Shown here: one piece after another, positions 1 through 64,000 of the stretch
How the letters are laid out: every line of letters starts with the position of its first letter
Numbering within the stretch: position 1 is the stretch's first letter
DNA from: a virus
Length of the DNA stretch: 64,000 bases
Virus genome (UHGV): UHGV-0141727
Strand: one strand, 5' to 3'
The notes under the pieces: generated by a model
Seen by the model: only the letters and a program-made list of their open reading frames with translations
The model's database searches: none
Told to the model about the DNA's origin: nothing
Made by a program: the position numbers and the translations under genes

Positions 1-90
1 TAAATCCGCCTTAAGCGGTACGGTTTGAGAGGGTATGGAGTGTGTTAATTTCGCAGAATCACACCCCGAAGGTTCTTACTCAAAAGGGGA

Positions 91-588
91 TCATGGTTGA
101 ACCTGGATAACATCACCGTTCTTAACGGTAATGATTTTGTTCAGAAGAACGATTTGCGGGAAATTTCCAGCATACCAACTGAACGAACCAATCACTTCAT
201 ACTGGCCTGGTGGTACGTTTTCGAACTCAAATTTGCCTTGAGCATCTGTCAGGACAGTTCTGTCATATTCCGCAACCCTGCCGTCGATTATTTCTAAGGT
301 CTGAGTGTCGTAATCAATTTTGGGGGTATTTTTGATATATGAAGTATACGGACGCAGTATGATATTGGAGCCAGCACCAATCTTCACATCCCCTCCGCGA
401 GTTACTCCAAATAATTCCCCCTTAACCTTACCTGTGCCTTTTTTCGGCAATGCCTGATATTCCTCGACAGGGAATGCCGGGCGTTTAACAAACTGTTTTA
501 CTTGCTGAGGCTTGTTGTATGTCTGAACCGGAGCACATCCTGATAATGCAAATGCACAAACAATAGTCGCTAATATTGCTTTTTTCAT
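91..588 (-). CDS. secreted lipoprotein with carboxypeptidase-regulatory-like beta-sandwich domain (possible moron)
   Basis: ORF 91..624; probable start at MKKAIL (588). Signal peptide ends in lipobox LSGC. The TDAQGKFEFENVPPGQYEV motif is typical of CarboxypepD_reg-like folds. Confidence 0.6.
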   Translation of the reverse strand: MKKAILATIVCAFALSGCAPVQTYNKPQQVKQFVKRPAFPVEEYQALPKKGTGKVKGELFGVTRGGDVKIGAGSNIILRPYTSYIKNTPKIDYDTQTLEIIDGRVAEYDRTVLTDAQGKFEFENVPPGQYEVIGSFSWYAGNFPQIVLLNKIITVKNGDVIQVQP

Positions 589-775
589 AACTTTCTCTTT
601 TCTCAAATAAATAACGCAAACCAATAATAACTAGTGTTATCATTAACTTAGCGCAACTTAACTTTTCTGTTAGATAATACATTGAATAAAGTTAAAGATG
701 AATGCCGTTTAATAATGTTTGGTGTAATAGAAATCACATTCTCAACATAGTTATTGCTCTTTTTTCATTCGGAGC

Positions 776-1267
776 ATGATTATGATCAATAATGAACCTC
801 GCTGGCTTATTGAAGCCCGTAAAAATATTGGAGTCACCGAAATAAAAGGAGCGAAACACAATCCTGAGATCGTCCAGTTCTGGCGGGATATTAAGCGCAG
901 CGGAATTAAAGACGACGAAACGCCGTGGTGCGCTGCATTTGTTGGTGCAATGCTGGAACGTGTAGGTATCCGCTCAACAAGATTTGAGTCGGCAAAATCC
1001 TATCTGGATTGGGGCGAGAAATTAGATACACCGGCATACGGATGTATCGTTGTATTTACTCGCGCAGGCGGTGGGCATGTAGGCTTTGTTGTCGGACGCC
1101 GCGCCAATGGCGATCTGCTTGTCTTGGGTGGGAACCAGGGGGATGCTGTTAATATTCGCGCATTCCCAACATCAAGAGTGTCTGGCTATCGCTGGCCTGC
1201 TGGCGAACCACGCAATACAGCTCTGTTACCAGTCGGAGACGCAGCAACCTCAACTAATGAGGCATAA
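776..1267 (+). CDS. cell-wall hydrolase, CHAP/NlpC-P60-like (TIGR02594-type); probable endolysin
   Basis: 163 aa with PWCAAFV (Cys) and GGHVGFV (His) motifs. The GGAG SD spacing favours ATG at 782 over 776. Confidence 0.6.
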   Translation: MIMINNEPRWLIEARKNIGVTEIKGAKHNPEIVQFWRDIKRSGIKDDETPWCAAFVGAMLERVGIRSTRFESAKSYLDWGEKLDTPAYGCIVVFTRAGGGHVGFVVGRRANGDLLVLGGNQGDAVNIRAFPTSRVSGYRWPAGEPRNTALLPVGDAATSTNEA

Positions 1268-1290
1268 AAAAGCCCCGGCCAGGCCGGGGC
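1265..1290 (-). terminator. rho-independent terminator after immI-like module 1
   Basis: GCCCCGG/CCGGGGC stem at 1272-1290, followed on the minus strand by UUUUUU (A-run 1266-1271 on plus). Confidence 0.6.
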
Positions 1291-1298
1291 ATCACACT

Positions 1299-1496
1299 TC
1301 AAGTTACGATCCAATCATTACCGACTGCATCCGCCGTCGATAAATCGACTTCCCGGATCTGGTATCCATTAATACAAAACCATCCAGTGGTAGAGCTATT
1401 ATCAGGCCAGACCCATACACCAACACTCCATGCTTTACGGCGGCACACTTCAGCCTGTCCTTCCCTGATTTTTTTTACCGCCTGCATGATGTCCAT
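1299..1496 (-). CDS. DUF2829 / Tad2-like small protein
   Basis: ORF 1299..1511. Start MDIMQAV (ATG 1496) overlaps the upstream stop as TGATG. The pattern AVKKIREGxxVxRRxAW ... DLSTADAVGNDWIV matches the DUF2829 N- and C-terminal signatures as recalled. Paralogous to the C-terminus of 51286..52227. Confidence 0.55.
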   Translation of the reverse strand: MDIMQAVKKIREGQAEVCRRKAWSVGVWVWPDNSSTTGWFCINGYQIREVDLSTADAVGNDWIVT

Positions 1497-2203
1497 CACT
1501 CGCCTCCCCAACCGATTACCTGGAATTGCCCCATCCTTGGGTGATACCAGCGTTTTCCTCGGTGTTCAGCCTCCGACATCATCAGGGTAAAGGCATTCAT
1601 GAAGGGAGATAAGGCCACAATAGTACGACGCGACAATACCCCCTCTGGCGTCAAAAACTCATGCGTATCTGTGGGGATCCGGTAAGCGTTGACCAAGTTA
1701 CGGCATTTGGCTTCAGTCAGGCCGCATTTCGCCGCTAACTGGCGATAGCCAATGTAACCTTCCGGCATGTTGCCCTTCTTGATCTGCTCGACGGTTTCAG
1801 CGACCTGGCTAACCTTTGACTCAACAGCATGAAGCCGCTTTTGCTGCTGAACTGCATTCGCAGCCATTGCAGCGATCATCTCTATTTCGGTCAACGGCTG
1901 GCGTACTTGTTCTTCCAGTTCGCGCCAGCGGTCCACCAGCCGGGCGGTAAATTCGGGAGAAAGCTGCGCAACGACAATGATACTGTCACGCTTGCCTTGC
2001 TCGCCTTCGAAGAAATAGGCTTTTGTGTATTTATTAGGGCTAAGTGATTGATTATTCTCAACTGTAGCCAATGGCGTATGTTGGATAACTCCTTTAGCAA
2101 CAAGTCTTTCGATGCTGCGTTTAACATCAGAGTGACGACTTCCCACCAGTTCCGCGATCTCAATGCTGGTCATTGATGGCTTTTCGAGAATGCAGATATC
2201 CAT
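1496..2203 (-). CDS. Rha-family phage regulatory protein / antirepressor (immI-like module 1)
   Basis: N-terminal TSIEIAELVGSRHSDVxRSIERL (Phage_pRha-like). About 90% nt identity over several hundred bp to 51286..52227. Its ATG overlaps the icd-like stop (TGATG). Confidence 0.7.
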   Translation of the reverse strand: MDICILEKPSMTSIEIAELVGSRHSDVKRSIERLVAKGVIQHTPLATVENNQSLSPNKYTKAYFFEGEQGKRDSIIVVAQLSPEFTARLVDRWRELEEQVRQPLTEIEMIAAMAANAVQQQKRLHAVESKVSQVAETVEQIKKGNMPEGYIGYRQLAAKCGLTEAKCRNLVNAYRIPTDTHEFLTPEGVLSRRTIVALSPFMNAFTLMMSEAEHRGKRWYHPRMGQFQVIGWGGE

Positions 2204-2427
2204 CAGTGAGCCTCCGCAATGCCGGGATTGGTAATATTGCGATACCAGGGATTAGTGTTTGGTTGTGGGGAAGTAGAGAAACGACCAGTGAGAACGCCAT
2301 ACTGATCAGGGATCAGAGAACGGGCTTCTTTTTCAGTTGCGGCAATTGCGAAGTGATCACAATGTTTTTGCAGGGAGTGGAAACGCCAGATGAATTCTGG
2401 ACGTGAGCAAGGATTGGCATTAACCAT
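2203..2427 (-). CDS. icd: Icd-like (host cell division inhibitor-like) small protein
   Basis: C-terminal 74 codons of ORF 2203..2751. ATG 2427 is preceded by GAGG. EFIWRF...AATEKEARSL motif as in Icd-like proteins. Position upstream of, and coupled to, the antirepressor as in P1 icd-ant. Confidence 0.6.
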   Translation of the reverse strand: MVNANPCSRPEFIWRFHSLQKHCDHFAIAATEKEARSLIPDQYGVLTGRFSTSPQPNTNPWYRNITNPGIAEAH

Positions 2428-2483
2428 AGTTACGGCCTCATGTACAGGTTTAACAACCTGCAACCCGCTGCTAAACGGGTGGC

Positions 2484-2551
2484 AGGACGTGACGGGGTTA
2501 GCAGACTGGCGTACATGAAACCAGCAGGCCGAAGCCTCCCCATCACGCCCC
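2484..2551 (-). ncRNA. c4: c4-like antisense RNA (module 1)
   Basis: 68 nt with a 14-bp closing stem (GGGGCGUGAUGGGG / CCCCGUCACGUCCU). Contains an AGGC-UUCG-GCCU hairpin and a CUGG/CCAG hairpin with an 11-nt loop carrying CAUGUAC. Single-stranded CUGCUAA follows, and 3' GCCA. The loop and single-stranded boxes are complementary to boxes at 2642-2636/2628-2622 and 2474-2468/2445-2438. Confidence 0.6.
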
Positions 2552-2583
2552 ACCATAATTTGGGCGTAACGTGGTTTACGGAC

Positions 2584-2614
2584 ACAAAAATACCGCAATA
2601 TCGGATATCTGCGG
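2584..2614 (-). terminator. terminator-like hairpin between the a1/b1 boxes and the c4-like RNA
   Basis: Minus strand CCGCAGAUAU-CCG-AUAUUGCGG followed by UAUUUUUGUGU. An analogous element is present in module 2. Confidence 0.4.
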
Positions 2615-2742
2615 TTGTCCGCATGTACATTCAGGCTGCTAAACCCGGTCGCAGAATTTGCTACGACGGCATGAATATAAGCCTGAACATTAGAAAGATC
2701 AACAGAATTTTTATCAGATGCTGTTTTTTTGTGACGATGTAA

Positions 2743-2788
2743 ATCATACATTCCTGATTAGAAACATCAATTTAATTTTCTAACACAC
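2743..2788 (-). promoter_or_regulatory. promoter-operator of immI-like module 1
   Basis: Minus strand GTGTGTTAGAAAAT-taaaTTGATGTTTCTAATCA-ggaatg-TATGAT. The -35 is TTGATG (2770-2765), the -10 is TATGAT (2748-2743), spacer 16. The palindromic operator overlaps the -35. Confidence 0.6.
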
Positions 2789-2842
2789 AATTACGAGCGA
2801 TGATTTTTCCGCCGCACGGTTATTGTACAGTCAATCGCAACA

Positions 2843-3802
2843 TCATCCCCGAAAGCCCTCCGGAATTGACCAGTCTTCCCGGTCAAATTCAGACCGATAG
2901 CCACGCTGTTTCATCTGGTCAAATGCTTCATTGATGGTTGCACATCCCTGGGAACCAGAATAATCCATAGAGAAATCCAGGGCGCTGGATCGTTTGGGCT
3001 TATTCACCGTGGTAGCACTACGTATCCATGCAAATTTTTTTGCCAGTTTTTCAGCGGTACGATACAGAGCCTGCCGTTTTGCGTACCCCTCGTCTGAACG
3101 ACGCTTTGCAGCTCTCGCTTTTGCCGCCGCCAAACAGTGGTTGGTATGTTCTTCCCTGATTACTGTTTTTTTATCCAGCAAGCCATTATCCGCTTGAGAA
3201 CTATCTGCTGGTGAAGCCTTTGGCTGAACCGCGCATGATCTTTCTCTTCTTTTGGCTATAGAGTGACTCTTATTTTCTATTGGCTGTTCATTTTGAACAT
3301 GGGGGGACTTGTTCAATTTGAACAGGGGGTGCCCAGTTTCAAAAAAATAACGAACCTTTGAAATCAACTGCTTAACCAGTTTTGTGGCGTTGGCAAATTT
3401 GATGCCCTGCTTACTCCCTATCTCCATTGCTACATGAATGAAGTGGAGAAATTGTGTTGTAAACCGGTACACGTTACACACCTGAGCATTGTTATTCGCT
3501 ACCTGATGCTGCTTAACAAGCATTCCGCACTTCGTCGCTTCGGTAAATGCCCGGCGCACAGTAGAAATACTGCGTCCTGTAATCTCGGACATATCAGCAT
3601 ATGAGCGACGGATCATGTATTCATCGGTAGCTCCTGCCAGGTTGGCGAACTCGGCAATAATGGCGCTATGTGAAGGGGAAAGAAAACCGCTATGACGAGC
3701 AAAAAAACTCAACTGATGACCTTTGATTTTTTTGTGGTATTCAGTGTTGTTTTTATACTCAGAAGTGTTGAAAGTTACTGGAACTGAATTTAAAATACTC
3801 AT
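2843..3802 (-). CDS. winged-helix DNA-binding protein of unknown role (possible RepL-like initiator or regulator)
   Basis: 319 aa. HTH-like SYADMSEITGRSISTVRRAFTEATKCGMLV with a basic C-terminal half. Lies between two operator sites; own putative promoter with ATAGATTT direct repeats at 3810-3860. Confidence 0.4.
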   Translation of the reverse strand: MSILNSVPVTFNTSEYKNNTEYHKKIKGHQLSFFARHSGFLSPSHSAIIAEFANLAGATDEYMIRRSYADMSEITGRSISTVRRAFTEATKCGMLVKQHQVANNNAQVCNVYRFTTQFLHFIHVAMEIGSKQGIKFANATKLVKQLISKVRYFFETGHPLFKLNKSPHVQNEQPIENKSHSIAKRRERSCAVQPKASPADSSQADNGLLDKKTVIREEHTNHCLAAAKARAAKRRSDEGYAKRQALYRTAEKLAKKFAWIRSATTVNKPKRSSALDFSMDYSGSQGCATINEAFDQMKQRGYRSEFDREDWSIPEGFRG

Positions 3803-3863
3803 CAGATAGTTCCGTGAAAAATCTATCTACCGTATAAATCTATGCCAGTGGATTTATACACCC

Positions 3864-3896
3864 AAAAGCCGCTACTCAGCGGCTTTTGCTTTTTTG
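3864..3896. terminator. bidirectional rho-independent terminator
   Basis: AAAAGCCGCU-ACUC-AGCGGCUUUU hairpin. Tail is UUUUGCUUUUUU on plus and a U4 tail on minus. Confidence 0.55.
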
Positions 3897-3970
3897 GCAG
3901 TCGCTACCGGAGCAGTGACCGCGATCCTACTCGATCACGTGCCGTCGGATCAACAGTGTATAAAAACACA

Positions 3971-4004
3971 CTGTGTTAGAAAATTAAGCTAGCTTTTAGC
4001 TCAC
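3971..4004. promoter_or_regulatory. operator site (strong left half, degenerate right half)
   Basis: CTGTGTTAGAAAAT at 3971-3984 is identical to the left arm at 42127-42140. The right half CTTTTAGCTCAC matches the consensus at 7/12. Confidence 0.45.
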
Positions 4005-4999
4005 ATCCTCTTAGACACAAAGATCAGCGGAGTCACCGTCTTGTTCTCTTTCACCGGTATTTCTTGTTGTTTATTGGCTGATATTGGCAGACCATAAGTG
4101 GCATTAGCCCCTAGGGATTCAAGCATCGCTGCGACAATGCGTGCATCATCCTCTGACTGCATACGGCAGAGCGCCCGGCGCTGTTCTGCGCTGATAAAAA
4201 CAGGCATTTCCTGGATAGCATCACGCAAAATACGGCGGCATTTCTTCGCGTTCTCCCCCTGGCTTTCCATCATCGCGGCCTGGTCGCGTAGTTTGTCGCG
4301 AAGCTGCATATTTTCCACTTCAAGATGTATCAGTTCCGATTCCAGAGCTTCACGCTGTGCTGATTCAATCATTGCTTGTTGACTTTGCATTTGTGCAAAG
4401 TGATGAACAATATCTGTAGCCTGATTGTCAGTGAAACCTTGATCCATCAGCGACGTGTGCATAACAGCTTCACGCTCTTCAACGGACTCCATCATCGGTA
4501 TCTGTTTATCGAGGCTGATATAGTTCGGCACGGTAACGTAATCAAATCCATGAAAGGAGTTTACTATTGACACGAAAGAATCAGGTCCAATAGTCGCCCA
4601 TGACCAACCGCCAGCATTTGAGTTGATCAATCCTTGAACAATATGCCCTGTATATGAATCAAGAATTTCTTGGGTGTGCGTAATGACACCATTATCGTCA
4701 ATAGAAATATCAACTGTTCTGTTAGATGGCACATTTTCCAGAAGAAGAGGCTTACCATCCATCATAACAACGCAAACCTCTGGCAAATCTAGTGATTTAG
4801 TTTTGTTGTAATACATCGAGCGGCGACCATGACCGTAATATCCAAATAGCTCACCAAGAGCCATGCGCTCTTTAACTAGCGGTGATGTTATGGTTTTTCG
4901 CACAGCCTCAATAATGTATTTTCGGTTGTTCTGCGGTGTATGTTTGCGGATTTTCTCTACCAGGGAGAAGCGATCCGTAACGGTATTCAGTGATTGCAT
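4001..4999 (-). CDS. putative prohead protease/scaffold (P1 Pro position)
   Basis: 332 aa immediately downstream of the portal gene, with a C-terminal coiled-coil-like region (ELIHLEVENMQLRDKLRDQ). Call rests on position. Confidence 0.45.
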   Translation of the reverse strand: MQSLNTVTDRFSLVEKIRKHTPQNNRKYIIEAVRKTITSPLVKERMALGELFGYYGHGRRSMYYNKTKSLDLPEVCVVMMDGKPLLLENVPSNRTVDISIDDNGVITHTQEILDSYTGHIVQGLINSNAGGWSWATIGPDSFVSIVNSFHGFDYVTVPNYISLDKQIPMMESVEEREAVMHTSLMDQGFTDNQATDIVHHFAQMQSQQAMIESAQREALESELIHLEVENMQLRDKLRDQAAMMESQGENAKKCRRILRDAIQEMPVFISAEQRRALCRMQSEDDARIVAAMLESLGANATYGLPISANKQQEIPVKENKTVTPLIFVSKRM

Positions 5000-5012
5000 T
5001 ATTTCCCTCCGG

Positions 5013-6698
5013 TTAATTATTGCTCATCACAAATTTTGCAAAGTTGATTAATTGTTCTTGCGTCCAGTTTTCCGGATCGTCACCGGACGACAACGGCGCG
5101 GATTCGTACATACCATGCTCGTTGTTTTGCTCTGATTCATTCGCCTTAAACTCTTTGATCATTACGTTGAGAGTGTCATCGTCGATACGAAGCTGTTCGG
5201 TGAACAGATAGCGCATAAACGCGTCGCTACCCGCCAGTTTCGGGTTGTTCTGGATCTGGTCCATTATTTGCGAGATGACAGCTACGAAGTTGGCGCGCGC
5301 ATCCAGCTCTCGGTTTTCCTCTTCCTGGATAGCTGTGTTCATTGAGTTGAATTGCACGTCATAAGGACGGTTTTTTTCGGTGTAAACCTTCCCGTATTTA
5401 TAAGCGAGGTGAATGTCATGAAGCCGATAAATAGTCCGCTGGGCGGCCTGTCTGATCCAGTTCGCGCGTAATGCGGCCTGGATAGCTGTTTGCTGCCAAC
5501 CGCCTTCTCCAAGCCCCCCACTCATCTGATCAGCCCAGCCAAGCATTGTTGCGTCAATGCCGAGGCTTGCCGCGAGCTGTCGGAGATGAAACATAACGTC
5601 TTCGATACCACTGATATCTGCGGGTATAGATTGCGTATCAATGGTGATCCCGTTCTTCCCATCCCCCATGACAGGTATCAGATGGTTAAGTACAGATGGG
5701 AGAGCATTAGAATTAATTGACCGTTGCGCTACGAGGTCGCTATGGCGCTTCAGTGCCTGGCTGACCCCGCGCGTATAATTCGCCGCGTTTACCGGATCTA
5801 TCGTGTTCGTTGTGAGTGCAATCAGGCGATCAATTTTTGCAGCGTTGTTTCGCGTTGCTTTCAGCGCAGCAAGCGCGGCACATAAATTCAGGTAGGGTTC
5901 ATAACTGTATTCAAGAAACGACGTACCGTAGTTCTGTGTCTCCATTAACGGCTTGTCCTGCTGTTCACTAAGCAAGGAATAGCCTGTAGTGCCGTAAGTT
6001 ACTGGCATTACTTTATGCTGAGGCGTCCAGTACGGGTTTTTCATGGAAACCAGATTCCACGGCTCGGTTATAACTCTGCGCAAAGTATGCGTGTCCAGAA
6101 TGTAATCACCGCTGAATCCGACAAGTTGGCTACCGCGATAAAACTCCTGAACGAAATGAGGGAGCGTGTAATAGCTCGACTCAATTCCAGTTATCCCCTT
6201 CCCTTGCTCTGCATATGGACGGATATACGACACACCGAAAATAGCCATGATCATGGCCCACGATGGAAGGCCATCATTAATCATTGAGCTTAAATCAGCG
6301 GTCAATTCCTCACATCGACTTACAGCCTCCTTATCCGCCCCATTTTTCGGAGCGAGAATAAATGCGAGGCCTGTTTTTTTTGATGGAGCCAGAGAATGCG
6401 CAATGTGAATGTTTAATGCTGTGGAGATAGTCGGACTTTTCGCCATCGTCTCCAGTATGTTGTATTTTTGCAGGCGGTCACTCGGTAATTCTGCCGATAT
6501 AGATACTGTATCCGCCGCGCTTGTCATTCCATCGCTATTGCTCCCCAGGATGCCTGGACGCAAGGCGGACAGGCCAGAACGAGCAACGACGCTATGCCCG
6601 CTCGCAAATACGACCGGATCGGCAGGCGTAACATCACCACCGCTGAAGGCTTTCTTCAATGCCGACAGAAAGCCCTTGTTTTTGTCTTTCGTTGCCAT
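5013..6698 (-). CDS. portal protein (P1 Prt position)
   Basis: 561 aa. Size and position upstream of the protease-like gene, with an acidic C-terminus. Call by synteny only. Confidence 0.55.
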   Translation of the reverse strand: MATKDKNKGFLSALKKAFSGGDVTPADPVVFASGHSVVARSGLSALRPGILGSNSDGMTSAADTVSISAELPSDRLQKYNILETMAKSPTISTALNIHIAHSLAPSKKTGLAFILAPKNGADKEAVSRCEELTADLSSMINDGLPSWAMIMAIFGVSYIRPYAEQGKGITGIESSYYTLPHFVQEFYRGSQLVGFSGDYILDTHTLRRVITEPWNLVSMKNPYWTPQHKVMPVTYGTTGYSLLSEQQDKPLMETQNYGTSFLEYSYEPYLNLCAALAALKATRNNAAKIDRLIALTTNTIDPVNAANYTRGVSQALKRHSDLVAQRSINSNALPSVLNHLIPVMGDGKNGITIDTQSIPADISGIEDVMFHLRQLAASLGIDATMLGWADQMSGGLGEGGWQQTAIQAALRANWIRQAAQRTIYRLHDIHLAYKYGKVYTEKNRPYDVQFNSMNTAIQEEENRELDARANFVAVISQIMDQIQNNPKLAGSDAFMRYLFTEQLRIDDDTLNVMIKEFKANESEQNNEHGMYESAPLSSGDDPENWTQEQLINFAKFVMSNN

Positions 6699-6930
6699 GA
6701 TTCACCGCAAAAGGTTTCCGATTTCGTGGCAGCTTATCCAGTGTGTGATTTCATCAGTAATTTTTCGTTGTTTTCACTATATGCTGATGTTTTTTCATAT
6801 GCGGAAATGCTTTTCCAAAAACGCAACCGCCAAACAAAGAAGTTATGTTTATAAACATTTTTGTTGTGTTTTATATCTTTTGTGTTATTATTCTTGTCGC
6901 CCATGATGGATAAATTGCATAAGGAAACTT

Positions 6931-7113
6931 GTGAAGTATTCAGAGTTCAAACGCTGGTTAATCCAGCAAGGGGCAGAGTTCAGGAAAGCGCCAGGTGGCG
7001 GCAGTCATCAGAAAGTGAACCTGAACGGAAAGCGGTCGGTTTTCCCGGACCACGGTTCAAAGGAAATGCCTGAACCGCTACGCAAGAAAATAATGAAGGA
7101 CCTGGGGCTTTAA
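6931..7113 (+). CDS. hicA: HicA mRNA interferase toxin
   Basis: 60 aa, GTG start after AAGGA. MKYSEFKRWLIQQG...GSHQK...PLRKKIMKDLGL closely parallels E. coli HicA. Confidence 0.9.
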   Translation: MKYSEFKRWLIQQGAEFRKAPGGGSHQKVNLNGKRSVFPDHGSKEMPEPLRKKIMKDLGL

Positions 7114-7143
7114 GCCCCAGCCTTTTTCACTAGGAGCTTCTCT

Positions 7144-7575
7144 ATGTTTAACTATCCGGTAAAACTGGAGCGCGACGACAATACCGGCGCGTATGTCGTA
7201 TCATGCCGCGACCTACCATTGTTTAATTCCGTGGGTGACTCAGTTGAAGAAGCGTTGCTTGAGGCTGGTTATGGATTGGTCGCAGCGGTTGCGATTGAGA
7301 TTGAAGAACGCCGACCTGTTCCCACTGGTAGCGAGCCAAAAGAAGGTGAGTACGTTGTCTCTTTGCCAGTGCTACCAGCAATGAAGGCTGCACTCCACAA
7401 CGCGATGATAGAAACCGGCACACGCAAAGCAGAGTTGGCGCGCAAACTCGGAAAAAATGGAACACAGATTGATCGGCTTCTCGACGTCGAACATTCATCG
7501 AAAGTTGAAACTGTCGAGTTGGCACTGCATCAACTGAATAAAAATATCGCCGTATCTGTCACACCAATGCGGTGA
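7144..7575 (+). CDS. hicB: HicB antitoxin
   Basis: 143 aa. N-terminal YPVKLERDDNTGAYVVSCRDLP (HicB fold) plus a C-terminal HTH (TRKAELARKLGKNGTQIDRLL). Confidence 0.9.
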   Translation: MFNYPVKLERDDNTGAYVVSCRDLPLFNSVGDSVEEALLEAGYGLVAAVAIEIEERRPVPTGSEPKEGEYVVSLPVLPAMKAALHNAMIETGTRKAELARKLGKNGTQIDRLLDVEHSSKVETVELALHQLNKNIAVSVTPMR

Positions 7576-7687
7576 CTGCTCCCCGCCCTGGCTGGGCGAG
7601 GATTTACGGGGTATTTGTTAAAAACGCTCTATTCAAAGAAGAAATACCGAATCCCCCGGAGGTTATCCGGGGTGTCCGGTCGCCAGG

Positions 7688-9073
7688 TCAGGTTTCCAGC
7701 CCAAAATCGCTTTGTTCTGTTTTGGCTTCGAACATCGTGAAGTTAAGCCCTTTCCCCTCTCCATGTTCCAGTTCAATCTCATTAGAAACAGCGGTCAAAA
7801 TACTACGTAGATCGACATCTCCACCGCCGAACATATCGCCCAACGCCTGCTGTTTATGAATCAGTTCGTCGTTGATTTTTTGTGCCATTTTTTTGAATGC
7901 AGCCCCCATGCGCTTCGCGCTTCGATTATTTGCCACGATGAATAGCGCCAACGCCTCAGCTTCCGGCGTGCTATCACCGAAGAGTCCGCGCTGGGCTATC
8001 ACCTCTTCCACTGCCTGACCGTTGTCTTTGGCTTCACGAACAAGGTTAATCGCGTCCTGGAGTGCTGCTATAGCCTGTTTATCCAGACCGTTCACCTGCT
8101 CTATACCATCAACCAGACCAGTTACAGCATCATGATGTGCATCGCCAGAAATCGACTGCATTTGCGCAAAGTCACTGGCTGCTGTATTAAGCGCGGTCAG
8201 GATATTGCGCATTTCCGGATCCGGTTCTTCCGCCACAAGCCGAACAAGTCGCTCATCCTTATAGGCTTTGGCAAAAATCGCATTCTGAATGCGATCGATA
8301 AGCTGTTTCGTTGGACGTCCATCGGCTGTAAGCAAACCTGCCGTCGCGGTATCGCCTATTTCGTGCAAAAACGCACGAATAAACGCATCATTGGACCGCG
8401 CCAGTAGATTGCCATCATCTGAAGGATTAAATAGCGCCATGACGCTCTCAGTGAGAAATTGCGCATCCGCATACGCTTTCTCACTTGCAGCCATCTCTTG
8501 CAGATCGCTGATGTTTGAGTCGCGTGCAAATTGAGCACGATCAACGTCAGTGAGGCGCTCGCGAACCAGTACAGGCATCACCATTGCCCTGACGTCTTCG
8601 GGATTAAGGCCAAACTCTTTAGCGTGATCGATAAGATATTGTCGGTAATCTTCAGCCTGCCCTTGTTCATAAGCACGCCAGATTCCCATGCTTCGACCAT
8701 TACCAGACTCAACGACATTATCCGGACCAACAATCGGGGAACCATGACTACTCATACCCGAATCAGTGAGTTGTGCCGGGCGTAAATTGGCGGCGATACG
8801 GTTAACCTGGAGCTTACTTGACAGTCGGGTGCGATCGCGAGGCTGGAGTTCCTCCGGAAATGACGGATTTATACTTCCGTCCAGGTTGTTAGAAATGATG
8901 AGCTTTTTGGCATCAATAACCTTGAACGCTGTTTTAACTTCGTCGCCTTTGCTGGTGACGACATAGCTGCTACGCCCCAACTTCGTCTCTTGCTTTTCAA
9001 GAGATGACACCACAGCGATAACCCCCTCAATGTTCGCTGCGGCTAGAAGTGCTGATGTTACGTTTTGAGTCAC
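7688..9073 (-). CDS. DdrB-like protein with ParB/Srx-like domain (Dar antirestriction operon position)
   Basis: 461 aa. N-terminal region with the ELQPRDR motif of the ParB-like (DdrB-type) family. Last gene of the lydA..ddrB-like operon. Confidence 0.45.
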   Translation of the reverse strand: MTQNVTSALLAAANIEGVIAVVSSLEKQETKLGRSSYVVTSKGDEVKTAFKVIDAKKLIISNNLDGSINPSFPEELQPRDRTRLSSKLQVNRIAANLRPAQLTDSGMSSHGSPIVGPDNVVESGNGRSMGIWRAYEQGQAEDYRQYLIDHAKEFGLNPEDVRAMVMPVLVRERLTDVDRAQFARDSNISDLQEMAASEKAYADAQFLTESVMALFNPSDDGNLLARSNDAFIRAFLHEIGDTATAGLLTADGRPTKQLIDRIQNAIFAKAYKDERLVRLVAEEPDPEMRNILTALNTAASDFAQMQSISGDAHHDAVTGLVDGIEQVNGLDKQAIAALQDAINLVREAKDNGQAVEEVIAQRGLFGDSTPEAEALALFIVANNRSAKRMGAAFKKMAQKINDELIHKQQALGDMFGGGDVDLRSILTAVSNEIELEHGEGKGLNFTMFEAKTEQSDFGLET

Positions 9074-9164
9074 AATTAACCACCTTTCTGTAAAAAAGGC
9101 AGTGTAAAAAGTGTGTTATTTCGCTGACTATTTTAAGAAGAAAGGGGCATTCTGCCCCTCTCTT

Positions 9165-9536
9165 TTACGCTGCATACCCGTTAGCTGAAACCCAGTTTAC
9201 GGTCTGTTCTTTGGCCTGGTCGAGTGTCAAAAATTCACCAATATATTGAGATATGCCTCTCAAAGCATCGATGAACTCCATTTGTGATGATTTAGTAAAT
9301 GCACCACTAAGGAAGTCAACAACAATTTTAGGCGTTTCTTGTGCCGCCGGTTGCACTTCCTCTTCTTGCTGTTGCGCTGGATTATTCGATGAACCAAGCC
9401 CCAGCTTCATCATCACTTCAACTATCCGCACGCCAATAGTGACACGTTGTACCGCAGTCGCGCTTTTTTGCGCTGACATCAGCTCAGACAGTTCTTTGCC
9501 TAAGCTAAGGCGCTCCGTTACTGATATTTTCACCAC
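9165..9536 (-). CDS. DdrA-like small protein (by synteny)
   Basis: 123 aa, between the DarA-like and DdrB-like genes. No motif recognised. Confidence 0.3.
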   Translation of the reverse strand: MVKISVTERLSLGKELSELMSAQKSATAVQRVTIGVRIVEVMMKLGLGSSNNPAQQQEEEVQPAAQETPKIVVDFLSGAFTKSSQMEFIDALRGISQYIGEFLTLDQAKEQTVNWVSANGYAA

Positions 9537-11482
9537 ACGCCCCCTTGTTGTATCTCTGCCAAAATGTTGATCAGGTGATCGGCTGCCGCACCAACAAGTG
9601 ACTCGTTCTCATCATATCGACCTGCGTTGATAAGAACATTAGCTGCCTCCTGAATGCGATCAAACTCCGCTCTAATCACCGTCAAATCACGGGACGTAAA
9701 CTGCAACGGCACGGATTTCAGATATTCCAGCGCACTGTCCGCCTCCTGATCAGCCTCACTAACGACTGGCCCATCTGAACCTGTATCAGACTCTTGGGGG
9801 GATTCAGGTTCAGACTCAGGTACTGGTACTGGTACTGCTTCCGGTGCCTGATCTAATGTCTGTTCAGCTTCGACTACTTCTGATTGATTCTGAAGCGCGT
9901 CATAGATATCCATTATAAAAAGGTTCTCCCCATCTCCAAGTGGATAAGCGACGTTAGGAAATGCTTTGCGGAAGAGGATTTTTATCTGCGCCTTAAAGGT
10001 TTTCAAGTCGCTTCCAAACAGATCAACATAGCCATCAATATGGTTCGACATACTGGACGCAACCAATTCGCCTGCAATCTCTTTCAATTCATCGTCACCA
10101 GGGAGATATAGCAACTCGTACTGACTGACTTCTTCGTCTGTCAGTTTGCGGTCATACGTAATGATTCCGTGACGAGCATATTCGTAATACGGATCAGCCT
10201 GATCAGGACGGTCAAGTACAGCTTTATTTCCTTCAGGAACCGCACCAACACCCGCCGGGCGAGATTGGAGCGCATAGCGATATTTACCAACCTCCAGGGG
10301 ATCAGGATGTGATTCTGGTTGTGGCTCCTGTTCAGGCTGCGGCTGATCAGTTGGCTCAGGCTGGCCCGGCAACACATCCACTTTGTATTGATCAGCATTA
10401 TGTTCACGATAGGCTTTAAGTAATTTGGTTGCAGCGTCCGCTGAACTCCCACCTTTAACAGCACTGACATCAATACTGAAATTGCCTTCTGGTGCCTCAA
10501 TCGTGACAAAGCTATCACTGCCTGACGTGACATACTTAACTACAGCACCATTATCCAGCGTTGTTTGGCCTTCTGTAGCAAGATTATGTTTTATGTGTCG
10601 CAGTTGATCATTGAAGGCACGCTCTTTAGTTCCTTGGCTCTTAGCTGACAATAAATTATCGCGTTTAGCCTGCAATTCCGCGTTAAGGGCTTTTTGTGCG
10701 TCTAATTTATTCTGCATATCATTGAGTGTTGAGCGTTTCTCTGCCAGCCCCCGCTGTGCGTCTTCAACCTGCTCAATCAGCACAGAACGTTCTTCTGCCA
10801 GCTTGTCGGCTTCATTGAGATACCCCTCAATATCAGCCTTCATTTTGTCTTGGCGCTCCTTTGCTTTTTTGAATTTTGCACTATTACGCTCAATGAGGTT
10901 AGAAAGCGCCTGGCATACCTGGCTCAGAGATACATCACGCCCACCGATTGGCGCAACAACATGCGTAACGTTTCTTTTGTTAAGAAGAAACTGAAACGCA
11001 ACCAGCTCGTCATCCCCTTTAATTCTTGTGCCGTCTGCGGTTGGAGAATGGAAAATTATGCTTGTCGTTTGCCCATCGGTTAGAGGTATTTGTGCTGTTA
11101 CAACAGGGATATTAGCAACCCGGCGCACGCGCCCAATGATTGCCCCACCGATACTATTACGTCCGTCTTCATATTCACCTGCCTCATCCGTACCCGCAGC
11201 AATGTCAGTGCCATTCAGGCCGCGATTAAGCGCCCGGACAAATGCTCGCATTGTTTGCGCTAACCGCAATTTTGTTGTGGTTATAGCTTCGAACATTGCC
11301 TCATTGGTAGTTACCAAAATTTCGTTGCCCATATAGGCCAGCTCGATATCTTCCAGCGTCGCAGGCTCGATAAGTAAATCATCCTCGGTGATATCTTCCG
11401 CCACCCAACGATTAGGCGTATATCCAGTGAGCGTATCTGCAAAAGTGGACTGGATATTTATTCGAATAGGTTTCTTTATCAT
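9530..11482 (-). CDS. DarA-like internal head / antirestriction protein (by size and synteny)
   Basis: 650 aa. Central coiled coil, Pro/Glu/Gln-rich linker (PGQPEPTDQPQPEQEPQPESHPDP). Same operon position as P1 darA. Confidence 0.4.
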   Translation of the reverse strand: MIKKPIRINIQSTFADTLTGYTPNRWVAEDITEDDLLIEPATLEDIELAYMGNEILVTTNEAMFEAITTTKLRLAQTMRAFVRALNRGLNGTDIAAGTDEAGEYEDGRNSIGGAIIGRVRRVANIPVVTAQIPLTDGQTTSIIFHSPTADGTRIKGDDELVAFQFLLNKRNVTHVVAPIGGRDVSLSQVCQALSNLIERNSAKFKKAKERQDKMKADIEGYLNEADKLAEERSVLIEQVEDAQRGLAEKRSTLNDMQNKLDAQKALNAELQAKRDNLLSAKSQGTKERAFNDQLRHIKHNLATEGQTTLDNGAVVKYVTSGSDSFVTIEAPEGNFSIDVSAVKGGSSADAATKLLKAYREHNADQYKVDVLPGQPEPTDQPQPEQEPQPESHPDPLEVGKYRYALQSRPAGVGAVPEGNKAVLDRPDQADPYYEYARHGIITYDRKLTDEEVSQYELLYLPGDDELKEIAGELVASSMSNHIDGYVDLFGSDLKTFKAQIKILFRKAFPNVAYPLGDGENLFIMDIYDALQNQSEVVEAEQTLDQAPEAVPVPVPESEPESPQESDTGSDGPVVSEADQEADSALEYLKSVPLQFTSRDLTVIRAEFDRIQEAANVLINAGRYDENESLVGAAADHLINILAEIQQGGVW

Positions 11483-12096
11483 GCATCTTCCTCCAGGCGC
11501 GCTATTTCTTCTTTCAATACGCGAGTTTTCGCCAGTTCCTGCGCCATCTCGGTTCTAATGATTTCAGTTTCTCTTGTTGCGCGGTCTGAATTACCTTGCA
11601 CCTGATTTAATTTTTCTTTGGCCCTTTCAATATCCTCGCGGATCGCATCGCGAGATTCCTTTGCCTCTGCTAGTTTCTGCGCATTGGACTTAACGCCTTT
11701 TATTTTCTTATTCCCATCATCAATATCTTTCGCCGCACGAGCTAACTTACGCGCCAATGATTTCTGAAATGATGATGCGCCTTTATTAAATAAAGCAGCC
11801 AGTGATTGCCCTAAAGCCGTCAGCGTTTTAACAGGCTTGAAAGGAACAATTTTTCCGTTCAGTTTTACACCAGAAATATCACCAGTATCATTAACCTGAA
11901 CGTCCATCGTCTGCTCATCGATTCCGATAAGGGTAAACGTGCGCGTCATGATCCCGTCTTTCTTCCTGCCATTACTGGCGGGGATCACCCTCGCTATCTT
12001 GTAGCCTCCTTTACCGATTTCTTTGACGAGTTTTGCCAGCCCCTTTTCGTTTAACTCATCATAATTAAGAAGAACATAATTAGACTTATTTGACAT
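11479..12096 (-). CDS. Hdf-like protein (by synteny)
   Basis: ORF 11479..12120. AAGGAG SD favours ATG 12096. Lys-rich with a C-terminal coiled coil. Confidence 0.35.
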   Translation of the reverse strand: MSNKSNYVLLNYDELNEKGLAKLVKEIGKGGYKIARVIPASNGRKKDGIMTRTFTLIGIDEQTMDVQVNDTGDISGVKLNGKIVPFKPVKTLTALGQSLAALFNKGASSFQKSLARKLARAAKDIDDGNKKIKGVKSNAQKLAEAKESRDAIREDIERAKEKLNQVQGNSDRATRETEIIRTEMAQELAKTRVLKEEIARLEEDA

Positions 12097-12532
12097 TCCA
12101 GTCTCCTTCACACTTTTCAATCATAAACTGGCGTTCTATGCAGTCATTGATAGGGAAAATGCGATAAAGCGGATTCAGGCGGCAATTACCGTTAGTCAAT
12201 GTGACCTTTAGATCCCACTTCGCTGGCTCAAGATATTTCGTGTCGATGAGCAAATATTCTTCTCTCTCACCGCGTTTTGATGCGTCAACTGGTCTTGTTT
12301 TCCCCGAAATAACCACAGATGGATTTTTCAAGTCCTGCAACCAATATTCGATTTGTGCATTGCTTACCCAGCTTCGCTTAACGCGAAGCGACACAGGAAA
12401 CGCTATAGCAGACTCTTTCACTACAGCTTCGCCAATGCTCAAAATATCAACACTCTTGCGACGAAATAAGAAACGGTCAATAACGGCAACAAATGCCATG
12501 ATAAAAATGAAATAATTTCCAAAGTCACCCAT
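12086..12532 (-). CDS. LydB-like protein (putative holin regulator), N-terminal TM segment
   Basis: 148 aa with hydrophobic N-terminus FGNYFIFIMAFVAVI, directly after the holin-like gene. Confidence 0.35.
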   Translation of the reverse strand: MGDFGNYFIFIMAFVAVIDRFLFRRKSVDILSIGEAVVKESAIAFPVSLRVKRSWVSNAQIEYWLQDLKNPSVVISGKTRPVDASKRGEREEYLLIDTKYLEPAKWDLKVTLTNGNCRLNPLYRIFPINDCIERQFMIEKCEGDWNVK

Positions 12533-12858
12533 TACTTCTCTCCACCTTTTCCCCCACTCGCTATTACGCTTAAGAGATTCAAGACGTTACTAGCTCTGGA
12601 CTTCAAGCCCTGTAAAATTTCACTTCCGTTGTTACTGGCAATCAGAACAACGCAGTAAATGATGCCTTCCGGCCATTCATAGCTATCAGCCACCCAAAAT
12701 CCCGCAAGCCCAGCAGTTACCGCAGTAAACAATTCACTCGCGAGGTTGAGCAGTGACGCAGAAATGCGCCCGTCTCTAACTCCGAGAAGGAATACGCCGG
12801 TTCCACTCAGCAGGGATGTTATGACTGCTACAGCCAGATTTTCATAATCTGCAAACAT
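12532..12858 (-). CDS. holin-like membrane protein (LydA position)
   Basis: 108 aa with three hydrophobic segments and a charged C-terminus (GGKGGEK). First gene of the operon. Confidence 0.5.
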   Translation of the reverse strand: MFADYENLAVAVITSLLSGTGVFLLGVRDGRISASLLNLASELFTAVTAGLAGFWVADSYEWPEGIIYCVVLIASNNGSEILQGLKSRASNVLNLLSVIASGGKGGEK

Positions 12859-13171
12859 ACCCCTCCAGAAATGACGTTTAACGCGGCTTCAACTTATCCA
12901 GTTTGTTATTTCCCGACTAAATGCCATTCACACAAAATGGATGCATATGATGGCCCGGTGGTCCGTAAACCTCGTCACTCAGAGCGTGGAGGATGCCAAA
13001 TTCGCGTATCAACAAAATGGTCCAAACACGGCTTTAAAGAGAAATACGCTTGAATGCGCAAGATGTGAGCTGATTCTTGAGGACAAAATGATGACATGTG
13101 AGTCTTCACAAGCGTCATTCAGTGAATATAATACCGACTCTCTCAGATACTACTAACTGGGTGTTCATTAT

Positions 13172-13207
13172 GCCCGCCGTCATTGACTAGACGGCGGGCT
13201 TTTTTTG
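13172..13207 (+). terminator. strong plus-strand rho-independent terminator
   Basis: GCCCGCCGUC-AUUGACUA-GACGGCGGGC followed by U7. Confidence 0.8.
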
Positions 13208-13322
13208 TGCCGAAGGATAGCGTTGCTCAAAAAAAACACAAAACCGCACGCTAATGAAGCCCTCAACAAAAGAGGGCTTGAAATATCAAAAAAAATAGTG
13301 CTGATTGGATTGTTATGATTGT

Positions 13323-13745
13323 TTATGCAGGCATCTCAGGCCATGAGATATCTGCATCAACAGAAGTGTCAACTCTATTAAGAAGAACTCTATACCTCTT
13401 TAACTTTGTCAACATTTCTATTTCCTCATCAGTGGCAATATCCATATCAACAGCATCCTGAAGCGTTGATATTTTTATGCTCACATCATTCATAAGACTA
13501 CTTTTGGTGTTTTCAGCAATGCTGACTCTCTCCTCTAAGCTCATAGGTTGTGGGTCAGATAACATTGGATAACCATCGCCATTTGCAATTATTATTTTCC
13601 CATTGCCATACCCTGATAACAGTTCATCATATAAGTCATCAGGTATATGTACAGCATCGGACGGCCATGAACCGTTTTTATCGTAATCTTCTTTTAGTCT
13701 ATCGTCGTAGAAACCACCAGTCTCTTTGCTGTAATACTTTGCCAT
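13323..13745 (-). CDS. tail fibre assembly protein (P1 U-like)
   Basis: 140 aa. N-terminal YYSKETGGFYDD... typical of Tfa/gpU-type chaperones, directly downstream of the tail fibre gene. Confidence 0.75.
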   Translation of the reverse strand: MAKYYSKETGGFYDDRLKEDYDKNGSWPSDAVHIPDDLYDELLSGYGNGKIIIANGDGYPMLSDPQPMSLEERVSIAENTKSSLMNDVSIKISTLQDAVDMDIATDEEIEMLTKLKRYRVLLNRVDTSVDADISWPEMPA

Positions 13746-13776
13746 TTAAAAACCTTCATTCTAATTAGCTATATTT

Positions 13777-16700
13777 TTAATACCCATAAGCAACATACTG
13801 TGCATATATTTTATCAGTGGAGCTACTTTTTACTGTAAAACCAGTGGCAGAGTTGTTGTATGTATAAAGAATTGCATTAACAGCATTCCCGCTATGAGGT
13901 GAAATCACAACTGCCGCACACGACTCAGGAAAAGAAGTCGGAAATTTAACTACGCTTCCTGGAGTAACAGCCGCTATAGTCCCCCACTGCATCATCACCT
14001 TAGTTGATGTATCCTTATGCCATCCATGAATGTTGGCATATGCAGTATTTTTAGCCTGATATTTCGTGTTGAAATTACTATAGTTACCAGGGGTAATCTG
14101 ACCAGCGGCAGATAAATTCCCCATAACCCTTACATGACCATCAGCACGTCCTAATTCTACGCGACCATCACCGCCATCTATCTTTAATGGAGTGTAAACG
14201 ACATCACCATTAACATTTTGCCCAGTGGTTGATATCTGGAAACTATATCCAGTATTAGTTATTAGGAATCCATAGTTATTATTATAAGTTAGGCGTATAG
14301 CATTTTGGCTGCTGGATATAATTTCACCGGTAACAGTACCACCTGTTGTTGGTAACGCACCAACATGACTTGCCGTTAATGTGATATCTGCAGAACCATC
14401 AAAAGCCACGCCACTTATTTTTCTGGCAGTTTTTAACTTTGTAGCTGTAGCTGCATTGCCACTTGTATTTTGATTCCCGGCAATATTAACGCCCGGAAGA
14501 TTGATGTTTGCTGAACCATCAAACGAAACCCCGCCTATTGTGCGTGCTGTTTGCAGTTTTGTGGCAGTTGCAGCATTGCCGGTAGTGCTCTGATTGCCTG
14601 TTTTATTCACGCCCGGCAGGTCGATGTTTGCGGTGCCATTAAATGAAACACCACCAATAGTTCTTGCCGTTTGTAATTTCGTTGCAGACGCCGCGTTTCC
14701 GGTTGTGTTCTGGTTGCCCGTGGTATTTACACCAGGGATGGAATCTTTCGATGTGTAGACCTGCGCCCACTCAGACCAACTAGCTGTATCAGTATCTCGT
14801 CGCGAACGTACATGTACAGGCGCATGAGCACCACTTGTACCGCTCCAACCTATGAACAACTCGCCTTCACCAGCGGCTGTTGCGCCCTTAAGATGAAGCA
14901 CATTCCCGTAAGCAGAAGGATAGCCGTTGTTGTACGCCTCATACATCTGCAATCCAGTGGTAGCACCTTGCGTTGTACTGGTGAGCGCAGTAACACGCCC
15001 TCTGGACGTAATTGTTGGTATCGAAATGTTCGCAGAACCATCAAACTTAACACCGTTGATTGTGCGGGCTGTTTGCAGTTTTGTAGCGGTTGCCGCATTA
15101 CCTGTTGTGTTCTGGTTACCGGCAATGTTCACACCCGGCAGGTTGATATTGGCGCTGCCATCAAATGCCACCCCGCCGATTGTGCGGGCCGTCTGAAGTT
15201 TCGTTGCGGTTGCCGCATTACCGGTTGTGCTCTGATTACCCGTTTTATTCACGCCAGGCAGGTCGATATTAGCACTGCCATCAAATGACACTCCACCGAT
15301 CGTTCGAGCTGTCTTGAGCTTTGTGGCAGTATCGGCGTTCCCGGTCAGCGTACCAGTAATCCCACCGCCAACTTTTACGCCGTTACCGATGGACACCAAC
15401 CCAGTTCTTAAGTTTATAGAAAATGGTCTTAATGGCCCGATGTCACCATTTTCACCCTCCCCTTCATTTGTCGGGATAAGATGAAGATATTCCTCGGATC
15501 TCCTGAAGATAAGGCCAAAGGCCTGGTTAAATATTCGAAGGGCATTTATTGTGCCAATTTTTAGCTGCCCCCCCATTGTGTCGCCAGAACGCTGAACGGC
15601 GTTACCAGCTTGAGAAGCAATATCCGTTAAGCCAAGATCTTCAGGGGTCAGAGTAATATCTGCCGAACCGTCAAATGCCACACCGTTAATCTTTCTGGCT
15701 GTTTTTAATTTCGTCGCAGTATCGGCGTTCCCGGTCAGCGTACCAGTGATCCCCGCGCTGAAAGTCTGGCGTGCACTCCATGTGTTAGCCGTGCTCAACA
15801 GGGGGATTTTTTCACCGCTGGTACCGAGTTCTCTTAAACCAAGGTATTGGATAACAGCCAGAGTGCTTGTTTTAGCCAGAATATCGCGACCGACTGACGT
15901 TAAATCAGTCTGGGCTACAGTGTCTGTTCCGGTAAAGTACGGTAATTTATTTGCCCCCGTCGCCAGGCCAGCGAGCGCGGTTAAGGTTGCGTCGAGAGGC
16001 TGCTTACCTGCAAGGGCATTTGTCATTGTAGTCGCAAAGTTCGGGTCATTGCCCAGTGCTGCGGCAAGCTCATTCAGGGTATCAAGAGCTTCTGGTGATG
16101 AGCCGACCAATGCAGAAATAGCGGCACGAACATAAGCGGTTGTTGCAATCTGAGTGTTGTTCGTACCTTGTGACGCCGTAGGAGCTGTTGGAACCCCCGT
16201 AAATGCCGGGCTTAATAACGGCGCTTTAAGAGCTAACGCATCATTAATCGTCTGGCTAAACTGGGGATCATTGTTTATTGCATCTGCAATTTTTTTCAGC
16301 GTATCCAACGCTGAAGGAGAACCATCAATAAGGGCGGTTATTGCGGCCTGAACAAAGGCAGTGTTTGCGATTTGTGTACTGTTTGTACCTTGTTCCGGAG
16401 TTGGAGATTTAGGTATACCAATAAACTCCGGGCTATCAACCGGAGCTTTTAGTTTGTTTAACGTGCTGATAGCAAGAGGTGTTGCGGCTTTATATTCTTC
16501 GTCACTATCCAAAGCACTGGAAAACTCAACACCAACAGCACGATTAGCACGATATTCAGTGCTAATCATATCTGCGGTAACGGCTTGAGCATTGTCAGGC
16601 ACGATCACGCGGCATAGCTCAATCTGGTTAGATGCTATTTCCTCATCAACGAGAGCAATAATTCTCGCTGCGCTAATATCCGATGAACTATCTACCTGGC

Positions 16701-17046
16701 TGGTTTTCACTCCATGTTCGTAATTAGCTTCAAGAACGATGATTGTCGTTACACCAGCTTCTACAGGAACAAGAACATCACTGACTTGCTGCACGGATAT
16801 CTGACATTTACCCACGTCAATTGAAGCCGCCCCTTTTCCCTCTGTTTTCTCGGATGTAATCCGCACAAACAGACCATCCCCTGGCACCGGGTCAAACCCA
16901 CAGTACACTCCGGGCAGAACGATATTTTTCATCTTCCTGTTTAGAGCTTCGGTGCTATACAGCTCAAAGTATTGCATGTCTGCAATTAGTGGAGCGGAAA
17001 TGTCCGAAGATAAGGTGACAATATTCTTTACTTTATCTGCGCACAT
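13777..17046 (-). CDS. tail fibre protein (P1 S-like) with phage tail-fibre repeats
   Basis: 1089 aa with seven copies of TGNAxTATKLxTARxIxGVxFDGSANI. Follows the baseplate genes. Confidence 0.85.
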   Translation of the reverse strand: MCADKVKNIVTLSSDISAPLIADMQYFELYSTEALNRKMKNIVLPGVYCGFDPVPGDGLFVRITSEKTEGKGAASIDVGKCQISVQQVSDVLVPVEAGVTTIIVLEANYEHGVKTSQVDSSSDISAARIIALVDEEIASNQIELCRVIVPDNAQAVTADMISTEYRANRAVGVEFSSALDSDEEYKAATPLAISTLNKLKAPVDSPEFIGIPKSPTPEQGTNSTQIANTAFVQAAITALIDGSPSALDTLKKIADAINNDPQFSQTINDALALKAPLLSPAFTGVPTAPTASQGTNNTQIATTAYVRAAISALVGSSPEALDTLNELAAALGNDPNFATTMTNALAGKQPLDATLTALAGLATGANKLPYFTGTDTVAQTDLTSVGRDILAKTSTLAVIQYLGLRELGTSGEKIPLLSTANTWSARQTFSAGITGTLTGNADTATKLKTARKINGVAFDGSADITLTPEDLGLTDIASQAGNAVQRSGDTMGGQLKIGTINALRIFNQAFGLIFRRSEEYLHLIPTNEGEGENGDIGPLRPFSINLRTGLVSIGNGVKVGGGITGTLTGNADTATKLKTARTIGGVSFDGSANIDLPGVNKTGNQSTTGNAATATKLQTARTIGGVAFDGSANINLPGVNIAGNQNTTGNAATATKLQTARTINGVKFDGSANISIPTITSRGRVTALTSTTQGATTGLQMYEAYNNGYPSAYGNVLHLKGATAAGEGELFIGWSGTSGAHAPVHVRSRRDTDTASWSEWAQVYTSKDSIPGVNTTGNQNTTGNAASATKLQTARTIGGVSFNGTANIDLPGVNKTGNQSTTGNAATATKLQTARTIGGVSFDGSANINLPGVNIAGNQNTSGNAATATKLKTARKISGVAFDGSADITLTASHVGALPTTGGTVTGEIISSSQNAIRLTYNNNYGFLITNTGYSFQISTTGQNVNGDVVYTPLKIDGGDGRVELGRADGHVRVMGNLSAAGQITPGNYSNFNTKYQAKNTAYANIHGWHKDTSTKVMMQWGTIAAVTPGSVVKFPTSFPESCAAVVISPHSGNAVNAILYTYNNSATGFTVKSSSTDKIYAQYVAYGY
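14390..15760 (-). repeat. intragenic tandem/dispersed repeats (about 87-nt units) in the tail fibre gene
   Basis: Seven copies in clusters of 1, 3 and 3. Exact stretches of at least 30 nt recur, e.g. gcagtatcggcgttcccggtcagcgtaccagt at about 15320 and about 15717. Confidence 0.75.
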
Positions 17047-17048
17047 AA

Positions 17049-17495
17049 TTATCCCTCGACCTGTTCAATGGTCATGAGCAAGCTGTATCGCTTACCTTTG
17101 AATAAGGTGTCCTGTTGAGTGCAAACAACCCCAAAAGCCTGATCCTCTGCATCTACGAGAACCAGCGTATTGAAATCGTAAGGTGTATCGTCCGGCATCG
17201 TTTCTTGTGGAAAAGCGGCATTAATCGTAATGACACCATCGAGGCTGGAAAGAATGAGATTGGATTCAGCAAAATGCTGTGCATCACTTAACTTGAAGTC
17301 GAGCGGAATATCAGAAATAGTCCAGCCACCAGCACTATTTACCGTCACAAGATCTGACTTGCACCAATAAGCCTTTGTCATAACAAAACGCTCACCCCTG
17401 CCGATTGCAGACTCTGCACGGCGAGAGTAGTAGTAAGAAAGGAGTTGCGCCTTGTAAATACTTGAATCGCTTTGAGATTTTAAAGTTTCAGCCAT
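17049..17495 (-). CDS. tail fibre/baseplate accessory protein (P1 R position)
   Basis: 148 aa, immediately upstream of the tail fibre gene. Call by synteny only. Confidence 0.35.
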   Translation of the reverse strand: MAETLKSQSDSSIYKAQLLSYYYSRRAESAIGRGERFVMTKAYWCKSDLVTVNSAGGWTISDIPLDFKLSDAQHFAESNLILSSLDGVITINAAFPQETMPDDTPYDFNTLVLVDAEDQAFGVVCTQQDTLFKGKRYSLLMTIEQVEG

Positions 17496-17611
17496 AAGAA
17501 CATAGCCCCTTTAACAAGCAATAAATCGAAGGGCAGTATGTTCAGTTTGTGATTTCCGGTGGTCTTCTGTTTTAAGAAATGGCCCCACCCAGTTTGGCGG
17601 GGCCTGGTTTG

Positions 17612-18454
17612 CTAAGGTGCAAAATTATAATCCAGCGCCCAGGCGTCGAGCGGGAGTTCATCGAGATGAAGCACTCTTTCCGTCGTCCGGTCTGGCCTTC
17701 CTGCGAACTGGATGCCGTCTAATTGAATGATCGTATCGCTAATAGATAGTTCATCGACCATCTCTTGCGTCGTGTACACCCCCTCAATAAAGGACACTTC
17801 CGCAGATAAGCAATTCAGGATCTCCGCCATTTCCGGCAATGTTGCGCTCAACTGGAAAGAAACACCATCAAACACGATATGCAATGGCAATAGCGGCGCT
17901 ATAACCGTATCAAAATCAGCAAGTAGCTTCTGTACAGCAACGTCTCGGTCATCGCTATCATAAGCTCGATACAGCTTATTTTGGTTGACGACAACCAGCC
18001 CTCTGGATGTCAGGAAAAACTCACCATATTGTGCCTGAGCGGTCGGTATTTCATTTGCGGTCGCGAAGAATGAACCATAGGGATGTTTTTCTGTATCGAC
18101 AGGCGCATACAAAGGTTCCCATGAGACGGGGATTGTGCCAAATTCACGCCAGAACGTTTGCTCTATCGGCCTTACTGTTCCTTTGAAGTGCACCTCATCC
18201 AGTCGTTGAGCTAATAGCATTGGCCTGCGTGTTTTGTCCGTTTCTGTGATAACAAAGAAACGACCATATTCAGCAATGCGAGTGTCCATATCCTCGCTTG
18301 CCATTGTGAAAAACGATTTACGGTTGCTTATTCGCGTGAGAATAGGTTCAACCGATTCATTCCACACGTCCTGAATCGTATCAACAAAGGCGGCCCACAA
18401 TTTAGAATCCTGTTTAAATTGCGTCAGACGCTCTTTTAGCCAGTTATTCTGCAT
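17612..18454 (-). CDS. baseplate protein (P1 gp16 / P2 gpI position)
   Basis: 280 aa, downstream of the baseplate J-like gene. Confidence 0.4.
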   Translation of the reverse strand: MQNNWLKERLTQFKQDSKLWAAFVDTIQDVWNESVEPILTRISNRKSFFTMASEDMDTRIAEYGRFFVITETDKTRRPMLLAQRLDEVHFKGTVRPIEQTFWREFGTIPVSWEPLYAPVDTEKHPYGSFFATANEIPTAQAQYGEFFLTSRGLVVVNQNKLYRAYDSDDRDVAVQKLLADFDTVIAPLLPLHIVFDGVSFQLSATLPEMAEILNCLSAEVSFIEGVYTTQEMVDELSISDTIIQLDGIQFAGRPDRTTERVLHLDELPLDAWALDYNFAP

Positions 18455-18463
18455 TGTGACCTC

Positions 18464-19894
18464 TTACGGATAGGTTATGCTGAACGTTGATGATTCCACG
18501 TCCAGATAAACAAAATCATTAAAGTACACAGCTTCTTTCATGTTCTGCGTAGCCACGTCATAAGACAGGAACATATCCAGCGATTCGATTACTCGCCAGA
18601 TATCTTTTACTTTGACCTGTGCATAACATTGCTGTGAGTCGTCATCACTCTGCAATAGCTGGCTAAATGACATGGAGTCTTTACCGAAGTTCTCCTCCAG
18701 TGCCGCTTTAATTGCAGTTAGCGCGTCATCCACCAGCACACTCTTTTTTACGATACCGGTAAATTTGATGTTGAACGGCTGTTCATTGGTGGCGACGTAT
18801 TCGAACTTCTTATTCAGCTCATTAGGGATACTCTCAAGGGCTGATAATATCTCTGTTTTCAGAGCTTCCTGTGTTACGCCGGGCTTATGCCCACAAAAGA
18901 AAATTTTGTTGATATTACGCACATCAAAGCCCGTTATTTTCTCCTGTAGCGCCTCCCCCCACACGTTAAGCCATGACGTGCCACTGACCACGTTCTGAAT
19001 GAACTGGCGGTAATCACCGCCCCAAACAACCTGCTCATCGTAGGCCACATAATACTGCGCCCTGTTTCGGGTTTCCTCGGTAGTTTCCATGCCACCACCG
19101 CCAGAAATGATCGAATCGGTTTTTACTTCCAGTGATTCGACATACCCGGAGATGTTCCCTGCTGGTTCAAGTTTCTGGCCTTCAGCCAGCGTGTAATCAC
19201 CGAGGCTTGCCATAATATCAATGCGTACCTGACTCCCTGCCGCTGGCATCATCCCCATTGATCCATCACCGAAGCGCACGCCGATCTGTTCTGTCGGCTT
19301 ATAAACCAACACATAATGTTTACTGTTATCCCTGGACATGCGGAATAGGGGGTTATGTGTCCATTTTTCCTCGACACCATTAGTTATCACGACAACTTCC
19401 AGGCTGGCGACTTCTGCTGTTAACTCACGGGAAAGTAACAACGTCAGGAATGGTGTTTCTTGCACCACGTCGAACGTTATGCTGACTGCTTCATGCTGTT
19501 TTACTTCTATGCCGGATACTGTTTCACCAGCAGGGATAACAACACTACTGCTTGTTGCAATTGGTGTCTGGTCGCTTGTCAGTAATTCAGCCCCTCCGGG
19601 TAGCGTAATATCCCTGTCGGTTTTGTTGGTGATGGAAACAGTGCCGTATGACGCATCGACCAAACGACCGACATAGCCACGGTCTTCCGCTGCCGCGAGA
19701 ATACTTGCTCTGCGCGTCGCGGTGGAAATGAATCCTTCTGTAAGTGCACGGCTTGCAAATGTACGCGCAATATAAACAATCTGCGCGCCCAAAACGGACT
19801 GCATTTGAATAAACTGGCTGTTTACAAATCGCGCCCACCAGGGGTTTTCGTTCAGCTTGGCATTAAACTTGTCCAGTAATTCGGTAATACTCAC
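18464..19894 (-). CDS. baseplate J-like protein (P1 BplA position)
   Basis: 476 aa. Size and position after the gp25-like gene; overlaps it by 4 nt. Confidence 0.6.
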   Translation of the reverse strand: MSITELLDKFNAKLNENPWWARFVNSQFIQMQSVLGAQIVYIARTFASRALTEGFISTATRRASILAAAEDRGYVGRLVDASYGTVSITNKTDRDITLPGGAELLTSDQTPIATSSSVVIPAGETVSGIEVKQHEAVSITFDVVQETPFLTLLLSRELTAEVASLEVVVITNGVEEKWTHNPLFRMSRDNSKHYVLVYKPTEQIGVRFGDGSMGMMPAAGSQVRIDIMASLGDYTLAEGQKLEPAGNISGYVESLEVKTDSIISGGGGMETTEETRNRAQYYVAYDEQVVWGGDYRQFIQNVVSGTSWLNVWGEALQEKITGFDVRNINKIFFCGHKPGVTQEALKTEILSALESIPNELNKKFEYVATNEQPFNIKFTGIVKKSVLVDDALTAIKAALEENFGKDSMSFSQLLQSDDDSQQCYAQVKVKDIWRVIESLDMFLSYDVATQNMKEAVYFNDFVYLDVESSTFSITYP

Positions 19895-20265
19895 GCTGTA
19901 TCTCCGCTATCTTTCTGCATAACAACATTCACGGTGCCTCCTTTTGCCTGGAAGCTAATTAGTAACTGGTCTTCAGAGACAGTCGCGCAGCGGATCGCCT
20001 GGAGTCCAAGCCCTGGTAAGTCCTGCTGTAGCTTCGTCATCATTCGCGCTTCAATCGCCACTTCAACAATGTGTGACGTATCAGAACCGAAGGGTTCGTG
20101 TTTGAACTCCTCCATCGGATTCCCCCATGACGGCAATCCGTAAACGCTGCCATTTGGTGTCCGTAGCCATTCATCGAGTCGGGCTATCCAGGCGTTTGTG
20201 TCGCCTTCAGCGATCACCACCCCGCTCTCGTTTGTCTGAAGGCGGGCATCAATCTCATAAAGCAT
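19891..20265 (-). CDS. baseplate wedge protein, GPW/gp25-like
   Basis: 124 aa. LRTPxGSxxxxPxxG and EVAIEARM...L pattern typical of gp25/W family proteins. Confidence 0.65.
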   Translation of the reverse strand: MLYEIDARLQTNESGVVIAEGDTNAWIARLDEWLRTPNGSVYGLPSWGNPMEEFKHEPFGSDTSHIVEVAIEARMMTKLQQDLPGLGLQAIRCATVSEDQLLISFQAKGGTVNVVMQKDSGDTA

Positions 20266-20270
20266 CGGTC

Positions 20271-23200
20271 TTAATCCTCCAGTAATTTGTCAAGAGATGG
20301 GTCATTGATAGTCGTGCTGGCACGCTGACGAGGTTGTGGTTGTGATGTGTTCACAACTTTGTCCTGATCGCCTTTGCGGTTGTCTTTGCTTACGCCAAGA
20401 ATCTCTTTGAGAACGGAATAAACGTTCTCCAGTGCTTTCAACATAGCCGGATCGTTATTTGCGGTATCTGTTGTTAGCATCTGCCTTATTCCGCTTCGAG
20501 CGAGGTCCGTGACGGTTGGTAGCTGAGGAGGCATTGCAAGGAACGGTTCTTTAGCAGCCACGCCCGAAGCAAACAGGCTTTGATTGATTGCGCCAGTCGT
20601 GTCCCTGATCGTATCCGCCGTTTTCTGTATGCCACCATTCAGCCAGCCGCCAACACTTCTTGTTAACGGACTAATAGCGCGAGCAACATCGGTATTCTGT
20701 CCAGAGGACTGCAATACAAAGTCATTTAACATTCCGGTGCTATCGATACCGCCAACAAGTCGCGAGAGGTTATCTCCAACGGCGGGGAGGACGGCGGAGC
20801 CTACCTGTTTAAGCCCTGACACCGTTGAATCAAATAGCGAGCCAAAGAAGCCCCTGTCCTCACCTTCAACCACCTTGTAGCCGTTGTCGTAAATCTGCAC
20901 ACCCGCCGGTGTCGATGTGGCACGCTTCCCGCTGATGGTTGCCGGACTCTCCGGAAGCAGGTCAATGGTTTCTGTATCGCGGTTAACGTTGCGCTTTTGC
21001 TGTATAGCCGTAGTGATATCGGCGATCTGTTCCGCCTTCTGGAAACTAAAGTTTTTGCCCGTTGCTCTGGATATTTTTTCAACAAGGAACTTATCCAATT
21101 GCTTGGCTTTTGCTGCTAACGAGGACATCTCTTCCGGAGAACTGACAGGGCCGAGATTTAGCCCCATATTGGGATCTCCCCCAACTATCCCGGCGATGAC
21201 GCCCCCAACACCGTCTGCACTCATTAACCGATCCGTCAATCCGGCTGCGGCGGAAGAGTTGCCACTAGCTTTCGCGTGGCTGATCGCCTGGGCATTTTCC
21301 TGTTGAGCCGCCTTCGGTTTTTTAGCTGCCTGTGCGTGTTGAACCACATCAGTAGGGGTAGGCATTACAGCCTGGGCTACGCTTGACGCAGGAATAGCAG
21401 AAGATGAGCCATTGGCGTATTTGACTTTGCTACCGACACTATATTGGGAGTTGCGAGCGATTAGAGGACCGCCCTTTTCCTTCTGGATTTTATTAATGTG
21501 TTCCAGCGTTTCATCATTGAATTGCCCTTCCCAACGCCCAGTTTTAGCGTTGAATGAACCAAGAGCTGTTTTGATGAAATTGTTGTTAACCGCCGGGTTC
21601 CCCCCCTCCTTCGTCGCAATAGCGCGAACAAGGTGCGTCATAACTTCAGGGTTACTAACGTCTATTTTATCGTTGGGGGATACCCCTAGATATTTGCTGA
21701 CGTTTTCAATGTACTGATTGGTGTTGTTCTCTGTTGGTGGTGCCCATTTTGAAATGATGCTGGATACTGTTTGCAGCTTCTGATACCCGGCGGCAGCACT
21801 TGTACCGTTGTAATAACTCGATACCTGGTTTGCCAATGCCCGAATCCCTTCTTCGGGCGTATTAAACCGCGCAAAACGCTGTTCGCCTTTCGCGTTCGGC
21901 GCTTCCAGTACCGCCCCCTCCTGATTTGCAAAAACCAGGTTCCCCAGGTTGTTATTCCGGTAATTCCTGTTCTTGGCGTTGCTTCCGCCTATATTCAGAT
22001 CAGCCGTTATTGTATTTTTTTCAGGCGCTTTAAATTCGTCTGGCGATTTGTAGCCGTGTTCACCCACGCCATCCTCACCTCTGCGCCCGCCCTGTAGCTG
22101 TCGGGCCAGATCATTAATTGCGGCTACCGTTTGCTTGGTGCCATCTTCAACGGCTTTCTTAACCTGCGCAGTGCCTTCGCTGCTTGATGAGAACGATTCT
22201 TTTAGGCTGCTGAATGCGTTCTTCGACGCGTCGATAGAACTATTTATGCCGCGAGCGATATTGCTGGTATCAAGACTCTGAAGTTTTTGTCCGACACCTT
22301 CAAAGCCTAGCGCGGACATCCCCTCGCCAATGAGGTTAGCCGCTCCCGTCACCAGACCGCCCATATCCAGGACGTTAGCAGCGGCGTAGGCGCTCTTTTG
22401 CTGTGTTGTAACGTCCTGCCCTTCCTTCAGGTTATAAGTCGCCCTCTGCGCTTCTGTGTCGCTGTAGCCGTCTACGGCATCATAACCAACCATAGCCACC
22501 TGGCCGATGACTGGAATCGCCCTGAATCCGGCCCTTGCGGCAACACCTCCGGCAGCTTTGAGAGCCACTTTTCCAGCTTCTTTTTTCGCGATGTTTTCAC
22601 CAGTGGCAACGGCAACCTTACCCGCCTCTTTCCTGGTAAGGCTTTCCCCAGCGGAAGTTGCCGCTTTACCAGCGTCTTTCCCTGCCGCTCCACCAGCCGC
22701 CGTTTTGGCTACGCTTTCTTCAGTGACCTTACCTGCTCTGGTTTTAACTGAAGATTTATCACCCGATGATTTTGGTGAGGTACTACCCTCGTTCCCACCA
22801 GCATTTTTTGTCCGATTTTTTTCCTCGCCCGCACTGTTGTTTTTGCCTGGCTGATTTTTTTTCCCCTCTTTGCCTTCCTGACTCCTGCCCGTCTCAGTAG
22901 GTTTGCTGGTGTTTTTTCCCTTCTTGCCCTTGTTTTCTTTACTGTCTCCAGTGCGGCCCGTGTTGCCACCACGTGCACTGCTACGACCGCGTGTAGGGGA
23001 TATTTTGGAACGTAATCTGCCACCGCCGAGGAGGTCGCTCAGTTTTAGCCCACTCTCCTGCGACTTTCGTAGTTTCCGGATCTCTTCGGATACAGTTTCC
23101 AGCTCATCAATTATCTGGCTGTCGTTGCGTTGAAGAACTTTCGTTTGTTCTTCGATCGCACGTACAGATTTTTCTTTAACGGCTTCAGTAAATGCCTTTG

Positions 23201-24134
23201 CTGAACCGGGCGCGTTATCTGGAGTCTTCCTTTCATTGTCAGGTGCCGGGTAAGTAATGGCGGGGGCTTTTGCGACCACCGGTGCGCCAGCCGCCTTGTC
23301 GTTGCCATTATCTATCCATTCTTTCAATGATTTAGCCTTACCAGTAATCTCGCGGCTGATATCAAATACGCCCCGTGCTGCCATCCATAGTGGACCACCA
23401 GCCCCTACCCCGGCAGCATCGGTTACAGCTCCATCGTCGGCTTTCCCTGAACCATCAACCCCCATAATGGAACCGAGTTTTCGCAGGAACCCAACCTGTA
23501 GTTTTGCCTGTGCGCGTAGCTCATTCTGGCGTGCGAGATCCTCGTTTTTTTTCTGAGAGGCAAATCGTCCGTTGCTATCCCGTAACGGTGCACCAGAGGT
23601 GCTCTGGCTTTCTCTAACTGGTTGTTCTTGCCTTGCAGGCTGAATGTCAGGAGTGAGCAACTGAATGCGCTCTGGCGATGACTTCGTGGCTTTGCCTTCA
23701 GCCAGTGGTGCTGTTTTTGATTCCGAATGAGCGGTGCGGTGATCTGCTGCTGCTTTTTGCGGATTATCTATCTCGCTAGTGTTGTTTATACGTAATCTCT
23801 GTTTCCTGGTAGGGAGCCGGTCTTTATACGGCCCCTGTGTGAAACTGTTGCGTTGCGCCCCTGCTTTCCCTGTTCGGGCCAAGCGACGACTTACGCGTCC
23901 TTGTGGTGCGTCGCTGGTATCAGGATTGCGTCCGTAAGACTCAAGTGCTTTTTTTATTTCTGAAAGCGCAGCTAGCTCTTTCGCGTTTGCCGTTTGTATT
24001 GCGTCGATTATCGCTATTCGGTCTTTTTTATCGTTCAAAATAACCTCACTTACATCGGCGGTGATCACCCTGTTTTTTTGGCGTGGGCTTTGTATTTCTC
24101 TTCCAGTGCTTTTTCCATATGGAGTGCCCGCCAC
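20271..24134 (-). CDS. tape measure / structural injection protein (P1 Sit-like) with cell-wall-hydrolase-like domain
   Basis: 1287 aa, GTG start. Long Gly/Lys/Ala-rich low-complexity core. Contains the RNNNLGNL...FARFNTPEEGIRAL module seen in virion-associated muralytic proteins. Precedes the baseplate genes. Confidence 0.65.
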   Translation of the reverse strand: MAGTPYGKSTGREIQSPRQKNRVITADVSEVILNDKKDRIAIIDAIQTANAKELAALSEIKKALESYGRNPDTSDAPQGRVSRRLARTGKAGAQRNSFTQGPYKDRLPTRKQRLRINNTSEIDNPQKAAADHRTAHSESKTAPLAEGKATKSSPERIQLLTPDIQPARQEQPVRESQSTSGAPLRDSNGRFASQKKNEDLARQNELRAQAKLQVGFLRKLGSIMGVDGSGKADDGAVTDAAGVGAGGPLWMAARGVFDISREITGKAKSLKEWIDNGNDKAAGAPVVAKAPAITYPAPDNERKTPDNAPGSAKAFTEAVKEKSVRAIEEQTKVLQRNDSQIIDELETVSEEIRKLRKSQESGLKLSDLLGGGRLRSKISPTRGRSSARGGNTGRTGDSKENKGKKGKNTSKPTETGRSQEGKEGKKNQPGKNNSAGEEKNRTKNAGGNEGSTSPKSSGDKSSVKTRAGKVTEESVAKTAAGGAAGKDAGKAATSAGESLTRKEAGKVAVATGENIAKKEAGKVALKAAGGVAARAGFRAIPVIGQVAMVGYDAVDGYSDTEAQRATYNLKEGQDVTTQQKSAYAAANVLDMGGLVTGAANLIGEGMSALGFEGVGQKLQSLDTSNIARGINSSIDASKNAFSSLKESFSSSSEGTAQVKKAVEDGTKQTVAAINDLARQLQGGRRGEDGVGEHGYKSPDEFKAPEKNTITADLNIGGSNAKNRNYRNNNLGNLVFANQEGAVLEAPNAKGEQRFARFNTPEEGIRALANQVSSYYNGTSAAAGYQKLQTVSSIISKWAPPTENNTNQYIENVSKYLGVSPNDKIDVSNPEVMTHLVRAIATKEGGNPAVNNNFIKTALGSFNAKTGRWEGQFNDETLEHINKIQKEKGGPLIARNSQYSVGSKVKYANGSSSAIPASSVAQAVMPTPTDVVQHAQAAKKPKAAQQENAQAISHAKASGNSSAAAGLTDRLMSADGVGGVIAGIVGGDPNMGLNLGPVSSPEEMSSLAAKAKQLDKFLVEKISRATGKNFSFQKAEQIADITTAIQQKRNVNRDTETIDLLPESPATISGKRATSTPAGVQIYDNGYKVVEGEDRGFFGSLFDSTVSGLKQVGSAVLPAVGDNLSRLVGGIDSTGMLNDFVLQSSGQNTDVARAISPLTRSVGGWLNGGIQKTADTIRDTTGAINQSLFASGVAAKEPFLAMPPQLPTVTDLARSGIRQMLTTDTANNDPAMLKALENVYSVLKEILGVSKDNRKGDQDKVVNTSQPQPRQRASTTINDPSLDKLLED

Positions 24135-24188
24135 TGCGGTAATTGTTCAACGTCACTAACTGGCTGGTAGCCGTATAACGTCAGGTTA

Positions 24189-25010
24189 TTAATAATGGTT
24201 AGCCATCCATTCAGATCTAATTGATGGGATAAACTCTCTATTGAGAAATGGGGCGTACAGCGTGGTAGTCACGTCTGCACCCTCCTTAGCGTTTTTGCAG
24301 CGTTGTGGCGGTAGGATCAGGCGGCTTGTGCCTCGTTCAATAGCCATTTTTAAGCCGTGGCGAAGGTCTTTCTGCATGAGCTGAATGCGAGCTACCAGAG
24401 GGGTAAACTCGGTTTCCAGTGCCATGTTTTCAATGATATCGAATCGTCTGTTTGCAGCTTGTGTGAAGTCTTCTGGATCGTCGTTCAGAGATGTACACAA
24501 GGCCAACTCAGCTATGCGGAGACGAGCAACCTCAGCACTGTACTCTGGAGTTTTCATATCAGGCAAAGTGGCGCGCATACGTTCAAGCAATTCAGCGCCT
24601 TTCCCTGTTAATGGTTTAAGCGTCCACTCGGTTGGTACTCCGTTTATAGGGACCATAGTTTTAATAAACGGCGGGACAGTCAGGATTTCTACCGTTTCGG
24701 CAAGGTCTGAAAGGTTAATATCTGCGTGATGAACGTTTCCACAGTGACCACACTCGTATGAGTAAGTCATTACGGCATCTGGTCTGGAATTGACAAAGAT
24801 CCACCAAAGCGCGGTTCTGCGATCCTGAACTGTCCAGTTTGAGCTGTCGTTAATTTCGCCGTCTTGCATGGCGTTGAGGTATTCTGTTGTGGTTGCCTCG
24901 TCTTCTGCCGGATTGATGTCTGAATATTTCAGGGCATCTTTCACAGTAGGTGCATGAAACTGAATTTCTATTTCAGGCTGTGAAGGCAATGGGAATTTGG
25001 GAATGTTCAA
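24189..25010 (-). CDS. structural/assembly protein upstream of tape measure (unknown)
   Basis: ORF 24189..25136. A GGAGGA SD 4 nt before TTG at 25010 is the favoured start, because the longer ORF would run into the origin (DnaA box/GATC cluster). Contains CGHCGNVHH. Confidence 0.4.
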   Translation of the reverse strand: MNIPKFPLPSQPEIEIQFHAPTVKDALKYSDINPAEDEATTTEYLNAMQDGEINDSSNWTVQDRRTALWWIFVNSRPDAVMTYSYECGHCGNVHHADINLSDLAETVEILTVPPFIKTMVPINGVPTEWTLKPLTGKGAELLERMRATLPDMKTPEYSAEVARLRIAELALCTSLNDDPEDFTQAANRRFDIIENMALETEFTPLVARIQLMQKDLRHGLKMAIERGTSRLILPPQRCKNAKEGADVTTTLYAPFLNREFIPSIRSEWMANHY

Positions 25011-25081
25011 GGATTCCTCCAGAAAAGTCGGTACTCGTTTGGCTGGAGGATAGGGAGTGTGTGATTTTGACTTTAACCTAT

Positions 25082-25330
25082 TTATCCACAGGGTAGATCC
25101 AATAAATAGATCCCAAAGAGAACCAGTAAGATCCAAAGAAGATCCCGGATCGCTGCGAGCCGCGCCATCACTGGCCTAAATGGAGATCAACATTGACTAT
25201 GTGCGATTTAATGTTGACTATGTGCGATTTTATGTTGACTGTACGCGATTTAATGTTGACTATATGCGATATAAACATTGACTGTATGCGATAATTCTCT
25301 CAGCCCTCAGACGGCTGTGGATAAGTATCT
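25082..25330. other. plasmid replication origin, P1 oriR-like
   Basis: Perfect DnaA boxes TTATCCACA at 25082-25090 and (complement) 25316-25324. Five GATC sites at 25097-25151 inside (A/T)AGATCC heptamers. Five iterons at 25190-25292. Confidence 0.75.
25190..25292 (+). repeat. five direct RepA iterons (incC-like), 21-22 bp phasing
   Basis: A(C/T)(A/G)TTGACT(A/G)T(G/A)(T/C)GCGAT at 25190, 25211, 25232, 25253 and 25275. Confidence 0.9.
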
Positions 25331-25372
25331 TTCATTTGGCTATAAAGCCCCGTCAATCAAGGAAATAACAGG

Positions 25373-26257
25373 ATGGTAGATGACAAAAAAGGCTTTCTGA
25401 ACGTTGAGGAAATATCAGGGAATACCGGAGAAATCCACAGCTTAAAGCCTAACAATAATAGCACTATTCAGCCGATAGCTTTGTTGCGGCTTGGGGTGTT
25501 TGTTCCCACATTGAAATCTACCAGTGTTGCTTTACGTCGCAAGAACGCCGGTTTAACTAACTCCACTGATGCGACAGAAGAACTGTCCAGCCTGAAGATT
25601 GTAGAGCAGGAAGGGTATCAGGGTATTGAGATTCATGGGCCACGTCTGGATATGGATACTGATTTTAAGGTGTGGATAGGCATTACATCTGCATTGTTTG
25701 ACTATAAACCAGATAATGATGGTGTGATCACCCTGACATTCTCTGAATTTGTGGATCGTTGCGGTTATCCAAGGAAGCGGCTGTCCAAGGCTTTTCGCAA
25801 GAGCATTGGCGACTCTCTAACGCGTATTCAGCAGACGTTGCTGAAGTTCAACTTGCCCACCAGCAAAGAACATGTTCGTTATATCCAGATGAATTTATTG
25901 GCATTTAGTGAACTTGATACTGAAAATGACATTATAAGAATCCAACCGCAGAAGCAGTTGTCTGAGTTGTATTACGTTGACTATAAGCGAATATTGAAGC
26001 TCAAAATGCTCGATAAACTTGGCAGGAAAGAGACAGCCAAGGTGCTTTATACGTTTTTCGAAGCGTTACCTTCAAACCCTGCGCCAGTGAGTATTGAGCG
26101 CCTTCGCGCCAGATTGAACCTCAAATCATCGGTTAGCGTTCAGAACAGTGTGATTCGTAAAGCCATGAAAGACTTGGAAGCTGTTGAATATCTTAAATTT
26201 TCAGAGATAAAGAATGGTCGGAAAATAGGTTTCCAGATCCATAAACGAAATCCATAA
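25373..26257 (+). CDS. repA: plasmid replication initiator RepA (P1 RepA family)
   Basis: 294 aa. TIQPIALLRLGVFVP and GPRLDMDTDFKVWIGI match recalled P1 RepA motifs. Flanked by iterons; AAGGAA SD. Confidence 0.9.
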   Translation: MVDDKKGFLNVEEISGNTGEIHSLKPNNNSTIQPIALLRLGVFVPTLKSTSVALRRKNAGLTNSTDATEELSSLKIVEQEGYQGIEIHGPRLDMDTDFKVWIGITSALFDYKPDNDGVITLTFSEFVDRCGYPRKRLSKAFRKSIGDSLTRIQQTLLKFNLPTSKEHVRYIQMNLLAFSELDTENDIIRIQPQKQLSELYYVDYKRILKLKMLDKLGRKETAKVLYTFFEALPSNPAPVSIERLRARLNLKSSVSVQNSVIRKAMKDLEAVEYLKFSEIKNGRKIGFQIHKRNP

Positions 26258-26486
26258 CATTGACTGTGTGCGATTCCAAGCGTTGACTATACGCGACAAA
26301 CATTGACGCTGGCGGATTTAGTTATTAACTTTTTCACATGATCAATGGATAAACCAGCTATTTCATTGAGTATTTGTCGCTTATAGTCAATCTTTCCTCA
26401 TTTCTTGTCGTGTGTAGTCAATGTTTTGTGATCGGGATCGAGTACAGTCAACATTAGTTGTAAGCCATTTCGCCTATAGTCAACAT
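26257..26486. repeat. incA-like iteron array downstream of repA (3 direct + 4 inverted)
   Basis: Direct copies at 26257, 26280 and 26300. Inverted copies (..GTCAATGT/GTCAACAT) at 26376-26393, 26407-26424, 26437-26454 and 26469-26486. Confidence 0.8.
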
Positions 26487-26502
26487 TTCTCCATCAGCAG
26501 TC

Positions 26503-26796
26503 TTAAGGGCAATTTCTACACCTCTCTGTAGGTGTAGGATTTGCCCTTAAAGATGGGAGATTGAGGGCAATTCTTACACCATTAGTGAGTTGGTTGGAGC
26601 TTTAACGGCTAACATCATTTGTAATTTATTGATTAATAAGTAATGTGTAAAAATCACCCTCAGATAGCATCGTATGTTATAGCTATTTTTATAGCACACC
26701 TGTTAAGTGTTTTTTGAATGTAACTCATTGATTTTGTTGTGATGTGTAAAAAATGCCATCATTGACGTAAACAGCAGGTGTAGAAATTGCCCTCAA
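26503..26796. repeat. second, unrelated 19-20 bp repeat family (6 copies) around an AT-rich core
   Basis: Consensus TT(A/G)AGGGCAATTTCTACACC. Copies at 26503-26522 (+), 26531-26550 (-), 26561-26580 (+), 26644-26662 (-), 26743-26761 (-) and 26777-26796 (-). The first two form a 20-8-20 palindrome. Confidence 0.7.
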
Positions 26797-26837
26797 GTTT
26801 GCCCCTTCCCCACCTTCTCGCACTTTAATATTGCATT

Positions 26838-27575
26838 TCAAAACTTGATCACGTTGCTGGCGGCGCTTTTAAGTGCGCTTGTTGCTAAACCAGCAGCTCC
26901 ATTGACTAATGCGGACAGGCCGGAACCAGCAGATGTGTATCGCTGGAACGTGATCGGATAGGACAAGAATTCGGACACCTGATCACGTGAGCGGCTGATC
27001 TCTCCTATCTGAGTAGGAAATACACGCATTTCCTCTTCCAGCTCTTTCCCGCCTTCCTGTGTAACGCGGTATAGCCTGATATTCATGAGATAATCTGGCG
27101 GCAGGTTTAGCGTACCATCGCTATTGGTTACACGGGCGCGGCGCTCCTTGAACCAATTCATTATTTTGCCGTCTTCTGTGTCTCTGACCGTCATTGTTAC
27201 CGGTCCGGCGGTTACGTGCGTTGGCTTATTGAACTCGACGCTACCAATGATTTTGCTTTCTGTTTCAATATTCCCGCTACTGTAAGTTATGTCCTTAACG
27301 AACATATCAAAGCCGCTTAATCCGTCTACATCTACCGTCCACTGCCAGCCCTGGGCATAGCGGATACGCATAGCCGTAGCAACTACGTTCTTTCCGTAAG
27401 CGATGTCATTGCCATAGCTCCCACTAACGCCACTGCCAGACACCGCTCTATCCAGAATGTCGCTGATAAGGTTGCTGGTGAATGATTTCGCGCTAAACGA
27501 TACCGCACTGGCTAGCGTTTGCGTTGCAGCACTAAAAATACTCACGTAGCCCTCCGTGTTAAAAAATGGTAGCAC
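26838..27575 (-). CDS. virion structural protein (unknown)
   Basis: 245 aa in the operon with sheath/tube-like genes; overlaps the upstream gene. Confidence 0.35.
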   Translation of the reverse strand: MLPFFNTEGYVSIFSAATQTLASAVSFSAKSFTSNLISDILDRAVSGSGVSGSYGNDIAYGKNVVATAMRIRYAQGWQWTVDVDGLSGFDMFVKDITYSSGNIETESKIIGSVEFNKPTHVTAGPVTMTVRDTEDGKIMNWFKERRARVTNSDGTLNLPPDYLMNIRLYRVTQEGGKELEEEMRVFPTQIGEISRSRDQVSEFLSYPITFQRYTSAGSGLSALVNGAAGLATSALKSAASNVIKF

Positions 27576-28110
27576 CAGGGATAATGGCCCGGTTGGCTGC
27601 CATTTTTTCTTCTATCTCCTGAACACGCGCGTAGAGCGTCGCCTCATCAGGAAGATCGGAGTAATCAAACTTGCCATCAATTGACGCCCTTCGCTGGCGG
27701 GCAACGTTGCGGACATTGATAAGTGCTTCAAGATATTCCTCAAGCATTCCGATAATCGCAGGTGGCACTTGCCACTCATCCAGGTTGCGATCGCGGAGAT
27801 TTACAAGGTATTGCATCTTGAAAGGCCAGCGTTCAGAACCGGTAAGCTCAAGTTCGACAAAACCGGCAATCTCGTCGGCGTAAACCAGAAGTCCGTTGTG
27901 GTCAGTGACGTGGACCAGAGACAGATAATCATCCGGAACAGGGATCGCCGTACCGTCTGCTTTCTCCAGCTTTAATGCCTTCACTACTCCCGCTCTGTCC
28001 TGGTAAGTAGTCAATGCTTTGATCAGGAATGCTTTCAGTGTCTCCTCTTCCCGTACAAGAAGAGGATTGAATCGCGCTTTAACGCTTTCTAATAGTTCAG
28101 AAGGTGTCAT
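27559..28110 (-). CDS. putative head-tail connector/adaptor
   Basis: 183 aa. The N-terminus resembles gp6-like adaptor starts. Call rests on position. Confidence 0.3.
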   Translation of the reverse strand: MTPSELLESVKARFNPLLVREEETLKAFLIKALTTYQDRAGVVKALKLEKADGTAIPVPDDYLSLVHVTDHNGLLVYADEIAGFVELELTGSERWPFKMQYLVNLRDRNLDEWQVPPAIIGMLEEYLEALINVRNVARQRRASIDGKFDYSDLPDEATLYARVQEIEEKMAANRAIIPGATIF

Positions 28111-28161
28111 AGATGCTCCGGACGGAGGGGGATAACCCCGCTCTTTTGAGCGGGATCGGTA

Positions 28162-28653
28162 TTACTCAACCCAGTTGTACACAATACGCAGGGTCGGTCT
28201 GACAACCGCCGTTACATCTTCTGATGAGAAATCAACGGCATCGGAATACACTTTGCAGTGTGAGTAAGTACGTGACAGACCTTTGCTGTCACCGCTGTTA
28301 GATTCAGCGGCAGCCTGGAAAGAGATATCCAGATATTTCTTCTCATAAACCATCTCTTTGACGGCAGCGAGTACAACACCTTCAATCGTCTCCGCACAGG
28401 TAACCTGAAATTCACCTGAGTTACGCAGCGGACCGTGTTGGTTGAACTTCATACCGCCTGGTGCGTAGTCTTCTACGTCTTCACGCGTCATTTCCGGTAA
28501 CTGCGCAGTGCGGATCAGCACTGACAGATTTTCGTATCCCTTAATGGTCATCCAGTATTCAGTGCCAATTAATTTTTCGCCTGCTGCCAGGTTCTTGTTG
28601 AATCTGGCTTTCAGGAAGGCGAGATCGGCTTTTGTGTTTGAAAAACCGGCCAT
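28162..28653 (-). CDS. putative tail tube protein
   Basis: 163 aa, with size and beta-rich composition as in myovirus tube proteins. Same operon as the sheath-like gene. Confidence 0.4.
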   Translation of the reverse strand: MAGFSNTKADLAFLKARFNKNLAAGEKLIGTEYWMTIKGYENLSVLIRTAQLPEMTREDVEDYAPGGMKFNQHGPLRNSGEFQVTCAETIEGVVLAAVKEMVYEKKYLDISFQAAAESNSGDSKGLSRTYSHCKVYSDAVDFSSEDVTAVVRPTLRIVYNWVE

Positions 28654-28661
28654 AATTACTC

Positions 28662-29279
28662 CTAAACAAAAACAGATGAGATATTGCTGCGGTTAATAGA
28701 TGTGTTACCACTGCATTGCAGAGTGACCGTGTTGTGGGTGAAATAGCCTTCCGATGTGCGCGGGGCGTCAAGCTGATAGCTGACGCTTTTGATCACAACG
28801 TTCGTTAACATCACGTTTCTGCCGATATTTATCGTTACGGCTTCCGGGATTCGACCAAAAAGAGCAACGTCGTTTAGTTCTGGCGATGCCATTTTCAGCA
28901 ACGTCGTTATGGCGTCGTTTACCTCAGTTTTTGCGTTGGACATCGCTAAAAAATCCAGCACCAGGGTAAACTCCGGCGGCTGCTGCCCTTCCCACACAAG
29001 GGTGGAGTTGAGGCGGCTTTTGGTTGTGCGCCCGCTTATCACCTGTGCCACGCCAGTAAGAGCTGACGTCGCCTCGCTGATAGCGCCTAACACACTGCCC
29101 ATTGCCTTATCTTCGAACGGCGACTGCCACAGAGACGTTAATTCGGCAGAGGAACCTTCGCCGATATATCCGATGACCATATCCTCGCTTGATATGATGT
29201 ATGCTTTCATTAGCGGACTGATTCCGTCCGCAACGTTAGCGCCGCAAATCACTGCTATTTCTCCCAAACAGGCCACCAT
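28662..29279 (-). CDS. virion structural protein (unknown)
   Basis: 205 aa, tightly packed within the structural operon. Confidence 0.3.
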   Translation of the reverse strand: MVACLGEIAVICGANVADGISPLMKAYIISSEDMVIGYIGEGSSAELTSLWQSPFEDKAMGSVLGAISEATSALTGVAQVISGRTTKSRLNSTLVWEGQQPPEFTLVLDFLAMSNAKTEVNDAITTLLKMASPELNDVALFGRIPEAVTINIGRNVMLTNVVIKSVSYQLDAPRTSEGYFTHNTVTLQCSGNTSINRSNISSVFV

Positions 29280-29297
29280 TACAGGTGGCTTACATCA

Positions 29298-30044
29298 TTA
29301 CAGACCGCGTTTTTTGCGAATGCGGATAGACTTACGGCGGCGAGTGTTAGCTATCGACGTATGTGCCTTACGGCGAGCTTTTTTCAGCGCCTGCTTTTGT
29401 AAGGACGTCATGCGACGCGGGCGCGGGCGTTTGCGGATGATAGTAACCTTGCCATCACGAACGACTTTTTTGCTGACAGCTTCGAGCATTGCGGCATTGC
29501 CACCAGCAACGGTGTAAATCGCAATGGCTTCTTCCATCATTTCACTATCGCTTTCTGACAGTGCGTCAAATACGCGTTCTGCTGCCGCGTCATCTTCGTC
29601 ATCGATCATCTCGGTGACGTCGTCCTGATCAGCGCCCAGGGCCACAGCCGCGTTAGCCAACGCCGCGAGTGCGTCGTTATATGCGTCAACCTGTTCGTCG
29701 GTCAGTTCCGTGTCTTCGTCAATGTCGGCCAGGCCAGCCATTGTGATTGCCAGCGCATCAAATGAATCCGCTTCAGGGTCGCCATCTTCTACCCAGCTCG
29801 CCAGCATTGAAGCTGCCAGACTGCGGATGTCACTTAGTGCACGGGATTCCACCGCTTCCATCATTGCGGCTTCGATATCCGCGCCATCGGTTCCATTCTT
29901 GGCACTTTCCAGGATGGCGTTATCGCCACTTTCAAAACAACCAGAATCTTTGGCGCTTTCCAGTATGGCTGTATCTGCGTTACCGGCTGTTTTGCCTGCA
30001 AATAGCGCGCGCATGAATGGATCAACAACAGAATAGTTTTTCAT
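29298..30044 (-). CDS. acidic protein with highly basic C-terminal tail (structural/internal protein?)
   Basis: 248 aa. Internal repeat DTAILESAKD / DNAILESAKN. C-terminus RKRPRPRRMTSLQKQALKKARRKAHTSIANTRRRKSIRIRKKRGL. Confidence 0.3.
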   Translation of the reverse strand: MKNYSVVDPFMRALFAGKTAGNADTAILESAKDSGCFESGDNAILESAKNGTDGADIEAAMMEAVESRALSDIRSLAASMLASWVEDGDPEADSFDALAITMAGLADIDEDTELTDEQVDAYNDALAALANAAVALGADQDDVTEMIDDEDDAAAERVFDALSESDSEMMEEAIAIYTVAGGNAAMLEAVSKKVVRDGKVTIIRKRPRPRRMTSLQKQALKKARRKAHTSIANTRRRKSIRIRKKRGL

Positions 30045-30087
30045 TAGGAAACCTCATTCATCCCCGCGTTTCAGCGGGGAAGATAAA

Positions 30088-31743
30088 TCAACGCATCAGG
30101 ATTGGTTTGCCGAGGATTCGACGAGCAGTGCCTGTTGGACACACGGACCATTCCACTTCCCACAAGTCGATGTCTTTTTGAGTTACCTTGACCACATAAG
30201 GGTCAGAACCTTGAGATTCATCGCGTGGTGTAACCAGCGCACCAGCCGCATAAAAACGGTCCAGAAGATCTGTCAGTGCGTTAGTCAGACTTTCCTGCGT
30301 TACGCCATCAGGTTCATGCTTGATTGCCTGAGCAACTTCATAGAAATTGCGGGCAATTGCATTCATCAGTGATGAAACGTGCTGGAATCGCAGATAGTTA
30401 TTTTTGCTGTATGTCGTCAGGGAGTCGTCGATGTAGACAGAACCATCCGCTGCAACGCTTACTGGGTTAATACGAGCGGTCACATACGCTTCACGATCGA
30501 TTGTGCCAATCCCGGAGAGTCTGGTGATGTTCTGGCGATCAATGATTGCGCGAGACAGACCAGCCGGGGCGTAATGCCAGCCGCCTACATCAGACACAAG
30601 CGCAACGCCTTTAGCTTTTGCCACAAATGCGTCGCAACTGATTCCGTAAACCACATTCATACCGCTGAAAGTGTCACGGCATGAGTACGGGAAGTGATAA
30701 CGTGCAGCCTGGTGGGATTTGCCGAAACCATGTGATTTAGCTTCCGCGATAGCGTTATCACCAGTCTGAGCACATTTCAGGTCGTAGAACATATCCACGC
30801 GAACGTCTTCTGCCAGCGAATTAATTTTTGCCAGCACGGATGCGTCGTAGCAGCCCATAGAAAGCAGCGCGGTATAATTAACTTCTGACGCTTCGAGAAC
30901 CTCTAACGCTTTCAGATAATCATCAGTGTCAATTGAGGACAGATCGCCATCTGTACCGCCTTCAAACGCTACATCTTCGAAAGTCAGCAAGTGAGCGGAG
31001 TCTTCGGCACCATCAGCCAGTACAGCTCCAAGCCTGGTGGACTGACTTTCTAACAACGCAGGAATCCATGCTGGCTGGCCCATATCGTTCGTTGCATCCG
31101 GATCGAAAGAAACCTGGTAGCTTTCCAGCGTTTCTACAGAACCATCGGTCTGTGTCTCTTTCAGTTCCAGAGTGAACAGGTCATTTTCTTCGTCCTCACG
31201 GGTCAGTGATAACGTGCGGTTTGTCGAAGCATCACCGTCCTTTATGTAGAAAATAGCCAGTTCACTGCCGGAAATTTCAGGTGTTTCGCTTGCAGCGAAA
31301 GTTACCGGAGAAGTGGCTCCAGAAACGGCACGAACGGTCAGTGTATCGCCGATATTTACCGTTGCTTCGGTCGGAGCAATTTGCAGAGTTTTTGCTGACT
31401 TGGTGCTTTTCGACCTGGCCTGAACAGAAACGGCAATGCCCGGTACTTTCATGTCTTTTGCGCATACGCGAACCACATAACCGGTGCCGCCTTTTACTGC
31501 GCGTTCAACGTGGCGATATGGTTCAAATGCGGCCCCGGTGCGCGGGTGAAGAGGTGAACCTAACACGCTCTGATAGTTGGCTGCTGTAACCTGCAAAACC
31601 TTGCCTGGTGCCCCTCTGCGGGAAATAACCAACCCGGCAAAGACGGAAGCACCGCCAGATGTGTTGGACAGGGTAGCATCGGCATTTACGTCCGCTACCG
31701 CAACGCCCGCCGCCTGACCAACAGAAAAACCAATTTTATTCAT
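30088..31743 (-). CDS. tail sheath protein (P1 gp22 position)
   Basis: 551 aa. Size and position between the capsid and tube-like genes. Preceded by an SD (AAAGAGGAAAAG). Confidence 0.55.
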   Translation of the reverse strand: MNKIGFSVGQAAGVAVADVNADATLSNTSGGASVFAGLVISRRGAPGKVLQVTAANYQSVLGSPLHPRTGAAFEPYRHVERAVKGGTGYVVRVCAKDMKVPGIAVSVQARSKSTKSAKTLQIAPTEATVNIGDTLTVRAVSGATSPVTFAASETPEISGSELAIFYIKDGDASTNRTLSLTREDEENDLFTLELKETQTDGSVETLESYQVSFDPDATNDMGQPAWIPALLESQSTRLGAVLADGAEDSAHLLTFEDVAFEGGTDGDLSSIDTDDYLKALEVLEASEVNYTALLSMGCYDASVLAKINSLAEDVRVDMFYDLKCAQTGDNAIAEAKSHGFGKSHQAARYHFPYSCRDTFSGMNVVYGISCDAFVAKAKGVALVSDVGGWHYAPAGLSRAIIDRQNITRLSGIGTIDREAYVTARINPVSVAADGSVYIDDSLTTYSKNNYLRFQHVSSLMNAIARNFYEVAQAIKHEPDGVTQESLTNALTDLLDRFYAAGALVTPRDESQGSDPYVVKVTQKDIDLWEVEWSVCPTGTARRILGKPILMR

Positions 31744-31808
31744 GCTGCTCTTTTCCTCTTTATCGAGCGGATTAGAGAAGTCTCCCCATTTGCATGGGGA
31801 GACTTTTA

Positions 31809-32087
31809 TCAGGCTTCGCCGACCGTGAAGCTGTCACCTACCGTCACTTCTTTGGTTGACGGTTCAACGCTGACGGCGCTTACGCTCTTTGGGGCTTCAT
31901 TAACCGTTACGGTGCATGTTGCCGTTTTATTGCCATCGGTGGTTTTGATAGTGAGCACTGCCTGACCTGCTTTAAGTGCGGTACAGGTTTTGCCATCTAC
32001 GCTCACAATTTCCGGATGATCTGACTCGATAGTGAAAGATTTATCTGTCGCATCGGAAGGTGTAATAGTTACCTGAATATCAGCCAT
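31809..32087 (-). CDS. Ig-like (Big_2) domain protein, possible capsid decoration
   Basis: ORF 31809..32099; GGAGG SD favours MADIQ at 32087. VTITPSDATDK...VSVDGKTCTALKAGQAVLTIKTTDGNKTATCTVTV is Big_2-like but lacks the first strands. Confidence 0.6.
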   Translation of the reverse strand: MADIQVTITPSDATDKSFTIESDHPEIVSVDGKTCTALKAGQAVLTIKTTDGNKTATCTVTVNEAPKSVSAVSVEPSTKEVTVGDSFTVGEA

Positions 32088-32124
32088 TTTTTCCTCCATA
32101 TAGCCCCTTATTCAGGGGCTGGTC

Positions 32125-32238
32125 TTACTTCTTTTTGGGTGTTTTTCGTGTCTTTGAAGTGCTCGCGGCGATAGTTTCACCTTCGTTTACTTCAATTGCC
32201 GTTGGTGAAACTGACACGTTCGCCACTGCTACTTTTTT
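32125..32238 (-). other. candidate -1 programmed frameshift site plus 35-codon extension at the capsid gene end
   Basis: mRNA reads GA-A_AAA_AAG-UAG, with the heptamer at 32238-32232 directly before the stop. The -1 frame is open to 32125 and encodes VAVANVSVSPTAIEVNEGETIAAS..., which resembles Big_2 N-terminal strands. Confidence 0.35.
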
Positions 32239-33926
32239 TCGTTGATTTGCCCGCTCAACATGTCAATCGCACCTTCTTTCGAACGTGTCAGGCGAAGGCG
32301 AGTGAAATAGTTCTCACCGTTGCGCGGATGCACATCGTTGATTGCTTTGCCCCAAAAAGTGGTGCGGTTCACTAGGGCTGGATTTGTTTCGTGGACATAC
32401 GGAATAGCAGGCACAGCATCACCTGCGACCAGGCCTGCTTTACCAATGCCTTCGCCACGACCATAGAAATAGATGTCGTCCAGGCCGAAGTCGTAGCCAT
32501 ATTTCTGGAATTGTTTGCAGATAGGCTTCGGCACTTCGTAGATACGAATGGAACCAAACAGGGTGCCGATGTATTGAATGTACGGCGACTGTACATAGCC
32601 CGGTGCCAACTGGAAGTGCTGCGGCGGTAAGGAACGCAGGAAGTTAGCAGCATCGCCACCAGCAAAGCCACCACGGATACCGGTGGTCAGGGTGCGGTCA
32701 GCCATCTCCTGTGACAGCGCGTTCACAACATGGCGAATTAAACCAACCCACGACTCGTAGTTCTGCGCTTCTGGCAGTGCCACATCAAATTCACGACCGT
32801 AAACGGTGTGGAATACCAGAGTGCGCAGGCGCATCATATCGATTTCGTGGGAAATCCAGTTGCGCATTGCAGAGAATTGCAATGCTGCCAGTTCGAGTCC
32901 GTGTTCACGGCTCAGGTCAGATGCAGCCATAACCGTATGTTCGGATGCGATCACGTACTCCGACGGGCGCAGGGCGTAATTGCGCATGGACTGGTTAATG
33001 ACTGGTATCAGGTTCGGATTGCGTTCAATGTTGATTTCAACCTGAACAGCGATTTCAGTGCCTTCTGCTGGTGCTTCATTAAAGGTGATATCGATAACGC
33101 CGGTATCGTATCGAACCTTTGCCGTCACAGAGAAAGAGTTGCCGTTGACGTCTTTGTCGTTGAAATACAGGTTGCCGTCACCATCATCTACTTTGGACGG
33201 TTTGCGGTTAATCAGCAGTTTGTTGTAGCCCTGGCGCAGCGGGCAGGCCTGGCCTTCGAAGTTCTGGATATCAAACTGGAAGGTGGTTTTTCTGCCATCG
33301 CCTTTTTCGGTCAGGATGTACAGGCGTTTCATCTGCGAATACACGCCAGCAGACTGCATGTTCAGTTCATCGCCCTGCTCGAATGTACCGAATTTTGTAC
33401 CAGCAACGTTGGTCAGCTCGTAAATATTGGTTTCATCACGATCACAAGGGATAAACGTACATGCGTCGCTGGTGGCTGCGCCGAGAGAAGCAGGCAGGAT
33501 CAGTGCGGCATATTGTGCAACCTTCATTACACCATCGGAGGTGCGCATGTCCTTGGCTACTGATTCAAACATGGCTTTGCCAGCGCCTTCATGCGTCTCT
33601 TTAGCGGACTCCATCATCAGGCGCTCAAGTGCCACATGGGCGTTGGCTAATACATCGCTTGCCGGATAATGCCCATACTGGCGTTTGTATTCATGAATAG
33701 ACATGGCCCAGCTACCAATGATCTGGCGAGCTGCTTCTGGTTCAACGCCTTCAAACATAGGCTCTTTCTGGATAGCTTTTTCCAGGTTAGCCATCATCAC
33801 TTCGTTGTCGGCAATCATGTTACCGGCAGCATCAGTGGTTGGATCGACGGTCATAGCCATGACGCTTGCCGCCCGATTCATAATCTCGCGCTCGCGCTTA
33901 CGAGCTGGCTCAATGTTCTTGTTCAC
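32229..33926 (-). CDS. major capsid protein (P1 gp23 position)
   Basis: 565 aa, GTG start. Size and placement next to the sheath gene as in P1 (22, 23). Confidence 0.6.
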   Translation of the reverse strand: MNKNIEPARKREREIMNRAASVMAMTVDPTTDAAGNMIADNEVMMANLEKAIQKEPMFEGVEPEAARQIIGSWAMSIHEYKRQYGHYPASDVLANAHVALERLMMESAKETHEGAGKAMFESVAKDMRTSDGVMKVAQYAALILPASLGAATSDACTFIPCDRDETNIYELTNVAGTKFGTFEQGDELNMQSAGVYSQMKRLYILTEKGDGRKTTFQFDIQNFEGQACPLRQGYNKLLINRKPSKVDDGDGNLYFNDKDVNGNSFSVTAKVRYDTGVIDITFNEAPAEGTEIAVQVEINIERNPNLIPVINQSMRNYALRPSEYVIASEHTVMAASDLSREHGLELAALQFSAMRNWISHEIDMMRLRTLVFHTVYGREFDVALPEAQNYESWVGLIRHVVNALSQEMADRTLTTGIRGGFAGGDAANFLRSLPPQHFQLAPGYVQSPYIQYIGTLFGSIRIYEVPKPICKQFQKYGYDFGLDDIYFYGRGEGIGKAGLVAGDAVPAIPYVHETNPALVNRTTFWGKAINDVHPRNGENYFTRLRLTRSKEGAIDMLSGQINEKK

Positions 33927-34004
33927 GGTTAAACCCTAAATTCGGGCGCGGCGTGAAGATTCTTTTGACGAGGTGACAATACTCACTTTGTTATTTAGTC
34001 AATA

Positions 34005-34070
34005 GCATTAGAAAAATAATTTTCGTTAACAATCTTGTGTTAGTATGGTTTAATCTTAATTTTCTAACAT
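34005..34070. promoter_or_regulatory. double operator region between capsid gene and plus-strand operon
   Basis: GCATTAGAAAAAT at 34005-34017, plus the palindrome GTGTTAGTATGG-N10-ATTTTCTAACAT at 34037-34070. Confidence 0.55.
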
Positions 34071-34084
34071 AAAACATTAGAACA

Positions 34085-34477
34085 ATGGCGTACAAGATCT
34101 TCGTTTCATACAAAAATGGTGCTAAAAGCCATTCTCTGAACACAAGCAGCAGATGCCTTGTAGAAGCTCAACTGTCATCAATCCTTACTGAAAGAGACAT
34201 TCTTTCCTTGGCTGAACGAATCGTGATTCTCCATTCAGGTAAGGCTATTCTTAATGTTCCTGCGCTTACCCCGCCTTCTGACGTTTTGGCATCTGTTAAG
34301 TGGCCTCAAATCGGCACACCTGTAAGAGTGGAAGATCCTGTAACCACCACTCTTTATATGCCGAAGTCAGTAAGGGATTGGCTTGCTGCGGTTGGTAATG
34401 GGAAGGTCAGCGCGGGGCTTCGGAAGTTAGTGGAAATGGCTGATATTCCGGAGCTGAAAAATGCATGGAGACAGTGA
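34085..34477 (+). CDS. small protein with C-terminal ribbon-helix-helix-like segment (candidate regulator)
   Basis: 130 aa. TTLYMPKSVRDWLAAVGNGKVSAGLRKLVEMA has a strand-helix-helix pattern. No SD, and the ATG is close to the predicted transcription start. Confidence 0.35.
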   Translation: MAYKIFVSYKNGAKSHSLNTSSRCLVEAQLSSILTERDILSLAERIVILHSGKAILNVPALTPPSDVLASVKWPQIGTPVRVEDPVTTTLYMPKSVRDWLAAVGNGKVSAGLRKLVEMADIPELKNAWRQ

Positions 34478-34947
34478 GCAGAGGACACATGAGTCACGCG
34501 AACCCATCGAAAACACAATATCGTTTAATGCTGGCTATCGCGTCAGCTATACCAACCAGCCTGAATCCACCCGCTGGCTATCCCGCTATTGTTGATGATT
34601 GTTTTCAGTATTACGGAGAAGACATCCTGAGCCAGTCCAAAGCGCTCAAGCAGTTATGTAAGGCAGGTATTCTTCACTGTATCGGAGATCCGGACGATTT
34701 TGTTGTTATGCTGGCGGATCGTGACTCTTTTCTGCTGTCATGGAAAGCCGGGGCGCGCGAAGCGCGTTTGGGCAATGGTATTGGCTACATCGACTATAGC
34801 GATTGTCCGCTGGCATTTGCTGGTGGATATATGCATTGGCATGAGCGAAATAGAGGCCGTCAGCGCCAGTATCGCTTGAGTGACTTTAACGTCTGTCACG
34901 GTTTCGAAGAAGCTGACAGCCAGGACATCTGGCTTCAGGAGCCTTAA
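34465..34947 (+). CDS. hypothetical protein
   Basis: 160-aa ORF. AGAGGA SD favours the internal ATG at 34489. Possible wHTH-like SKALKQLCKAGILHCIG. Confidence 0.45.
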   Translation: METVSRGHMSHANPSKTQYRLMLAIASAIPTSLNPPAGYPAIVDDCFQYYGEDILSQSKALKQLCKAGILHCIGDPDDFVVMLADRDSFLLSWKAGAREARLGNGIGYIDYSDCPLAFAGGYMHWHERNRGRQRQYRLSDFNVCHGFEEADSQDIWLQEP

Positions 34948-35267
34948 CCCCCCTTCCCTTCCCAAATCTCCCTATTCCTTTGGTTATTCAGTACGTTTCG
35001 TTGGTTGCATTCATCGATAGTGCTGAATAACTGTTCAGTGTATGCCGGATACTTGTTTAACAGCACAGGCGTGTCCTCTGGCACTATGCAAGGGGTATAA
35101 TCAATCAGATTTCCCTGCGGTTTGCTGGTGGCTTCTACGGTAATTTGCATTGGCACGCTGATTGATTTCTTTTGCCCGTTCCCGCTGCATCCTGATAACG
35201 TCATCAGGCACACGCACATCATTAACCCCAGCATTGCGTAAAGCAGTTTCAAGACGAGTAATTTCAT
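34944..35267 (-). CDS. o-spanin (outer-membrane lipoprotein, Rz1-like)
   Basis: Signal peptide with lipobox LSGC. Starts inside the i-spanin gene in another frame and extends beyond it (overlapped architecture). Confidence 0.7.
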   Translation of the reverse strand: MKLLVLKLLYAMLGLMMCVCLMTLSGCSGNGQKKSISVPMQITVEATSKPQGNLIDYTPCIVPEDTPVLLNKYPAYTEQLFSTIDECNQRNVLNNQRNREIWEGKGG

Positions 35268-35559
35268 TCTGGCTTTCCTCCCGTTGTTTGATCAGGCTGG
35301 TATTCAGTTCTGCTGTTTTGCGCTGGTACTCCTTCTCCAGTGTTTTAATTCTTTCGTTTTCAGCCATCATGGCAGATCGCGATTTTTCACTTAACTGCAA
35401 TGCGGTAGAAAGCGTGTTGTTCTCGCTTTCAAGTTGTGATTTTGAGTCTTCCAGGGAACGGATATACCTGATGTGATCGATAACTGCCGCCGTAGTACGG
35501 TAAATTCCATAAATGGCTAAAAGCGCAACTACTATCAAAATTATCTTTTTCAAAACCAT
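35101..35559 (-). CDS. i-spanin (Rz-like)
   Basis: 152 aa. N-terminal TM KKIILIVVALLAIYGIY, then a coiled-coil periplasmic domain. Confidence 0.7.
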   Translation of the reverse strand: MVLKKIILIVVALLAIYGIYRTTAAVIDHIRYIRSLEDSKSQLESENNTLSTALQLSEKSRSAMMAENERIKTLEKEYQRKTAELNTSLIKQREESQNEITRLETALRNAGVNDVRVPDDVIRMQRERAKEINQRANANYRRSHQQTAGKSD

Positions 35560-35629
35560 CCTCTTCAGATTTTTTGTTGGTGTGATATGTGTACCAATTT
35601 GTAACCATTTATGGGCTTAAATGGTGTGG

Positions 35630-36424
35630 TTATGGTTCCTTTTTAGTGTTGCTTTGGAGCGCATCGATTACACCTTGTGGCATGATCAAACTGATTGCCG
35701 GACTCATTACTTCATCGCCCAGTAGAGAACCGGTTAACGTAATAGCTACAGCATTTTCCAGTCCCTGTTTGGCTTTTCCGGTAGAGTCCTTAACTTGCTG
35801 TGCAAGTGTTGAGAGACTACTGCTCGTGTTGTTTATTGCATTTATTTGTTCTGTTGCTGCTTCCACAGCGTCTTTTAGTGCTTTGATCTCTTCTTCTGTT
35901 AGTGCTGGTTGCTGTGTTGTTCCGGTGGAACTTCCGTTGCCTGAAGCCTCCTCGCTTGACGCCTGAACTTTTGCATTTATAGCGGTCATAGCTGAAGTGA
36001 TTGGCACCAGTTCAAATGCTGCCAACGCGTCAATAAGCGATTGCGGATGCAGGGTATCTCCCATAACTGTTACGAGAGCAAATTCTGGCGCAGGAGATAA
36101 CTCATTACCTTTGACGTAACATTCCCAGCCAATTTTCATCTGAAGTAATTCAGTTGGCGAAGTATACGGAGACAGCGAGTCGGCTAAATGGGTTGCTTCT
36201 GCACTGACAGTTTTCAGTTGTTCTGAAAAGACAGAAAGCTGATTGACCCATGAAACCACCGACGCCGGGTATGCTTTATCCTTCAGGATAAGAGCCTGGA
36301 TATTCTCTTCCAGAGAACTGGCATTGGATGACGCTGTTTTACTTAGCGTGATAGATGCAGGCGTAGTTGTGCCTGATGCATTTAGAATTTTGAATGCGTT
36401 AACTTCAGCGATTGAATCAAGCAT
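35630..36424 (-). CDS. hypothetical protein downstream of PAAR gene
   Basis: 264 aa, Ser/Thr/Ala-rich. Its start overlaps the PAAR stop. Confidence 0.35.
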   Translation of the reverse strand: MLDSIAEVNAFKILNASGTTTPASITLSKTASSNASSLEENIQALILKDKAYPASVVSWVNQLSVFSEQLKTVSAEATHLADSLSPYTSPTELLQMKIGWECYVKGNELSPAPEFALVTVMGDTLHPQSLIDALAAFELVPITSAMTAINAKVQASSEEASGNGSSTGTTQQPALTEEEIKALKDAVEAATEQINAINNTSSSLSTLAQQVKDSTGKAKQGLENAVAITLTGSLLGDEVMSPAISLIMPQGVIDALQSNTKKEP

Positions 36425-36708
36425 TATGACACCTGAAAAATTGCCTCACCATTAGCGATGACTGAGCCACAAGAAAGGGGATCTCCCACACAAACAACTC
36501 CTTTCCCGCCTATTACAAACCATGAGCGCGTCGATACGGCTGATCCGGGGTGCGCGCTATTTCCGTCTGTATGGCTGGGGAACGCTCCCCCATCTACAAC
36601 CACTGGCTTTCCATTTACGGTAAACCAGGAAACTGTTTCTGCTACAGGTCGCGGAGGGAATCCTCCATGACCAGAACAAACTGTGTCACTGGTCGCAATT
36701 GCACTCAT
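36424..36708 (-). CDS. PAAR-like spike-tip protein
   Basis: 94 aa. CSGHGGFPPR..., HTDGNSAHPG and GDPLSCGS resemble PAAR repeat motifs. Strong AGGAGG SD. Confidence 0.7.
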   Translation of the reverse strand: MSAIATSDTVCSGHGGFPPRPVAETVSWFTVNGKPVVVDGGAFPSHTDGNSAHPGSAVSTRSWFVIGGKGVVCVGDPLSCGSVIANGEAIFQVS

Positions 36709-36788
36709 CTAACACCTCCTTTTTCTTAAATCTTCTCCACTTTGTGATTTTCACTCTTCAGATTTCTTACTTCTCATATTTGTCTCTG

Positions 36789-36953
36789 ATTTGTCTCAAA
36801 AGGGTATCATTGGTACATCATGTATCATCTAAGTCTCTTTTGTGTCTCTTTTGTGTCTCTAGTTTGATGCTTTTTACGCTATCTAACTTCTGGTCTTATT
36901 TTGTTTTCTCATATAAAATTCAATTCTTTCTCAAATGTGTCTCAGAAGTGGAG
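36789..36953 (+). repeat. parC: parC-like centromere/promoter iterons (11-bp phasing)
   Basis: (T)TTGTGTCTC-type repeats with the GTCTC core at 36792, 36803, 36843, 36854, 36865 and 36949, in sets spaced exactly 11 bp. AT-rich and upstream of parM. Confidence 0.6.
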
Positions 36954-36957
36954 CAAT

Positions 36958-37917
36958 ATGATGCGCATTTTTATCGACGATGGTTCTACCAATATCAAAA
37001 TGCTGTGGGAACAAGACGGGGAAACTCGAACCCATATCTGTCCGAACAGTTTTAAACGTGGATGGTCCGCCACATTTGGCGCAGGAAAGCCGTTTAACTA
37101 CATCATTGATGACGAAAAATATTCATATGACTTGATCTCGCCGGATGTGCTGCCGACGAATAACGTTGAATGGCAATACAGCCCGCTTAATGTGCTTGCT
37201 GTTCATCATGCCCTGCTTACAAGTGGCATTGAGCCTCAAGAAGTGGAAATAGTTGTCACGTTGCCACTGGCAGAGTTTTATGACGACGACGCACAATACA
37301 ACATGAAAAATATTGAGCGGAAAAAGGCCAGCCTGATGCGACCAGTCACCCTTAACAAAGGTCAGGTTTTTACTATCAAAAAAGTGACTGTGCGCCCGGA
37401 GTCAATACCCGCAGGGATCGGTCTGTGCGACAGCCTTGTGCCAGCGCATTCTGTGCTTATTGTTGATCTTGGTGGGACTACTCTGGATGTGTCGATGGTC
37501 GCCGGGCAAATGACCGCCGTTTCTCGCGTATTTGGCGATTCTAATCTCGGCGTTTCGCTGGTAACTAAAGAGGTCAGACAGGCACTTGCAAAAGCGAATA
37601 CCGAAACCTCTAATTATAATGTCGATCAATTAATCATTAATCGTGATGATGAGGATTATTTGACCGACAATATTAACGATCCGTCTGCTATTGATGATGT
37701 TAAGAAAGCCATTTCGTCAAGCATAGAACGACTCCGTACACGCGTACTGGATGTGATCAGTGATTTCAAAGGATACACGCATGTTATGGTCATTGGTGGC
37801 GGCGCGCCGCTTGTTGCTGATGCTATCCGTGAGCAGGTAAACATTCGTGACGATAGGTTTTTCGTTGCTGATGATCCACAACTTGCTCTTGTCTATGGTC
37901 TAAAATCTATCGGTTGA
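36958..37917 (+). CDS. parM: ParM actin-like plasmid segregation ATPase
   Basis: ORF 36901..37917; start MMRIFIDDGSTNIKM at 36958 after GGAG. Collinear similarity to R1 ParM (FIDDGSTNIK, ESIPAG, DLGGTTLD, YTHVMVIGGGA). Confidence 0.9.
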   Translation: MMRIFIDDGSTNIKMLWEQDGETRTHICPNSFKRGWSATFGAGKPFNYIIDDEKYSYDLISPDVLPTNNVEWQYSPLNVLAVHHALLTSGIEPQEVEIVVTLPLAEFYDDDAQYNMKNIERKKASLMRPVTLNKGQVFTIKKVTVRPESIPAGIGLCDSLVPAHSVLIVDLGGTTLDVSMVAGQMTAVSRVFGDSNLGVSLVTKEVRQALAKANTETSNYNVDQLIINRDDEDYLTDNINDPSAIDDVKKAISSSIERLRTRVLDVISDFKGYTHVMVIGGGAPLVADAIREQVNIRDDRFFVADDPQLALVYGLKSIG

Positions 37918-37927
37918 TGAGGTTGCC

Positions 37928-38293
37928 ATGTCTCAGGAACGTCGAAAAGTATTGTTTTATCTTCGTCCTGGTCTTAACGCCAGTGAGCAATATGCTGATG
38001 CAAAACTTGAGGGCCATCCATTAAGAGATCGCAATGATATGGCGCGCACAGCGATGCTTGCAGGTATCGCTCTTGGCGAGGTTGATAGCAGATTACCTCC
38101 CATGTTGGCATCGCTTTTATCCGGTGATAATAGCCCTGAAGTGATCAGAAAAATGCTGGTTTCATTTCTTGAAATTTCGCCTGAAGTTCGGGAAGCCTCT
38201 GAAGGAAACACCTCTGTCTCAGAGGATGTAAAAAAACCAGGCGTTCCGAAAAGCCGCTCTGCACAGAATTTGGCAAACTCACTCCCTGATTAA
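37928..38293 (+). CDS. parR: ParR-like centromere-binding adaptor
   Basis: 121 aa directly after parM. N-terminal RRKVLFYLRPG...R..MARTAMLAGIAL resembles the R1 ParR RHH region. Confidence 0.65.
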   Translation: MSQERRKVLFYLRPGLNASEQYADAKLEGHPLRDRNDMARTAMLAGIALGEVDSRLPPMLASLLSGDNSPEVIRKMLVSFLEISPEVREASEGNTSVSEDVKKPGVPKSRSAQNLANSLPD

Positions 38294-38310
38294 CCAATCT
38301 ACATCTTCAA

Positions 38311-38337
38311 AGGCTGCAATTTGCAGCCTTTTTTATA
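38311..38337 (+). terminator. rho-independent terminator after parR
   Basis: GGCUGCA-AUU-UGCAGCC followed by UUUUUUAU. Confidence 0.8.
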
Positions 38338-38339
38338 CC

Positions 38340-38570
38340 GTTATGGTTCTGGTTTGGTGCTCTTTTAGTACCAAAACGGTGTTGTTATGGTGCTGCTTTG
38401 TATCTGGTTCCACTTTGGGGCTGATTTCGTGTTAAACAGGATGCAACAGAGGGCAAATTTAGAGTGTTTAGTGTTATACTTTTGCAAAGCATAGTGACTC
38501 CACTATAGAGCCAAAACCGCATCAATAAGGCTTCTGTTTGGAACCAGTTTGATACCAAAATAACACCGAG
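38340..38570. repeat. degenerate 14-bp repeats upstream of parA (centromere/operator-like)
   Basis: GT(A/T)CC-N5-(C/T)GGTG-type motifs, e.g. GTACCAAAACGGTG at 38368-38381 and variants at 38346, 38405 and 38540-38567. Confidence 0.5.
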
Positions 38571-38578
38571 GAACGGAT

Positions 38579-39220
38579 ATGATTATATTGGTAGTCAGCC
38601 AAAAAGGTGGCTGTGGAAAATCAACCACAAGCGTAAACATCTGTGCGGAGCTTGCCCGCGAAAATAAGGATGTAGTGTTACTAGATGCAGACAAGCAAGG
38701 AACAGCTGCCCGCTGGGCAGCTGACCGTAACACGGCAGAGGTTTCTCCTGTAATTCATTGTGTCCAGAAGTTTGGTAATATTCGAGAAACACTTCTCGAT
38801 CTGGATAAGCGTTATGAATTTGTAGTTGTTGATACAGCCGGGCGCGATAGCAAAGAGATGCGTACAGGCATAACCGCTGCAGATATTGTGTTGGTCCCAT
38901 TCAGACCATCTCAACCAGATTTAGACACGCTGGCACACTTTGTTGAAGTGTTTGAAGAGGCTTTGGACCTGATGCCTAATCCTAGCATTAAGGCGTTCGC
39001 AGTCTTAACAATGGCCCCATCCAATCCGGTTGTGAATGAAACCAATGAGGCCAAAGAGTACCTAGCTGAATATCCGCAACTGAAGTTGCTGAAAACCATC
39101 ATTCGTGATCGTAAGGTTTACCGCGATTGCATGGCTGAAGGGAAGGGCGTTGTTGAGATGGACAACGGGAAAGCTAAAGGTGAAATCCAGATGTTGGTTA
39201 AGGAGTTATTAAGTGATTAA
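38579..39220 (+). CDS. parA: type Ib ParA/ParF-like Walker partition ATPase
   Basis: 213 aa. Deviant Walker A VVSQKGGCGKST. No N-terminal HTH extension. GAGGAA SD. Confidence 0.85.
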   Translation: MIILVVSQKGGCGKSTTSVNICAELARENKDVVLLDADKQGTAARWAADRNTAEVSPVIHCVQKFGNIRETLLDLDKRYEFVVVDTAGRDSKEMRTGITAADIVLVPFRPSQPDLDTLAHFVEVFEEALDLMPNPSIKAFAVLTMAPSNPVVNETNEAKEYLAEYPQLKLLKTIIRDRKVYRDCMAEGKGVVEMDNGKAKGEIQMLVKELLSD

Positions 39221-39500
39221 GCCTCGTAAATCGGTAAAAGCCCCCGAAGTAAAAGACCCCGATCTTGAACGCCGAATTGAGGATTTTGCCAGTAAGGCTG
39301 ATTTGGTGCCGGGTGAGCAACCAGAAGACAACAAAGTGCTCGATAAGGACGCCCCACGTGATTTTAAATCCATTCGTGTTGGCTTCAATGAATACGAGTA
39401 CCAGGTACTTGATGCGTTAAGCAAAAAGCATAATCGCAGCAAATTGAATATGATCCGCCATGCTATTCTCATGCTTGCAGAGTCTGAGGATACAAAATGA
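39213..39500 (+). CDS. ParG/ParB-like ribbon-helix-helix centromere-binding protein
   Basis: 95 aa, GTG start after AAGGAG, overlapping the parA end. C-terminal IRVGFNEYEYQVLDALSKKHNRSKLNMIRHAILMLAE is RHH-like. Confidence 0.6.
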   Translation: MIKPRKSVKAPEVKDPDLERRIEDFASKADLVPGEQPEDNKVLDKDAPRDFKSIRVGFNEYEYQVLDALSKKHNRSKLNMIRHAILMLAESEDTK

Positions 39501-39504
39501 CGCC

Positions 39505-39600
39505 GGAATAACACCGTTTTGGTTCCATGTGTTATTTTGAAGCTATTTTGATGCCTTTTTAGTACCAGAATGGTGTTATTAGTGTACCGTAACGGTGCTT
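39505..39600. repeat. same 14-bp repeat family downstream of the parA/RHH cassette
   Basis: CACCGTTTTGGTTC at 39512-39525 (inverted), GTACCAGAATGGTG at 39562-39575 and GTACCGTAACGGTG at 39584-39597. Confidence 0.5.
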
Positions 39601-39613
39601 GTTTGATGTTATA

Positions 39614-39637
39614 AAAGCCCCATATGGGGCTTTTCTT
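39614..39637. terminator. bidirectional terminator between the par cassette and dam
   Basis: AAAGCCCC-AUAU-GGGGCUUU with U-rich tails on both strands. Confidence 0.75.
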
Positions 39638-40478
39638 AATTAAGCGTGGCTATAATGTCGTTAGCTATCATTCGCGTTGATGCTTTACAGGATACAGAGC
39701 GACGGGATGGCATAGGATACACCTTGAAGCCATTGCCAACGTAAAGTTCGCGAATGTTAGGCGCTCCACTGTTTGTTATCACAATTTTCGCCCCGCGTCT
39801 GTGAGCATCTACCAGCAGCGACACCAGCCGTTGTTGATCTTCAAACCTAAAGCTATGCCCTGAGTAATTTGTAAATCCGGTAGTGTCGGGCAATGGTTCA
39901 TAGGGGGGATCGCAGAAAATCACATCATCATTCCCGGCAGCCTCAATTACACCAGCAAAATCGCCGGACACAAATTCCGAATACTTTGAAATATCGTCAG
40001 CCAGGAACGCCTCCATTTCCGCGAGAGGGAAGTGGGGTGATTTCTGCTTTCCATATCCGACGTTGAACTCTCCTTTACGGTTATAGCGAGTGACGCCATT
40101 AAAACAATGACGATTGAGATACAGGAACGCCGCTGCATGGTGAAGGGAATCATAAGCACCATTGTTGAATGCATTGCGAACATTCAAAAATGCATCAGCA
40201 GAGTTGTAATCCTGAAAAAAACGATATGCCAGTGTGATAAGAGAATGCCCTTCACGCTGCAATGTCTGATAGAAGTTAATCAGGTCATTATTGATATCGT
40301 TCAGCAGGTTGCTTTTAAATCCGGCATTAGTGAAAACAGCGCCACCTCCAACGAAAGGTTCTATCAACCGTTTTCCGTGGGGCAGGTGTTCGAAGATAAT
40401 GGGCAGTGCAGAAAATTTGCCGCCGACCCACTTAAAGACTGGGCGATCAAATTCGTCCTCCGAGCGAATACGTCGCAT
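39636..40478 (-). CDS. dam: DNA adenine (N6) methyltransferase, Dam family
   Basis: ORF 39636..40670. Conserved core starts at FKWVGGK. Motifs EPFVGGGAVF and DPPYEP. Start at M65 (40478) avoids a 125-nt overlap with the upstream gene. Confidence 0.85.
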   Translation of the reverse strand: MRRIRSEDEFDRPVFKWVGGKFSALPIIFEHLPHGKRLIEPFVGGGAVFTNAGFKSNLLNDINNDLINFYQTLQREGHSLITLAYRFFQDYNSADAFLNVRNAFNNGAYDSLHHAAAFLYLNRHCFNGVTRYNRKGEFNVGYGKQKSPHFPLAEMEAFLADDISKYSEFVSGDFAGVIEAAGNDDVIFCDPPYEPLPDTTGFTNYSGHSFRFEDQQRLVSLLVDAHRRGAKIVITNSGAPNIRELYVGNGFKVYPMPSRRSVSCKASTRMIANDIIATLN

Positions 40479-40545
40479 ATGGCTGATAGTGGCTTCCGCC
40501 GCAGGACGATGATTGTCGCTATAAGAAATAAATTTAGCACCAATA

Positions 40546-41193
40546 TCAGCCACGGATTCCCTCCTTATTTGCTTCAAATACAGCTCTTGCAAAACCGTAA
40601 GGTGTCGCGCTACGAAAATTCGCTCTTTCAGGTCCTGGCGGTGCCTTGTGTATTCGGTTATCTGGATCACCTAACGACTCGTCGATTCGCGGAGTTGGCA
40701 TGATGAATCCTTGTCCGCTCCACAGGCATGTTTTTTTGGTGTAATTGTCTTCCTTGCAATATGCAGTGAAGTGATAAGGATGGAATATGTGGTCAGGTTT
40801 ACGCCAGAATGTCGATATTTGGCTGACCGGGTTTTCAATCATGTACGGGCAACCAATCATCTTTGCAATGTCGTAACACTGCCAGACAACCTGCATTGCT
40901 TTGAACTGGAAAACCGGATCTTTTTTCGCTTTATCTGCGAACCAGCGTGCGCCAGATACAGCCAGGTCAGTACATGGAGGGAAACCGGCTAAAAATACAA
41001 CTCTGTGCAAATTTTTCCGAAGGAAATTGTAGACCTCATCACTGTCAATAATTGCGCTGATACGTGTGAGTACAGCACCTGACTCCATCAATTGGCTGCC
41101 GGACTCCTGGTGTTGCGGATCGACAATGACTGCATCAATGCCGTGTTCCAGCCAGGGGGAAACCATATTCCCTGTATAATCACAAAGACTCAC
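40546..41193 (-). CDS. DNA cytosine-5 methyltransferase-like protein (small, orphan)
   Basis: ORF 40546..41352 overlaps rdgC, so a probable start at GTG 41193 (VSLCDYTG = motif I-like) is preferred. GFPPCTDLAVSG (PC motif), IENP (ENV-like) and RSATPYGFA. Confidence 0.65.
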   Translation of the reverse strand: MSLCDYTGNMVSPWLEHGIDAVIVDPQHQESGSQLMESGAVLTRISAIIDSDEVYNFLRKNLHRVVFLAGFPPCTDLAVSGARWFADKAKKDPVFQFKAMQVVWQCYDIAKMIGCPYMIENPVSQISTFWRKPDHIFHPYHFTAYCKEDNYTKKTCLWSGQGFIMPTPRIDESLGDPDNRIHKAPPGPERANFRSATPYGFARAVFEANKEGIRG

Positions 41194-41209
41194 CGCCAGC
41201 GGTCGGTTA

Positions 41210-42115
41210 TTAATGCTCTGCTTCACCGCCAATGGCCTCCACCAGCGAGCTAAACATCGCGGATAATTCGCTTGTGAACAGAATGAAGTCAGCATCAAAT
41301 CGCTGGGCAACATCTTCACGGTCGATGTCATCGTTCTGGTCATAGAGATCATCGCAAAACGTCAGTGCTTTGATGCTCATGTCATCGTTTAACCTGAAGG
41401 TCGCGCGGTCCTGCCAGTTGATTGCAACTGTTGTTGCAACTTTTCCGGCTTCAATATGAGTCATTATTTCCTCTGACTGTAGGTCTACTTTCTTGCAACG
41501 AACTGCGCCGCCGTCATCGAACAGAGATTTCAATATGGCTTCTTCGCCTGCTTTAAAGCCTTGAGGAAATGTTGACTTGAACCATTCGGTCATAGTCATT
41601 TCGAGCGGTTCTATCGGCGTGAATGGAATCACCGGAAGGCTGCCAAGTGATTTACGTAAGAGCGCCAGCATTTCTTCTGCTTTTCTGGCGCTGGAAGCTT
41701 CTACGAAGACCAGATAGTTGTCGCGATCAATAAGGATTCGCGACAATGATTTGCGAGTGAATGCGCGAGGCAACAAAGAGTGGAGAACTTCATCCTTCAG
41801 GGTGTTTTTTTCCGACTTCTTCAGCTTACGGGATTGCTCATTTTCGAGCTTTTCCACTTTTTTCTGCACTTCCTCCTTAATGACATGAGAGGGCAGGAGC
41901 TTAATTTCTCGCTGTTGCTGGAGAAGTAGAAAACCGTGGTATTCATGGATCAGGTTGTCAGCCAGAACCGGCACCCATCCGACTTTTGCCATTTCTTGTG
42001 ATGCGCATGGAGTGAATGTGAATTGGCTTAAGGCATCACTAACGGTGGTTGAGTCCAGTTTAATTTCGCGGGCAAGGCGATAGACGTATATGTTTTTAAA
42101 TGCGACCAATCTCAT
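41210..42115 (-). CDS. rdgC: recombination-associated protein RdgC
   Basis: 301 aa, collinear with E. coli RdgC (FKNxxVYRL, FTPCxSQxMAKxGWVP, LKDEVLHSLLPRAF, LALLRKSLGSLPV). Confidence 0.9.
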   Translation of the reverse strand: MRLVAFKNIYVYRLAREIKLDSTTVSDALSQFTFTPCASQEMAKVGWVPVLADNLIHEYHGFLLLQQQREIKLLPSHVIKEEVQKKVEKLENEQSRKLKKSEKNTLKDEVLHSLLPRAFTRKSLSRILIDRDNYLVFVEASSARKAEEMLALLRKSLGSLPVIPFTPIEPLEMTMTEWFKSTFPQGFKAGEEAILKSLFDDGGAVRCKKVDLQSEEIMTHIEAGKVATTVAINWQDRATFRLNDDMSIKALTFCDDLYDQNDDIDREDVAQRFDADFILFTSELSAMFSSLVEAIGGEAEH

Positions 42116-42120
42116 ATTTC

Positions 42121-42163
42121 GTAAAACTGTGTTAGAAAATAAAACTCAATTATCTAACACAGT
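42121..42163 (-). promoter_or_regulatory. promoter-operator of the rdgC / C5-MTase / dam operon
   Basis: 38-bp palindrome ACTGTGTTAGAAAAT-N8-ATTATCTAACACAGT (1 mismatch). The -35 is TTGAGT at the centre and the -10-like element is TTTTAC at 42126-42121. ATG at 42115 has no SD. Confidence 0.65.
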
Positions 42164-42174
42164 TTTGTATTTTT

Positions 42175-42852
42175 CTATCCCTTCACAAAGGAGAAATTGC
42201 TCGCTGTTGCTTTTAGCGCGCCACCAGCGTTCAGGGCTATATCACCATCAGCGGCGACGGTTACATTGCTGCCTTTTACATTAACGTCTCCATCGGAGGA
42301 TACATTGGTTTTGCTGCTTGATTTGACGTTAACCTCACCTCCAGCATTAAGCACTATATTCGCCGGGCCGATTATGTAAATCTGGCCGGATTCGTTCATC
42401 CCTATCCTTGATCCTGCGGCGGTGTTTGCTATTTCATAGCCACCGCCAGCCGTTCTGACCTCAAGGATATTGTTTCGGTGAATAACAAAATCTTCAGTCG
42501 CCGAAAACTGGGGGCGGGCAGGAGCACCATCAACTTCTTCTGGCGACCATCCGTTTCCTTGTCCGGAGGCTTCCGGAGGCACATTTGGTACGCCTCCTGG
42601 GGCATCCTGCGCCGCGCCAACGATTAAAGGTCGGCGCGTGTCTATCCTGCCTTTAGCATCCAGATAAGGAAATTCGACCCAGACTAAATCGCCGCTGACT
42701 GTAGGTGTAAAGGCGTTACCGATAGGCATTTGATACTCTGCCCATGGGAGGTCTTCATCCGGTACACCGTTCCAGTCAGGCAGTATGCGGACCTGCGCTC
42801 GCATAAGTCCGGCAGGGTGTTTGGTCCCTACGATTTGCGCTCTGCGTTTCAC
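42175..42852 (-). CDS. baseplate central spike (gpV / Mu gp45-like) with C-terminal beta-helix
   Basis: 225 aa with an OB-fold-like N-terminus (LPWAEY..GDLVWVEFPYLD) and C-terminal repeats NVKSSSKTNVSSDGDVNVKGSNVTVAADGDIALNAGG. Confidence 0.7.
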   Translation of the reverse strand: MKRRAQIVGTKHPAGLMRAQVRILPDWNGVPDEDLPWAEYQMPIGNAFTPTVSGDLVWVEFPYLDAKGRIDTRRPLIVGAAQDAPGGVPNVPPEASGQGNGWSPEEVDGAPARPQFSATEDFVIHRNNILEVRTAGGGYEIANTAAGSRIGMNESGQIYIIGPANIVLNAGGEVNVKSSSKTNVSSDGDVNVKGSNVTVAADGDIALNAGGALKATASNFSFVKG

Positions 42853-43829
42853 TGGTTGGGTACTCCTAATATCATTCGTGTTGTATAGCCGATCCGGTCT
42901 TCAAAATGGGCTACGTTTTTCACCAGCAGCTTACGAGGCAACGATTCGTCCAGCTTATTTTCCTGGTCGTAACGATACACGAGGATCTCAATAACCATTC
43001 CCGGCGTGATGTCGGGATTACCCGCGACCTCAATATCCATTTTGGGTACGAGCGACAATTGCATATTGCGCAGAGTTTCCATATCCGGATCGGATATATA
43101 GCGTATTGGAAGTGAGCTATCGCCATATTCGACATAGCCTTCAGTCATTGAATAGCCGGTAAATCGATACTGAGTATTTGCCGTAACGGCATACTCTTGC
43201 TGTATAAGCCTCATTTTTGAAATCGTGTATTCCGCCCTGGGGTTGTTCCCTTCATAGGTGAATGATGGTTTGGCTTTCATAAGGTCAGCTAATGTATAAA
43301 AGTTAAACTGACCACGGCAGGCCCAGCATAAAGCGCCTTTGTCGCGGGCCATTTCAGATAGCATTTTGGAGGGTTTTTCCCCGGCGGAAAGATGGTACGT
43401 ACAGCTTCGTTTCAATGCGCTGGAGGCGATTTTCAGTGTACCGGTATACGTCTTGAAGATGGTATCAGGCGTTTTATTTGTATGCAGGTTAGCCCGTAGA
43501 GCGGGGATCTTAAATATCCGAACGTCTTCACTGACTGCAATGACCGTAATGACATCACCAGCCAGCACCGCAGATGTTACGAAAAAAGTTGTTTTAAACG
43601 TACCTGAATTGCCTTGTGGATCACCCATCTCTGCAACCAGTGCTGCGCCGTATTTTGTTTTCCAGTCATCAATTATGGTGCCGGTAATGTCGTGAATTTC
43701 CAGTTTCAGCAATGGTGCTCGCAGGTTTGCCTTTTCCACATATACGGCAGTGAATATCCACTCCCTGGGCACTTTGTTTCCGTTGATGGTAATGGACTGT
43801 AGAAAGTATTGCTGTAGCTCCTGGGACAT
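42849..43829 (-). CDS. baseplate hub protein (P2 gpD / Mu gp44-like)
   Basis: 326 aa, immediately upstream of and overlapping the spike gene. Confidence 0.55.
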   Translation of the reverse strand: MSQELQQYFLQSITINGNKVPREWIFTAVYVEKANLRAPLLKLEIHDITGTIIDDWKTKYGAALVAEMGDPQGNSGTFKTTFFVTSAVLAGDVITVIAVSEDVRIFKIPALRANLHTNKTPDTIFKTYTGTLKIASSALKRSCTYHLSAGEKPSKMLSEMARDKGALCWACRGQFNFYTLADLMKAKPSFTYEGNNPRAEYTISKMRLIQQEYAVTANTQYRFTGYSMTEGYVEYGDSSLPIRYISDPDMETLRNMQLSLVPKMDIEVAGNPDITPGMVIEILVYRYDQENKLDESLPRKLLVKNVAHFEDRIGYTTRMILGVPNQ

Positions 43830-43832
43830 GGC

Positions 43833-44600
43833 TTACCCCATTCTCAGAGAGGTTTCAGTAATAATTCGTTTCGCGTCCAGCTCCCAGGCGGTGATCACGT
43901 CTGCTATAACACTAATTGCCGTTTGTGCAGCATAAATACGCTCTTCCCCAATTGGGGCTGAAACATCAGTAAAACTGATGTCTTTAGCATCCTGAATCGC
44001 GCAAATTAGCGGGACGGGTACTCGTACCAGCGGGGTTGTTGCTTCAAACTGCGTTCCTGCCATCAAGCGAAGACGTGCTCCTAGCGAATTACACATCAGA
44101 CTCATGGTCGCCTTATCCGTCGCCATTAACGTAACGTCATACGTCAGATTTGCCTGGGTGTATTCCAGGGCTACTAAAGGCATACCGCTGCCAGGTTCGC
44201 AGAAGTGATCACAGCTTTTGCGGTCTATCTGCTGGTCATTGTTGATATAGCTGATATCCATTGAGCGCGAGATATTAATCAGAGGGAGCGCATCGCGATT
44301 AATGTTCGGATTCTCTGGCTTTCTCCCTTGCCCTGCATTAGCACGGCGAACCGCTTTAAGGAACTCGACCGCGTTATCAAAACGGGCAACATAAACACGC
44401 TCCGCTGGTGGGCGACTCAGGAATGATGCAAAGCGCCTTTCTTCTTTTGCTGGTTCCACCAGCGTTACGTCAGAAAAAATGTCGCTGATTAGCGTAGCAA
44501 AAGCGTTATCCACTCTTTCCAGACCAGTTGTCTGGAATTTTCCAGTACGCGTTGTCTGCCACTCGCCAATGCGGGACAGTAGAGTTTTGTTAGGTGTCAT
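43833..44600 (-). CDS. tail/baseplate-associated protein (unknown)
   Basis: 255 aa in the same operon, with 4-nt overlaps. Confidence 0.3.
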   Translation of the reverse strand: MTPNKTLLSRIGEWQTTRTGKFQTTGLERVDNAFATLISDIFSDVTLVEPAKEERRFASFLSRPPAERVYVARFDNAVEFLKAVRRANAGQGRKPENPNINRDALPLINISRSMDISYINNDQQIDRKSCDHFCEPGSGMPLVALEYTQANLTYDVTLMATDKATMSLMCNSLGARLRLMAGTQFEATTPLVRVPVPLICAIQDAKDISFTDVSAPIGEERIYAAQTAISVIADVITAWELDAKRIITETSLRMG

Positions 44601-45403
44601 TCGATCACTCCGTTTTGAGTGGTATCAAAGTTCCTGGCCGGGATGCAGTAATAAAGGGAACCAACGTGTTGTGTTCCGTAGCTGAAGATTCGATGCACGT
44701 ACCACCAGCGGCGGGCGAGGCCATTCGCCATTTCTTCGTTCCATTCCAGGATTGAACCAACAGGTACGTTGTTTGCAGCAATACGCAGGATTAGCACTTC
44801 ATCAGCAAGACCATCCTGTTCTCCATCGGCATCAATGGCATGAAACGAATCCCTTCCGTCCGGGTTATCTAGGACGTATACGATTTCCGGTTCCAGATAG
44901 GTAAGCTCACGCTGGTTGTTGTCCAGTTGCGTGAAAGACTCTTCACCTGTTTCATCGTTTACGACGCCATAGGTGCCATCAGCCGGGCGATATAAAAGCG
45001 CCTCGAATGCGTCAGGGCTTGATTCAATAATAAGCATCCAATCGGCGCGGATCTGGTCGTTGAACGCTTTGTGTCCGTTATATCGGGTTTTAAGCTGCTG
45101 GTTTGGTTCTCTGTTTGCGAGCGATGCCGGTAGGGGAGCGATGTCAGGTTCAATCACTTCCGTAACAGAGTCACCAGCATTATCAGGCCAATTATCATGG
45201 CGGCTATCTGCTTCGGTGGCAGCGCGTTCTTCCAGAATACTGAATGGCCCTGTACTGACCTTCCCATTTTCCGTTGTGCTTCCTTCATTCGCTTCAACCG
45301 TCGTTGTCTCTTCTCTCTGCGTGCTGTCATGTTCTGTTCCCTTTCTCATCAGGCTTGCATCATCAGCAAGCCATTCATCAAAACGGCCCATAAGCGTCCT
45401 CAA
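44597..45403 (-). CDS. acidic structural-module protein (unknown)
   Basis: 268 aa, first gene after the plus-strand insert. Confidence 0.3.
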   Translation of the reverse strand: MRTLMGRFDEWLADDASLMRKGTEHDSTQREETTTVEANEGSTTENGKVSTGPFSILEERAATEADSRHDNWPDNAGDSVTEVIEPDIAPLPASLANREPNQQLKTRYNGHKAFNDQIRADWMLIIESSPDAFEALLYRPADGTYGVVNDETGEESFTQLDNNQRELTYLEPEIVYVLDNPDGRDSFHAIDADGEQDGLADEVLILRIAANNVPVGSILEWNEEMANGLARRWWYVHRIFSYGTQHVGSLYYCIPARNFDTTQNGVIE

Positions 45404-45540
45404 AGGTCGATTTATCAGGTATAGAGGGGAATTGTCTGGAGATTGTGATTTGTTTGTCGCCAGGTAATTTCTTTAGATTGATGAGGCGAAATCTATCGGA
45501 GGTGCGGTATCATTGTTCGGTCAGAACTTAAGGAGAAACA

Positions 45541-46080
45541 GTGAGTCAGGAAGTTGAAAAGTGGCGAGCATTTGAACACCCTGATGGTGTTATTCGTGAT
45601 TTGTCATTTCTTGACGCTCATCAGGCTGTGTTTGTTCAGCAACAAGAAGGAAAGCAACCGATAGAGTATCGCTTTTGGGTTACGTACTCTTTTCACTGCT
45701 TCACAAAAGACTATGCACACCAGACTGAGGAAGAGAAACTGGCGTTAATGTACCACGCCCCTAAAGAGTCTCGTCCATTTTGTGAGCGTCGCTATAATCT
45801 TGCCAAACTTCACTTAAAAGAGGCAATTCTGTCATTGTCGGAAGGTAAGGTGATCCATGCCGGATACGGAAGCTATGCCGTTATTGAGGTAAATATTGGG
45901 GAGGGTAACAAGGAGTATTATTTTGTTGCGTTTAAGGCTTTCAGGGAAAAGAAAAAGTTGCGGTTACACATCACTAGCGCCTACCCGGTATCAGAAAAAC
46001 CAAATGGCAGGTCAGTGAAGTTTTTCGCAATCGCATACAATCTGTTAAGGAACAAACCGCTTCCTAAGCCACCAAAATAA
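45541..46080 (+). CDS. hypothetical protein, opposite-strand moron inside the baseplate operon
   Basis: 179 aa, GTG start 5 nt after AAGGAGA. Own upstream gap of 137 bp and a downstream hairpin. No family recognised. Confidence 0.6.
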   Translation: MSQEVEKWRAFEHPDGVIRDLSFLDAHQAVFVQQQEGKQPIEYRFWVTYSFHCFTKDYAHQTEEEKLALMYHAPKESRPFCERRYNLAKLHLKEAILSLSEGKVIHAGYGSYAVIEVNIGEGNKEYYFVAFKAFREKKKLRLHITSAYPVSEKPNGRSVKFFAIAYNLLRNKPLPKPPK

Positions 46081-46082
46081 CA

Positions 46083-46104
46083 AAGCCCACCTTAAGGTGG
46101 GCTT
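46083..46104. terminator. hairpin terminator between convergent genes
   Basis: AAGCCCACC-UUAA-GGUGGGCUU. The U-rich tail is better on the minus strand (UUGUUAUUUU). Confidence 0.5.
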
Positions 46105-46305
46105 CGCCAGAAATTATTTTCTGGTATTCAGAACGCCATTACCGGACTTTGCCTTGACCAAGTATCACAACTGGTTTGACCTGTTATGATAGCTGGTTGC
46201 GGGATGTCTGAATTTCTTCAGTCTGCTGCATCCTCGAAGGTTTGGTTCAACATGTACCATTCCTTCACCGTCATAATAGTGTACTATTCACGTCCTTGCA
46301 AACAC

Positions 46306-47511
46306 TTATACATTTTTTACGTTGTTCTTCACATACGCCATGAACATCTTTTCGGCTTGTGCTGGTGGTGTTCCTGCCATAACAAGCGCATCAATGAACG
46401 CCTGCTTCTTCAGTGCGAACTGATCAGCAAGGCGTTGCTGAAGTTCCTTGTTTTTCTGCTTCTCCCGTTGCAAAGCTGCTTCTTTTGCCGCTGCCCGTTT
46501 TTTCTGTGCGTCGGATAACTTTCTGGCCCTGGTCAGTTGGTCACGCAGCTTGTCGATCTTACCGTTGTCCTTTGCCAGTTTTGAGCTTAAAGCGGCCTGG
46601 CGTTTCTGATAGAGCTTCCATTCACGTTTAGCTGCCTCAACATTCGTTTTGCTGCTACGGTTTCGATTGAACGCCTTCTCGTCTTCTTTTGTGAAGTGTT
46701 TTGTCGTGCGGCGGCGATCGTCACCAAAGGCAACTTGCTTTGCAGCTTTTTGCAGGGCGCGAGCAATACTCATCTGCCAACTGGCAGACTGTAGTCGTGT
46801 CATTGAGTGGATCACATGTTTACAGGCGACGCCTTGCAGCTTAGGGTTGCGAACTTTTGGATAGGCGTATTCTTTTGGCGGGGCCAGGGCAAAGTTACCC
46901 GCAGTGGCGATGTAGCGATACCAGTATTGATGGCGACCGCAGTCACAGTCGAAAGACACTCGCCCGGCACACAGTGATTTTGTGACTTTCAGGGCTGATT
47001 TATCGTCTTCTGCGATGTCATCGACCATCTGATCCCATTCTTCAAAACGTACCCGGACAATGTGGTGCTGGTGAACGGATATATCGGACGCTTCCACGCG
47101 GATATTAATCACATTGTGACGAAGAGATACGGGCGTAGCTCTTTTGATACCAGAACCGTCGTCTACGGCGTTATTTGCTCGCTTAATATCGATAGCCTGG
47201 CTGGACGCTACCAGTTGTGCGTATGTGATGCCAGCCGTCTTGCTGTCATATTTTTCGCGTGCTTTGCTTCGCAGCTTTTCGAAGCCTTTCAGATCGTCAC
47301 GCGTAAAGAACGTGCCGCCTTTCTTTTTCCCCAGCTTAAGAATGTCTTCGGCTGATTTATTCCTAAGCCTGCCCGGCGTGAGTGTCCTGTGCGCCTGGCG
47401 GCGTTTGCGGTTTTGCTCTTTCCTGATGAGTTCAAATACGCGTGTGAAATCCTTAGAGGACAGACCGTTAGTGATATATCGCCCGTCCTGATTTTTCAGG
47501 AAGTCAGGCAT
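46306..47511 (-). CDS. SWIM zinc-finger-containing tail-module protein
   Basis: 401 aa with a CDCGRHQYW...CKHVIH (CxC...CxH) motif and a long basic coiled-coil C-terminus. Confidence 0.45.
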   Translation of the reverse strand: MPDFLKNQDGRYITNGLSSKDFTRVFELIRKEQNRKRRQAHRTLTPGRLRNKSAEDILKLGKKKGGTFFTRDDLKGFEKLRSKAREKYDSKTAGITYAQLVASSQAIDIKRANNAVDDGSGIKRATPVSLRHNVINIRVEASDISVHQHHIVRVRFEEWDQMVDDIAEDDKSALKVTKSLCAGRVSFDCDCGRHQYWYRYIATAGNFALAPPKEYAYPKVRNPKLQGVACKHVIHSMTRLQSASWQMSIARALQKAAKQVAFGDDRRRTTKHFTKEDEKAFNRNRSSKTNVEAAKREWKLYQKRQAALSSKLAKDNGKIDKLRDQLTRARKLSDAQKKRAAAKEAALQREKQKNKELQQRLADQFALKKQAFIDALVMAGTPPAQAEKMFMAYVKNNVKNV

Positions 47512-47833
47512 TTTCTATCTCCGGTGCCGAGCCAGCGTAATCGCGAATCTTGTTTCTTAGCCATGCTGCGTCAGGAAGAGTTAACGTTGTCCCTACCGGC
47601 ATTTCTTCCATTTCTGACTCATGGCCCACCAGCACGCGAAATACCCAGCGCAAATCAGCATTGCCATAGGCGCGATAGGCCGCCAGGTCTGAGCGATAAA
47701 CCTCATCAATTTTTATCGTGTACTGGAAATTATCGGAGTGATACTCCGATACCCGCTTGATCATCTCCTGATGGAATAGTGCGCGCAGCACATCGTCTTC
47801 AATGCATCGATCGTCGAGCCTGCTGTAACTCAT
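47504..47833 (-). CDS. tail protein X-like (LysM-like)
   Basis: 109 aa. YTIKIDEVYRSDLAAYRAYGNADL...PVGTTLTLPD resembles the P2 gpX family. Confidence 0.5.
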   Translation of the reverse strand: MSYSRLDDRCIEDDVLRALFHQEMIKRVSEYHSDNFQYTIKIDEVYRSDLAAYRAYGNADLRWVFRVLVGHESEMEEMPVGTTLTLPDAAWLRNKIRDYAGSAPEIENA

Positions 47834-47925
47834 AACAGTTCCTCACAGTCATAACCTGTGGGGAACTGTATGCAGGGTGTGAAATGCGGGAAAGCAGCGT
47901 CACCTGGCCTGGTGACGCTGTAAAA

Positions 47926-48207
47926 TTATGCGTGGGAAAATAATGGACGGATGTTTGGGCGAGCGGTTTGCGAAGCAACCCAAAGCTCATACTGGGATTG
48001 CATACCGGTCCACATTTCGGCACTGGTTCCAAGAGCGGACTCCAGACGAAGTGCCATATCAGCAGAAATACCTGTTTTTTCGTTCAGAATTCGGGAAAGT
48101 GCCGTGCGAGTAATGCCTAATGCAGCAGCTGCGTCTGTGACTGACATGTCTCCCAAATATTCACGAAGAACCGCGCCTGGATGCGCGGGATTATGCATAC
48201 GACTCAT
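47926..48207 (-). CDS. higA: HigA-family antitoxin (addiction module antidote), no cognate HigB adjacent
   Basis: 93 aa. [12 protein letters not shown]...[35 protein letters not shown] is the canonical HigA/VapI HTH pattern. Its start overlaps the upstream stop. Confidence 0.85.
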
Positions 48208-48503
48208 ATGTGGAAAGCAACCCGTTTACCGGTTGGCAATTCAACGTCCAGACTCAACTTTCCACCCATAGCCTCAACGTAACGTTTAAGCGTTGCTACT
48301 TTCAAGTCATTGCCTCGTTGTTCAAGTTTTGTGATGGCTGGTTGACTAATTCCCATCGCATCGGCAACTGTTTTTTGTGATAACTGAAGCTCCTCTCTCA
48401 ACATCTGCAATCCGACTTCCAGAATCATTTCATCAGCCTGCTCTTTGATACGAGCTTGGCTTTCAGGGGATTGCGCAGCAATAACTTCTCTTAGAGTTCT
48501 CAT
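48204..48503 (-). CDS. XRE-family HTH antitoxin
   Basis: 99 aa. [25 protein letters not shown]. Overlaps the toxin stop by 1 nt. Confidence 0.75.
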
Positions 48504-48850
48504 TATTTTTTCTCAAGTTCTGCAAGATGGTTGGAAAATTCGTCGTCTGCAATCCGTATCATTCTTTCGTAGAACTTTTTATCGTTACTCTTATCTCCGG
48601 CGCACAGGATTATGGCTTGCCTTACCGGATCAAATGCGAAGAATGCTCTGATAGGGCGACCAGCGTACTGAATCCGTAACTCCTTCATGTTTTTATGGCG
48701 TGAGCCTTTAACTGTGTCGGCATATGGCCTTGATAATGAAGGGCCATATGTTTCCAGATTGATCAGGTCAACCAGGATTTTTTCTTTTAATGCAGGTTCC
48801 TGTTCCTGGAACCATTCATCAAAAATTTTTCCAAAATAAATTTGCCACAT
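48503..48850 (-). CDS. RelE/ParE-superfamily toxin (phage gp49-like/DUF891 type)
   Basis: 115 aa. LKELRIQYAGRPIRAFFAFDPVRQAIILCAGDK is typical of gp49-like toxins. Confidence 0.8.
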   Translation of the reverse strand: MWQIYFGKIFDEWFQEQEPALKEKILVDLINLETYGPSLSRPYADTVKGSRHKNMKELRIQYAGRPIRAFFAFDPVRQAIILCAGDKSNDKKFYERMIRIADDEFSNHLAELEKK

Positions 48851-48870
48851 AGTTATTCAAAATCCTTTTT

Positions 48871-48923
48871 AATAAACTACATGTTATAAACTACAGGTTA
48901 TATCATATAACCTGTAGTTTATA
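48871..48923 (-). promoter_or_regulatory. TA operon operator: perfect 18-3-18 palindrome plus an extra half-site
   Basis: TATAAACTACAGGTTATA-TCA-TATAACCTGTAGTTTATA at 48885-48923. A third copy, ATAAACTACATGTTATA, lies at 48872-48888. Located 35 bp upstream of the toxin start. Confidence 0.7.
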
Positions 48924-48955
48924 TTTTCAAGGCCATTTTTTATTCGATTTAGCAT

Positions 48956-49609
48956 TTAAAGTATCACGGTATCCTCATCAACTTCTTTCCCTGCCAGTGA
49001 CTTTGGCTGGGAGGCTGCTGCTTTAACCTTCTCATGCCCAATAATGGACAGGAACGAGGCCATTATCCCTGCTTTGTTTTCTTTCTCTACCGCTCCTGTC
49101 ATTTGTTTCAGGTAATCCGCGCTGGCAACATTGTGGTATACCGTTGCATAGCAGCACAGAATCATCAGGATGTGCTCTGGTCGGATATCTTGCCAGTTAA
49201 CTCGATAAACCTCTTCACCGTTGCCGTTGTATTCGGTATCGACGATAGAGTCGGGGATCTCAAATGCCCCTTTGTTCTTGTCAGGCAGGGATAGCAGCCT
49301 TTGTAGTTTCAGCTCCCGGTATCTTTCCATGCCGACAATGATCGCCGCTCTGCCGTCGGCGTGCCGTGTTTTTAATGTTACCTGACTGGCACCTGTACCG
49401 GCTGAAATGGTTGGCGTGATTTCGTCAACCAGCACCTTAAATTCACTTTTACGCAGCTCGGCAATTGCTGGTGGAATTTTTCGTTTTTGTTCAATAGCAG
49501 ATGCAGGGAGCGGCTTTACTTTGTCAATTACAAGCGCGCCGTCTTTCAGGACTGCCGTAGCCATCAGCGGCTTGTTAGTCGAAAGGCTGAATATTGCGAT
49601 CTTTTGCAT
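48956..49609 (-). CDS. hypothetical protein
   Basis: 217 aa. Preceded by a minus-strand terminator, so probably has its own promoter. No family recognised. Confidence 0.5.
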   Translation of the reverse strand: MQKIAIFSLSTNKPLMATAVLKDGALVIDKVKPLPASAIEQKRKIPPAIAELRKSEFKVLVDEITPTISAGTGASQVTLKTRHADGRAAIIVGMERYRELKLQRLLSLPDKNKGAFEIPDSIVDTEYNGNGEEVYRVNWQDIRPEHILMILCCYATVYHNVASADYLKQMTGAVEKENKAGIMASFLSIIGHEKVKAAASQPKSLAGKEVDEDTVIL

Positions 49610-49634
49610 GGCTTTTACTCCACGATAGCAGGCA

Positions 49635-49660
49635 CAAAAAAAGGCCGCACATGGCGGCCT
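49635..49660 (-). terminator. rho-independent terminator (minus strand)
   Basis: AGGCCGC-CAUGU-GCGGCCU followed by U7 on the minus strand. Confidence 0.6.
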
Positions 49661-49874
49661 GCTTTGGCGTTATGACTCCCTACCGCGCATCGGCTGAAAG
49701 TTAGTCGTCAAAAGAACCTTCAACGGGAGCCGTTTGCGTAATGGATTTTGTCCAGATTGTGATTTCCAGAATAGTGTCAACAATTTTTTTGAATTTTTTA
49801 TTCGCTCTGAATTTGGCCTAGGTCATTTTGGCGTAGATGTTTGCTTTTGTAACATAAAGCTTCAGTTTGTTTAC

Positions 49875-50498
49875 ATGAAGGATGGTTTTGTGAAGTTAAG
49901 GGTTTTGGGAGCAGTGCTCGCGGTTATATTGGGGGGAGTTTCTCTTAATGCTGCCTATGCAGGCGCGTTACCTGCAAAGTATGAGGCTGGGCTGAAGGTG
50001 TTACGAAACGCCAAAACAAACTATACGCCTGATGAAGTTTCAAACTATTGCCAGAAAGAAAATATCCCACTGAAACCTGTAGAGCCATTCTTTAAAAGCA
50101 ACATAGAGTTCTGTGTATTTGCGTATGCAGCAGATGAAACAGGAAAGGCCATACAAAAGACAGGGTATTCCACCAAAGACACAATGTCAGTGTTAAGTAA
50201 CGGCGTGTTGCAGTTTGAGCTTTATCGTCAGCAAGGAATGGGAGATCTATTGCAGCCTTTGTATGGTCTAGCATTGGTGCCGGAAGGTCAGCAGTTTCTG
50301 ATCAAAAAAGGCCTCATGAGGCAGGAAGATGTAGCTGGTTTCGATGCCATCGTTGCCTATGAAAAACAACTCAAGGAACAGCGCAATAAAAAACCATCTG
50401 CCTCATGCGTGCAAAGCAAAACAGCAGAATACAGCGCAGTGGCTGGGCCTTTAGCCCCACAAATGGCAGAGCAATGGTGTAAACAATACGGGCAATAA
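49875..50498 (+). CDS. secreted (periplasmic) protein, unknown function
   Basis: ORF 49734..50498; start MKDGFVKLRVLG at 49875. Signal peptide ...VSLNAAYA|G. Confidence 0.55.
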   Translation: MKDGFVKLRVLGAVLAVILGGVSLNAAYAGALPAKYEAGLKVLRNAKTNYTPDEVSNYCQKENIPLKPVEPFFKSNIEFCVFAYAADETGKAIQKTGYSTKDTMSVLSNGVLQFELYRQQGMGDLLQPLYGLALVPEGQQFLIKKGLMRQEDVAGFDAIVAYEKQLKEQRNKKPSASCVQSKTAEYSAVAGPLAPQMAEQWCKQYGQ

Positions 50499-50518
50499 GT
50501 TACGCAGCGGAGGCAGAA

Positions 50519-50911
50519 TTGAAAAGATTAGCTATTGCTTTATTGGCAGCTTTCCCTTTGATCGCTCACGCCGGGAATTTACAAGTGAAGTGCGGTAGGT
50601 TTGATATAAAAATCTATCCGAACGCCATATTTCTGAATGGGAATAAGGTCGATAACGCGCACCGGAAAACTGAATCTGACGTAATGAGCTATGTGTTCCA
50701 GGAGTATGCCGAGATGGGGGGAACTTACACGTTGTACTCGCTGGATGTTCCATCTCGCGGTGATATGACGTTATCTCATCAATGGCAGAACGCCGATGGC
50801 GAAGCTCTGCGCGAGGTTAAAACAGAAAAATGTGGCACTTTCCATTCTTTTAAAGGGAAAGCGCCCAATGTTAAATCTACGCTTGAAAAACAGCGTGCTG
50901 GTGAGCTTTAA
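50519..50911 (+). CDS. secreted (periplasmic) protein, unknown function
   Basis: 130 aa, TTG start 6 nt after GGAGG. Signal peptide MKRLAIALLAAFPLIAHA|G; two Cys in the mature part. Confidence 0.55.
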   Translation: MKRLAIALLAAFPLIAHAGNLQVKCGRFDIKIYPNAIFLNGNKVDNAHRKTESDVMSYVFQEYAEMGGTYTLYSLDVPSRGDMTLSHQWQNADGEALREVKTEKCGTFHSFKGKAPNVKSTLEKQRAGEL

Positions 50912-51246
50912 ACCCCTTTAATCACGGAGATTTCGTTTCCCGCACGATAGCGGCGGGGAACGGAACTCTCCATCAGGTCACGAATTACTCCCGCTTCACG
51001 CAGTTCCTCTGTCTCCCAGTATCTGTTTGTCACCAGGTCAAGGCTGGCAATGACTTTATGCCGGTCATTCGGCATTGCTTCTTTTTCAGCCATTATCATC
51101 AGTGAGAACTCTTCATCCAGTAGAATTTGATACCAGACTTTTGACAGTTCCAACTCTCTAATGAGGGTGAAGCGCCGCTCAATTGTGGCAGCAGAATAAG
51201 TGAAATCTATTTTTTTGGTGGCATACATTTTGCTGTGTCCGGTCAC
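50908..51246 (-). CDS. hypothetical protein
   Basis: 112 aa. Its stop overlaps the convergent stop of 50519..50911. Confidence 0.45.
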   Translation of the reverse strand: MTGHSKMYATKKIDFTYSAATIERRFTLIRELELSKVWYQILLDEEFSLMIMAEKEAMPNDRHKVIASLDLVTNRYWETEELREAGVIRDLMESSVPRRYRAGNEISVIKGV

Positions 51247-51258
51247 TTAGTAGTTAAA

Positions 51259-51277
51259 GCCCCGGCATGACCGGGGC
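51259..51277 (-). terminator. hairpin after immI-like module 2 (weak U tail)
   Basis: GCCCCGG-UCAUG-CCGGGGC. The stem is related to the module 1 terminator at 1272-1290. Confidence 0.35.
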
Positions 51278-51285
51278 AAAAGCTA

Positions 51286-52227
51286 TTAACTAATAATCCA
51301 GTCGGTTGCTGCTACATCTTCTGGCTGCAAATCAATCGCACAGATCTTACCGTCGCGAATGGTGCGCCAGTTTTTCCGTGAGCCTCTTTCGGGCCATACC
51401 CAGACACTTTCAGGCCAGGATGCTCGACGGCATACGGTTGCATACCCTGTTTTAATCTTCTCTCTGGCGGTATGCAACGACAGGTTTGCCTTTGGACTTT
51501 CAGGCACAGGATGGTGAATGGCCTGAAATAGCCCCATCTTGGGATGATACCAGCGTTTGTTACGTGGTTCTGCCTCCGACATAACCTGCTTAAAGGCTTT
51601 CCGGAAGGGGGCCAGGGCCACAATGGAACGTCGCGCAAGCAAACCGTCGGGAGTTAAAAACTCATGCGTATCAGTGGGTATCCGGTAAGCGTTGACCAGG
51701 TTACGGCATTTGGCTTCAGTCAGGCCACATTTCGCCGCCAACTGGCGGTAGCCAATGTAGCCTTCCGGAATATTGCCTTTCTTGATCTGCTCGACGGTTT
51801 CAGCGACTTTGGACACTTGTGCCGATACTTCGGCTACCTGGGCATTAACGGCGTTGATCCGGCGTTCATGCTCAAGATGCATTTGCGCCATTTCAGCCAG
51901 AATTTCGGCTTTTGATTTTAACTGTGCCCGGGCATTCTCCAGTTCGCGCCAGCGGTCCACCAGCCGGGCGGTGAATTCGGGAGAGAGCTGCGCGACGACA
52001 ATAATGCTGTCTCGTTTGCCTTGCTCGCCTTCAAAGACATAGACCGGATCTTTGACAACCTTCCCTAAGTTATTGATTCTTTCGACGAACTCATTTTGAG
52101 TTTCTCGGATGACACCGCTCGCCATCATATTGCGAATGGTACGTAAAACGTTGCCATGACGACTACCAACTAACTCTGCAATATCCAGGCTATTCATTGT
52201 AGCTTTTTGGGTGATAGACAGATTCAT
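51286..52227 (-). CDS. Rha-family antirepressor fused to C-terminal DUF2829/Tad2-like domain (immI-like module 2)
   Basis: 313 aa. N-terminus NSLDIAELVGSRHGNVLRTIRNM. The middle is about 90% identical to 1496..2203. C-terminus REKIKTGYATVCRRASW...DLQPEDVAATDWIIS parallels ORF 1299..1496. Confidence 0.7.
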   Translation of the reverse strand: MNLSITQKATMNSLDIAELVGSRHGNVLRTIRNMMASGVIRETQNEFVERINNLGKVVKDPVYVFEGEQGKRDSIIVVAQLSPEFTARLVDRWRELENARAQLKSKAEILAEMAQMHLEHERRINAVNAQVAEVSAQVSKVAETVEQIKKGNIPEGYIGYRQLAAKCGLTEAKCRNLVNAYRIPTDTHEFLTPDGLLARRSIVALAPFRKAFKQVMSEAEPRNKRWYHPKMGLFQAIHHPVPESPKANLSLHTAREKIKTGYATVCRRASWPESVWVWPERGSRKNWRTIRDGKICAIDLQPEDVAATDWIIS

Positions 52228-52442
52228 CAGTGCACCTCCACGCAGTTCATTGGTAGATTCCAGTAATTGAGGATCTCCATCGCATCAAGAGTGAAGCGTG
52301 CGGCAAAAATGCAGGGTTCTTCGGGAAGGTATGAGCGCGCCTCTGCTTCGGTAGCAGCCATTACGCAGATATAGAGGTGTTTTTGGCAGGAATAGAAACG
52401 CCAGATAAATTCAGAATGAGTTGGGGTAGGGATAGTAGCCAT
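52227..52442 (-). CDS. icd: Icd-like small protein
   Basis: 71 aa. EFIWRFYS...AATEAEARSYL. AAGGAGG SD. Stop overlaps the antirepressor ATG (TGATG). Confidence 0.65.
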   Translation of the reverse strand: MATIPTPTHSEFIWRFYSCQKHLYICVMAATEAEARSYLPEEPCIFAARFTLDAMEILNYWNLPMNCVEVH

Positions 52443-52502
52443 ATTGGCAGCCTCCTTTGACTAAGTTAAGGAGCTACCGCGTGAGGTTCCAATCTCAATG
52501 GC

Positions 52503-52578
52503 GGTAGCACTGACTGGGTTGGAACTACCGGCGTCAAAGGGAACCGGCCTGCCTTTCGGCAGCCCAGCCAGCACTACC
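52503..52578 (-). ncRNA. c4: c4-like antisense RNA (module 2)
   Basis: 76 nt with a 16-bp closing stem (GGUAGUGCUGGCUGGG / CCCAGUCAGUGCUACC). Contains a GCC-GAAA-GGC hairpin and a 5-bp hairpin with a 12-nt loop carrying CCUUUGAC. Single-stranded GUUCCAA follows, and 3' GCCA. Complementary boxes lie at 52681-52675/52664-52657 and 52492-52486/52461-52454. Confidence 0.65.
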
Positions 52579-52626
52579 ATTGATCTCTGAGCTAAACGCT
52601 ACGTATGGCTGTGCGATGGCATGACA

Positions 52627-52650
52627 CAAAAAAAGACGCTTTCGGCGTCT
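52627..52650 (-). terminator. rho-independent terminator between the a1/b1 boxes and the c4-like RNA
   Basis: Minus strand AGACGC-CGAAA-GCGUCU followed by U7. Confidence 0.7.
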
Positions 52651-52755
52651 GTGTCGCCTTTGACATTATCCGGGGTTCCAATCCCGGCACCCGTTTTTCT
52701 AAGGTGCCGTAGAAATATACCCCACGATAATGCCAGGGCGCAACTGTGTGTTTTC

Positions 52756-52923
52756 TTATGCTTTTCTTTTCTTCTTTTGGGCTTGCTTGCAAGCGTAGGC
52801 CATTGCTTTAGCTTTCACTTCATCCAGCTTCCCGGTGATCACTTCTTTTCCAAGAGTGACAAACCAATCATAGCAACCGCCAGTGATGTTCTGGATTTGA
52901 AAGTTGAGGTAGCGAACGGTCAT
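52756..52923 (-). CDS. small hypothetical protein (55 aa), not in the ORF track
   Basis: ATG 52923 after GGGGGTG. Sequence MTVRYLNFQIQNITGGCYDWFVTLGKEVITGKLDEVKAKAMAYACKQAQKKKRKA. An upstream 29-codon ORF (53009-52920) ends in an ATGA overlap. Confidence 0.35.
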   Translation of the reverse strand: MTVRYLNFQIQNITGGCYDWFVTLGKEVITGKLDEVKAKAMAYACKQAQKKKRKA

Positions 52924-53208
52924 TTTGACACCCCCAGCGCGAGTAAAGAATGCAGATTATCGCGTGAGTGGCGGACAACGAGTGATGGGAAAAGACAGTA
53001 GCTGTTCATAGTGTAGTGACTCCTTGCTTTTGGAGCCGCCATCGACTGTTCCACGGTCTGGTGGCGGCGCAATAAAGGTTGGAACACCGTGAGTCAACGG
53101 GGGCTTTTCAGCCACCTATATTGCACCGCCATTGGTATGGCGGCGGCAATCATACGAAAAACCAAACGGTTTGTCTCAAAAAGTTGACCGGTGTACCAAT
53201 CGGTTGTG

Positions 53209-53256
53209 AATGTACAACGGTGAATTTCACAATTCAACTTAAAATGTTAGAAAACT
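53209..53256 (-). promoter_or_regulatory. promoter of immI-like module 2 with upstream operator half-site
   Basis: Minus strand GTTTTCTAACAT (53255-53244), then 6 nt, then TTGAAT (53237-53232), N17, TACATT (53214-53209). The spacer contains the palindrome GTGAAATTCAC. Confidence 0.5.
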
Positions 53257-53830
53257 AATTTATTAATTCAGTCACCATCTGATACAACGTCATTTCATCG
53301 GCATTGTGCCGCCTGAAATCTGCTTTGCCGCCTATTTTTCCATCAGCATGAACAGGGACCAACCAGGGGTATTGCTCGCGTATCTCTGCTGGCGCTGCGT
53401 GTTGATGGTGCCATTTACACAAAGGGAGAACGTATTTATGCGCGTTCTCTGCCGTTCTCCCGAAGATGTGGTGCAGGGATACCACAGGGCTATGCTGTCC
53501 GTGCATATGGCAGGCAATGCAGGGGAGAGCACCGATGGCAGTTTGTATCCGGCGCTCATCTGCTGTGAGCGTTCTGCCTTTCAGGCCACGTGACGTGCGC
53601 GTTTTTTTGACTGGAGCAGAAGCGGCCTTCTCTTTTCTTCGCTGTTCATATTGCTTCGCTTTTTCAATTTTCTTTTGCCGATATTCAGGCGATGCAGCCT
53701 TTTCTCGCGCACGCTGCTGCTGGCGTTGAGCTTGCTGAAGACGCTTTGCCCTTTGTTCCTCCCGCCATTTCGGATCAGCCAGTTTTTTCAGGGCTTTTTG
53801 CGTCTGTTTCTCCCAATAGCTTTGCTTCAT
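53255..53830 (-). CDS. ref: Ref-like HNH endonuclease (P1 recombination enhancement function)
   Basis: ORF 53255..53872 has a TTG start; ATG 53830 is likelier. Basic disordered N-terminus, then RGLKGRT..ERRI...GALPCIACHMHG...SLHHI.GRT...LPLCKWHHQHAAPAEIREQYPWLVPVHADG, closely matching recalled P1 Ref. Confidence 0.8.
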   Translation of the reverse strand: MKQSYWEKQTQKALKKLADPKWREEQRAKRLQQAQRQQQRAREKAASPEYRQKKIEKAKQYEQRRKEKAASAPVKKTRTSRGLKGRTLTADERRIQTAIGALPCIACHMHGQHSPVVSLHHIFGRTAENAHKYVLPLCKWHHQHAAPAEIREQYPWLVPVHADGKIGGKADFRRHNADEMTLYQMVTELIN

Positions 53831-53873
53831 AGAAATACCCGGTTTGTCTACATCGCCGCTATGGTTGATCAAA

Positions 53874-53920
53874 TGTGTTAGAAAATCAAAATTGATTTTC
53901 TAACACAAAATGAAGATACT
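53874..53920. promoter_or_regulatory. best-conserved promoter-operator (divergent: ref / plus-strand early operon)
   Basis: Perfect 15-bp arms TGTGTTAGAAAATCA-aaat-TGATTTTCTAACACA at 53874-53907. Plus-strand promoter is TTGATT (53892-97), N17, GATACT (53915-20). Confidence 0.7.
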
Positions 53921-54101
53921 TTTTTCGGACGCTATATCAGGAGGTCATGATGCTTGTCGCAATAAGTGCAATCCACCAGCAATCCGGTACAGAAATTGGG
54001 TTGCTATATGCCCTGTTTTTCACTGTCCTGGCGTTGTTTGAGCTGGGTATTGAACTCTTTGCTCTCATTAACTTTTGCGTAACGTTCCTGGGGAAACTTT
54101 G

Positions 54102-54713
54102 ATGGCTATACGCATTATGAAAATTTACATCGCGGGTCCGATGACTGGTTATCCCGACTACAACCGCACAGCGTTTTTTTCGAAAGCAAAAGAGCTGATG
54201 GAGGAAGGGCATATTGTTCTGAATCCGGCGCTGTTACCTGCTGGCCTCTGCCAGAGCGAATACATGGATATTTGCCTTGCTATGGTGCGTTCGGCTAATG
54301 CGGTCTATTTGCTCAAGGGGTGGGAGGAATCAGTTGGCGCTCGTGCAGAGCACGAGCTGGCTCAAAAGCTGGGGCTGAATGTAATTTATGAGTCACCAAC
54401 CAACATTGAATGCCAGGTTGCTCCGCATATTTACCGGGAACTGGTCAATGCACTGCGTGATATCGCTGCTGTATATCACGGCACAGAACAGCTTCGTGAG
54501 CGTTTAGCCCATACCATTTCCTATTACCTGTCTGCATCTCATGAGCACAAGCTCCGTCAGAAGGTAATGATCAAATTTATCATGAGGTTATCGAAATCCC
54601 TGGCAAACGCCGATCCAAAGAATCCATTACCGAAAGTGGCAATGAATTACCTGAAGTCCTGCAACATTGTTTCTGAAGATGGCGTTCTTTTGGTTAGAAG
54701 GAGTTCTGCGTGA
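54102..54713 (+). CDS. DUF4406 / nucleoside 2-deoxyribosyltransferase-like protein with C-terminal extension
   Basis: ORF 54075..54713. MKIYIAGPMTGYPDYNRTAF...VLNPA...W(E)ES.GA..E matches the DUF4406 signature. Start at 54102 or 54117. Confidence 0.65.
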   Translation: MAIRIMKIYIAGPMTGYPDYNRTAFFSKAKELMEEGHIVLNPALLPAGLCQSEYMDICLAMVRSANAVYLLKGWEESVGARAEHELAQKLGLNVIYESPTNIECQVAPHIYRELVNALRDIAAVYHGTEQLRERLAHTISYYLSASHEHKLRQKVMIKFIMRLSKSLANADPKNPLPKVAMNYLKSCNIVSEDGVLLVRRSSA

Positions 54714-55027
54714 GCTGGCGGGGATGGGGAAGGGCAGAAATCATGATACTCCGCCAGTGCGCCGGGACTATGACAGTCGAGGGTATTGGGAGACTGATCG
54801 GGCGTACCGGTGGTGCTGTCAGGACTAAAGCGCGGCAATTGCGGATCAGCATGATTCTGAAAGGTGACTTTCACCAGTCAGCCAAATACCGGCAGAGCGA
54901 TATAGAGCTGGCGCGGCAGCTTCATCAGTGTGGCGTTCCCCGCCGTGAGATCGCAGAAAAACTCGAAATGCCCTTGGGCATGATTAATCAGTACGTTTAT
55001 TTCGAAAGGAGAGTGCATGAAGTCTGA
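54710..55027 (+). CDS. small HTH-containing protein
   Basis: 105 aa, GTG start (GTGA overlap). Two HTH-like segments (MTVEGIGRLIGRTGGAVRTKARQL; PRREIAEKLEMPLGMINQYV). Confidence 0.45.
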   Translation: MSWRGWGRAEIMILRQCAGTMTVEGIGRLIGRTGGAVRTKARQLRISMILKGDFHQSAKYRQSDIELARQLHQCGVPRREIAEKLEMPLGMINQYVYFERRVHEV

Positions 55028-55520
55028 AGGTTTAACGCCCGCACAACTGGCAGAGCGTAACGCTGAGTATGTAACGGAAATTTCCCGACTTGAGAAAGAG
55101 CGCGCGGCGCTGGCGGCGGAGAATGCACTTGCTCGTAAAGCTGTTCAGGCATTCTGTGATGTTGTTGGCGACAACACTGAGATTATCTCCGAGTTGGTTG
55201 GGCGAGATGGCGTTCTGGTTATTTTGGAGGCCATGAAAGTAACAGGAAATATGCCAGCCACCGACGCTTTCCTGGCTGAAATACGTGCGGAGGCACGCAA
55301 CGAGGGGATTAACTACACCGCAAGCCGCCTTGCTGCCGCTTTCAACCACGGATTTATCAATAAGTCTTTACGTGAAGTTTTCGACGTTACACGCATGATT
55401 CTGTCAGCGAAAGAAGAGTTGGCTAATGAACCGCACCCAATTGATGGCCTGTCCGGTGAATATGCGGAGAAATCCCTTGAAGAATGGGCGGAACAGATTC
55501 GCAAAGGAGTTCAGTCATGA
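55017..55520 (+). CDS. ead/Ea22-like family protein
   Basis: 167 aa. ERAALAAENA coiled coil and the [13 protein letters not shown] motif, shared with 56701..57411. Confidence 0.55.
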   Translation: MKSEGLTPAQLAERNAEYVTEISRLEKERAALAAENALARKAVQAFCDVVGDNTEIISELVGRDGVLVILEAMKVTGNMPATDAFLAEIRAEARNEGINYTASRLAAAFNHGFINKSLREVFDVTRMILSAKEELANEPHPIDGLSGEYAEKSLEEWAEQIRKGVQS

Positions 55521-55750
55521 GCATCCGAACTGAACATGGATTTGGTCCGTCAACGGTCGAAGTCGAATGGCTTGATGATTGCCCTAAGTGCCAGCACGGC
55601 AAAGCCAAGGTAACAGGATGGTCGGTAACCAAAGATTCTTTGTGGGCGGGTGATGAGGCCGTCTGTTCCAAATGCGGTCACAAAGGCGAAATCGATGCTG
55701 ATGGAGAGAATGCCTGGGTGGAATGGGACGAAATCGAGGAGGCACAATGA
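55517..55750 (+). CDS. small zinc-ribbon protein
   Basis: ORF 55484..55750; MSIRTEHG start after GGAG. CPKC...CSKC. Confidence 0.45.
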   Translation: MSIRTEHGFGPSTVEVEWLDDCPKCQHGKAKVTGWSVTKDSLWAGDEAVCSKCGHKGEIDADGENAWVEWDEIEEAQ

Positions 55751-56379
55751 GCAATATCGACACACTGGCGCTGCGTGAGGCGGCAGAACGTGCAATTCCG
55801 GCAATGGAACGCCTGTTAATGTTGCCAGTTGATGATGATCTGATAAGTGAACAGGAACTTAAAGATTACGGTGTGGATATTGATGCGCTCAACGCCTTCA
55901 AATTTCTGGCCGGACCAGAAACCGTGCTGGCACTACTGGATGAACGGGAAAGAAACCAGCAATACATCAAACGCCGTGACCAGGAGAACGAGGATATTGC
56001 GCTAACGGTAGGGAAGCTGCGTGTTGAGCTTGAGGAAGCAAAATCAAAACTCAACGAGCAACGCGAGTATTACGAAGGTGTTATCTCGGATGGGAGTAAG
56101 CGTATTGCAGAACTGGAAGCACGGGAAATAAAACCAGCCAAAGGTGAAGTTCTTGTCGTTGTTTCTGGTTTTACTGGTTGCGGAAAAAGCGCCATTGCCG
56201 GGGAAATAGAAATCGCGATGAAGGCTATTGGTGTACCGGTTCAGTGGACTAATGGCGATGCGGAAAAGCGCATGACAGGAGCTGACTGGCTGACAGCAAT
56301 TGAGATGTACAAACCAACTGTGCGCATCGTGGAAGTTAATGTGCCACGCGCCCCTGGCATTCGCATCAAAGGAGAGTGA
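55747..56379 (+). CDS. Ea22-like N-terminal module fused to a short P-loop-containing C-terminus
   Basis: ORF 55723..56379; start at 55747 after GAGGAGG. The N-terminus is paralogous to 60980..61732. C-terminus has GFTGCGKS (Walker A-like). Confidence 0.5.
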
Positions 56380-56380
56380 G

Positions 56381-56704
56381 ATGACCACATCGCATTCTGC
56401 AATCACCCAGGAAAAAGTATTTCGCTTGCTCGAACGTCTGGAGGCGCTCGCCACGGAGGAGGATATATCCCCGGAGATGCTGGTCGAGTGCAGCCGTGTG
56501 ATATTGCGTCGCAAGAACGACATCGCGCGGCTGACATCCGGCGCACCATCCGTATCAGCCAGTCCAACGCTTTATTGCAGCTTCTGCAACAAATCCCAGC
56601 ACACCGTTAAAAAGTTAATTGCCGGTGACAACGTTTTCATCTGCAACGAGTGCGTGAAAGATTGCAACAACATTATCCAGGAAGAGCAAAGGGAATCAGC
56701 ATGA
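56381..56704 (+). CDS. stand-alone ClpX-type C4 zinc-finger (ZBD) protein
   Basis: 107 aa. C-terminal [39 protein letters not shown] is near-identical in pattern to the ClpX N-terminal [29 protein letters not shown]. Confidence 0.8.
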
Positions 56705-57411
56705 AATTTTCCAAATTTTCTGAGTTGGTGAATCGTATTTTGTCCAACAACCACAGCCATCGTCGCGATATGGATGTAACAATCGTTATTCATTCGCCTG
56801 GCAGCATTGGTTCAACACCTTCAGTTGAGGTTCAGTCAATTCACGCTGGTTTTGATTGGGATTCCGGGAAAGTGCTGATTTTCCCAGCACAGCCACTGAC
56901 CGCGCTAACACCAGAACAGATTACTGATATCACGGATAGTGTGCGCAAAGGTCAGTCTTGGCACGCATATCAGGAATACAAGAAGCATAAAGAGCAGTTG
57001 GAAAAATTGTCGATTGAACTTGATGCTGCAAGACGGCGCATTACAGAACTGGAGAGCGAACGCGCGGTGCTGGCGGCGGAGAATGCGGATCTGAAGTCTG
57101 TGCACCCTCAACCATTCGGAGCTGAGATGATGAAGGCTCTTGATGCGTATGAGAAGCATCAGGATGAAGTGCCAGAGACTGGAATGCTCAATGCATTTTT
57201 CATCTTGCGCGACAGTATCCGTGTTGACACCCCAGCCACCGATGCTTTCCTGGCTGAAGTACGTGCGCAGGGCGTGGATATGGCTCGTAACGCGATGATT
57301 GATTTTGTCGATGGTGAAGTTGGTCCAAACAAGAATGTTCCGGGGCTGATTAGAGGCGCAGAGATATGCGTAAGTATTGCTGAACAGCTTCGCAAAGGAG
57401 GCAGCCAGTGA
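56701..57411 (+). CDS. ead/Ea22-like family protein
   Basis: ORF 56650..57411; ATGA-overlap start at 56701. [13 protein letters not shown] and [17 protein letters not shown]. Confidence 0.55.
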
Positions 57412-57683
57412 ATATCGACACGACAATAACGATCGATACGCTCCTAAATTCCGGTCTGGCACTTCTCGGTTGGCTTTACATCATGTCCCGTACATGGCGA
57501 TGGCTGGGTTCCATTTTCCTGAAACAGTGGAAAAAACGGCGCAAACATGAACTACGCCAGAAGGCATTAGAAGCGTTCTATGACGCATTTGAACTTGGCA
57601 GCATTGAACCAGGCACAACAGCGAGGATAGCGACAAAAGGCGACCTGATGATAGTGATGTTCAGACAGGAGAAAACAAAATGA
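57408..57683 (+). CDS. small membrane protein
   Basis: 91 aa, GTG start. TM segment LLNSGLALLGWLYIM. Confidence 0.4.
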   Translation: MNIDTTITIDTLLNSGLALLGWLYIMSRTWRWLGSIFLKQWKKRRKHELRQKALEAFYDAFELGSIEPGTTARIATKGDLMIVMFRQEKTK

Positions 57684-57904
57684 CAGAACAGACGATGACA
57701 AATCGCGAACTTGTTGATGCCGCGATTGAACTTGCTGGCGATTTTTATTCCATGATGGGTTACGAACATCGTCCTGGTTTTAAGTATTGGGAGTCACCGC
57801 ATCCGCAAGAACAACAGGTGTTTGAAATGGCCTGCCGTGCTTTTGAGGTTATTCGCGGTTCTGATGTGATGGAGGCCGTTGCCGACTTGGAGGATGAAGA
57901 GTGA
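57680..57904 (+). CDS. hypothetical protein
   Basis: 74 aa. GGAG SD with 4-nt overlaps on both sides. Confidence 0.45.
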   Translation: MTEQTMTNRELVDAAIELAGDFYSMMGYEHRPGFKYWESPHPQEQQVFEMACRAFEVIRGSDVMEAVADLEDEE

Positions 57905-58212
57905 GCATCATTGTAGAAATGCCGGTAGAACGTGATGAATATGGCTGCTGGACACATCCGGAGTATGAAAAGTTTTGCGCAGGTCGTGAATATATATCCA
58001 CTGAGGAATTTGACGCCTGGATGAAGGAAAATAATCTTCAGTGGACTATTCGCAGTATGGATGAAGATGATTTTAATCTGGACGCAGATGGCCCCGATAT
58101 TGCCGCCTGGGAACCAGAGCGACCAGAGGGCGAAGGCTGGTTTGTTGGCTCTATTCATGACACTGAAGATGGTCCGGTTTGTATCTGGCTGCGGGAGAAG
58201 GTTGCCGCATGA
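57901..58212 (+). CDS. hypothetical acidic protein
   Basis: 103 aa, GTG start, operon packing. Confidence 0.4.
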
Positions 58213-58895
58213 CCCAGGTGCTGCATGAAGTGAATTTATATAGCCGTATTGATGGTTCAGGCTACAGAAACATATGGGTTGTTGGTGATTTGCACGGTTG
58301 CTACACCCTACTTATGAATGAACTCCATCGTGTGGATTTTGACCCTACACAGGATTTACTGATATCGGTTGGCGACCTTATCGATCGCGGCACCGAAAAT
58401 GTTGAATGCCTGGAGCTATTGCAGATGCCCTGGTTTCGGTCGGTTATGGGAAACCACGAGCGATTAATGATCGATGCGTTAAGTCCCGCAGGCAACGTGA
58501 ATAACTGGCTAATGAATGGTGGTCAATGGTTCTTCATGCTGGACGCTGATCGGGAAATATTAGCCAGGGCGCTGGTGGAGCTGGTAAGACGTTTGCCCTA
58601 TATCATTGAGCTGAACACCGGGCATGAAACTATCGTTATAGCCCATGCCGACTATCCTGATAACGAATACCAGTTTGGTAAACCTGTTAGCGATCTCAAT
58701 GTTACCTAGCGGCGTGAGCGATTTTATGACGCGGTTGATGGTGTTGGTGGAATAATCACTGGTGCAGATAGCTTTATTTTCGGGCATACGCCAGTAAGCA
58801 GCCCGAAATCTTTCTGGAACCAGCACTACATAGACACTGGTGCGGTTTTTTGCGGAAATCTGACGCTAAAGCAGGTGAAGGTAGGGCAGTCGTAA
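58209..58895 (+). pseudogene. lambda-type Ser/Thr protein phosphatase interrupted by one in-frame TAG
   Basis: GDLHGC, GDLIDRG and GNHE motifs in 58209-58706. TAG at 58707-58709. The same frame continues RRERF...[11 protein letters not shown]...[14 protein letters not shown] to TAA at 58893-58895. Confidence 0.8.
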
Positions 58896-58926
58896 TCCTG
58901 AACACATCGTTTATGCACTCAAAATG

Positions 58927-58966
58927 ATGTTAGAATATTGATTTTAATTTTCTAACAGATTATTTT
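58927..58966 (+). promoter_or_regulatory. promoter-operator of the 59000+ operon
   Basis: ATGTTAGAATAT-N8-ATTTTCTAACAG. The -35 is TTGATT (58938-43), N17, TATTTT (58961-66). Confidence 0.6.
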
Positions 58967-58999
58967 ACCGCTCGGAACAAAACAGAGTCGGTATACATT

Positions 59000-59995
59000 A
59001 TGAGTGCAATAATCACACCTCATTTCGTAAACGGAGCTGGTGTGGCTGTCTTTCCGGTAGACAAGCCCACCAGTAACTACATTGGCGCAGGTCGCCGTTT
59101 CATTATCTCTCCACTTCCGCGTGAACAGGCTGAAAACACGCCAGATGGCGTAGTGGATCTGAATTATTCGCTGGTTGCCAACCAGTCTCTGAAACCGTTT
59201 TTTCAAAGCGAGCGCGTATTTAACGCGTTGGGCGGTGAAGATTCGCTTGTTCATTGGGTAAGTTCCAATATCCACGATTGCCAGGCGCACGATAAGCGCG
59301 ATTGCAGCCACCAGCTAACCACTCATTTCTATAACGGCTCTGCCGTTCGCCTGTGCTGGAAGCATGATGCGGAATACATGATGAAGGGGTACAGCAAGCT
59401 GGACGACCAGTTATCCCTGAATCGTGCCAACTGGGTTATGAACTGGGCTGCGAGCGAGTTAAAACTACCGCCAGAACGCGATCTGAGCATGGTTGAACTC
59501 ACTTTTTGGGCCATTCGCCGAAATCTTAAAGACGAGCTGCCAGATGAAGCCGGTCGCATTGCATTTTGTCAGCCAAAACAGGAAATCCCTACCGGCACAC
59601 TGAAAGAATCGGATATCACCTGGGAGCACAGCACCCGTGAGCTGGTGGACATAACCGCAGAGCAGATCGTCAACCTGTCTGTAGATGAGGATTCCGGCCT
59701 GCTGTATATGCGCCGACCAAAAGCGGTTCTCGGTAAAAGCCCGACTTATCTCCGGTTTGTGATTTCTCGTCCGTGCATCGGATGCGGTGGCAAAGTTAAT
59801 CACCCGTTCATGTACCGCGCCCGCTCGTTAAACGAACACGATCGCTGGGCCGTTCCTCTTTGCGATGAATGCGCCAGAAGCGCAGAAAACGATGTCCGTG
59901 CATGGGAAAAAGCACATGGCATACGCCTTTACGTAGCCGCTAACCAGCTTTTCGACTTCGCCATCGAGCGCGGAGTGATCACGTTCAATAACTGA
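59000..59995 (+). CDS. hypothetical protein with C-terminal Cys-cluster (DUF968-like?)
   Basis: 331 aa. C-terminal CIGCGG...H...PLCDEC suggests a zinc/HNH-like module. Family assignment from memory only. Confidence 0.35.
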   Translation: MSAIITPHFVNGAGVAVFPVDKPTSNYIGAGRRFIISPLPREQAENTPDGVVDLNYSLVANQSLKPFFQSERVFNALGGEDSLVHWVSSNIHDCQAHDKRDCSHQLTTHFYNGSAVRLCWKHDAEYMMKGYSKLDDQLSLNRANWVMNWAASELKLPPERDLSMVELTFWAIRRNLKDELPDEAGRIAFCQPKQEIPTGTLKESDITWEHSTRELVDITAEQIVNLSVDEDSGLLYMRRPKAVLGKSPTYLRFVISRPCIGCGGKVNHPFMYRARSLNEHDRWAVPLCDECARSAENDVRAWEKAHGIRLYVAANQLFDFAIERGVITFNN

Positions 59996-60011
59996 TGGAG
60001 TGGATCAAAAA

Positions 60012-60734
60012 ATGAAAGAACGCGGGATGATTTTTAACGATGAAATGGTCCGGGCCATCCTCGAAGGAAGAAAAACGCAGACTCGCCGACCTGTAAAAAA
60101 TGTCAGGGCCGATAACTGCCTAGTTATCCGTAAACCGACAAAGAAACGCAATGGTGTCTATACCCACGTTATGGATGCACCTGAACATGGTTTATGCCCG
60201 TTCGGTAACGTTGGTGATCGCATATGGGTCCGTGAAGCGTGGGCGATATTAGGCAATGAGGATGGTTGCAGTGTGGACTGGAACGACAACCTTTGTCGTG
60301 GCGATGAGAAGAACGCAGCAAGGATTTATCGGGCCAGTTGCGAGCAAAAGCCTGGTGATTACGGCTTATGGTCGATACCCGATGATGCCGACTGGAAACC
60401 TCACACTGTGAATGAAAAGTTTGATGGCGGGTGGTGTCCATCAATTCACATGCCGCGATGGGCATCACGCATTCTGTTGGAGATTACCAACGTGCGCGTT
60501 GAGCGGTTGAACGATATCAGCGAATGCGATGCAGGGGCTGAGGGCGTTCCGCCTGCTGGAAGTTTGCTTCCTGATTACCCGGAAACATTCCTTACTCCCA
60601 AGGGGGATTTCGCAATGGCCAAGGTTGCGTTCCAGCGTCTGTGGGAATCCATCTATGGTGAAGAAAGCTGGAACACTAATCCCTGGGTATGGGTAATCGA
60701 GTTTAAGCGTATTCAGGGGGCAACCTGTGAGTGA
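60012..60734 (+). CDS. conserved phage protein (ASCH/PUA-like fold suspected)
   Basis: ORF 60000..60734. N-terminal MIFNDEMVRAILEGRKTQTRRP is a motif common in phage proteins of this type. Confidence 0.35.
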   Translation: MKERGMIFNDEMVRAILEGRKTQTRRPVKNVRADNCLVIRKPTKKRNGVYTHVMDAPEHGLCPFGNVGDRIWVREAWAILGNEDGCSVDWNDNLCRGDEKNAARIYRASCEQKPGDYGLWSIPDDADWKPHTVNEKFDGGWCPSIHMPRWASRILLEITNVRVERLNDISECDAGAEGVPPAGSLLPDYPETFLTPKGDFAMAKVAFQRLWESIYGEESWNTNPWVWVIEFKRIQGATCE

Positions 60735-60993
60735 GTCAAAATGCCAAATTAATGGCAACAAGATAGAACCGTGCGCGGCGTTGGCACAATCCCTGGAGCA
60801 TGACGCTGAATACACGACGCGAAAAGGTCTGCTGAAATACAAAATCTATAACCATGCATTAATTCATTCACAAGACCTGATCATGCTGCGGTCAGGCGAG
60901 TTTTCTAAATCGCCTATTCGAGTTTCATTTTGCCCATTCTGTGGTGAAAGTCTGAAAACGTGGGAAGCGGAGGCAGCCAGTGAGCAAAATTAA
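60727..60993 (+). CDS. small protein with C-terminal zinc-ribbon half-motif
   Basis: 88 aa, GTG start. FCPFCGESL. Confidence 0.35.
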   Translation: MSESKCQINGNKIEPCAALAQSLEHDAEYTTRKGLLKYKIYNHALIHSQDLIMLRSGEFSKSPIRVSFCPFCGESLKTWEAEAASEQN

Positions 60994-61732
60994 CTATCAA
61001 GAACTGCGTGAGGCAGCAGAACGTGCAATTCCAGAAATGGAGCTACTGACGCTTCCATTTGATGCTTGGTTAAGCAAACAGGAGCTTAAAGACTACGGTG
61101 TGGATATTGATGTCATCAACACCTTCAGGCTTCTGGCTGGACCGGAAACCATGCTGGAACTGCTGGATGAAATTAAGCGCCAGGAAGACACAAATATTGA
61201 TGCCACGTGCCGAATTTCAGAGCTTGAGACTATTCTAGCGACGCTGGTGGCAGAGAACGCCGGGCTGAGACACGTAATGACCACCTCCATTGAGCATGAG
61301 AATGTGGAGATTGAGCAAACGGCAGGTTGCCCACGTTTTAAGCTGAAAGGCAAAGACAGACTGATTGCAGATCTTAGAAAGCAACGTGCCGAATGGATAC
61401 GGAAAGCATTGCGTTACTCTGAAGAACGCGCAGCATTGGCTAAACGAATCGAAGAGATGGAGCAGGCCAACACAAGACAGGACGCCAATATAAACCACCA
61501 GCAGGAGGGCGTGACCCAATCAGTCACCCGATACATATATCACTACAACGCAGTGAATGGTTCTGACTCTATGTCTGGAATTGCGCGGTTAAGTTTCATG
61601 ATCAAATCACAATCTGACCTTGAAGAACTTAAAAGCGCGCTTAGGAATATTGGTGGTTTCCGTGCGAAAGCAATTACATCTCTTTCATATCTTGGGCGTG
61701 AGGAAGAAGGGCAAAACGATGAAAAACCGTAA
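60980..61732 (+). CDS. Ea22-like N-terminal module protein
   Basis: 250 aa, GTG start. The first ~60 aa ([13 protein letters not shown]...[11 protein letters not shown]...LLAGPETMLELLDE) are paralogous to 55747..56379. Confidence 0.5.
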   Translation: MSKINYQELREAAERAIPEMELLTLPFDAWLSKQELKDYGVDIDVINTFRLLAGPETMLELLDEIKRQEDTNIDATCRISELETILATLVAENAGLRHVMTTSIEHENVEIEQTAGCPRFKLKGKDRLIADLRKQRAEWIRKALRYSEERAALAKRIEEMEQANTRQDANINHQQEGVTQSVTRYIYHYNAVNGSDSMSGIARLSFMIKSQSDLEELKSALRNIGGFRAKAITSLSYLGREEEGQNDEKP

Positions 61733-61895
61733 AGCAAAATTACTTCTTTTATCGCGTTCGACGGGGTACGAGAAGCTACCAATCAGCAATCACAAACGGG
61801 CGGTGATCGGCATGTTTGGTAGGGTGGTATTCGCATTTAACTATAAACCCACCGCGTCGCGGAACAGACGAGAGAAGGGGTACGCAGTGCGATGA
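61719..61895 (+). CDS. small basic protein (MKNRKAK paralogue 1)
   Basis: 58 aa within ORF 61620..61895. ATG 61719 follows an A/G-rich stretch. Shares 5' atgaaaaaccgtaa(a/g)gcaaa with the next gene. Confidence 0.4.
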   Translation: MKNRKAKLLLLSRSTGYEKLPISNHKRAVIGMFGRVVFAFNYKPTASRNRREKGYAVR

Positions 61896-62083
61896 AAAAC
61901 CGTAAGGCAAAGATGCTGATAGCAAAGCCCGGGCAGCGTATCCGTATCTCAAATCGGCTTGTTATTTACTATAGATATCTGGGTTTTAGGGGGTGTTCCT
62001 CTATTCGTTTTTACGGTGTCTGGCGGAGCAGAAGCGCGGCGCAAAACCGCTGGAAAAACCACTTGCGCACTAAAGGAGAGTGA
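61892..62083 (+). CDS. small basic protein (MKNRKAK paralogue 2)
   Basis: 63 aa with an ATGA overlap to paralogue 1. Confidence 0.4.
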   Translation: MKNRKAKMLIAKPGQRIRISNRLVIYYRYLGFRGCSSIRFYGVWRSRSAAQNRWKNHLRTKGE

Positions 62084-62084
62084 G

Positions 62085-62540
62085 GTGCCTACACTATTCA
62101 GGAAAAACTATCCGCGAAAGAGTAGAGCAATAGAATTGCTGTTTATCATTCTGTTTTTCGTGTTGCTGATACCAATAGCCTCAATATTAGTGACTGTTCT
62201 AATGGGGAGAGTATTTGAACCGTTAGTTGAACTGTATATCGATATAGTGTGGACCCCATTCAGGAAGCTACACAATAAAATTAACCCACATAAGGAAACA
62301 GATATGGCAACTTTGACAAAAGAAGATCGTTTTACCAAAAAACAAATCGCCGAGGCAAAAATCCTCGATAACAACGGAACCTACTTCATCAACGGTTCCA
62401 TTCTTCCTGTTTATATCAATGAAGATGGAGACACTTACCTTATTGAAGAGTACGAAAAAGGCGAGCCGAGCGAACACCTCATTAAAGATTTGTTCGCGGA
62501 TGGCGTTATTGTTGCTGTTAATCCGATTGGCTACAACTAA
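62085..62540 (+). CDS. membrane-anchored hypothetical protein
   Basis: ORF 61959..62540. GTG 62085 after AAGGAGAG avoids overlap. TM segment LLFIILFFVLLIPIASILVTVLMG. Alternative internal start at 62304 (AAGGAAA SD). Confidence 0.4.
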   Translation: MPTLFRKNYPRKSRAIELLFIILFFVLLIPIASILVTVLMGRVFEPLVELYIDIVWTPFRKLHNKINPHKETDMATLTKEDRFTKKQIAEAKILDNNGTYFINGSILPVYINEDGDTYLIEEYEKGEPSEHLIKDLFADGVIVAVNPIGYN

Positions 62541-62550
62541 AGCATAAATT

Positions 62551-63063
62551 ATGACCAGTATTACCAGAGAACAGGCCAAGAAAATTATTGAAGCTGCCGA
62601 TGAGGTTATTAGTGCGCTTGCCGGAACTAACGAGGATGTTCACCCTGGTAGCGATAACATGCTACGTCTGTGGGATGACCTGAATGACCGTTACGCGCCG
62701 CCGGAAGTTGTGCGTGAGCTGGCGCGTATCGTGCTGGCATCGCTGGAAGCGGAGCCTGTAGCGTGGCGATATCGCTACGTGAAAAAAAGCGTTACGGACT
62801 CTCAGGGGGAGCCGTGGGTTGGTGACTGGAAATATGTACCGACAAAAGAGGATTGCAACGACAGGCCGAGCTATGAGATTCAGGCCTTATTCACTGCCCC
62901 GCCAGTCCCGGTGACATCAGAAGGACTGGTTAAAGCCGTGCGTTTCTATGAACAAGTTAAGCGTGAAAATCCGCCAGTCGAAACCGGAGCATGGAAAGAC
63001 GCGGTTGACTGGGTGCTCAAAGAGGCCTGCCAGGTTGTAAACACTGGCATCAAAGGAGACTGA
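62551..63063 (+). CDS. hypothetical protein
   Basis: 170 aa. Shares ASLEAEPVAW with the next-but-one gene. Confidence 0.45.
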   Translation: MTSITREQAKKIIEAADEVISALAGTNEDVHPGSDNMLRLWDDLNDRYAPPEVVRELARIVLASLEAEPVAWRYRYVKKSVTDSQGEPWVGDWKYVPTKEDCNDRPSYEIQALFTAPPVPVTSEGLVKAVRFYEQVKRENPPVETGAWKDAVDWVLKEACQVVNTGIKGD

Positions 63064-63064
63064 T

Positions 63065-63274
63065 ATGGCTATTGCCGCAAGTTACACCATGCATCTCTAT
63101 TGTGATTGCCTCCAGTGTACAGATGGCAAATATAAGTCGCCAGACTTCGGTGAGTATATCGGTACGTCATGGGCTGGCTGTGCAAAAGAGGCGCGCAAGG
63201 ATGGCTGGCGAATAAGCAAAGACAAAACACGTGCTTTTGCGCCCGGGCATAAAGTTTTGAGGATTAACAAATGA
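63065..63274 (+). CDS. small Cys-rich hypothetical protein
   Basis: 69 aa, GGAGA SD. Confidence 0.4.
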   Translation: MAIAASYTMHLYCDCLQCTDGKYKSPDFGEYIGTSWAGCAKEARKDGWRISKDKTRAFAPGHKVLRINK

Positions 63275-64000
63275 CCACTGTAACCGACAAAGAACTGATT
63301 AAAGAAATCAAAGAGCGCATAGGCAGCCTGGACGTGCGAGACAATATTGAGCGCCGGGCTTATGAAATAGCGTTAGCCTCGCTGGAAGCTGAACCGGTGG
63401 CATGGCAGGTCACAATCACAAAAGACGGTCAGGACTCAGCCTCTATTATTTACCGTGACTGTGCAGAGAAAGACACATGGGTTCGGATACATGAGACACT
63501 TGGTTCTGTCGTACATGTCACTCCGCTTTACATGGCACCGCCAGCGCCGGTAACACAGGCTGATGTCGCGCAAGCAATTGAAAATCTCAGGCAGAAGTTA
63601 GTGGAATGCAATCGCTATAACTACTGCGCAGATGCAGTTAAGGGCGTAGAGGATGCCTGCCACGCTACCATGCTTCAGGGTAGCCAACCTGTAAGCCAAA
63701 CTTACAACTTGCCAGAATTAATCGAAGGGATGGAAGTTTCCATTGATGTAAGCACTTGTGATGCTGATTTAGGTAATCGCTATTTCGGCACCGTCACCGA
63801 GGCGTTAGAACTTGATACAGCCAAGAATGGTTACATCCTCCTGGTTCAGGACGCAGAGCCAAACTTCGATGTAAATGGCAACTCTCCGGGAACTCCGGAT
63901 AGTTGGATAAGCTGTAGTGAGCGAATGCCAGATGATGGTCAGCACGTAATTATTTTATGTGATGGCGCATTCGTTCTTTATGCGCAATATCGAGACGGAG
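63271..64000 (+). CDS. DUF551-like protein, 3' end outside the window
   Basis: ATGA-overlap start at 63271; frame open to the window end. WISCSERMPDDGQHVIILCDG near the end resembles the DUF551 signature. Confidence 0.5.
   Translation, partial: MTTVTDKELIKEIKERIGSLDVRDNIERRAYEIALASLEAEPVAWQVTITKDGQDSASIIYRDCAEKDTWVRIHETLGSVVHVTPLYMAPPAPVTQADVAQAIENLRQKLVECNRYNYCADAVKGVEDACHATMLQGSQPVSQTYNLPELIEGMEVSIDVSTCDADLGNRYFGTVTEALELDTAKNGYILLVQDAEPNFDVNGNSPGTPDSWISCSERMPDDGQHVIILCDGAFVLYAQYRDG

What the first reader, a model, noticed from the sequence alone, without database searches (positions are those of the whole stretch)
39636..42163. Operator-controlled rdgC / C5-MTase-like / Dam operon, with Ref under a sister operator
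A single palindromic promoter-operator (42121-42163) precedes three genes.
- rdgC, whose product inhibits RecA.
- A small cytosine-5-MTase-like gene with GFPPC and IENP motifs.
- A Dam-family MTase with a DPPY motif.

The two MTase ORFs overlap by 125 nt in different frames. P1 has a fused Dam/Dcm-type Dmt protein, so a recent split or fusion is conceivable.

The Ref-like RecA-dependent HNH nuclease (53255-53830) is controlled by the best operator copy. The element therefore places a RecA antagonist, a RecA-dependent nuclease and two orphan methylases (anti-restriction, origin methylation) under one repressor.
Basis: partly seen in the sequence, partly recalled or inferred. Interest (0 to 1): 0.55.

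Follow-up and report, generated by a model that had tools for sequence, protein, structure and literature searches.

The report
Repressor-controlled rdgC-dcm-dam prophage operon
This is the D6-like plasmid-prophage counterpart of phage P1's repressor-controlled early operon (an RdgC homologue plus a cytosine and an adenine DNA methylase); it is real but largely ordinary, and the reported 125-base gene overlap comes from taking the longest ORF.

Summary
The window is a D6-like (P1-related) E. coli phage-plasmid, 99.8% identical to pEC361_3. The palindrome, the three genes and the Ref gene are all present.

- **Operator.** TGTGTTAGAAAAT-N8-ATTTTCTAACACA recurs with identical geometry upstream of rdgC, ref and a pdcB-like gene. 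Weaker copies sit at the repL and icd/ant positions. This matches a P1 C1-type regulon.
- **Known precedent.** P1 already has an annotated C1 operator and promoter (Odmt/Pdmt) driving uhr-hrdC-dmt, and a C1 operator (Oref) at ref.
- **Gene overlap.** The 125-nt overlap is an ORF-calling artefact. Dam starts at GTG 40553 behind an AAGGAGG site, giving an 8-nt overlap that is conserved in D6.
- **The small gene.** It starts at GTG 41226 and has no Pfam or NCBIfam hit. It belongs to a very large phage family (PHROG 757). One member, phage K42 Dcm, the retron Ec86 trigger, was shown to make 5mC; its four mutated residues are conserved here.
- **Relation to P1 Dmt.** The small protein shows no detectable sequence similarity to P1 Dmt's C5 domain. 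Sibling plasmids carry a fused P1-type dmt at this position, so the difference is a cassette exchange, not a split.

Verdict: a new member of a known kind, of low to moderate interest.

The parts
42172..42177 (-). candidate -35 hexamer TAGAAA of the rdgC promoter; overlaps the TAG stop of the upstream baseplate gene
   Evidence: Consensus scan TAGAAA-17-GATAAT, 9 of 12 matches. The GGATAGAAAA context is conserved in all lineage variants.
42149..42154 (-). candidate -10 hexamer GATAAT, embedded in the upstream operator half-site
   Evidence: The rdgC-side half-site is TGTGTTAGATAAT in all 14 distinct variants retrieved, while the other arm reads GAAAAT in 13 and GATAAT in one (L024).
42128..42161 (.). 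bivalent operator core, TGTGTTAGAAAAT-N8-ATTATCTAACACA; the palindrome extends to 42123-42166
   Evidence: It is conserved at the same position in D6 and in 21 IMG/VR contigs upstream of rdgC homologues.
41210..42115 (-). rdgC (P1 hrdC homologue), 301 aa
   Evidence: Pfam PF04381 at 1e-100; NCBIfam NF001462 scores 375.6 against a cut-off of 330; 51% identical to P1 HrdC.
40546..41226 (-). small C5-cytosine-methylase-like gene (phage 'Dcm', PHROG 757), 226 aa. GTG start overlaps rdgC by 17 nt. Too short to hold a canonical target-recognition domain (inferred from length, not measured).
39636..40553 (-). dam, orphan N6-adenine DNA methylase, 305 aa. GTG start behind AAGGAGG; 8-nt overlap with the dcm stop.
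   Evidence: PF02086 at 2e-53, TIGR00571 at 231.6 bits; 69% identical to P1 Dmt residues 471-753; best PADLOC model is 'orphan methyltransferase'; start conserved in D6.
39613..39634 (-). intrinsic terminator hairpin AAAAGCCCC-ATAT-GGGGCTTTT directly after the dam stop
   Evidence: RNA fold gives -14.6 kcal/mol; sequence.
53874..53907 (.). best operator copy (0+0 mismatches), in the 117-bp divergent region between ref and a + strand early operon
   Evidence: Three IMG/VR contigs have the same site upstream of ref homologues.
53255..53830 (-). ref, RecA-dependent HNH nuclease homologue, 191 aa
   Evidence: PF16786 at 5e-36; PHROG 2321 at 2e-81; 54% identical to P1 Ref.
58926..58959 (.). third bivalent operator copy, upstream of a DUF968 (P1 pdcB-like) gene at 59000-59995
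   Evidence: The orthologous D6 site at 80707-80740 precedes orf98, annotated 'similar to P1 pdcB'.
3972..4005 (.). operator with one perfect and one degenerate half-site, upstream of the repL homologue (2843-3802, - strand)
   Evidence: repL identified from pEC361_3 and D6 annotation.
2754..2787 (.). operator with one perfect half-site (2775-2787) and a weaker partner, upstream of the icd/antirepressor-type operon
   Evidence: The equivalent sites in pEC361_3 (79049) and D6 (21245) lie upstream of icd.

Best explanation
This is the D6-lineage orthologue of phage P1's C1-repressed early operon Odmt/Pdmt-uhr-hrdC-dmt.

**In the plasmid prophage.** A C1-family repressor, encoded outside the window, is inferred to bind two inverted 13-bp half-sites (TGTGTTAGAAAAT). 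These cover the -10 hexamer and the start region of a sigma-70 promoter 25-60 bp upstream of rdgC, keeping the operon off.

**On induction or infection.** One transcript, ended by the hairpin at 39613-39634, is translated into three proteins through coupled overlapping starts (17 nt and 8 nt):
- an RdgC-family DNA-binding protein that presumably modulates RecA-dependent recombination;
- a small, stand-alone C5 cytosine methylase of the phage 'Dcm' family;
- a Dam-type GATC adenine methylase.

The two methylases would mark rapidly replicating phage DNA. This could give protection from restriction and, by analogy with P1, Dam-dependent steps such as pac processing.

Ref and other early functions (repL, icd/ant, a pdcB-like operon) carry the same operator type, so they belong to the same regulon.

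**What is shown and what is inferred.** Shown here: gene identities, start positions, operator recurrence and conservation, and the cassette relationship to P1-type dmt. Inferred: repressor binding, promoter use, methylation specificities and the RdgC effect on RecA.
For: - **Element identity:**
- **Operator statistics and geometry:**
- **Operator conservation:** found at the orthologous place in D6 (74% DNA identity overall) and in 21 IMG/VR contigs, with divergent spacer and flanks but invariant half-sites.
- **Regulon pattern:** the same motif lies at ref, repL, icd/ant and pdcB-like genes in the window, pEC361_3 and D6, plus a half-site just upstream of D6 c1.
- **Repressor:** the D6-type repressor is a distant homologue of P1 C1 (21% identity over 241 aa, E 1e-7), and the D6 authors annotate it as such.
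- **P1 precedent:** the P1 record annotates Odmt/Pdmt-uhr-hrdC-dmt and Oref-ref. dmt and ref are C1-controlled lytic genes (PMC4713147).
- **Protein families:**
- **Small Dcm:**
- **Starts and coupling:**
- **Terminator:**
Against: - No experiment shows repressor binding, and the repressor gene is absent from the window.
- The promoter match is modest (9 of 12), and only one promoter-like site was found in the region against 4.3 expected, so it carries little statistical weight alone.
- rdgC has no obvious Shine-Dalgarno sequence.
- No terminator separates the upstream late baseplate gene from rdgC, so the operon may also be read late, independently of the operator.
- The small protein fails Pfam PF00145. 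At 226 aa it is too short to hold a canonical target-recognition domain; I infer this from its length, not from an alignment.
- In the K42 paper the CCWGG specificity was assumed from host Dcm and supported only by msDNA mutants.
- P1 HrdC has never been characterised. The RecA-antagonist role is extrapolated from E. coli RdgC (my own knowledge).
Confidence: 0.8

Rival explanations
1. The palindrome upstream of rdgC works mainly as a nucleic-acid hairpin. It could be a processing, stabilising or attenuating structure on read-through transcripts from the upstream late baseplate operon, or a cruciform. On this view it is not, or not only, a repressor-binding site.
For: - In four sequence-distinct lineage variants the complementarity extends 5-7 bp beyond the 13-bp half-sites. 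The changes compensate: CAAAA/GTTTT, TAACC/ATTGG, TTACC/AATGG, and AACTT/TTGGA with one G-T.
- The ref operator shows no such extension.
- Predicted RNA hairpins are -18 to -25 kcal/mol.
- No terminator lies between the baseplate gene and rdgC, so late transcripts would contain the whole hairpin.
Against: - The invariant part is the 13-bp half-site, which recurs at other early promoters as bivalent or single sites without extended stems. That is the pattern of a protein-binding site.
- D6-type variants have no U-tract after the stem.
- Transcripts started at the embedded -10 would carry only the 3' arm.
- Templated quasi-palindrome correction could maintain symmetry neutrally.
- Only four independent variants were seen, and there is no Rfam family.
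Confidence: 0.2
2. The small ORF is not a sequence-specific DNA C5 methylase in this element. It could be inactive, act on another substrate (ssDNA, RNA or a nucleotide), or need Dam or another partner for targeting.
For: - No Pfam or NCBIfam hit, and no PDB sequence relative.
- At 226 aa there is no room for a canonical target-recognition domain (inferred from length).
- Motif I is LCDYTG instead of FxGxG.
- It is translationally coupled to Dam, and in P1 and sibling plasmids a C5 domain is physically fused to Dam.
- The only demonstrated substrate of a family member is the stem-loop of single-stranded msDNA.
Against: - The K42 homologue raised 5mC in msDNA in vivo, and a quadruple mutant (C82A/E128A/K175A/K176A) abolished this. 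All four residues are conserved here as C85, E131, K164 and K165.
- PC and ENP follow strands beta4 and beta5 in the model, as in canonical C5 MTases.
- In the four phage loci inspected (aaroes, KP36, Vibrio 1.189.O, A73) no adjacent gene is annotated as dam, so a Dam partner is not general.
- About 75 columns are invariant across 30 homologues, which indicates purifying selection.
Confidence: 0.2
3. One reading: the two methylase ORFs are the product of a recent frameshift split of a P1-type fused Dmt, or its immediate precursor.
For: - The gene order rdgC, C5-type MTase, Dam is the same as P1 hrdC then dmt, where Dmt has an N-terminal C5 domain and a C-terminal Dam domain.
- The Dam part is 69% identical to the P1 Dmt C-terminus.
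Against: - The small protein has no BLASTP or hhalign similarity to the P1 Dmt N-terminal PF00145 domain.
- It is a full-length member of an independent family that is usually stand-alone.
- Sibling plasmids pRHBSTW-00605_3 and the NZ_CP099353.1 plasmid have an entire 762-aa P1-type dmt instead. Similarity to the window (99% in rdgC, 94% in dam) stops abruptly at window 41209 and resumes at 40458.
- The Dam start and its ribosome-binding site are conserved between lineages.
Confidence: 0.03

Closest known systems
Phage P1 Odmt (Op68)/Pdmt - uhr - hrdC - dmt operon (NC_005856, 65145-68676)
   Same: A C1-type operator overlaps a sigma-70 promoter. It is followed by an RdgC homologue (51% identical) and then C5-type plus Dam-type methylase functions in the same order. 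The Dam domain is 69% identical. The operon is expressed as a C1-controlled lytic function.
   Different: - P1's operator is a single asymmetric 17-mer at the -35. Here it is a 34-bp bivalent palindrome over the -10 and start region, with a different sequence; only the TCTAAnAnA core is shared.
- There is no uhr gene here.
- P1's C5 part is a canonical PF00145 domain fused to Dam. Here an unrelated-in-sequence 226-aa protein is encoded separately.
Phage D6 orf65-orf64-orf63 (MF356679; Gilcrease and Casjens 2018)
   Same: Same three genes, same 17-nt and 8-nt overlaps, and the same palindromic site between baseplate gene 5 and rdgC. The genes are already annotated as an RdgC-family protein, a putative DNA-cytosine methylase and a DNA-adenine methylase.
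   Different: About 74% DNA identity (the small protein is 84% identical). D6 has glnS inserted downstream of dam, and the window does not. No operators are annotated in the D6 record. I could not read the D6 paper to see whether they are described there.
Phage K42 (KarlJaspers-like) Dcm, trigger of retron Ec86 (bioRxiv 10.1101/2023.08.16.553469)
   Same: The same small-protein family. The link is indirect, through the 236-aa aaroes protein (37% identity, E 3e-42), which has the same 711-bp gene length and carries C82/E128/K175/K176 at the positions the paper mutated. The corresponding window residues are C85, E131, K164 and K165. K42 Dcm was shown to raise 5mC in msDNA.
   Different: That gene stands alone in a virulent Drexlerviridae phage. 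Here it sits in a repressor-controlled operon of a plasmid prophage, coupled to rdgC and dam. Specificity and any retron-triggering ability are untested for this protein.
Phage P1 Oref - ref
   Same: A Ref homologue (54% identical) lies directly downstream of a repressor operator of the phage's own type.
   Different: P1's Oref is monovalent and sits between the -35 and -10 of P2ref. Here a perfect bivalent palindrome lies in a divergent intergenic region, and its centre supplies TTGATT on both strands.

Membership tests
P1-type C1-controlled dmt operon | The phage repressor's operator overlaps the operon promoter | tested here: inconclusive
   The motif recurs at orthologous C1-controlled positions and is conserved across lineages. 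It overlaps the only promoter-like site. Binding itself cannot be tested with these tools.
P1-type C1-controlled dmt operon | hrdC (RdgC-family) gene directly upstream of the methylase gene(s) | tested here: met
   PF04381 at 1e-100; 51% identical to P1 HrdC.
P1-type C1-controlled dmt operon | Single bifunctional Dmt: a PF00145 C5 domain fused to a Dam domain | tested here: not met
   There are two genes. The C5-like protein has no PF00145 hit and no similarity to the P1 Dmt N-terminus. The Dam part is orthologous.
P1-type C1-controlled dmt operon | uhr gene at the head of the operon | tested here: not met
   Only 59 bp separate the baseplate gene stop from the rdgC ATG.
Canonical C5 cytosine DNA methyltransferase (Pfam PF00145) | Significant match to the family profile | tested here: not met
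   No Pfam or NCBIfam hit at E 0.01. A profile search of PDB sequences found nothing.
Canonical C5 cytosine DNA methyltransferase (Pfam PF00145) | Catalytic Pro-Cys (motif IV) after beta4 and Glu-Asn-x (motif VI) after beta5, on a class I MTase fold | tested here: met
Canonical C5 cytosine DNA methyltransferase (Pfam PF00145) | Target-recognition domain between motifs VIII and IX | tested here: inconclusive
Small phage Dcm family (PHROG 757; K42 Dcm) | Full-length sequence homology | tested here: met
   PHROG 757 at 3e-78 over residues 3-223. 37% identity, E 3e-42, to the aaroes 236-aa protein.
Small phage Dcm family (PHROG 757; K42 Dcm) | Residues whose mutation abolished activity (C82, E128, K175, K176) | tested here: met
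   They align with C85, E131, K164 and K165. C85, E131 and K164 are invariant in A1, and K165 is at least 90% conserved.
Small phage Dcm family (PHROG 757; K42 Dcm) | 5-methylcytosine formation in DNA | not testable with these tools
   Needs a methylome or LC-MS measurement.
Dam family N6-adenine DNA methyltransferase (TIGR00571 / PF02086) | Profile match above the curated cut-off, plus the DPPY catalytic motif and an FxGxG AdoMet loop | tested here: met
   231.6 bits against a cut-off of 114.85. FCDPPYEP and EPFVGGGAVF are present.
Dam family N6-adenine DNA methyltransferase (TIGR00571 / PF02086) | GATC specificity | not testable with these tools
   Inferred from 69% identity to the P1 Dmt Dam domain, which is annotated as methylating GATC.
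Ref family RecA-dependent HNH nuclease (PF16786) | Profile match and similarity to P1 Ref | tested here: met
   5e-36, 123 bits against a cut-off of 26.9; 54% identical to P1 Ref.

The most novel reading that the evidence does not exclude
The C5-methylase slot between rdgC and dam may be an exchangeable cassette. It is filled either by a small stand-alone Dcm or by a canonical C5 domain fused to Dam. That would imply selection for co-delivery of 5mC and 6mA activities, possibly as a physical Dcm-Dam pair. Two further ideas go with it. C1 repression of this operon may keep a retron-Ec86-type trigger silent in lysogens. The rdgC operator may double as a covarying RNA/DNA hairpin that gates read-through from the late baseplate operon.
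Probability: 0.12. Interest if true: 0.45.

Novelty: new member of a known kind. Interest (0 to 1): 0.22.

Why it matters
The main value is in correcting and placing the finding.
- The operon is the D6-lineage version of a textbook P1 regulon.
- The unusual 125-nt overlap disappears once the conserved start is used.
- The "hypothetical protein" that PGAP annotates between rdgC and dam, with a start that removes its conserved N-terminal motif, can be named as a member of the experimentally supported small phage Dcm family.

Two modest points go beyond annotation.
- Closely related plasmid prophages swap a small stand-alone Dcm for a fused P1-type C5-Dam enzyme at precise breakpoints.
- About 100 sequenced E. 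coli, Salmonella and Shigella phage-plasmids carry a homologue of a known retron Ec86 trigger. In the lineages examined it sits behind the repressor operator.

Neither point changes current understanding.

Tried and rejected
- **Sequence routes for the small protein.** Pfam, NCBIfam and PADLOC scans gave nothing. A profile search against PDB sequences gave only noise, ornithine decarboxylase at E 0.25. Foldseek against PDB was weak, best 4e-4 to DNMT3A. The afdb50 library was unavailable.
- **Homology to the P1 Dmt N-terminus.** BLASTP and hhalign were both negative, so the split/fusion idea was rejected.
- **Repressor in the window.** tblastn found no hit.
- **Dam as a general partner of the small Dcm.** Rejected, because in the four phage loci inspected (aaroes, KP36, Vibrio phage 1.189.O, A73) no adjacent gene is annotated as dam.
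- **Terminator role for the palindrome.** Considered and not adopted, because D6-type variants have no U-tract.
- **Rfam.** Only a sub-threshold mir-8 hairpin match, which I dismissed.
- **Papers I could not read.** The P1 genome paper (PMC523184) and the D6 paper (PMC5800970) are not held. I could not check whether D6-type operators have already been published.
- **Structure-pair counting.** MAFFT put a gap in the operator alignment A2, so the count of structure pairs could not be used in register. Pairing was counted directly instead.
Full report
**What the element is.** The 2.9-kb region is 99.8% identical to E. coli plasmid pEC361_3 (NZ_AP027414.1). It is 74% identical to phage D6, a P1-related plasmid prophage. 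A further 111 plasmid records of Escherichia, Salmonella and Shigella also match. The annotation of pEC361_3 and D6 shows the usual P1-like gene set: tail, baseplate, head, repL, icd/ant, ref, phd/doc, cre-like, pacAB, and a repressor "similar to P1 C1". The window is largely collinear with pEC361_3 but does not include the repressor gene.

**Checking the observation.**
- The palindrome is real. Its arms are 42123-42140 and 42149-42166, 18 nt each, 94% complementary and 8 nt apart.
- The geometry TGTTAGA-N16-TCTAACA occurs three times in the window, at 42130, 53876 and 58928, and never in 100 shuffles.
- The three − strand genes are real. rdgC (41210-42115) matches Pfam RdgC at 1e-100 and passes an NCBIfam RdgC equivalog cut-off.
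- The last gene is a Dam-family enzyme (PF02086 at 2e-53, TIGR00571 at 232 bits) with FCDPPYEP.
- The middle ORF has GFPPC and IENP.
- Ref (53255-53830) matches PF16786 and is 54% identical to P1 Ref.

**The 125-nt overlap is an artefact.** It arises from taking the longest ORFs.
- Dam begins at GTG 40553, 6 nt after AAGGAGG, and overlaps the upstream stop by 8 nt.
- D6 and its relatives have an ATG at exactly the same place behind AAGGGGG.
- The peptide encoded by the upstream "extension" is not conserved between lineages. That is expected, because this DNA encodes the C-terminus of the preceding gene in another frame.
- PGAP and the D6 authors both annotate this start.

**Start of the middle gene.** The likely start is GTG 41226. 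It lies 9 nt after GGAGG and overlaps rdgC by 17 nt, as annotated in D6. An alignment of 30 homologues shows an invariant N-terminal LCDxTGxMxxPW motif. PGAP's shorter call in pEC361_3 (621 nt) starts at the Met inside that motif and cuts off most of it. The operon is therefore tightly translationally coupled. It ends in a −14.6 kcal/mol hairpin, AAAAGCCCC-ATAT-GGGGCTTTT, at 39613-39634.

**The operator and its regulon.**
- The unit is a 13-bp half-site, TGTGTTAGAAAAT. Bivalent sites (two inverted half-sites, 8-bp spacer, 34 bp in total) lie upstream of rdgC (0+1 mismatches), between ref and a divergent early operon (0+0), and upstream of a DUF968/pdcB-like gene (3+1).
- Sites with one perfect half lie upstream of the repL and icd/ant homologues.
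- pEC361_3 and D6 have the motif at the same orthologous positions. D6 has about a dozen further single half-sites, including one just upstream of its c1 gene.
- Upstream of rdgC, the half-sites are invariant in the window, D6, six other plasmids and 21 IMG/VR contigs, while the spacer and flanks differ.
- The rdgC-side half-site always reads GATAAT. With TAGAAA 17 bp upstream, this is the only promoter-like site in the region. A repressor bound there would cover the −10 and the start point.
- The D6-type repressor is a distant homologue of P1 C1 (21% identity over 241 aa, E 1e-7).
- Binding was not tested, so repressor control remains an inference. It follows the P1 pattern closely.

**Comparison with P1.** The P1 record annotates a C1 operator Odmt (former Op68) abutting promoter Pdmt, followed by uhr, hrdC and dmt. 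It also annotates a C1 operator Oref at ref. Ronayne et al. list dmt, ssb, kilA, ban and ref as C1-controlled genes induced in the lytic cycle (PMC4713147). So the arrangement "RdgC homologue, methylases and Ref under one repressor" is the known P1 arrangement. The window's RdgC is 51% identical to P1 HrdC, and its Dam is 69% identical to P1 Dmt residues 471-753. Three things differ here: there is no uhr, the operator is bivalent and placed over the −10 instead of being monovalent at the −35, and the C5 component is of a different kind.

**The small protein.**
- It has no Pfam, NCBIfam, PADLOC or PDB-sequence match.
- It matches PHROG 757, "DNA methyltransferase", at 3e-78.
- It has more than 7,600 homologues, typically about 215-230 aa among the 120 listed. 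None of those listed carries a Pfam domain.
- tblastn finds relatives in 1,588 phage records: Drexlerviridae, Vequintavirinae and others.
- An AlphaFold model (pLDDT 86) is a Rossmann-type methyltransferase fold. FPPC follows β4 and ENP follows β5.
- The decisive evidence comes from the literature. A 711-bp dcm gene of Drexlerviridae phage K42 triggers retron Ec86 and raised 5mC in msDNA. A C82A/E128A/K175A/K176A mutant was inactive.
- The 236-aa protein of phage aaroes, also encoded by a 711-bp gene, has exactly these residues at these positions. It aligns with the window protein at 37% identity (E 3e-42), matching C85, E131, K164 and K165.
Sequence specificity remains unknown; the CCWGG site in the paper was assumed from host Dcm and supported by msDNA mutants.

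**Not a split of P1 Dmt.** P1 Dmt's N-terminal half is a canonical PF00145 domain. The small protein shows no BLASTP or profile similarity to it. Two E. marmotae plasmids are very close to the window (98.8% identity through rdgC, 94% through most of dam). They carry a complete 762-aa P1-type fused dmt that starts at the same GTG. Similarity to the window stops at 41209 and resumes at 40458. The inserted C5 segment is 89% identical in DNA to P1 dmt. The two architectures are thus alternative cassettes exchanged by recombination in the flanking rdgC and dam sequences. About 98 plasmid records carry the small version at 60% identity or more, and in the listed rows it lies beside rdgC. In the four phage loci I inspected the small gene stands alone, with no adjacent gene annotated as dam.

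**How it most likely works.**
- In the prophage, the C1-type repressor occupies the bivalent operator and blocks the promoter.
- On induction or infection, the tricistronic mRNA yields RdgC, Dcm and Dam.
- By analogy with E. coli RdgC, which inhibits RecA in vitro (my own knowledge), the phage RdgC may temper RecA activity.
- The methylases mark replicating phage DNA.
- Ref, repL, the antirepressor operon and a pdcB-like operon are switched on by the same event.
- Because no terminator separates the late baseplate gene from rdgC, late read-through is also possible.

**One unexplained detail.** At the rdgC site, and not at the ref site, the palindrome extends 5-7 bp beyond the half-sites in all four lineage variants, with compensating substitutions. 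This could reflect an RNA or DNA hairpin function, or neutral templated correction of a quasi-palindrome. I rank it as a minor rival or additional function.

**Verdict.** The features are real and correctly identified in outline. Two specific claims fail: the 125-nt overlap, and the split or fusion of a P1-type Dmt. The system is a new member of a well-known kind. Interest is low to moderate. The added value is the family assignment of the small Dcm, the cassette exchange with fused dmt, and the definition of the D6-type operator.

Noticed in passing
window 25083-25290 (upstream of repB, 25373-26257): A plasmid origin laid out like P1 oriR. It has a DnaA box TTATCCACA, six GATC sites within 90 nt (mostly as AGATCC repeats), then five iterons of about 22 bp (ACATTGACTATGTGCGAT...), followed by a RepB-family initiator gene. 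It is a likely target of Dam methylation.
   Followed up: partly
window 42123-42127 and 42162-42166; the same positions in L001, L013, L027 and L044: The rdgC operator palindrome extends 5-7 bp beyond the conserved half-sites in four lineage variants, with compensating changes (CAAAA/GTTTT, TAACC/ATTGG, TTACC/AATGG, AACTT/TTGGA). The ref operator has no such extension.
   Followed up: partly
L044 437-2725 (NZ_CP056699.1) and L017 537-2950 (NZ_CP099353.1); breakpoints at window 41209 and 40458: Sibling E. marmotae plasmids replace the small dcm and the first 32 or so codons of dam with a P1-type fused C5+Dam dmt (762 aa). In L017 this gene is broken by a frameshift.
   Followed up: yes
L002 5045-5665 (pEC361_3), corresponding to window 40546-41166: PGAP calls the small dcm gene as a 206-aa hypothetical protein starting at an internal ATG. 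That start lies inside the invariant N-terminal LCDxTGxM motif and cuts off most of it. The D6-style GTG start (window 41226) fits the homologue alignment better.
   Followed up: yes
window 53884-53921: The centre of the ref operator (AATCAAAATTGATT) reads TTGATT on both strands. On the + strand it lies 17 nt upstream of GATACT. A ribosome-binding site and a 51-aa hydrophobic ORF (53948-54103) follow and head the divergent early operon. One operator may therefore repress two divergent promoters.
   Followed up: partly
L001 2278-3939 (D6 orf62); also L013, L014 and L015: D6 and several relatives carry a glutaminyl-tRNA synthetase gene (glnS) between the parA-like genes and dam. The window and pEC361_3 have only about 135 bp there.
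   Followed up: no
L008 2510-3871 (Vibrio phage 1.189.O): A 41%-identical homologue of the small Dcm lies immediately upstream of ninB and a gene annotated as a recombination-enhancement RecA-dependent nuclease. This is a second, unrelated phage in which this Dcm family and a Ref-like gene are neighbours.
   Followed up: no
window 3923-4022: Four GATC sites lie within 100 bp, around the operator upstream of the repL (lytic replication) homologue.
   Followed up: no
L012 (CP042620.1), dam region: The dam reading frame is interrupted in this D6-type plasmid; it is open only from about nt 1883 of the operon. This is either a pseudogene or an assembly error.
   Followed up: no

What the first reader, a model, noticed from the sequence alone, without database searches (positions are those of the whole stretch)
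45404..46104. Opposite-strand orphan gene inside the baseplate operon
A 179-aa ORF (GTG start, strong AAGGAGA SD) lies on the plus strand between minus-strand structural genes. It has a 137-bp upstream gap and a hairpin terminator (46083-46104).

I recognise no family. Features are a conserved-looking FHCFTKDY segment, ERRYNLAKLH (a weak R-x6-H, HEPN-like spacing) and a basic tail.

Morons in this configuration in temperate phages often encode defence, exclusion or lysogenic-conversion functions expressed from the prophage.
Basis: inference. Interest (0 to 1): 0.5.

Follow-up and report, generated by a model that had tools for sequence, protein, structure and literature searches.

The report
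Phage-plasmid copy of yjaZ–SroH module
The "orphan" gene is a copy of the uncharacterised E. coli gene yjaZ, and next to it lies an overlooked small RNA (SroH) that accompanies this protein in very distant bacteria, so the two probably work as one mobile protein–RNA unit of unknown function.

Summary
The 179-aa ORF (45541-46080, +) is real, with GTG start, AAGGAGA SD, 137-bp gap and hairpin as described. It is not an orphan. It passes NCBIfam's equivalog model for YjaZ and is 77% identical to E. coli K-12 yjaZ ("htrC"), a gene of unknown function.

It sits in an 873-bp cargo (45452-46324) between homologues of P1 genes 7 and 25 in a D6-like phage-plasmid. Most relatives carry type II toxin-antitoxin genes in that slot.

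The hairpin at 46083-46104 is this RNA's terminator.

All 90 assessable loci found through the protein carry this RNA beside it, from Enterobacterales to cyanobacteria, Deinococcales and Planctomycetota. No protein neighbour is conserved. The RNA has a strongly covarying fold (98% of cells paired, 25 of 37 pairs compensatory) with a probable pseudoknot. It sometimes occurs without the protein.

Best reading, mostly inferred: a self-contained protein-RNA module, possibly toxin-antitoxin-like. The HEPN motif is not conserved, and a defence role is untested.

The parts
45452..46324 (.). Cargo island (873 bp) inserted between the homologues of P1 gene 7 and gene 25
   Evidence: Backbone homology to phage D6 ends at 45451 and resumes at 46325. 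Homology to the E. coli K-12 yjaZ-sroH locus spans 45527-46239 at 77% identity.
45530..45536 (+). Shine-Dalgarno AAGGAGA, 4 nt before the GTG start
   Evidence: Read directly from the sequence. Homology to K-12 yjaZ begins at 45527, so it includes this site.
45541..46080 (+). yjaZ-family CDS (179 aa). The N-terminal beta-rich half contains invariant Y49, H52, C53 and F54. The C-terminal half (about residues 78-179) is a helix, a 4-stranded sheet and a helix, with invariant R141, H143 and S146.
46082..46267 (-). SroH-like structured small RNA, convergent with yjaZ. The conserved core GGAUGCAGCAGAC starts at 46233.
   Evidence: Rfam RF00372, 113 bits (gathering score 80), E 2e-27, full length. 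My own covariance model R1 scores 136 bits and finds this as the only copy in the window. Structure supported by covariation.
46083..46104 (-). Terminator hairpin of the RNA, followed on the minus strand by UUUGUUAUU. The complement of that tail contains the yjaZ stop codon (46078-46080).
   Evidence: A terminator-like site is called on the minus strand only. Fold energy. The tail and stop-codon register are kept in all 46 aligned copies.
46108..46125 (-). Helix P5 of the RNA (CCAGAAA / UUUCUGG)
   Evidence: Five of the 6 pairs of this helix show compensatory changes.
46129..46132 (-). 3' arm (UCUG) of the proposed pseudoknot. It pairs with CAGA at 46222-46225.
   Evidence: Pair 59:208 of alignment A3 changes on both sides in 3 sequences: CCGA:UCGG once and CGGA:UCCG twice. 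All cells pair.
46273..46301 (-). Sigma-70-like promoter for the RNA: TTGCAA, 17 nt spacer, TATTAT
   Evidence: Consensus scan. The -10 hexamer ends about 6 nt upstream of the 5' end of the Rfam match. This is only a consensus match.
44597..45403 (-). Flank, not part of the module: tail protein, homologue of P1 gene 7
   Evidence: PHROG 1906, E 2e-110. D6 orf69 annotation.
46306..47511 (-). Flank, not part of the module: tail protein, homologue of P1 gene 25
   Evidence: PHROG 1722, E 1e-195. D6 orf74 annotation.

Best explanation
What it is (shown): a two-gene mobile cassette carried as accessory cargo in a variable slot of a D6/P1-like phage-plasmid. It consists of a YjaZ-family protein gene and, tail to tail with it, a gene for a structured SroH-family small RNA of about 130-185 nt whose terminator abuts the yjaZ stop codon. 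It is a diverged copy of the chromosomal yjaZ-sroH locus of E. coli K-12.

Functional coupling (strongly indicated): the protein and the RNA work together. They are inherited and transferred as a pair across phyla, and no other neighbour is conserved. In some lineages the gene order changes (RNA upstream, same strand) yet the pair stays together.

How it most likely works (inferred, not shown): the RNA binds or otherwise holds in check YjaZ. YjaZ's C-terminal half looks like a RelE/BrnT/CdiA-type (BECR-fold) ribonuclease toxin. The pair would then behave like a toxin-antitoxin module with an RNA antitoxin, similar in logic to type III systems.

On the phage-plasmid it would serve plasmid/prophage maintenance or abortive defence. 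That is the role of the type II TA genes that occupy the same slot in relatives.

My confidence by layer: identity about 0.95; functional protein-RNA coupling about 0.85; toxin/RNA-antitoxin mechanism about 0.35.
For: Identity:
- NCBIfam YjaZ equivalog passed.
- 77% DNA identity to K-12 yjaZ-sroH over 45527-46239.
- Rfam sroH above its gathering score.

Coupling:
- 90 of 91 loci fetched through the protein carry the RNA beside it. The one exception ends before the RNA site. Taxa include cyanobacteria, Deinococcales, Planctomycetota, Aeromonas, Pasteurellaceae, Vibrio and Glaciecola. Rfam's own model confirms this.
- In E. coli, sroH is in 3743 and yjaZ in 3741 of 5426 genomes.
- No conserved protein neighbour.
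- A 31%-identical YjaZ homologue has the RNA directly upstream on the same strand. L085 has the same order.

Structured RNA:
- 98.3% of cells paired, against 83.6% in shuffles and 31-47% with slid partners. 25 of 37 pairs have compensatory changes.
- G-U cells outnumber A-C cells 31 to 7, which fixes the strand.

Toxin-like reading:
- There is an asymmetry: the RNA occurs without the protein in 11 loci, but the protein was never found without the RNA. This is the pattern expected for an antitoxin and a toxin.
- The same slot in most relatives holds type II TA modules.
Against: - There is no sequence-level link to any toxin family.
- The RNA is a single structured unit, not the tandem repeats of known type III antitoxins.
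- In E. coli K-12, sroH deletion mutants are viable, with only cell-envelope-stress sensitivity reported (PMC5389530, PMC13572404). yjaZ::kan is used as a neutral marker (PMC4666387). Neither fits a potent unchecked toxin.
- Chromosomal neighbours show no defence-island enrichment.
- Three more distant PF27200 members had no detectable RNA.
- No sigma-70 consensus promoter was found upstream of the ORF.
Confidence: 0.4

Rival explanations
1. Ribonucleoprotein or dedicated RNA partner without toxicity. YjaZ would be an RNA-binding, processing or chaperone protein for SroH. The RNA, or the complex, would do the work, for example a stress or envelope-related regulatory function. The phage-plasmid would carry it as a host-fitness (lysogenic conversion) cassette.
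For: - The same coupling and structure evidence applies.
- The RNA is more conserved than the protein gene within E. coli: at least 99% identity in 3734 records for sroH, against 2942 for yjaZ.
- The RNA can exist alone.
- The K-12 sroH mutant is viable and has an envelope-stress phenotype (PMC5389530). One in-vitro mRNA target, kbl, is reported for SroH (PMC6172242).
- There is no defence-gene neighbourhood.
Against: - It does not explain the RelE/BECR-like fold signal.
- It does not explain why the cassette alternates with TA modules in the phage-plasmid slot.
- The patchy, horizontally mobile distribution on plasmids, phage-plasmids and next to prophage genes is more typical of selfish or defence modules than of housekeeping RNPs.
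Confidence: 0.3
2. Pure cis-antisense control. SroH would exist only to regulate yjaZ, through convergent transcription and 3'-end complementarity, in the style of type I systems or par/Fst. There would be no RNA-protein contact.
For: - The tail-to-tail arrangement is fixed to the nucleotide: the yjaZ stop codon lies inside the complement of the RNA's U-rich tail in all 46 aligned copies.
- The hairpin has a T-run only on the RNA's strand, so yjaZ transcripts may read through antisense to sroH.
Against: - Antisense regulation needs no conserved fold. Yet the sequence and a covarying multi-helix fold with a probable pseudoknot are kept from enterics to cyanobacteria.
- In L195, L121 and L085 the RNA lies upstream on the same strand, where no antisense overlap is possible.
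- No pairing signal with the yjaZ translation start: mean z +0.48 against shuffles.
- No conserved complement inside the CDS.
- YjaZ is a 179-aa soluble protein, unlike type I toxins.
Confidence: 0.12
3. Passenger DNA. A piece of chromosomal yjaZ-sroH DNA was captured by recombination into a permissive intergenic slot and has no role for the phage-plasmid.
For: - Only 5 of 131 related plasmids carry it.
- The cargo is little more than the region homologous to the chromosome: 713 of 873 bp.
- No consensus promoter was detected for the ORF.
Against: - Other D6-like phage-plasmids carry yjaZ homologues only 73-74% identical in the same position, together with the RNA. This means long-term or repeated residence, not one recent accident.
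- The ORF is intact with dN/dS 0.057.
- The RNA keeps its full structure and a promoter-like site.
Confidence: 0.1
4. One reading: a stand-alone orphan defence protein with a HEPN-like R-x6-H active site.
For: Opposite-strand accessory position in a structural operon.
Against: - It is not an orphan.
- The H of the motif is not conserved.
- The predicted fold is alpha/beta, not the helical HEPN fold, and no HEPN protein appears among the structural matches listed.
- It is not stand-alone: it always comes with the RNA.
- No PADLOC match.
Confidence: 0.03

Closest known systems
E. coli K-12 chromosomal yjaZ (formerly htrC) - sroH locus, between rpoC and thiH
   Same: Same protein family at equivalog level, 77% identity. 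Same convergent SroH RNA with the shared hairpin. Same spacing between the two genes.
   Different: Here it is on a phage-plasmid between tail genes, and the sequence upstream of the SD is unrelated (homology starts at 45527). The K-12 genes themselves have no established function: the 'htrC' heat-shock designation was retracted (PMC11551758) and SroH's function is unknown (PMC5389530). In the library I could search, no paper mentions sroH together with htrC, and none of the yjaZ papers I opened discusses sroH.
Type III toxin-antitoxin systems (ToxIN, CptIN, TenpIN)
   Same: A protein paired with an adjacent non-coding RNA gene, a terminator between or shared by the two, presence on plasmids and phages, and no protein antitoxin. 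A minority arrangement here (RNA, then terminator, then ORF, on one strand; L195, L121, L085) matches the type III gene order.
RelE/ParE superfamily and other BECR-fold RNase toxins (HigB, YoeB, BrnT, CdiA-CT, colicin D)
Type I systems with convergent genes and a shared bidirectional terminator (par/Fst of pAD1, txpA/RatA); recalled from my own knowledge
   Same: Convergent protein and RNA genes whose 3' ends meet at one hairpin.
   Different: Type I toxins are small hydrophobic peptides and their RNAs act by base pairing. Here the protein is 179 aa and soluble, and the RNA has a conserved tertiary-type fold. The pair survives a change to a same-strand order.
Morons / accessory hot spots of temperate phages and phage-plasmids
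   Same: Opposite-strand cargo between late genes, absent from most relatives, and replaced there by TA modules.
   Different: The cargo is a protein-RNA pair, not a single gene. Its own promoter is not established.

Membership tests
YjaZ family (NCBIfam NF007263 / Pfam PF27200) | Score above the curated cut-off of the equivalog HMM, over the full length | tested here: met
   332.9 bits against a cut-off of 324; residues 1-179 match profile positions 1-179. Homologues carry precomputed PF27200 'YjaZ'. The local Pfam copy lacks this model.
YjaZ family (NCBIfam NF007263 / Pfam PF27200) | Family-invariant residues present | tested here: met
   All 20 invariant columns (for example Y49, H52, C53, F54, R141, H143, S146) are present in the window protein.
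SroH RNA (Rfam RF00372) | Covariance-model score at or above the gathering score, full-length match with 3' terminator | tested here: met
   113 bits against 80, model positions 1-161 of 161, E 2e-27.
SroH RNA (Rfam RF00372) | Genomic position as in E. coli: immediately downstream of yjaZ and convergent with it | tested here: met
   The RNA's 3' end is at 46082 and the yjaZ stop at 46078-46080. Same geometry in K-12.
RelE/ParE (BECR-fold) toxins | Sequence or profile similarity to a member family | tested here: not met
   No Pfam, PHROG or PADLOC hit. A profile search of PDB sequences gave only a weak SH2 match, E 0.11.
RelE/ParE (BECR-fold) toxins | Fold match to solved members | tested here: inconclusive
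RelE/ParE (BECR-fold) toxins | Adjacent cognate protein antitoxin or immunity gene | tested here: not met
   No conserved protein neighbour in 84 loci; the largest neighbour cluster covers 7 loci of related cyanobacteria.
RelE/ParE (BECR-fold) toxins | RNase activity or growth inhibition | not testable with these tools
   Needs expression and biochemical assays.
Type III toxin-antitoxin systems | RNA antitoxin made of tandem direct repeats | tested here: not met
   No tandem repeats in 45300-46450. The RNA is a single multi-helix unit.
Type III toxin-antitoxin systems | RNA gene upstream of the toxin gene on the same strand, separated by a terminator | tested here: not met
   Convergent in the window and in about 90 loci. 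The same-strand order occurs only in L085, L195 and L121/L176.
Type III toxin-antitoxin systems | Toxin of the ToxN/AbiQ endoribonuclease fold | tested here: not met
Type III toxin-antitoxin systems | The RNA binds and neutralises the protein | not testable with these tools
   Inferred only from co-inheritance.
   R84 is conserved, but position 91 varies (H, Y or a gap) among homologues. The model is alpha/beta.
Type I toxin-antitoxin systems | Small hydrophobic toxin peptide and antisense pairing with its mRNA | tested here: not met
   The protein is 179 aa and soluble. No pairing signal at the translation start or within the CDS. Only the terminator region can overlap.
Phage moron / accessory cargo | Present in some and absent from other otherwise collinear genomes, between conserved genes | tested here: met
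   5 of 131 related plasmids carry it. D6 has different genes in the slot.
Phage moron / accessory cargo | Own promoter and terminator | tested here: inconclusive
   A promoter-like site is found only for the RNA, and the terminator-like site is on the minus strand only. By eye, TTGTTT-17-TAGATT at about 45451-45479 is a weak candidate for the ORF.

The most novel reading that the evidence does not exclude
YjaZ-SroH is a previously unrecognised, cross-phylum class of self-contained protein-RNA module. It would combine a RelE/BECR-like effector carrying an extra N-terminal domain with a dedicated pseudoknotted RNA that neutralises or guides it. That would make it a new kind of RNA-antitoxin (type III-like) system, used by plasmids, phage-plasmids and prophages for addiction or abortive defence, with a copy in the E. 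coli K-12 chromosome. It would also reclassify SroH from an 'enterobacterial sRNA of unknown function' to the RNA half of that module.
Probability: 0.3. Interest if true: 0.85.

Novelty: new member of a known kind. Interest (0 to 1): 0.62.

Why it matters
Taken alone, the gene in the window is ordinary: one more copy of a catalogued but uncharacterised family. What matters is what the follow-up showed.

yjaZ is a "y-gene" of E. coli K-12 whose only functional label (htrC) was withdrawn. SroH is an sRNA known since 2003 with no function. I found no paper in the searchable library that links the two.

They turn out to be two halves of one unit:
- They travel together across at least four phyla.
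- The RNA fold is as well supported by covariation as many riboswitch-class RNAs.
- The module sits on plasmids, on phage-plasmids and beside prophage genes.

This makes both unknowns directly testable in K-12 with standard genetics: express one without the other, and test binding. It also gives a candidate for a new protein-RNA toxin-antitoxin or RNP class.

For phage-plasmid biology, it adds a non-protein-only cargo type to a hot spot otherwise filled with type II TA modules.

Tried and rejected
- Pfam, PHROGs and PADLOC scans of the ORF: no hits. tblastn against 50,697 phage records: no match.
- PDB sequence-profile search: only SH2B SH2 domains at E 0.11. I treat this as a topology coincidence.
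- Foldseek against the PDB: nothing significant. The AFDB50 library was unavailable.
- Search for a conserved protein partner (antitoxin or immunity): none. Upstream small ORFs are lineage-specific or spurious. A Pfam census of 150 neighbours shows no recurrent family and no defence enrichment.
- SroH pairing with the yjaZ translation-initiation region: no better than shuffles, mean z +0.48.
- A 15-nt stretch in the yjaZ CDS (45718-45732) resembles the SroH core. It is the same sense, not complementary, and is not conserved in other loci, so I count it as chance.
- A small peptide inside SroH: the possible 11-codon ORF is in a different frame in K-12 and in the window (read from the and alignments), so the conservation is at RNA level.
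- Tandem repeats or flanking direct repeats of the cargo: none meaningful.
- Distant PF27200 members (L223-L225): the RNA model finds nothing convincing, even with filters off. The coupling is therefore shown only for the clade at about 31-41% identity or more to the query.
- The original htrC paper could not be read. Statements about its phenotypes are left out of the argument.
- HEPN reading: rejected.

Full report
**1. The observation**

AAGGAGA precedes it by 4 nt. It lies 137 bp from the start of the longest ORF of the upstream minus-strand gene.

The hairpin at 46083-46104 is real and stable. With a second hairpin just beyond it, the fold is -25.8 kcal/mol, z = -6.6.

The flanking minus-strand genes belong to PHROG tail and baseplate families. 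The region is 84% identical to Escherichia phage D6, a P1-like phage-plasmid, where the flanks are annotated as homologues of P1 genes 7 and 25. It is 99.4% identical to an E. coli plasmid, pEC361_3.

**2. Not an orphan**

RefSeq names the gene on those plasmids 'stationary phase growth adaptation protein'. The protein passes NCBIfam's equivalog model for YjaZ: 332.9 bits against a cut-off of 324, matched end to end. Its homologues carry Pfam PF27200 'YjaZ', a model missing from the local Pfam copy. That explains the empty scan.

The window gene is 77% identical, in DNA and in protein, to E. coli K-12 yjaZ, which lies between rpoC and thiH. dN/dS is 0.057.

yjaZ is present in about 69% of complete E. 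coli genomes. It is listed as uncharacterised, and its old name htrC has been retracted (PMC11551758). In strain construction it serves as a neutral marker site (PMC4666387, PMC7160681).

The family is compact and very conserved. There are 20 invariant columns in 44 sequences, including Y49, H52, C53, F54, R141, H143 and S146. A search of cluster representatives found 819 clusters at E up to 0.001, nearly all of them single-domain proteins of about 180 aa. The H of the 'R-x6-H' is not.

**3. It is cargo in a hot spot**

Against D6, backbone homology ends at 45451 and resumes at 46325, which leaves 873 bp of cargo. D6 has a RelE toxin, two HigA antitoxins and a hypothetical gene in that slot.

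Among 131 related plasmids, only 5 carry this cargo. Most of those listed have HigB or RelE with HigA or HTH partners there.

Other D6-like elements, from Raoultella and from a Logan assembly, carry yjaZ homologues only 73-74% identical at the same position, followed by umuDC-like genes.

**4. The missed partner**

Homology to the K-12 chromosome runs 160 bp past the stop codon, to 46239. In K-12 that stretch encodes the sRNA SroH.

Rfam finds sroH on the minus strand at 46082-46267: 113 bits against a gathering score of 80, E 2e-27, full length.

The hairpin at 46083-46104 is this RNA's terminator. The T-run is on the minus strand only. The complement of the RNA's UUUGUUAUU tail contains the yjaZ stop codon.

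A promoter-like TTGCAA-17-TATTAT ends a few bases upstream of the RNA's 5' end.

**5. The pair is conserved far beyond enterics**

Rfam's sroH model reaches its gathering score next to yjaZ homologues in Enterobacter, Serratia, Pantoea, a large resistance plasmid and another phage-plasmid. Each sits in an unrelated context.

A profile built from 10 enteric copies then found the element directly downstream of, and convergent with, the yjaZ homologue in nearly all loci fetched through the protein. In one locus, L085, it lies upstream on the same strand. In all, 90 of 91 loci carry it, and the exception (L087) ends before the site.

The taxa include many cyanobacteria, Deinococcales, a Planctomycetota MAG, Aeromonas, Actinobacillus, Vibrio, Psychrobacter and Glaciecola. 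Rfam's own model confirms these matches at E 1e-7 to 1e-17, mostly below its gathering score, so they would normally go unannotated. No other Rfam family covers the site.

In E. coli, the RNA is in 3743 and the gene in 3741 of 5426 genomes.

No protein neighbour is conserved. A census of 150 neighbours gave 180 Pfam families, none in more than 3 loci.

**6. The RNA is structured**

A MAFFT alignment of 46 diverse copies supports 9 helices.
- 98.3% of cells form standard pairs, against 83.6% after shuffling and 31-47% with slid partners.
- 25 of 37 pairs show compensatory changes.
- The covariation score is 0.41, against 0.14 after shuffling.

The layout is as follows:
- P1 (GGAUG/CAUCC) encloses hairpin P2.
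- P4 encloses hairpins P3 and P3b. P4 appears as CGU/ACG, CGC/GCG, CAC/GUG and CAU/AUG.
- An invariant single-stranded GUUCUGAAUA follows.
- Then come hairpin P5 and the terminator.

The loop sequence CAGA can pair with UCUG in the single-stranded stretch. That pairing covaries in three sequences, to CCGA:UCGG once and to CGGA:UCCG twice. This is a probable pseudoknot, but thinly supported.

G-U cells outnumber A-C cells 31 to 7, which confirms the transcribed strand.

A covariance model built from this alignment finds exactly one copy in the window and none in the D6 locus.

**7. The reciprocal test**

I scanned viral and metagenome contigs with a 22-nt degenerate pattern from the RNA core. 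The scan gave 131 matches.
- 99 have a convergent YjaZ gene beside them.
- About 17 are partial chance matches.
- 14 are full-length RNAs without a convergent YjaZ.

Of those 14, three (L195, L121 and L176, the last two carrying the same sequence) have a YjaZ homologue immediately downstream on the same strand. In L195 it is 31% identical, E 5e-25.

The other eleven are RNA-only:
- cyanobacterial loci, several of them with restriction-modification or small toxin-antitoxin-like genes nearby;
- two P2-like prophage contigs, where the RNA lies next to an Ogr/Delta zinc-finger gene.

So the RNA can occur alone, while the protein of this clade was never seen alone. The pair also survives a change of gene order.

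Three more distant PF27200 members had no detectable RNA.

**8. The protein's fold**

The AF2 model is confident: pLDDT 89.6, pTM 0.85. It shows a beta-rich N-terminal half and a C-terminal half made of a helix, a 4-stranded sheet and a helix.

Foldseek against the PDB gives nothing significant; its best hit is HigB2 at E 0.11.

This is a consistent but weak fold-level resemblance. It is not evidence of membership.

**9. Interpretation**

Shown:
- the identity of both genes;
- their coupling across phyla;
- the RNA's structure;
- the cargo status of the cassette.

Inferred: the two products act together.

The most likely mechanism, at about 0.35, is a toxin-antitoxin-like module in which the RNA holds a BECR-like effector in check. 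The grounds are the fold hint, the asymmetry between RNA-only loci and the absence of protein-only loci, the mobile and patchy distribution, and the TA modules in the same slot.

Against this reading:
- the structural scores are weak;
- K-12 sroH and yjaZ mutants are viable (PMC5389530, PMC4666387);
- the RNA has no repeats;
- the neighbourhoods are not defence-rich.

The main rival, at about 0.3, is a non-toxic RNP or dedicated sRNA-partner module.

Antisense-only control is unlikely, given the conserved fold and the same-strand variants.

**10. Limits**

- Loci fetched through the protein came from peptide patterns that favour relatives at 41% identity or more.
- E-values from my covariance model are rough.
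- The literature check covers only the open-access library. There, no paper mentions sroH together with htrC, and the yjaZ papers I opened do not discuss sroH.

Noticed in passing
window 47926-48850 (minus strand): A second accessory cluster lies just beyond the gene 26 homologue. It holds a Gp49-like (RelE/HigB-type) toxin (48503-48850), an HTH_3 antitoxin that overlaps it by one base (48204-48503), and a further HigA-like HTH protein (47926-48207). The closest plasmid, pEC361_3, is annotated with a HigA antitoxin and a RelE/ParE-family toxin at the corresponding place.
   Followed up: partly
L095:6539-6708 and L101:2929-3095 (IMG/VR contigs): Full-length SroH-like RNAs (114-127 bits with model R1) with no YjaZ gene nearby. 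In both contigs the RNA lies next to an Ogr/Delta zinc-finger gene and a YhgA-like (Transposase_31) gene. The Ogr/Delta gene suggests P2-like prophages.
   Followed up: partly
L195:918-1632, L121:4659-5375, L085:5708-6525: Alternative gene order: the SroH-like RNA with its terminator lies directly upstream of a YjaZ homologue on the same strand. In L195 the homologue is 31% identical to the window protein. This resembles the type III TA layout.
   Followed up: partly
L104, L190/L217, L109, L103, L134, L129/L159, L145 (metagenome contigs): RNA-only copies of the SroH-like element at 110-162 bits, mostly cyanobacterial. Nearby ORFs include DNA methyltransferase-like proteins (L190/L217, L103) and small TA-like proteins (L104, L134). 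The functions are read from the ORF translations by eye and were not scanned against any library.
   Followed up: partly
L088:6001-8645 and L089:5600-8188: In two other D6-like phage-plasmids, the yjaZ-sroH pair is followed in the same slot by Peptidase_S24 plus IMS-family (umuD/umuC-like) genes. On large Enterobacteriaceae plasmids (L090-L094) a Peptidase_S24-like gene also lies just downstream. The association was not tested for significance.
   Followed up: no
E. coli genome hits H63-H73 (e.g. NZ_CP070962.1 3992260-3992396): In the RefSeq records listed, no feature is annotated over sroH. Within E. coli the RNA is more uniform than the adjacent protein gene: at least 99% identity in 3734 records for sroH, against 2942 for yjaZ.
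   Followed up: no
L223:3544-4059 and L225:549-670: Distant PF27200 members have no detectable SroH-like RNA. They do keep a convergent terminator right after the stop codon, and L223 has a long (about 500 nt) hairpin-rich intergenic region. A diverged RNA partner is possible. In L223 the gene lies next to a type I restriction HsdR gene and a YgjP-like gene.
   Followed up: partly
L024:108-324: A PAGEV RNA (Rfam RF03037, 125 bits) lies about 1 kb from the Vibrio yjaZ-SroH pair, on a short contig that also encodes an AlpA-like HTH protein (function read by eye). This suggests a plasmid or other mobile context.
   Followed up: no
window 45718-45732 and 46214-46228: A 15-nt stretch inside the yjaZ CDS repeats the SroH core motif CAGCAGACUGAAGAA in the same sense, 13 of 15 positions. 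K-12 has 11 of 15 at the same position. It is not conserved in other lineages and scores no better than shuffles overall.
   Followed up: yes
window 41210-42115 (minus strand): An RdgC-family recombination-associated protein (Pfam E 1e-100), equivalent to P1 hrdC, confirms the P1/D6-type backbone.
   Followed up: no

Follow-up and report, generated by a model that had tools for sequence, protein, structure and literature searches.

Why does a complete toxin-antitoxin (TA) pair carry, fused to its end, a second antitoxin of a different family with no toxin beside it? This question is raised by three overlapping genes on the minus strand of a viral DNA stretch of 64,000 nucleotides, which we analysed at its full length (hereafter, the window). 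They follow each other in the order Gp49-family toxin, XRE antitoxin and HigA-family antitoxin. An earlier note, made from the letters alone, described the third gene as a spare antitoxin. It could act against a HigB-type toxin of the host or of a competitor, or add a layer of regulation. We compared the locus with its relatives to establish where the third gene comes from, which toxin it belongs to and what it may do. We give about an even chance to the following answer: the locus would be a working gp49/XRE module whose leftover HigA protects against HigB from sibling plasmids (anti-addiction).

Organization of the locus

As a D6-like (P1-related) phage-plasmid of E. coli, the window has a cargo slot between mat and gene 26, in which the trio lies. 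The upstream flank, mat (maturation control; 48956..49609, minus strand), is an ORF annotated so in phage D6 and in the sibling plasmids. The downstream flank is the baseplate gene 26 (47504..47833, minus strand), recognized as an ORF and by comparison with relatives. In phage D6 and many plasmids, the slot is an empty spacer of ~330 bp. In ~17 plasmids of PLSDB, it is occupied by a canonical higB-higA pair, whose HigB is a PF05015 toxin; the sibling plasmids L001, L002 and L041-L043 have higB directly upstream of higA in one operon. Among complete relatives, pEC361_3 (NZ_AP027414.1) stands closest to the window: over 93% of a 25-kb stretch, the two are 98.4% identical. The slot of pEC361_3 holds higBA in place of the trio.

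The three genes encode proteins of 115 aa (toxin, 48503..48850), 99 aa (XRE, 48204..48503) and 93 aa (HigA, 47926..48207), all on the minus strand. The toxin and XRE genes share base 48503 in the junction TAATG. The XRE gene and higA overlap in ATGA at 48204-48207, and the XRE stop codon TGA lies inside this ATGA. The ORFs and their overlaps are as the earlier note gave them. Together with the single promoter and operator, they agree with its reading of three co-oriented genes as one unit.

A GC-rich 10-bp hairpin follows higA (47895..47920, minus strand), with a fold energy of -20.2 kcal/mol and a z-score of -4.7. It is present in higBA plasmids and missing from the empty-slot relatives. It came along with higBA and likely serves as a terminator; a consensus terminator scan made no call at this hairpin, because its T-run is weak.

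Protein families of the three genes

The 115-aa protein belongs to the Gp49 family of the RelE superfamily (PF05973; E 1.3e-21 and 76.9 bits, where the cutoff is 23.9). With toxins from full-length bicistronic gp49/XRE modules in various Enterobacterales, it shares 60-78% identity. With the equivalog model TIGR02683 (upstrm_HI1419 RelE/ParE toxin) it scores 20.4 bits, under the curated cutoff of 62.85, so membership of this sub-family is ruled out. A PDB sequence search with the toxin returned 0 matches.

The 99-aa protein is an HTH_3/XRE protein. Its nearest solved relatives (E ~2e-4) are HigA3 (6LTY) and HigA2 (7EWC) of M. tuberculosis, which are antitoxins of Gp49-family toxins (PMC5906591). 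Its identity with the antitoxins from three related modules on plasmids is 71-90%. The order of the two genes is reversed, with the toxin first and the XRE antitoxin overlapping it, as in Gp49/XRE type II TA modules. The PF05973 and HTH_3 matches bear out the earlier description of a standard RelE-superfamily/XRE pair. From this kinship we predict that the toxin arrests growth and that the XRE antitoxin neutralises it.

The 93-aa protein had been called an unmistakable HigA, and it is a true one. It matches TIGR02607 with 97.9 bits (cutoff 47.7) and is related to the solved GraA (6F8S), HigA of P. aeruginosa (6JPI) and HigA of P. vulgaris (4MCX). The gene directly upstream of it is the XRE antitoxin and not a higB. 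As the note had claimed, it has no HigB partner in the 64-kb window: tblastn with PF05015 and PF09907 representatives found no HigB-type toxin there (~28 kb of the plasmid lies outside). We rejected a weak 30-aa match at 45384-45473 (E 0.008), which lies inside unrelated ORFs. A second nearby cargo slot carries a YjaZ-like gene, which is not a HigB-type TA. A PADLOC scan gave weak or partial matches only (NsnC C-terminal region, generic HTH).

Promoter and operator

Upstream of the toxin gene lies a sigma-70-like promoter, TTGAAA-17 nt-TATGAT (48902..48930, minus strand), with 10/12 matches; homologous modules have the same layout of -35 element, box and -10 element. A perfect 39-bp palindrome covers it (48885..48923; it and its boxes carry no strand), exactly where the earlier note had placed it. 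Of the perfect palindromes in the window, it is the longest, and its symmetry is 19-1-19, not 18-3-18 as first described. The palindrome consists of two inverted 16-18-bp boxes, O1 (ATAA-N8-TTAT, 48907-48922) and O2 (48886-48901), and its centre carries the -10 element. A third box, O3, adds to it (48872..48888; 16-bp box 48872-48887). This is the third half-site of the note, a direct repeat of O2 that matches in 16/17 bases, and it is placed between the -10 element and the ribosome-binding site. In the window, 3 copies of the half-site pattern are present where 0.10 are expected, and 0/100 shuffles reached 3.

The same box layout recurs in the gp49/XRE family. Two ATAA-N8-TTAT boxes flank the -10 element in 22 of 23 promoters, with a consensus of about TATAAGCTAYAGCTTATA; box one lies between -35 and -10, and box two just downstream. 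Often one box is the exact inverted repeat of the other (for example, in L053 and L055). This conservation agrees with the reading of the palindrome as an operator, which we take as probable from the comparison. The earlier note called the operator unusually clean. Its layout is typical of the family, but its compactness is unusual: the boxes start 21 and 14 nt apart in the window, versus 21-29 nt (mostly 25-29) in relatives.

The second box of L027 is identical to the half-site of the window. L007 and L033 have one substitution in the right arm of the palindrome. L009 has this same substitution together with an exactly symmetric change in the left arm, so that its palindrome is perfect again. 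The symmetric change fits selection for dyad symmetry, or a hairpin-templated correction. The identical box of L027 and the symmetric change of L009 support a functional operator.

For a Gp49-family module of A. baumannii, experiments have shown that the antitoxin represses its own operon and that the toxin acts as co-repressor (PMC5906591). The window has, at sequence level, the dyad operator over its own promoter that autoregulation calls for. A dimeric XRE antitoxin, with the toxin as co-repressor, would bind the three boxes. These would cover the promoter spacer, the -10 element and the start region, and the module would thus be autoregulated.

The higBA promoter of the sibling plasmids has its own conserved palindrome, TGTGTA..TACACA, unlike the ATAA-N8-TTAT boxes. 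This HigA operator is absent from the whole window. Since it is unrelated to the boxes and missing, HigA has no obvious target in cis.

Origin of the trio

In a five-way alignment, we compared the window with relatives whose slot is empty or carries higBA. Colinearity with the higBA plasmids sets in at 48208, a single base ahead of the ATG of higA, and extends through higA, the hairpin and gene 26. Between 48208 and the mat stop, the window has nothing in common with the higBA or the empty-slot relatives. The mat stop codon (48956-48958) is the left edge of the inserted cassette, and homology with all relatives stops there. Moreover, the window lacks higB, the higBA promoter and a spacer of ~230 bp. 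Because this spacer is common to the empty-slot and the higBA relatives, the most parsimonious order is from the empty slot to higBA and then to the trio.

As the alignment reads, the trio is a chimera. About 625 bp (spacer, higBA promoter and higB) were exchanged for a foreign gp49/XRE cassette of 747 bp (48209..48955, minus strand) that comprises promoter, operator and two genes. On the same comparison, HigA is the remnant of a higB-higA module that once occupied this slot. The ancestral plasmid would have carried the canonical pair there, and one swap would have brought gp49/XRE with its own promoter and operator.

The right recombination joint, TATGA (48204..48208, minus strand, from the alignment with higBA plasmids), falls on the final sense codon of XRE and on the codon with which higA starts. 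The XRE gene is full length: its homologues end in AF(N/H)I*, and its stop codon is here supplied by the higA ATGA. Many homologous XRE genes end in ...CATATCTGA (ATCTGA). A donor ending in ...ATATGA would share the microhomology TATGA with the start of higA (CTATGAG). The exchange was probably a single, microhomology-mediated replacement. It left HigA without its own promoter and without its Shine-Dalgarno sequence, which is GAGGA in the siblings. Without it, the HigA level would depend on translational coupling and may be low.

For the donor of the cassette, no DNA of at least 85% identity was found in PLSDB, the phage collection or complete E. coli genomes. The nearest relatives are ~75% identical in DNA. 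The 90%-identity protein clusters have only a handful of members, and the named ones are all E. coli or Escherichia.

The last ~80 nt of mat in the window are closer to D6 and L002 than to L001. This resemblance suggests a later transfer of the module from one backbone to another, through homologous recombination in its flanks; such transfer fits the variable neighbours of the trio. The locus documents TA-cassette turnover at the cargo slot of P1/D6-like phage-plasmids.

The partner toxin and its spread

At the protein level, the HigA of the window and that of the intact higBA pair in pEC361_3 are 100% identical, and the two genes differ by 2 synonymous nucleotides. The comparison thus makes the partner toxin of this HigA identifiable, as HigB WP_032323275.1 on near-isogenic sibling phage-plasmids. 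This exact protein is found on 388 contigs, and a 98-aa variant on 208.

Cognate or near-cognate HigB occurs in 41 of 5426 complete E. coli genomes. Copies of at least 95% identity are present in 15 genomes; those listed are all on ~90-kb plasmids. Another 18 genomes have copies of 90-95% identity, which lie, among those listed, on 130-240-kb plasmids. In the one plasmid copy of this class that we inspected, higBA is intact. The toxin that matches HigA is thus present on competing elements in the same host population, as anti-addiction supposes. The competitor HigB that the earlier note had only suggested now becomes concrete, and its role as target plausible, with WP_032323275.1 on the sibling plasmids.

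The host was the other target suggested, and here the evidence points elsewhere. HigA could neutralise a chromosomal HigB-type toxin of abortive infection while the phage-plasmid infects. Phages are known to carry orphan counter-defence genes that resemble antitoxins (bioRxiv 10.1101/2024.07.11.602962), and the element that carries the trio is a phage. However, of 5426 complete E. coli genomes, only 9 have close homologues on the chromosome, and the two copies that were inspected are both frameshifted pseudogenes of both genes. Other HigA families of E. coli are distant (for example, the solved HigA 2ICP at E 4.5e-9). Moreover, HigA would be driven by an autorepressed TA promoter, and not by an early lytic promoter. 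We consider this anti-defence role very improbable.

Distribution and selection

The trio was not found in the phage collection, PLSDB or the 5426 complete E. coli genomes, where only the flanks or higA matched. The exact proteins are nevertheless present in draft and metagenome assemblies: gp49 on 251 contigs, XRE on 266 and HigA on 246. We read 30 contexts. In all of them, the trio lies in the same slot with its three ORFs intact, and the neighbouring genes are variable. These contexts contain four nucleotide haplotypes of higA and two HigA proteins, and two trio haplotypes are ~1.4% apart.

We examined 28 related gp49/XRE loci elsewhere (3 on plasmids and 25 from species representatives across Enterobacterales). 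All are bicistronic and are followed by unrelated sequence or by their own terminator. A HigA gene directly downstream on the same strand was found in 0/28, which rules out a recurrent gp49-XRE-HigA architecture among these relatives. From this survey, the trio is not a conserved tripartite system.

These results bear on the possibility that HigA was recruited as a second antitoxin of Gp49 or as an extra regulator of the operon, in the manner of PaaR2-PaaA2-ParE2. The operon with its translational coupling would suit such a three-component system. HigA is an HTH DNA-binding protein, and the Gp49 and HigB toxins both belong to the RelE superfamily. Nevertheless, the 28 modules without a third gene indicate that the pair is self-sufficient. 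The HigA protein is unchanged from higBA, which argues that it has not adapted to a new partner. The operator palindrome of higBA is unrelated to the boxes of the window and does not occur in it. Finally, Gp49 toxins are only distantly related to PF05015 HigB, with ~20% identity (PMC5906591). The recruitment of HigA into a three-component system is improbable. As a caution, such gene triplets should not be read as designed three-component systems.

The selection acting on higA is harder to read. The HigA family overall is under strong purifying selection: L041, for example, has 25 nucleotide but 3 amino-acid differences. The higA of the trio differs from that of L001 by 2 nucleotides, and the trio haplotypes differ among themselves by 0-6. 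Among the trio alleles, the ratio of non-synonymous to synonymous changes (N:S) is 2:4, which is not distinguishable from close higBA alleles (exploratory Fisher p ~0.07, with few substitutions). These few differences mean that the swap is recent, and the 30/30 intact ORFs are thus weak evidence for selection.

The gene might then be a neutral relic. After the removal of higB, higA would remain through its recency and by hitch-hiking on a successful gp49/XRE cassette, with no current function. The very low divergence since the swap is in line with this, and the N:S ratio, with its few substitutions, is not distinguishable from that of close higBA alleles. HigA has also lost its promoter and Shine-Dalgarno sequence, and chromosomal copies of the higBA family decay readily. 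Most of the orphan antitoxins surveyed are remnants of degraded modules that share the non-toxin context, as happens here (PMC7192599). On the other hand, the joint keeps a complete higA ORF in ATGA coupling, and not a truncated or out-of-frame stump. The ORFs are intact in every context read, and HigA is found on as many contigs as the gp49 and XRE proteins. A selective agent also exists, since the cognate toxin is in circulation within this plasmid family. We regard the neutral relic as rather unlikely.

A possible role of the retained HigA

Anti-addiction is an established concept, and so is the proposal that orphan antitoxins work in this manner (PMC7354431; PMC7192599). Their role as anti-addiction or immunity genes has long been proposed but rarely demonstrated (PMC7354431). 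Applied to this locus, the explanation with an even chance runs as follows. The gp49/XRE pair would be an active addiction or defence module. HigA would be co-transcribed with it and translated by termination-reinitiation at the ATGA overlap. A near-isogenic sibling carries a living higBA pair with an identical antitoxin, so the retained HigA should neutralise the HigB of that sibling in trans.

Such neutralisation would matter at two moments. During the swap itself, the cell would survive the leftover HigB thanks to the HigA that was kept. Later, a cell could gain the trio plasmid and lose a higBA sibling, which we assume from its similarity to be incompatible. This cell would escape post-segregational killing by HigB. 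The immunity would be one-sided, and the trio plasmid would impose a new addiction of its own.

A stronger version is that toxin swap and antitoxin retention form an adaptive addiction upgrade between sibling phage-plasmids. We propose this only tentatively. If it is true, a trio plasmid would be immune to the toxin of its siblings, and its own addiction would not be neutralised by them. The upgrade would also help to explain the presence of the trio on several D6-like backbones. The locus offers an unusually clean natural test case. The origin of the orphan can be followed to the single base and its cognate toxin can be named. In addition, pEC361_3 provides a near-isogenic sibling, and both forms are common in E. 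coli.

Comparison with known systems

Both TA families, orphan antitoxins and anti-addiction were already known. The gp49/XRE pair resembles the reverse type II TA modules with a Gp49 domain. These include HigBA2 of A. baumannii (pAB120), HigBA2 (Rv2022c-Rv2021c) and HigBA3 (Rv3182-Rv3183) of M. tuberculosis, and Tad-Ata. It shares with them a PF05973 toxin in first place, an overlapping XRE-HTH antitoxin and an operator over the promoter. Unlike them, the toxin of the window is far from the solved toxins, with no PDB match, and scores below the TIGR02683 cutoff. The window also differs in its three tightly packed boxes, with the 39-bp palindrome, and in the third gene fused downstream.

This third gene is a genuine member of the canonical HigB(PF05015)-HigA(TIGR02607) family. 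Its known systems are HigBA of Rts1/Proteus vulgaris, GraTA of P. putida and HigBA of P. aeruginosa. Sibling plasmids hold the full pair in the same slot. In contrast, the window has lost the toxin, the promoter, the operator and the ribosome-binding site of this system, and its HigA stands under a foreign TA promoter.

Tripartite systems also offer a likeness. PaaR2-PaaA2-ParE2 and the TAC system of M. tuberculosis (HigB1-HigA1-SecB-like chaperone) consist of three co-transcribed small genes, including a RelE-superfamily toxin. However, their third component is conserved with the pair. The third gene of the window is absent from 28/28 related modules and comes from another TA family. A literature search found no paper on the gp49-XRE-HigA trio.

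The precedents for anti-addiction are the chromosomal CcdA of Erwinia chrysanthemi against CcdB of the F plasmid, and the plasmid orphans of Bartonella pVbh and of Klebsiella surveys. As in these cases, the window has an antitoxin without a toxin, and the matching toxin is on competing mobile elements. Unlike the chromosomal CcdA, the orphan lies on a phage-plasmid. It also differs from the orphan precedents in three respects: its origin by toxin replacement in situ can be traced to the base, it is coupled to a different and complete TA pair, and its presumed competitor is a near-isogenic sibling. The novelty lies in this base-resolved swap of a toxin in situ with the old antitoxin kept, in the translational fusion of the kept antitoxin to the operon of another TA system, and in their place on a phage-plasmid with near-isogenic siblings in which the old toxin persists.

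Sequence of mat at the edge of the cassette

The insert carrying the gp49-like toxin and XRE antitoxin genes (48209-48955) is bordered by the mat gene. We compared the 3' end of mat with that of related loci. Its last ~80 nt (window ~48956-49040) are closest to the alleles of D6 and L002. In contrast, the remaining flank shows 97-98% identity with L001 and L003. This difference between the tail of mat and the rest implies a recombination breakpoint within the gene, beside the cassette, as judged from the alignments.

Palindromic elements

The operator of the three-gene unit, a 39-bp palindrome, differs among its relatives. L009 presents two symmetric substitutions, A to C in the left arm and T to G in the right arm (equivalent to window positions 48890 and 48918). 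Despite this double substitution, the palindrome is still perfect. L007 and L033, compared with L009, have changed only the right arm. The double change in L009 could possibly be a compensatory change of the operator. Alternatively, it might result from palindrome-templated repair.

A second long perfect palindrome (16-2-16) occupies an intergenic position at 53874-53907. Its sequence is of the type AATGTGTTAGAAAATC AA GATTTTCTAACACATT. It adjoins a 205-aa ORF on the minus strand (53255-53872) and looks like an operator.

Second cargo slot and related loci

Comparison of loci L005-L037 with the window also revealed a second variable cargo slot, situated ~2 kb from the trio and downstream of gene 25 (46306-47511). 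In the window, its gene content is a 179-aa ORF on the plus strand (45541-46080). The equivalent gene of sibling trio plasmids, also of 179 aa, matches Pfam PF27200 (YjaZ). In pEC361_3, the sibling plasmid with an intact higBA, a 179-aa gene at the same position is annotated as 'stationary phase growth adaptation protein'. In other sibling trio plasmids, this slot holds a TA pair of another type, in one of two versions. The first combines a PF09907 HigB_toxin and a partner of 119 aa; in the second, a PF05015 HigB-like toxin is paired with an HTH antitoxin of 112 aa. The latter antitoxin shares only ~30% identity with the orphan HigA.

A gp49/XRE locus is also present in a Firmicute assembly (L044, Amphibacillus jilinensis Y1 scaffold15). 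Its match statistics equal those of L045 and L046, from the Yersinia pestis NCTC5923 assembly, and the 79-nt tail 3' of the XRE gene is the same. This likeness is likely due to contamination or to a small plasmid in common.

Finally, two E. coli chromosomes (NZ_CP033635.1 and NZ_CP027340.1) contain copies of the higBA lineage, with 87-88% DNA identity. Both present frameshifts in the toxin and antitoxin genes alike, and lie within an IS-rich island, adjoining traF remnants.
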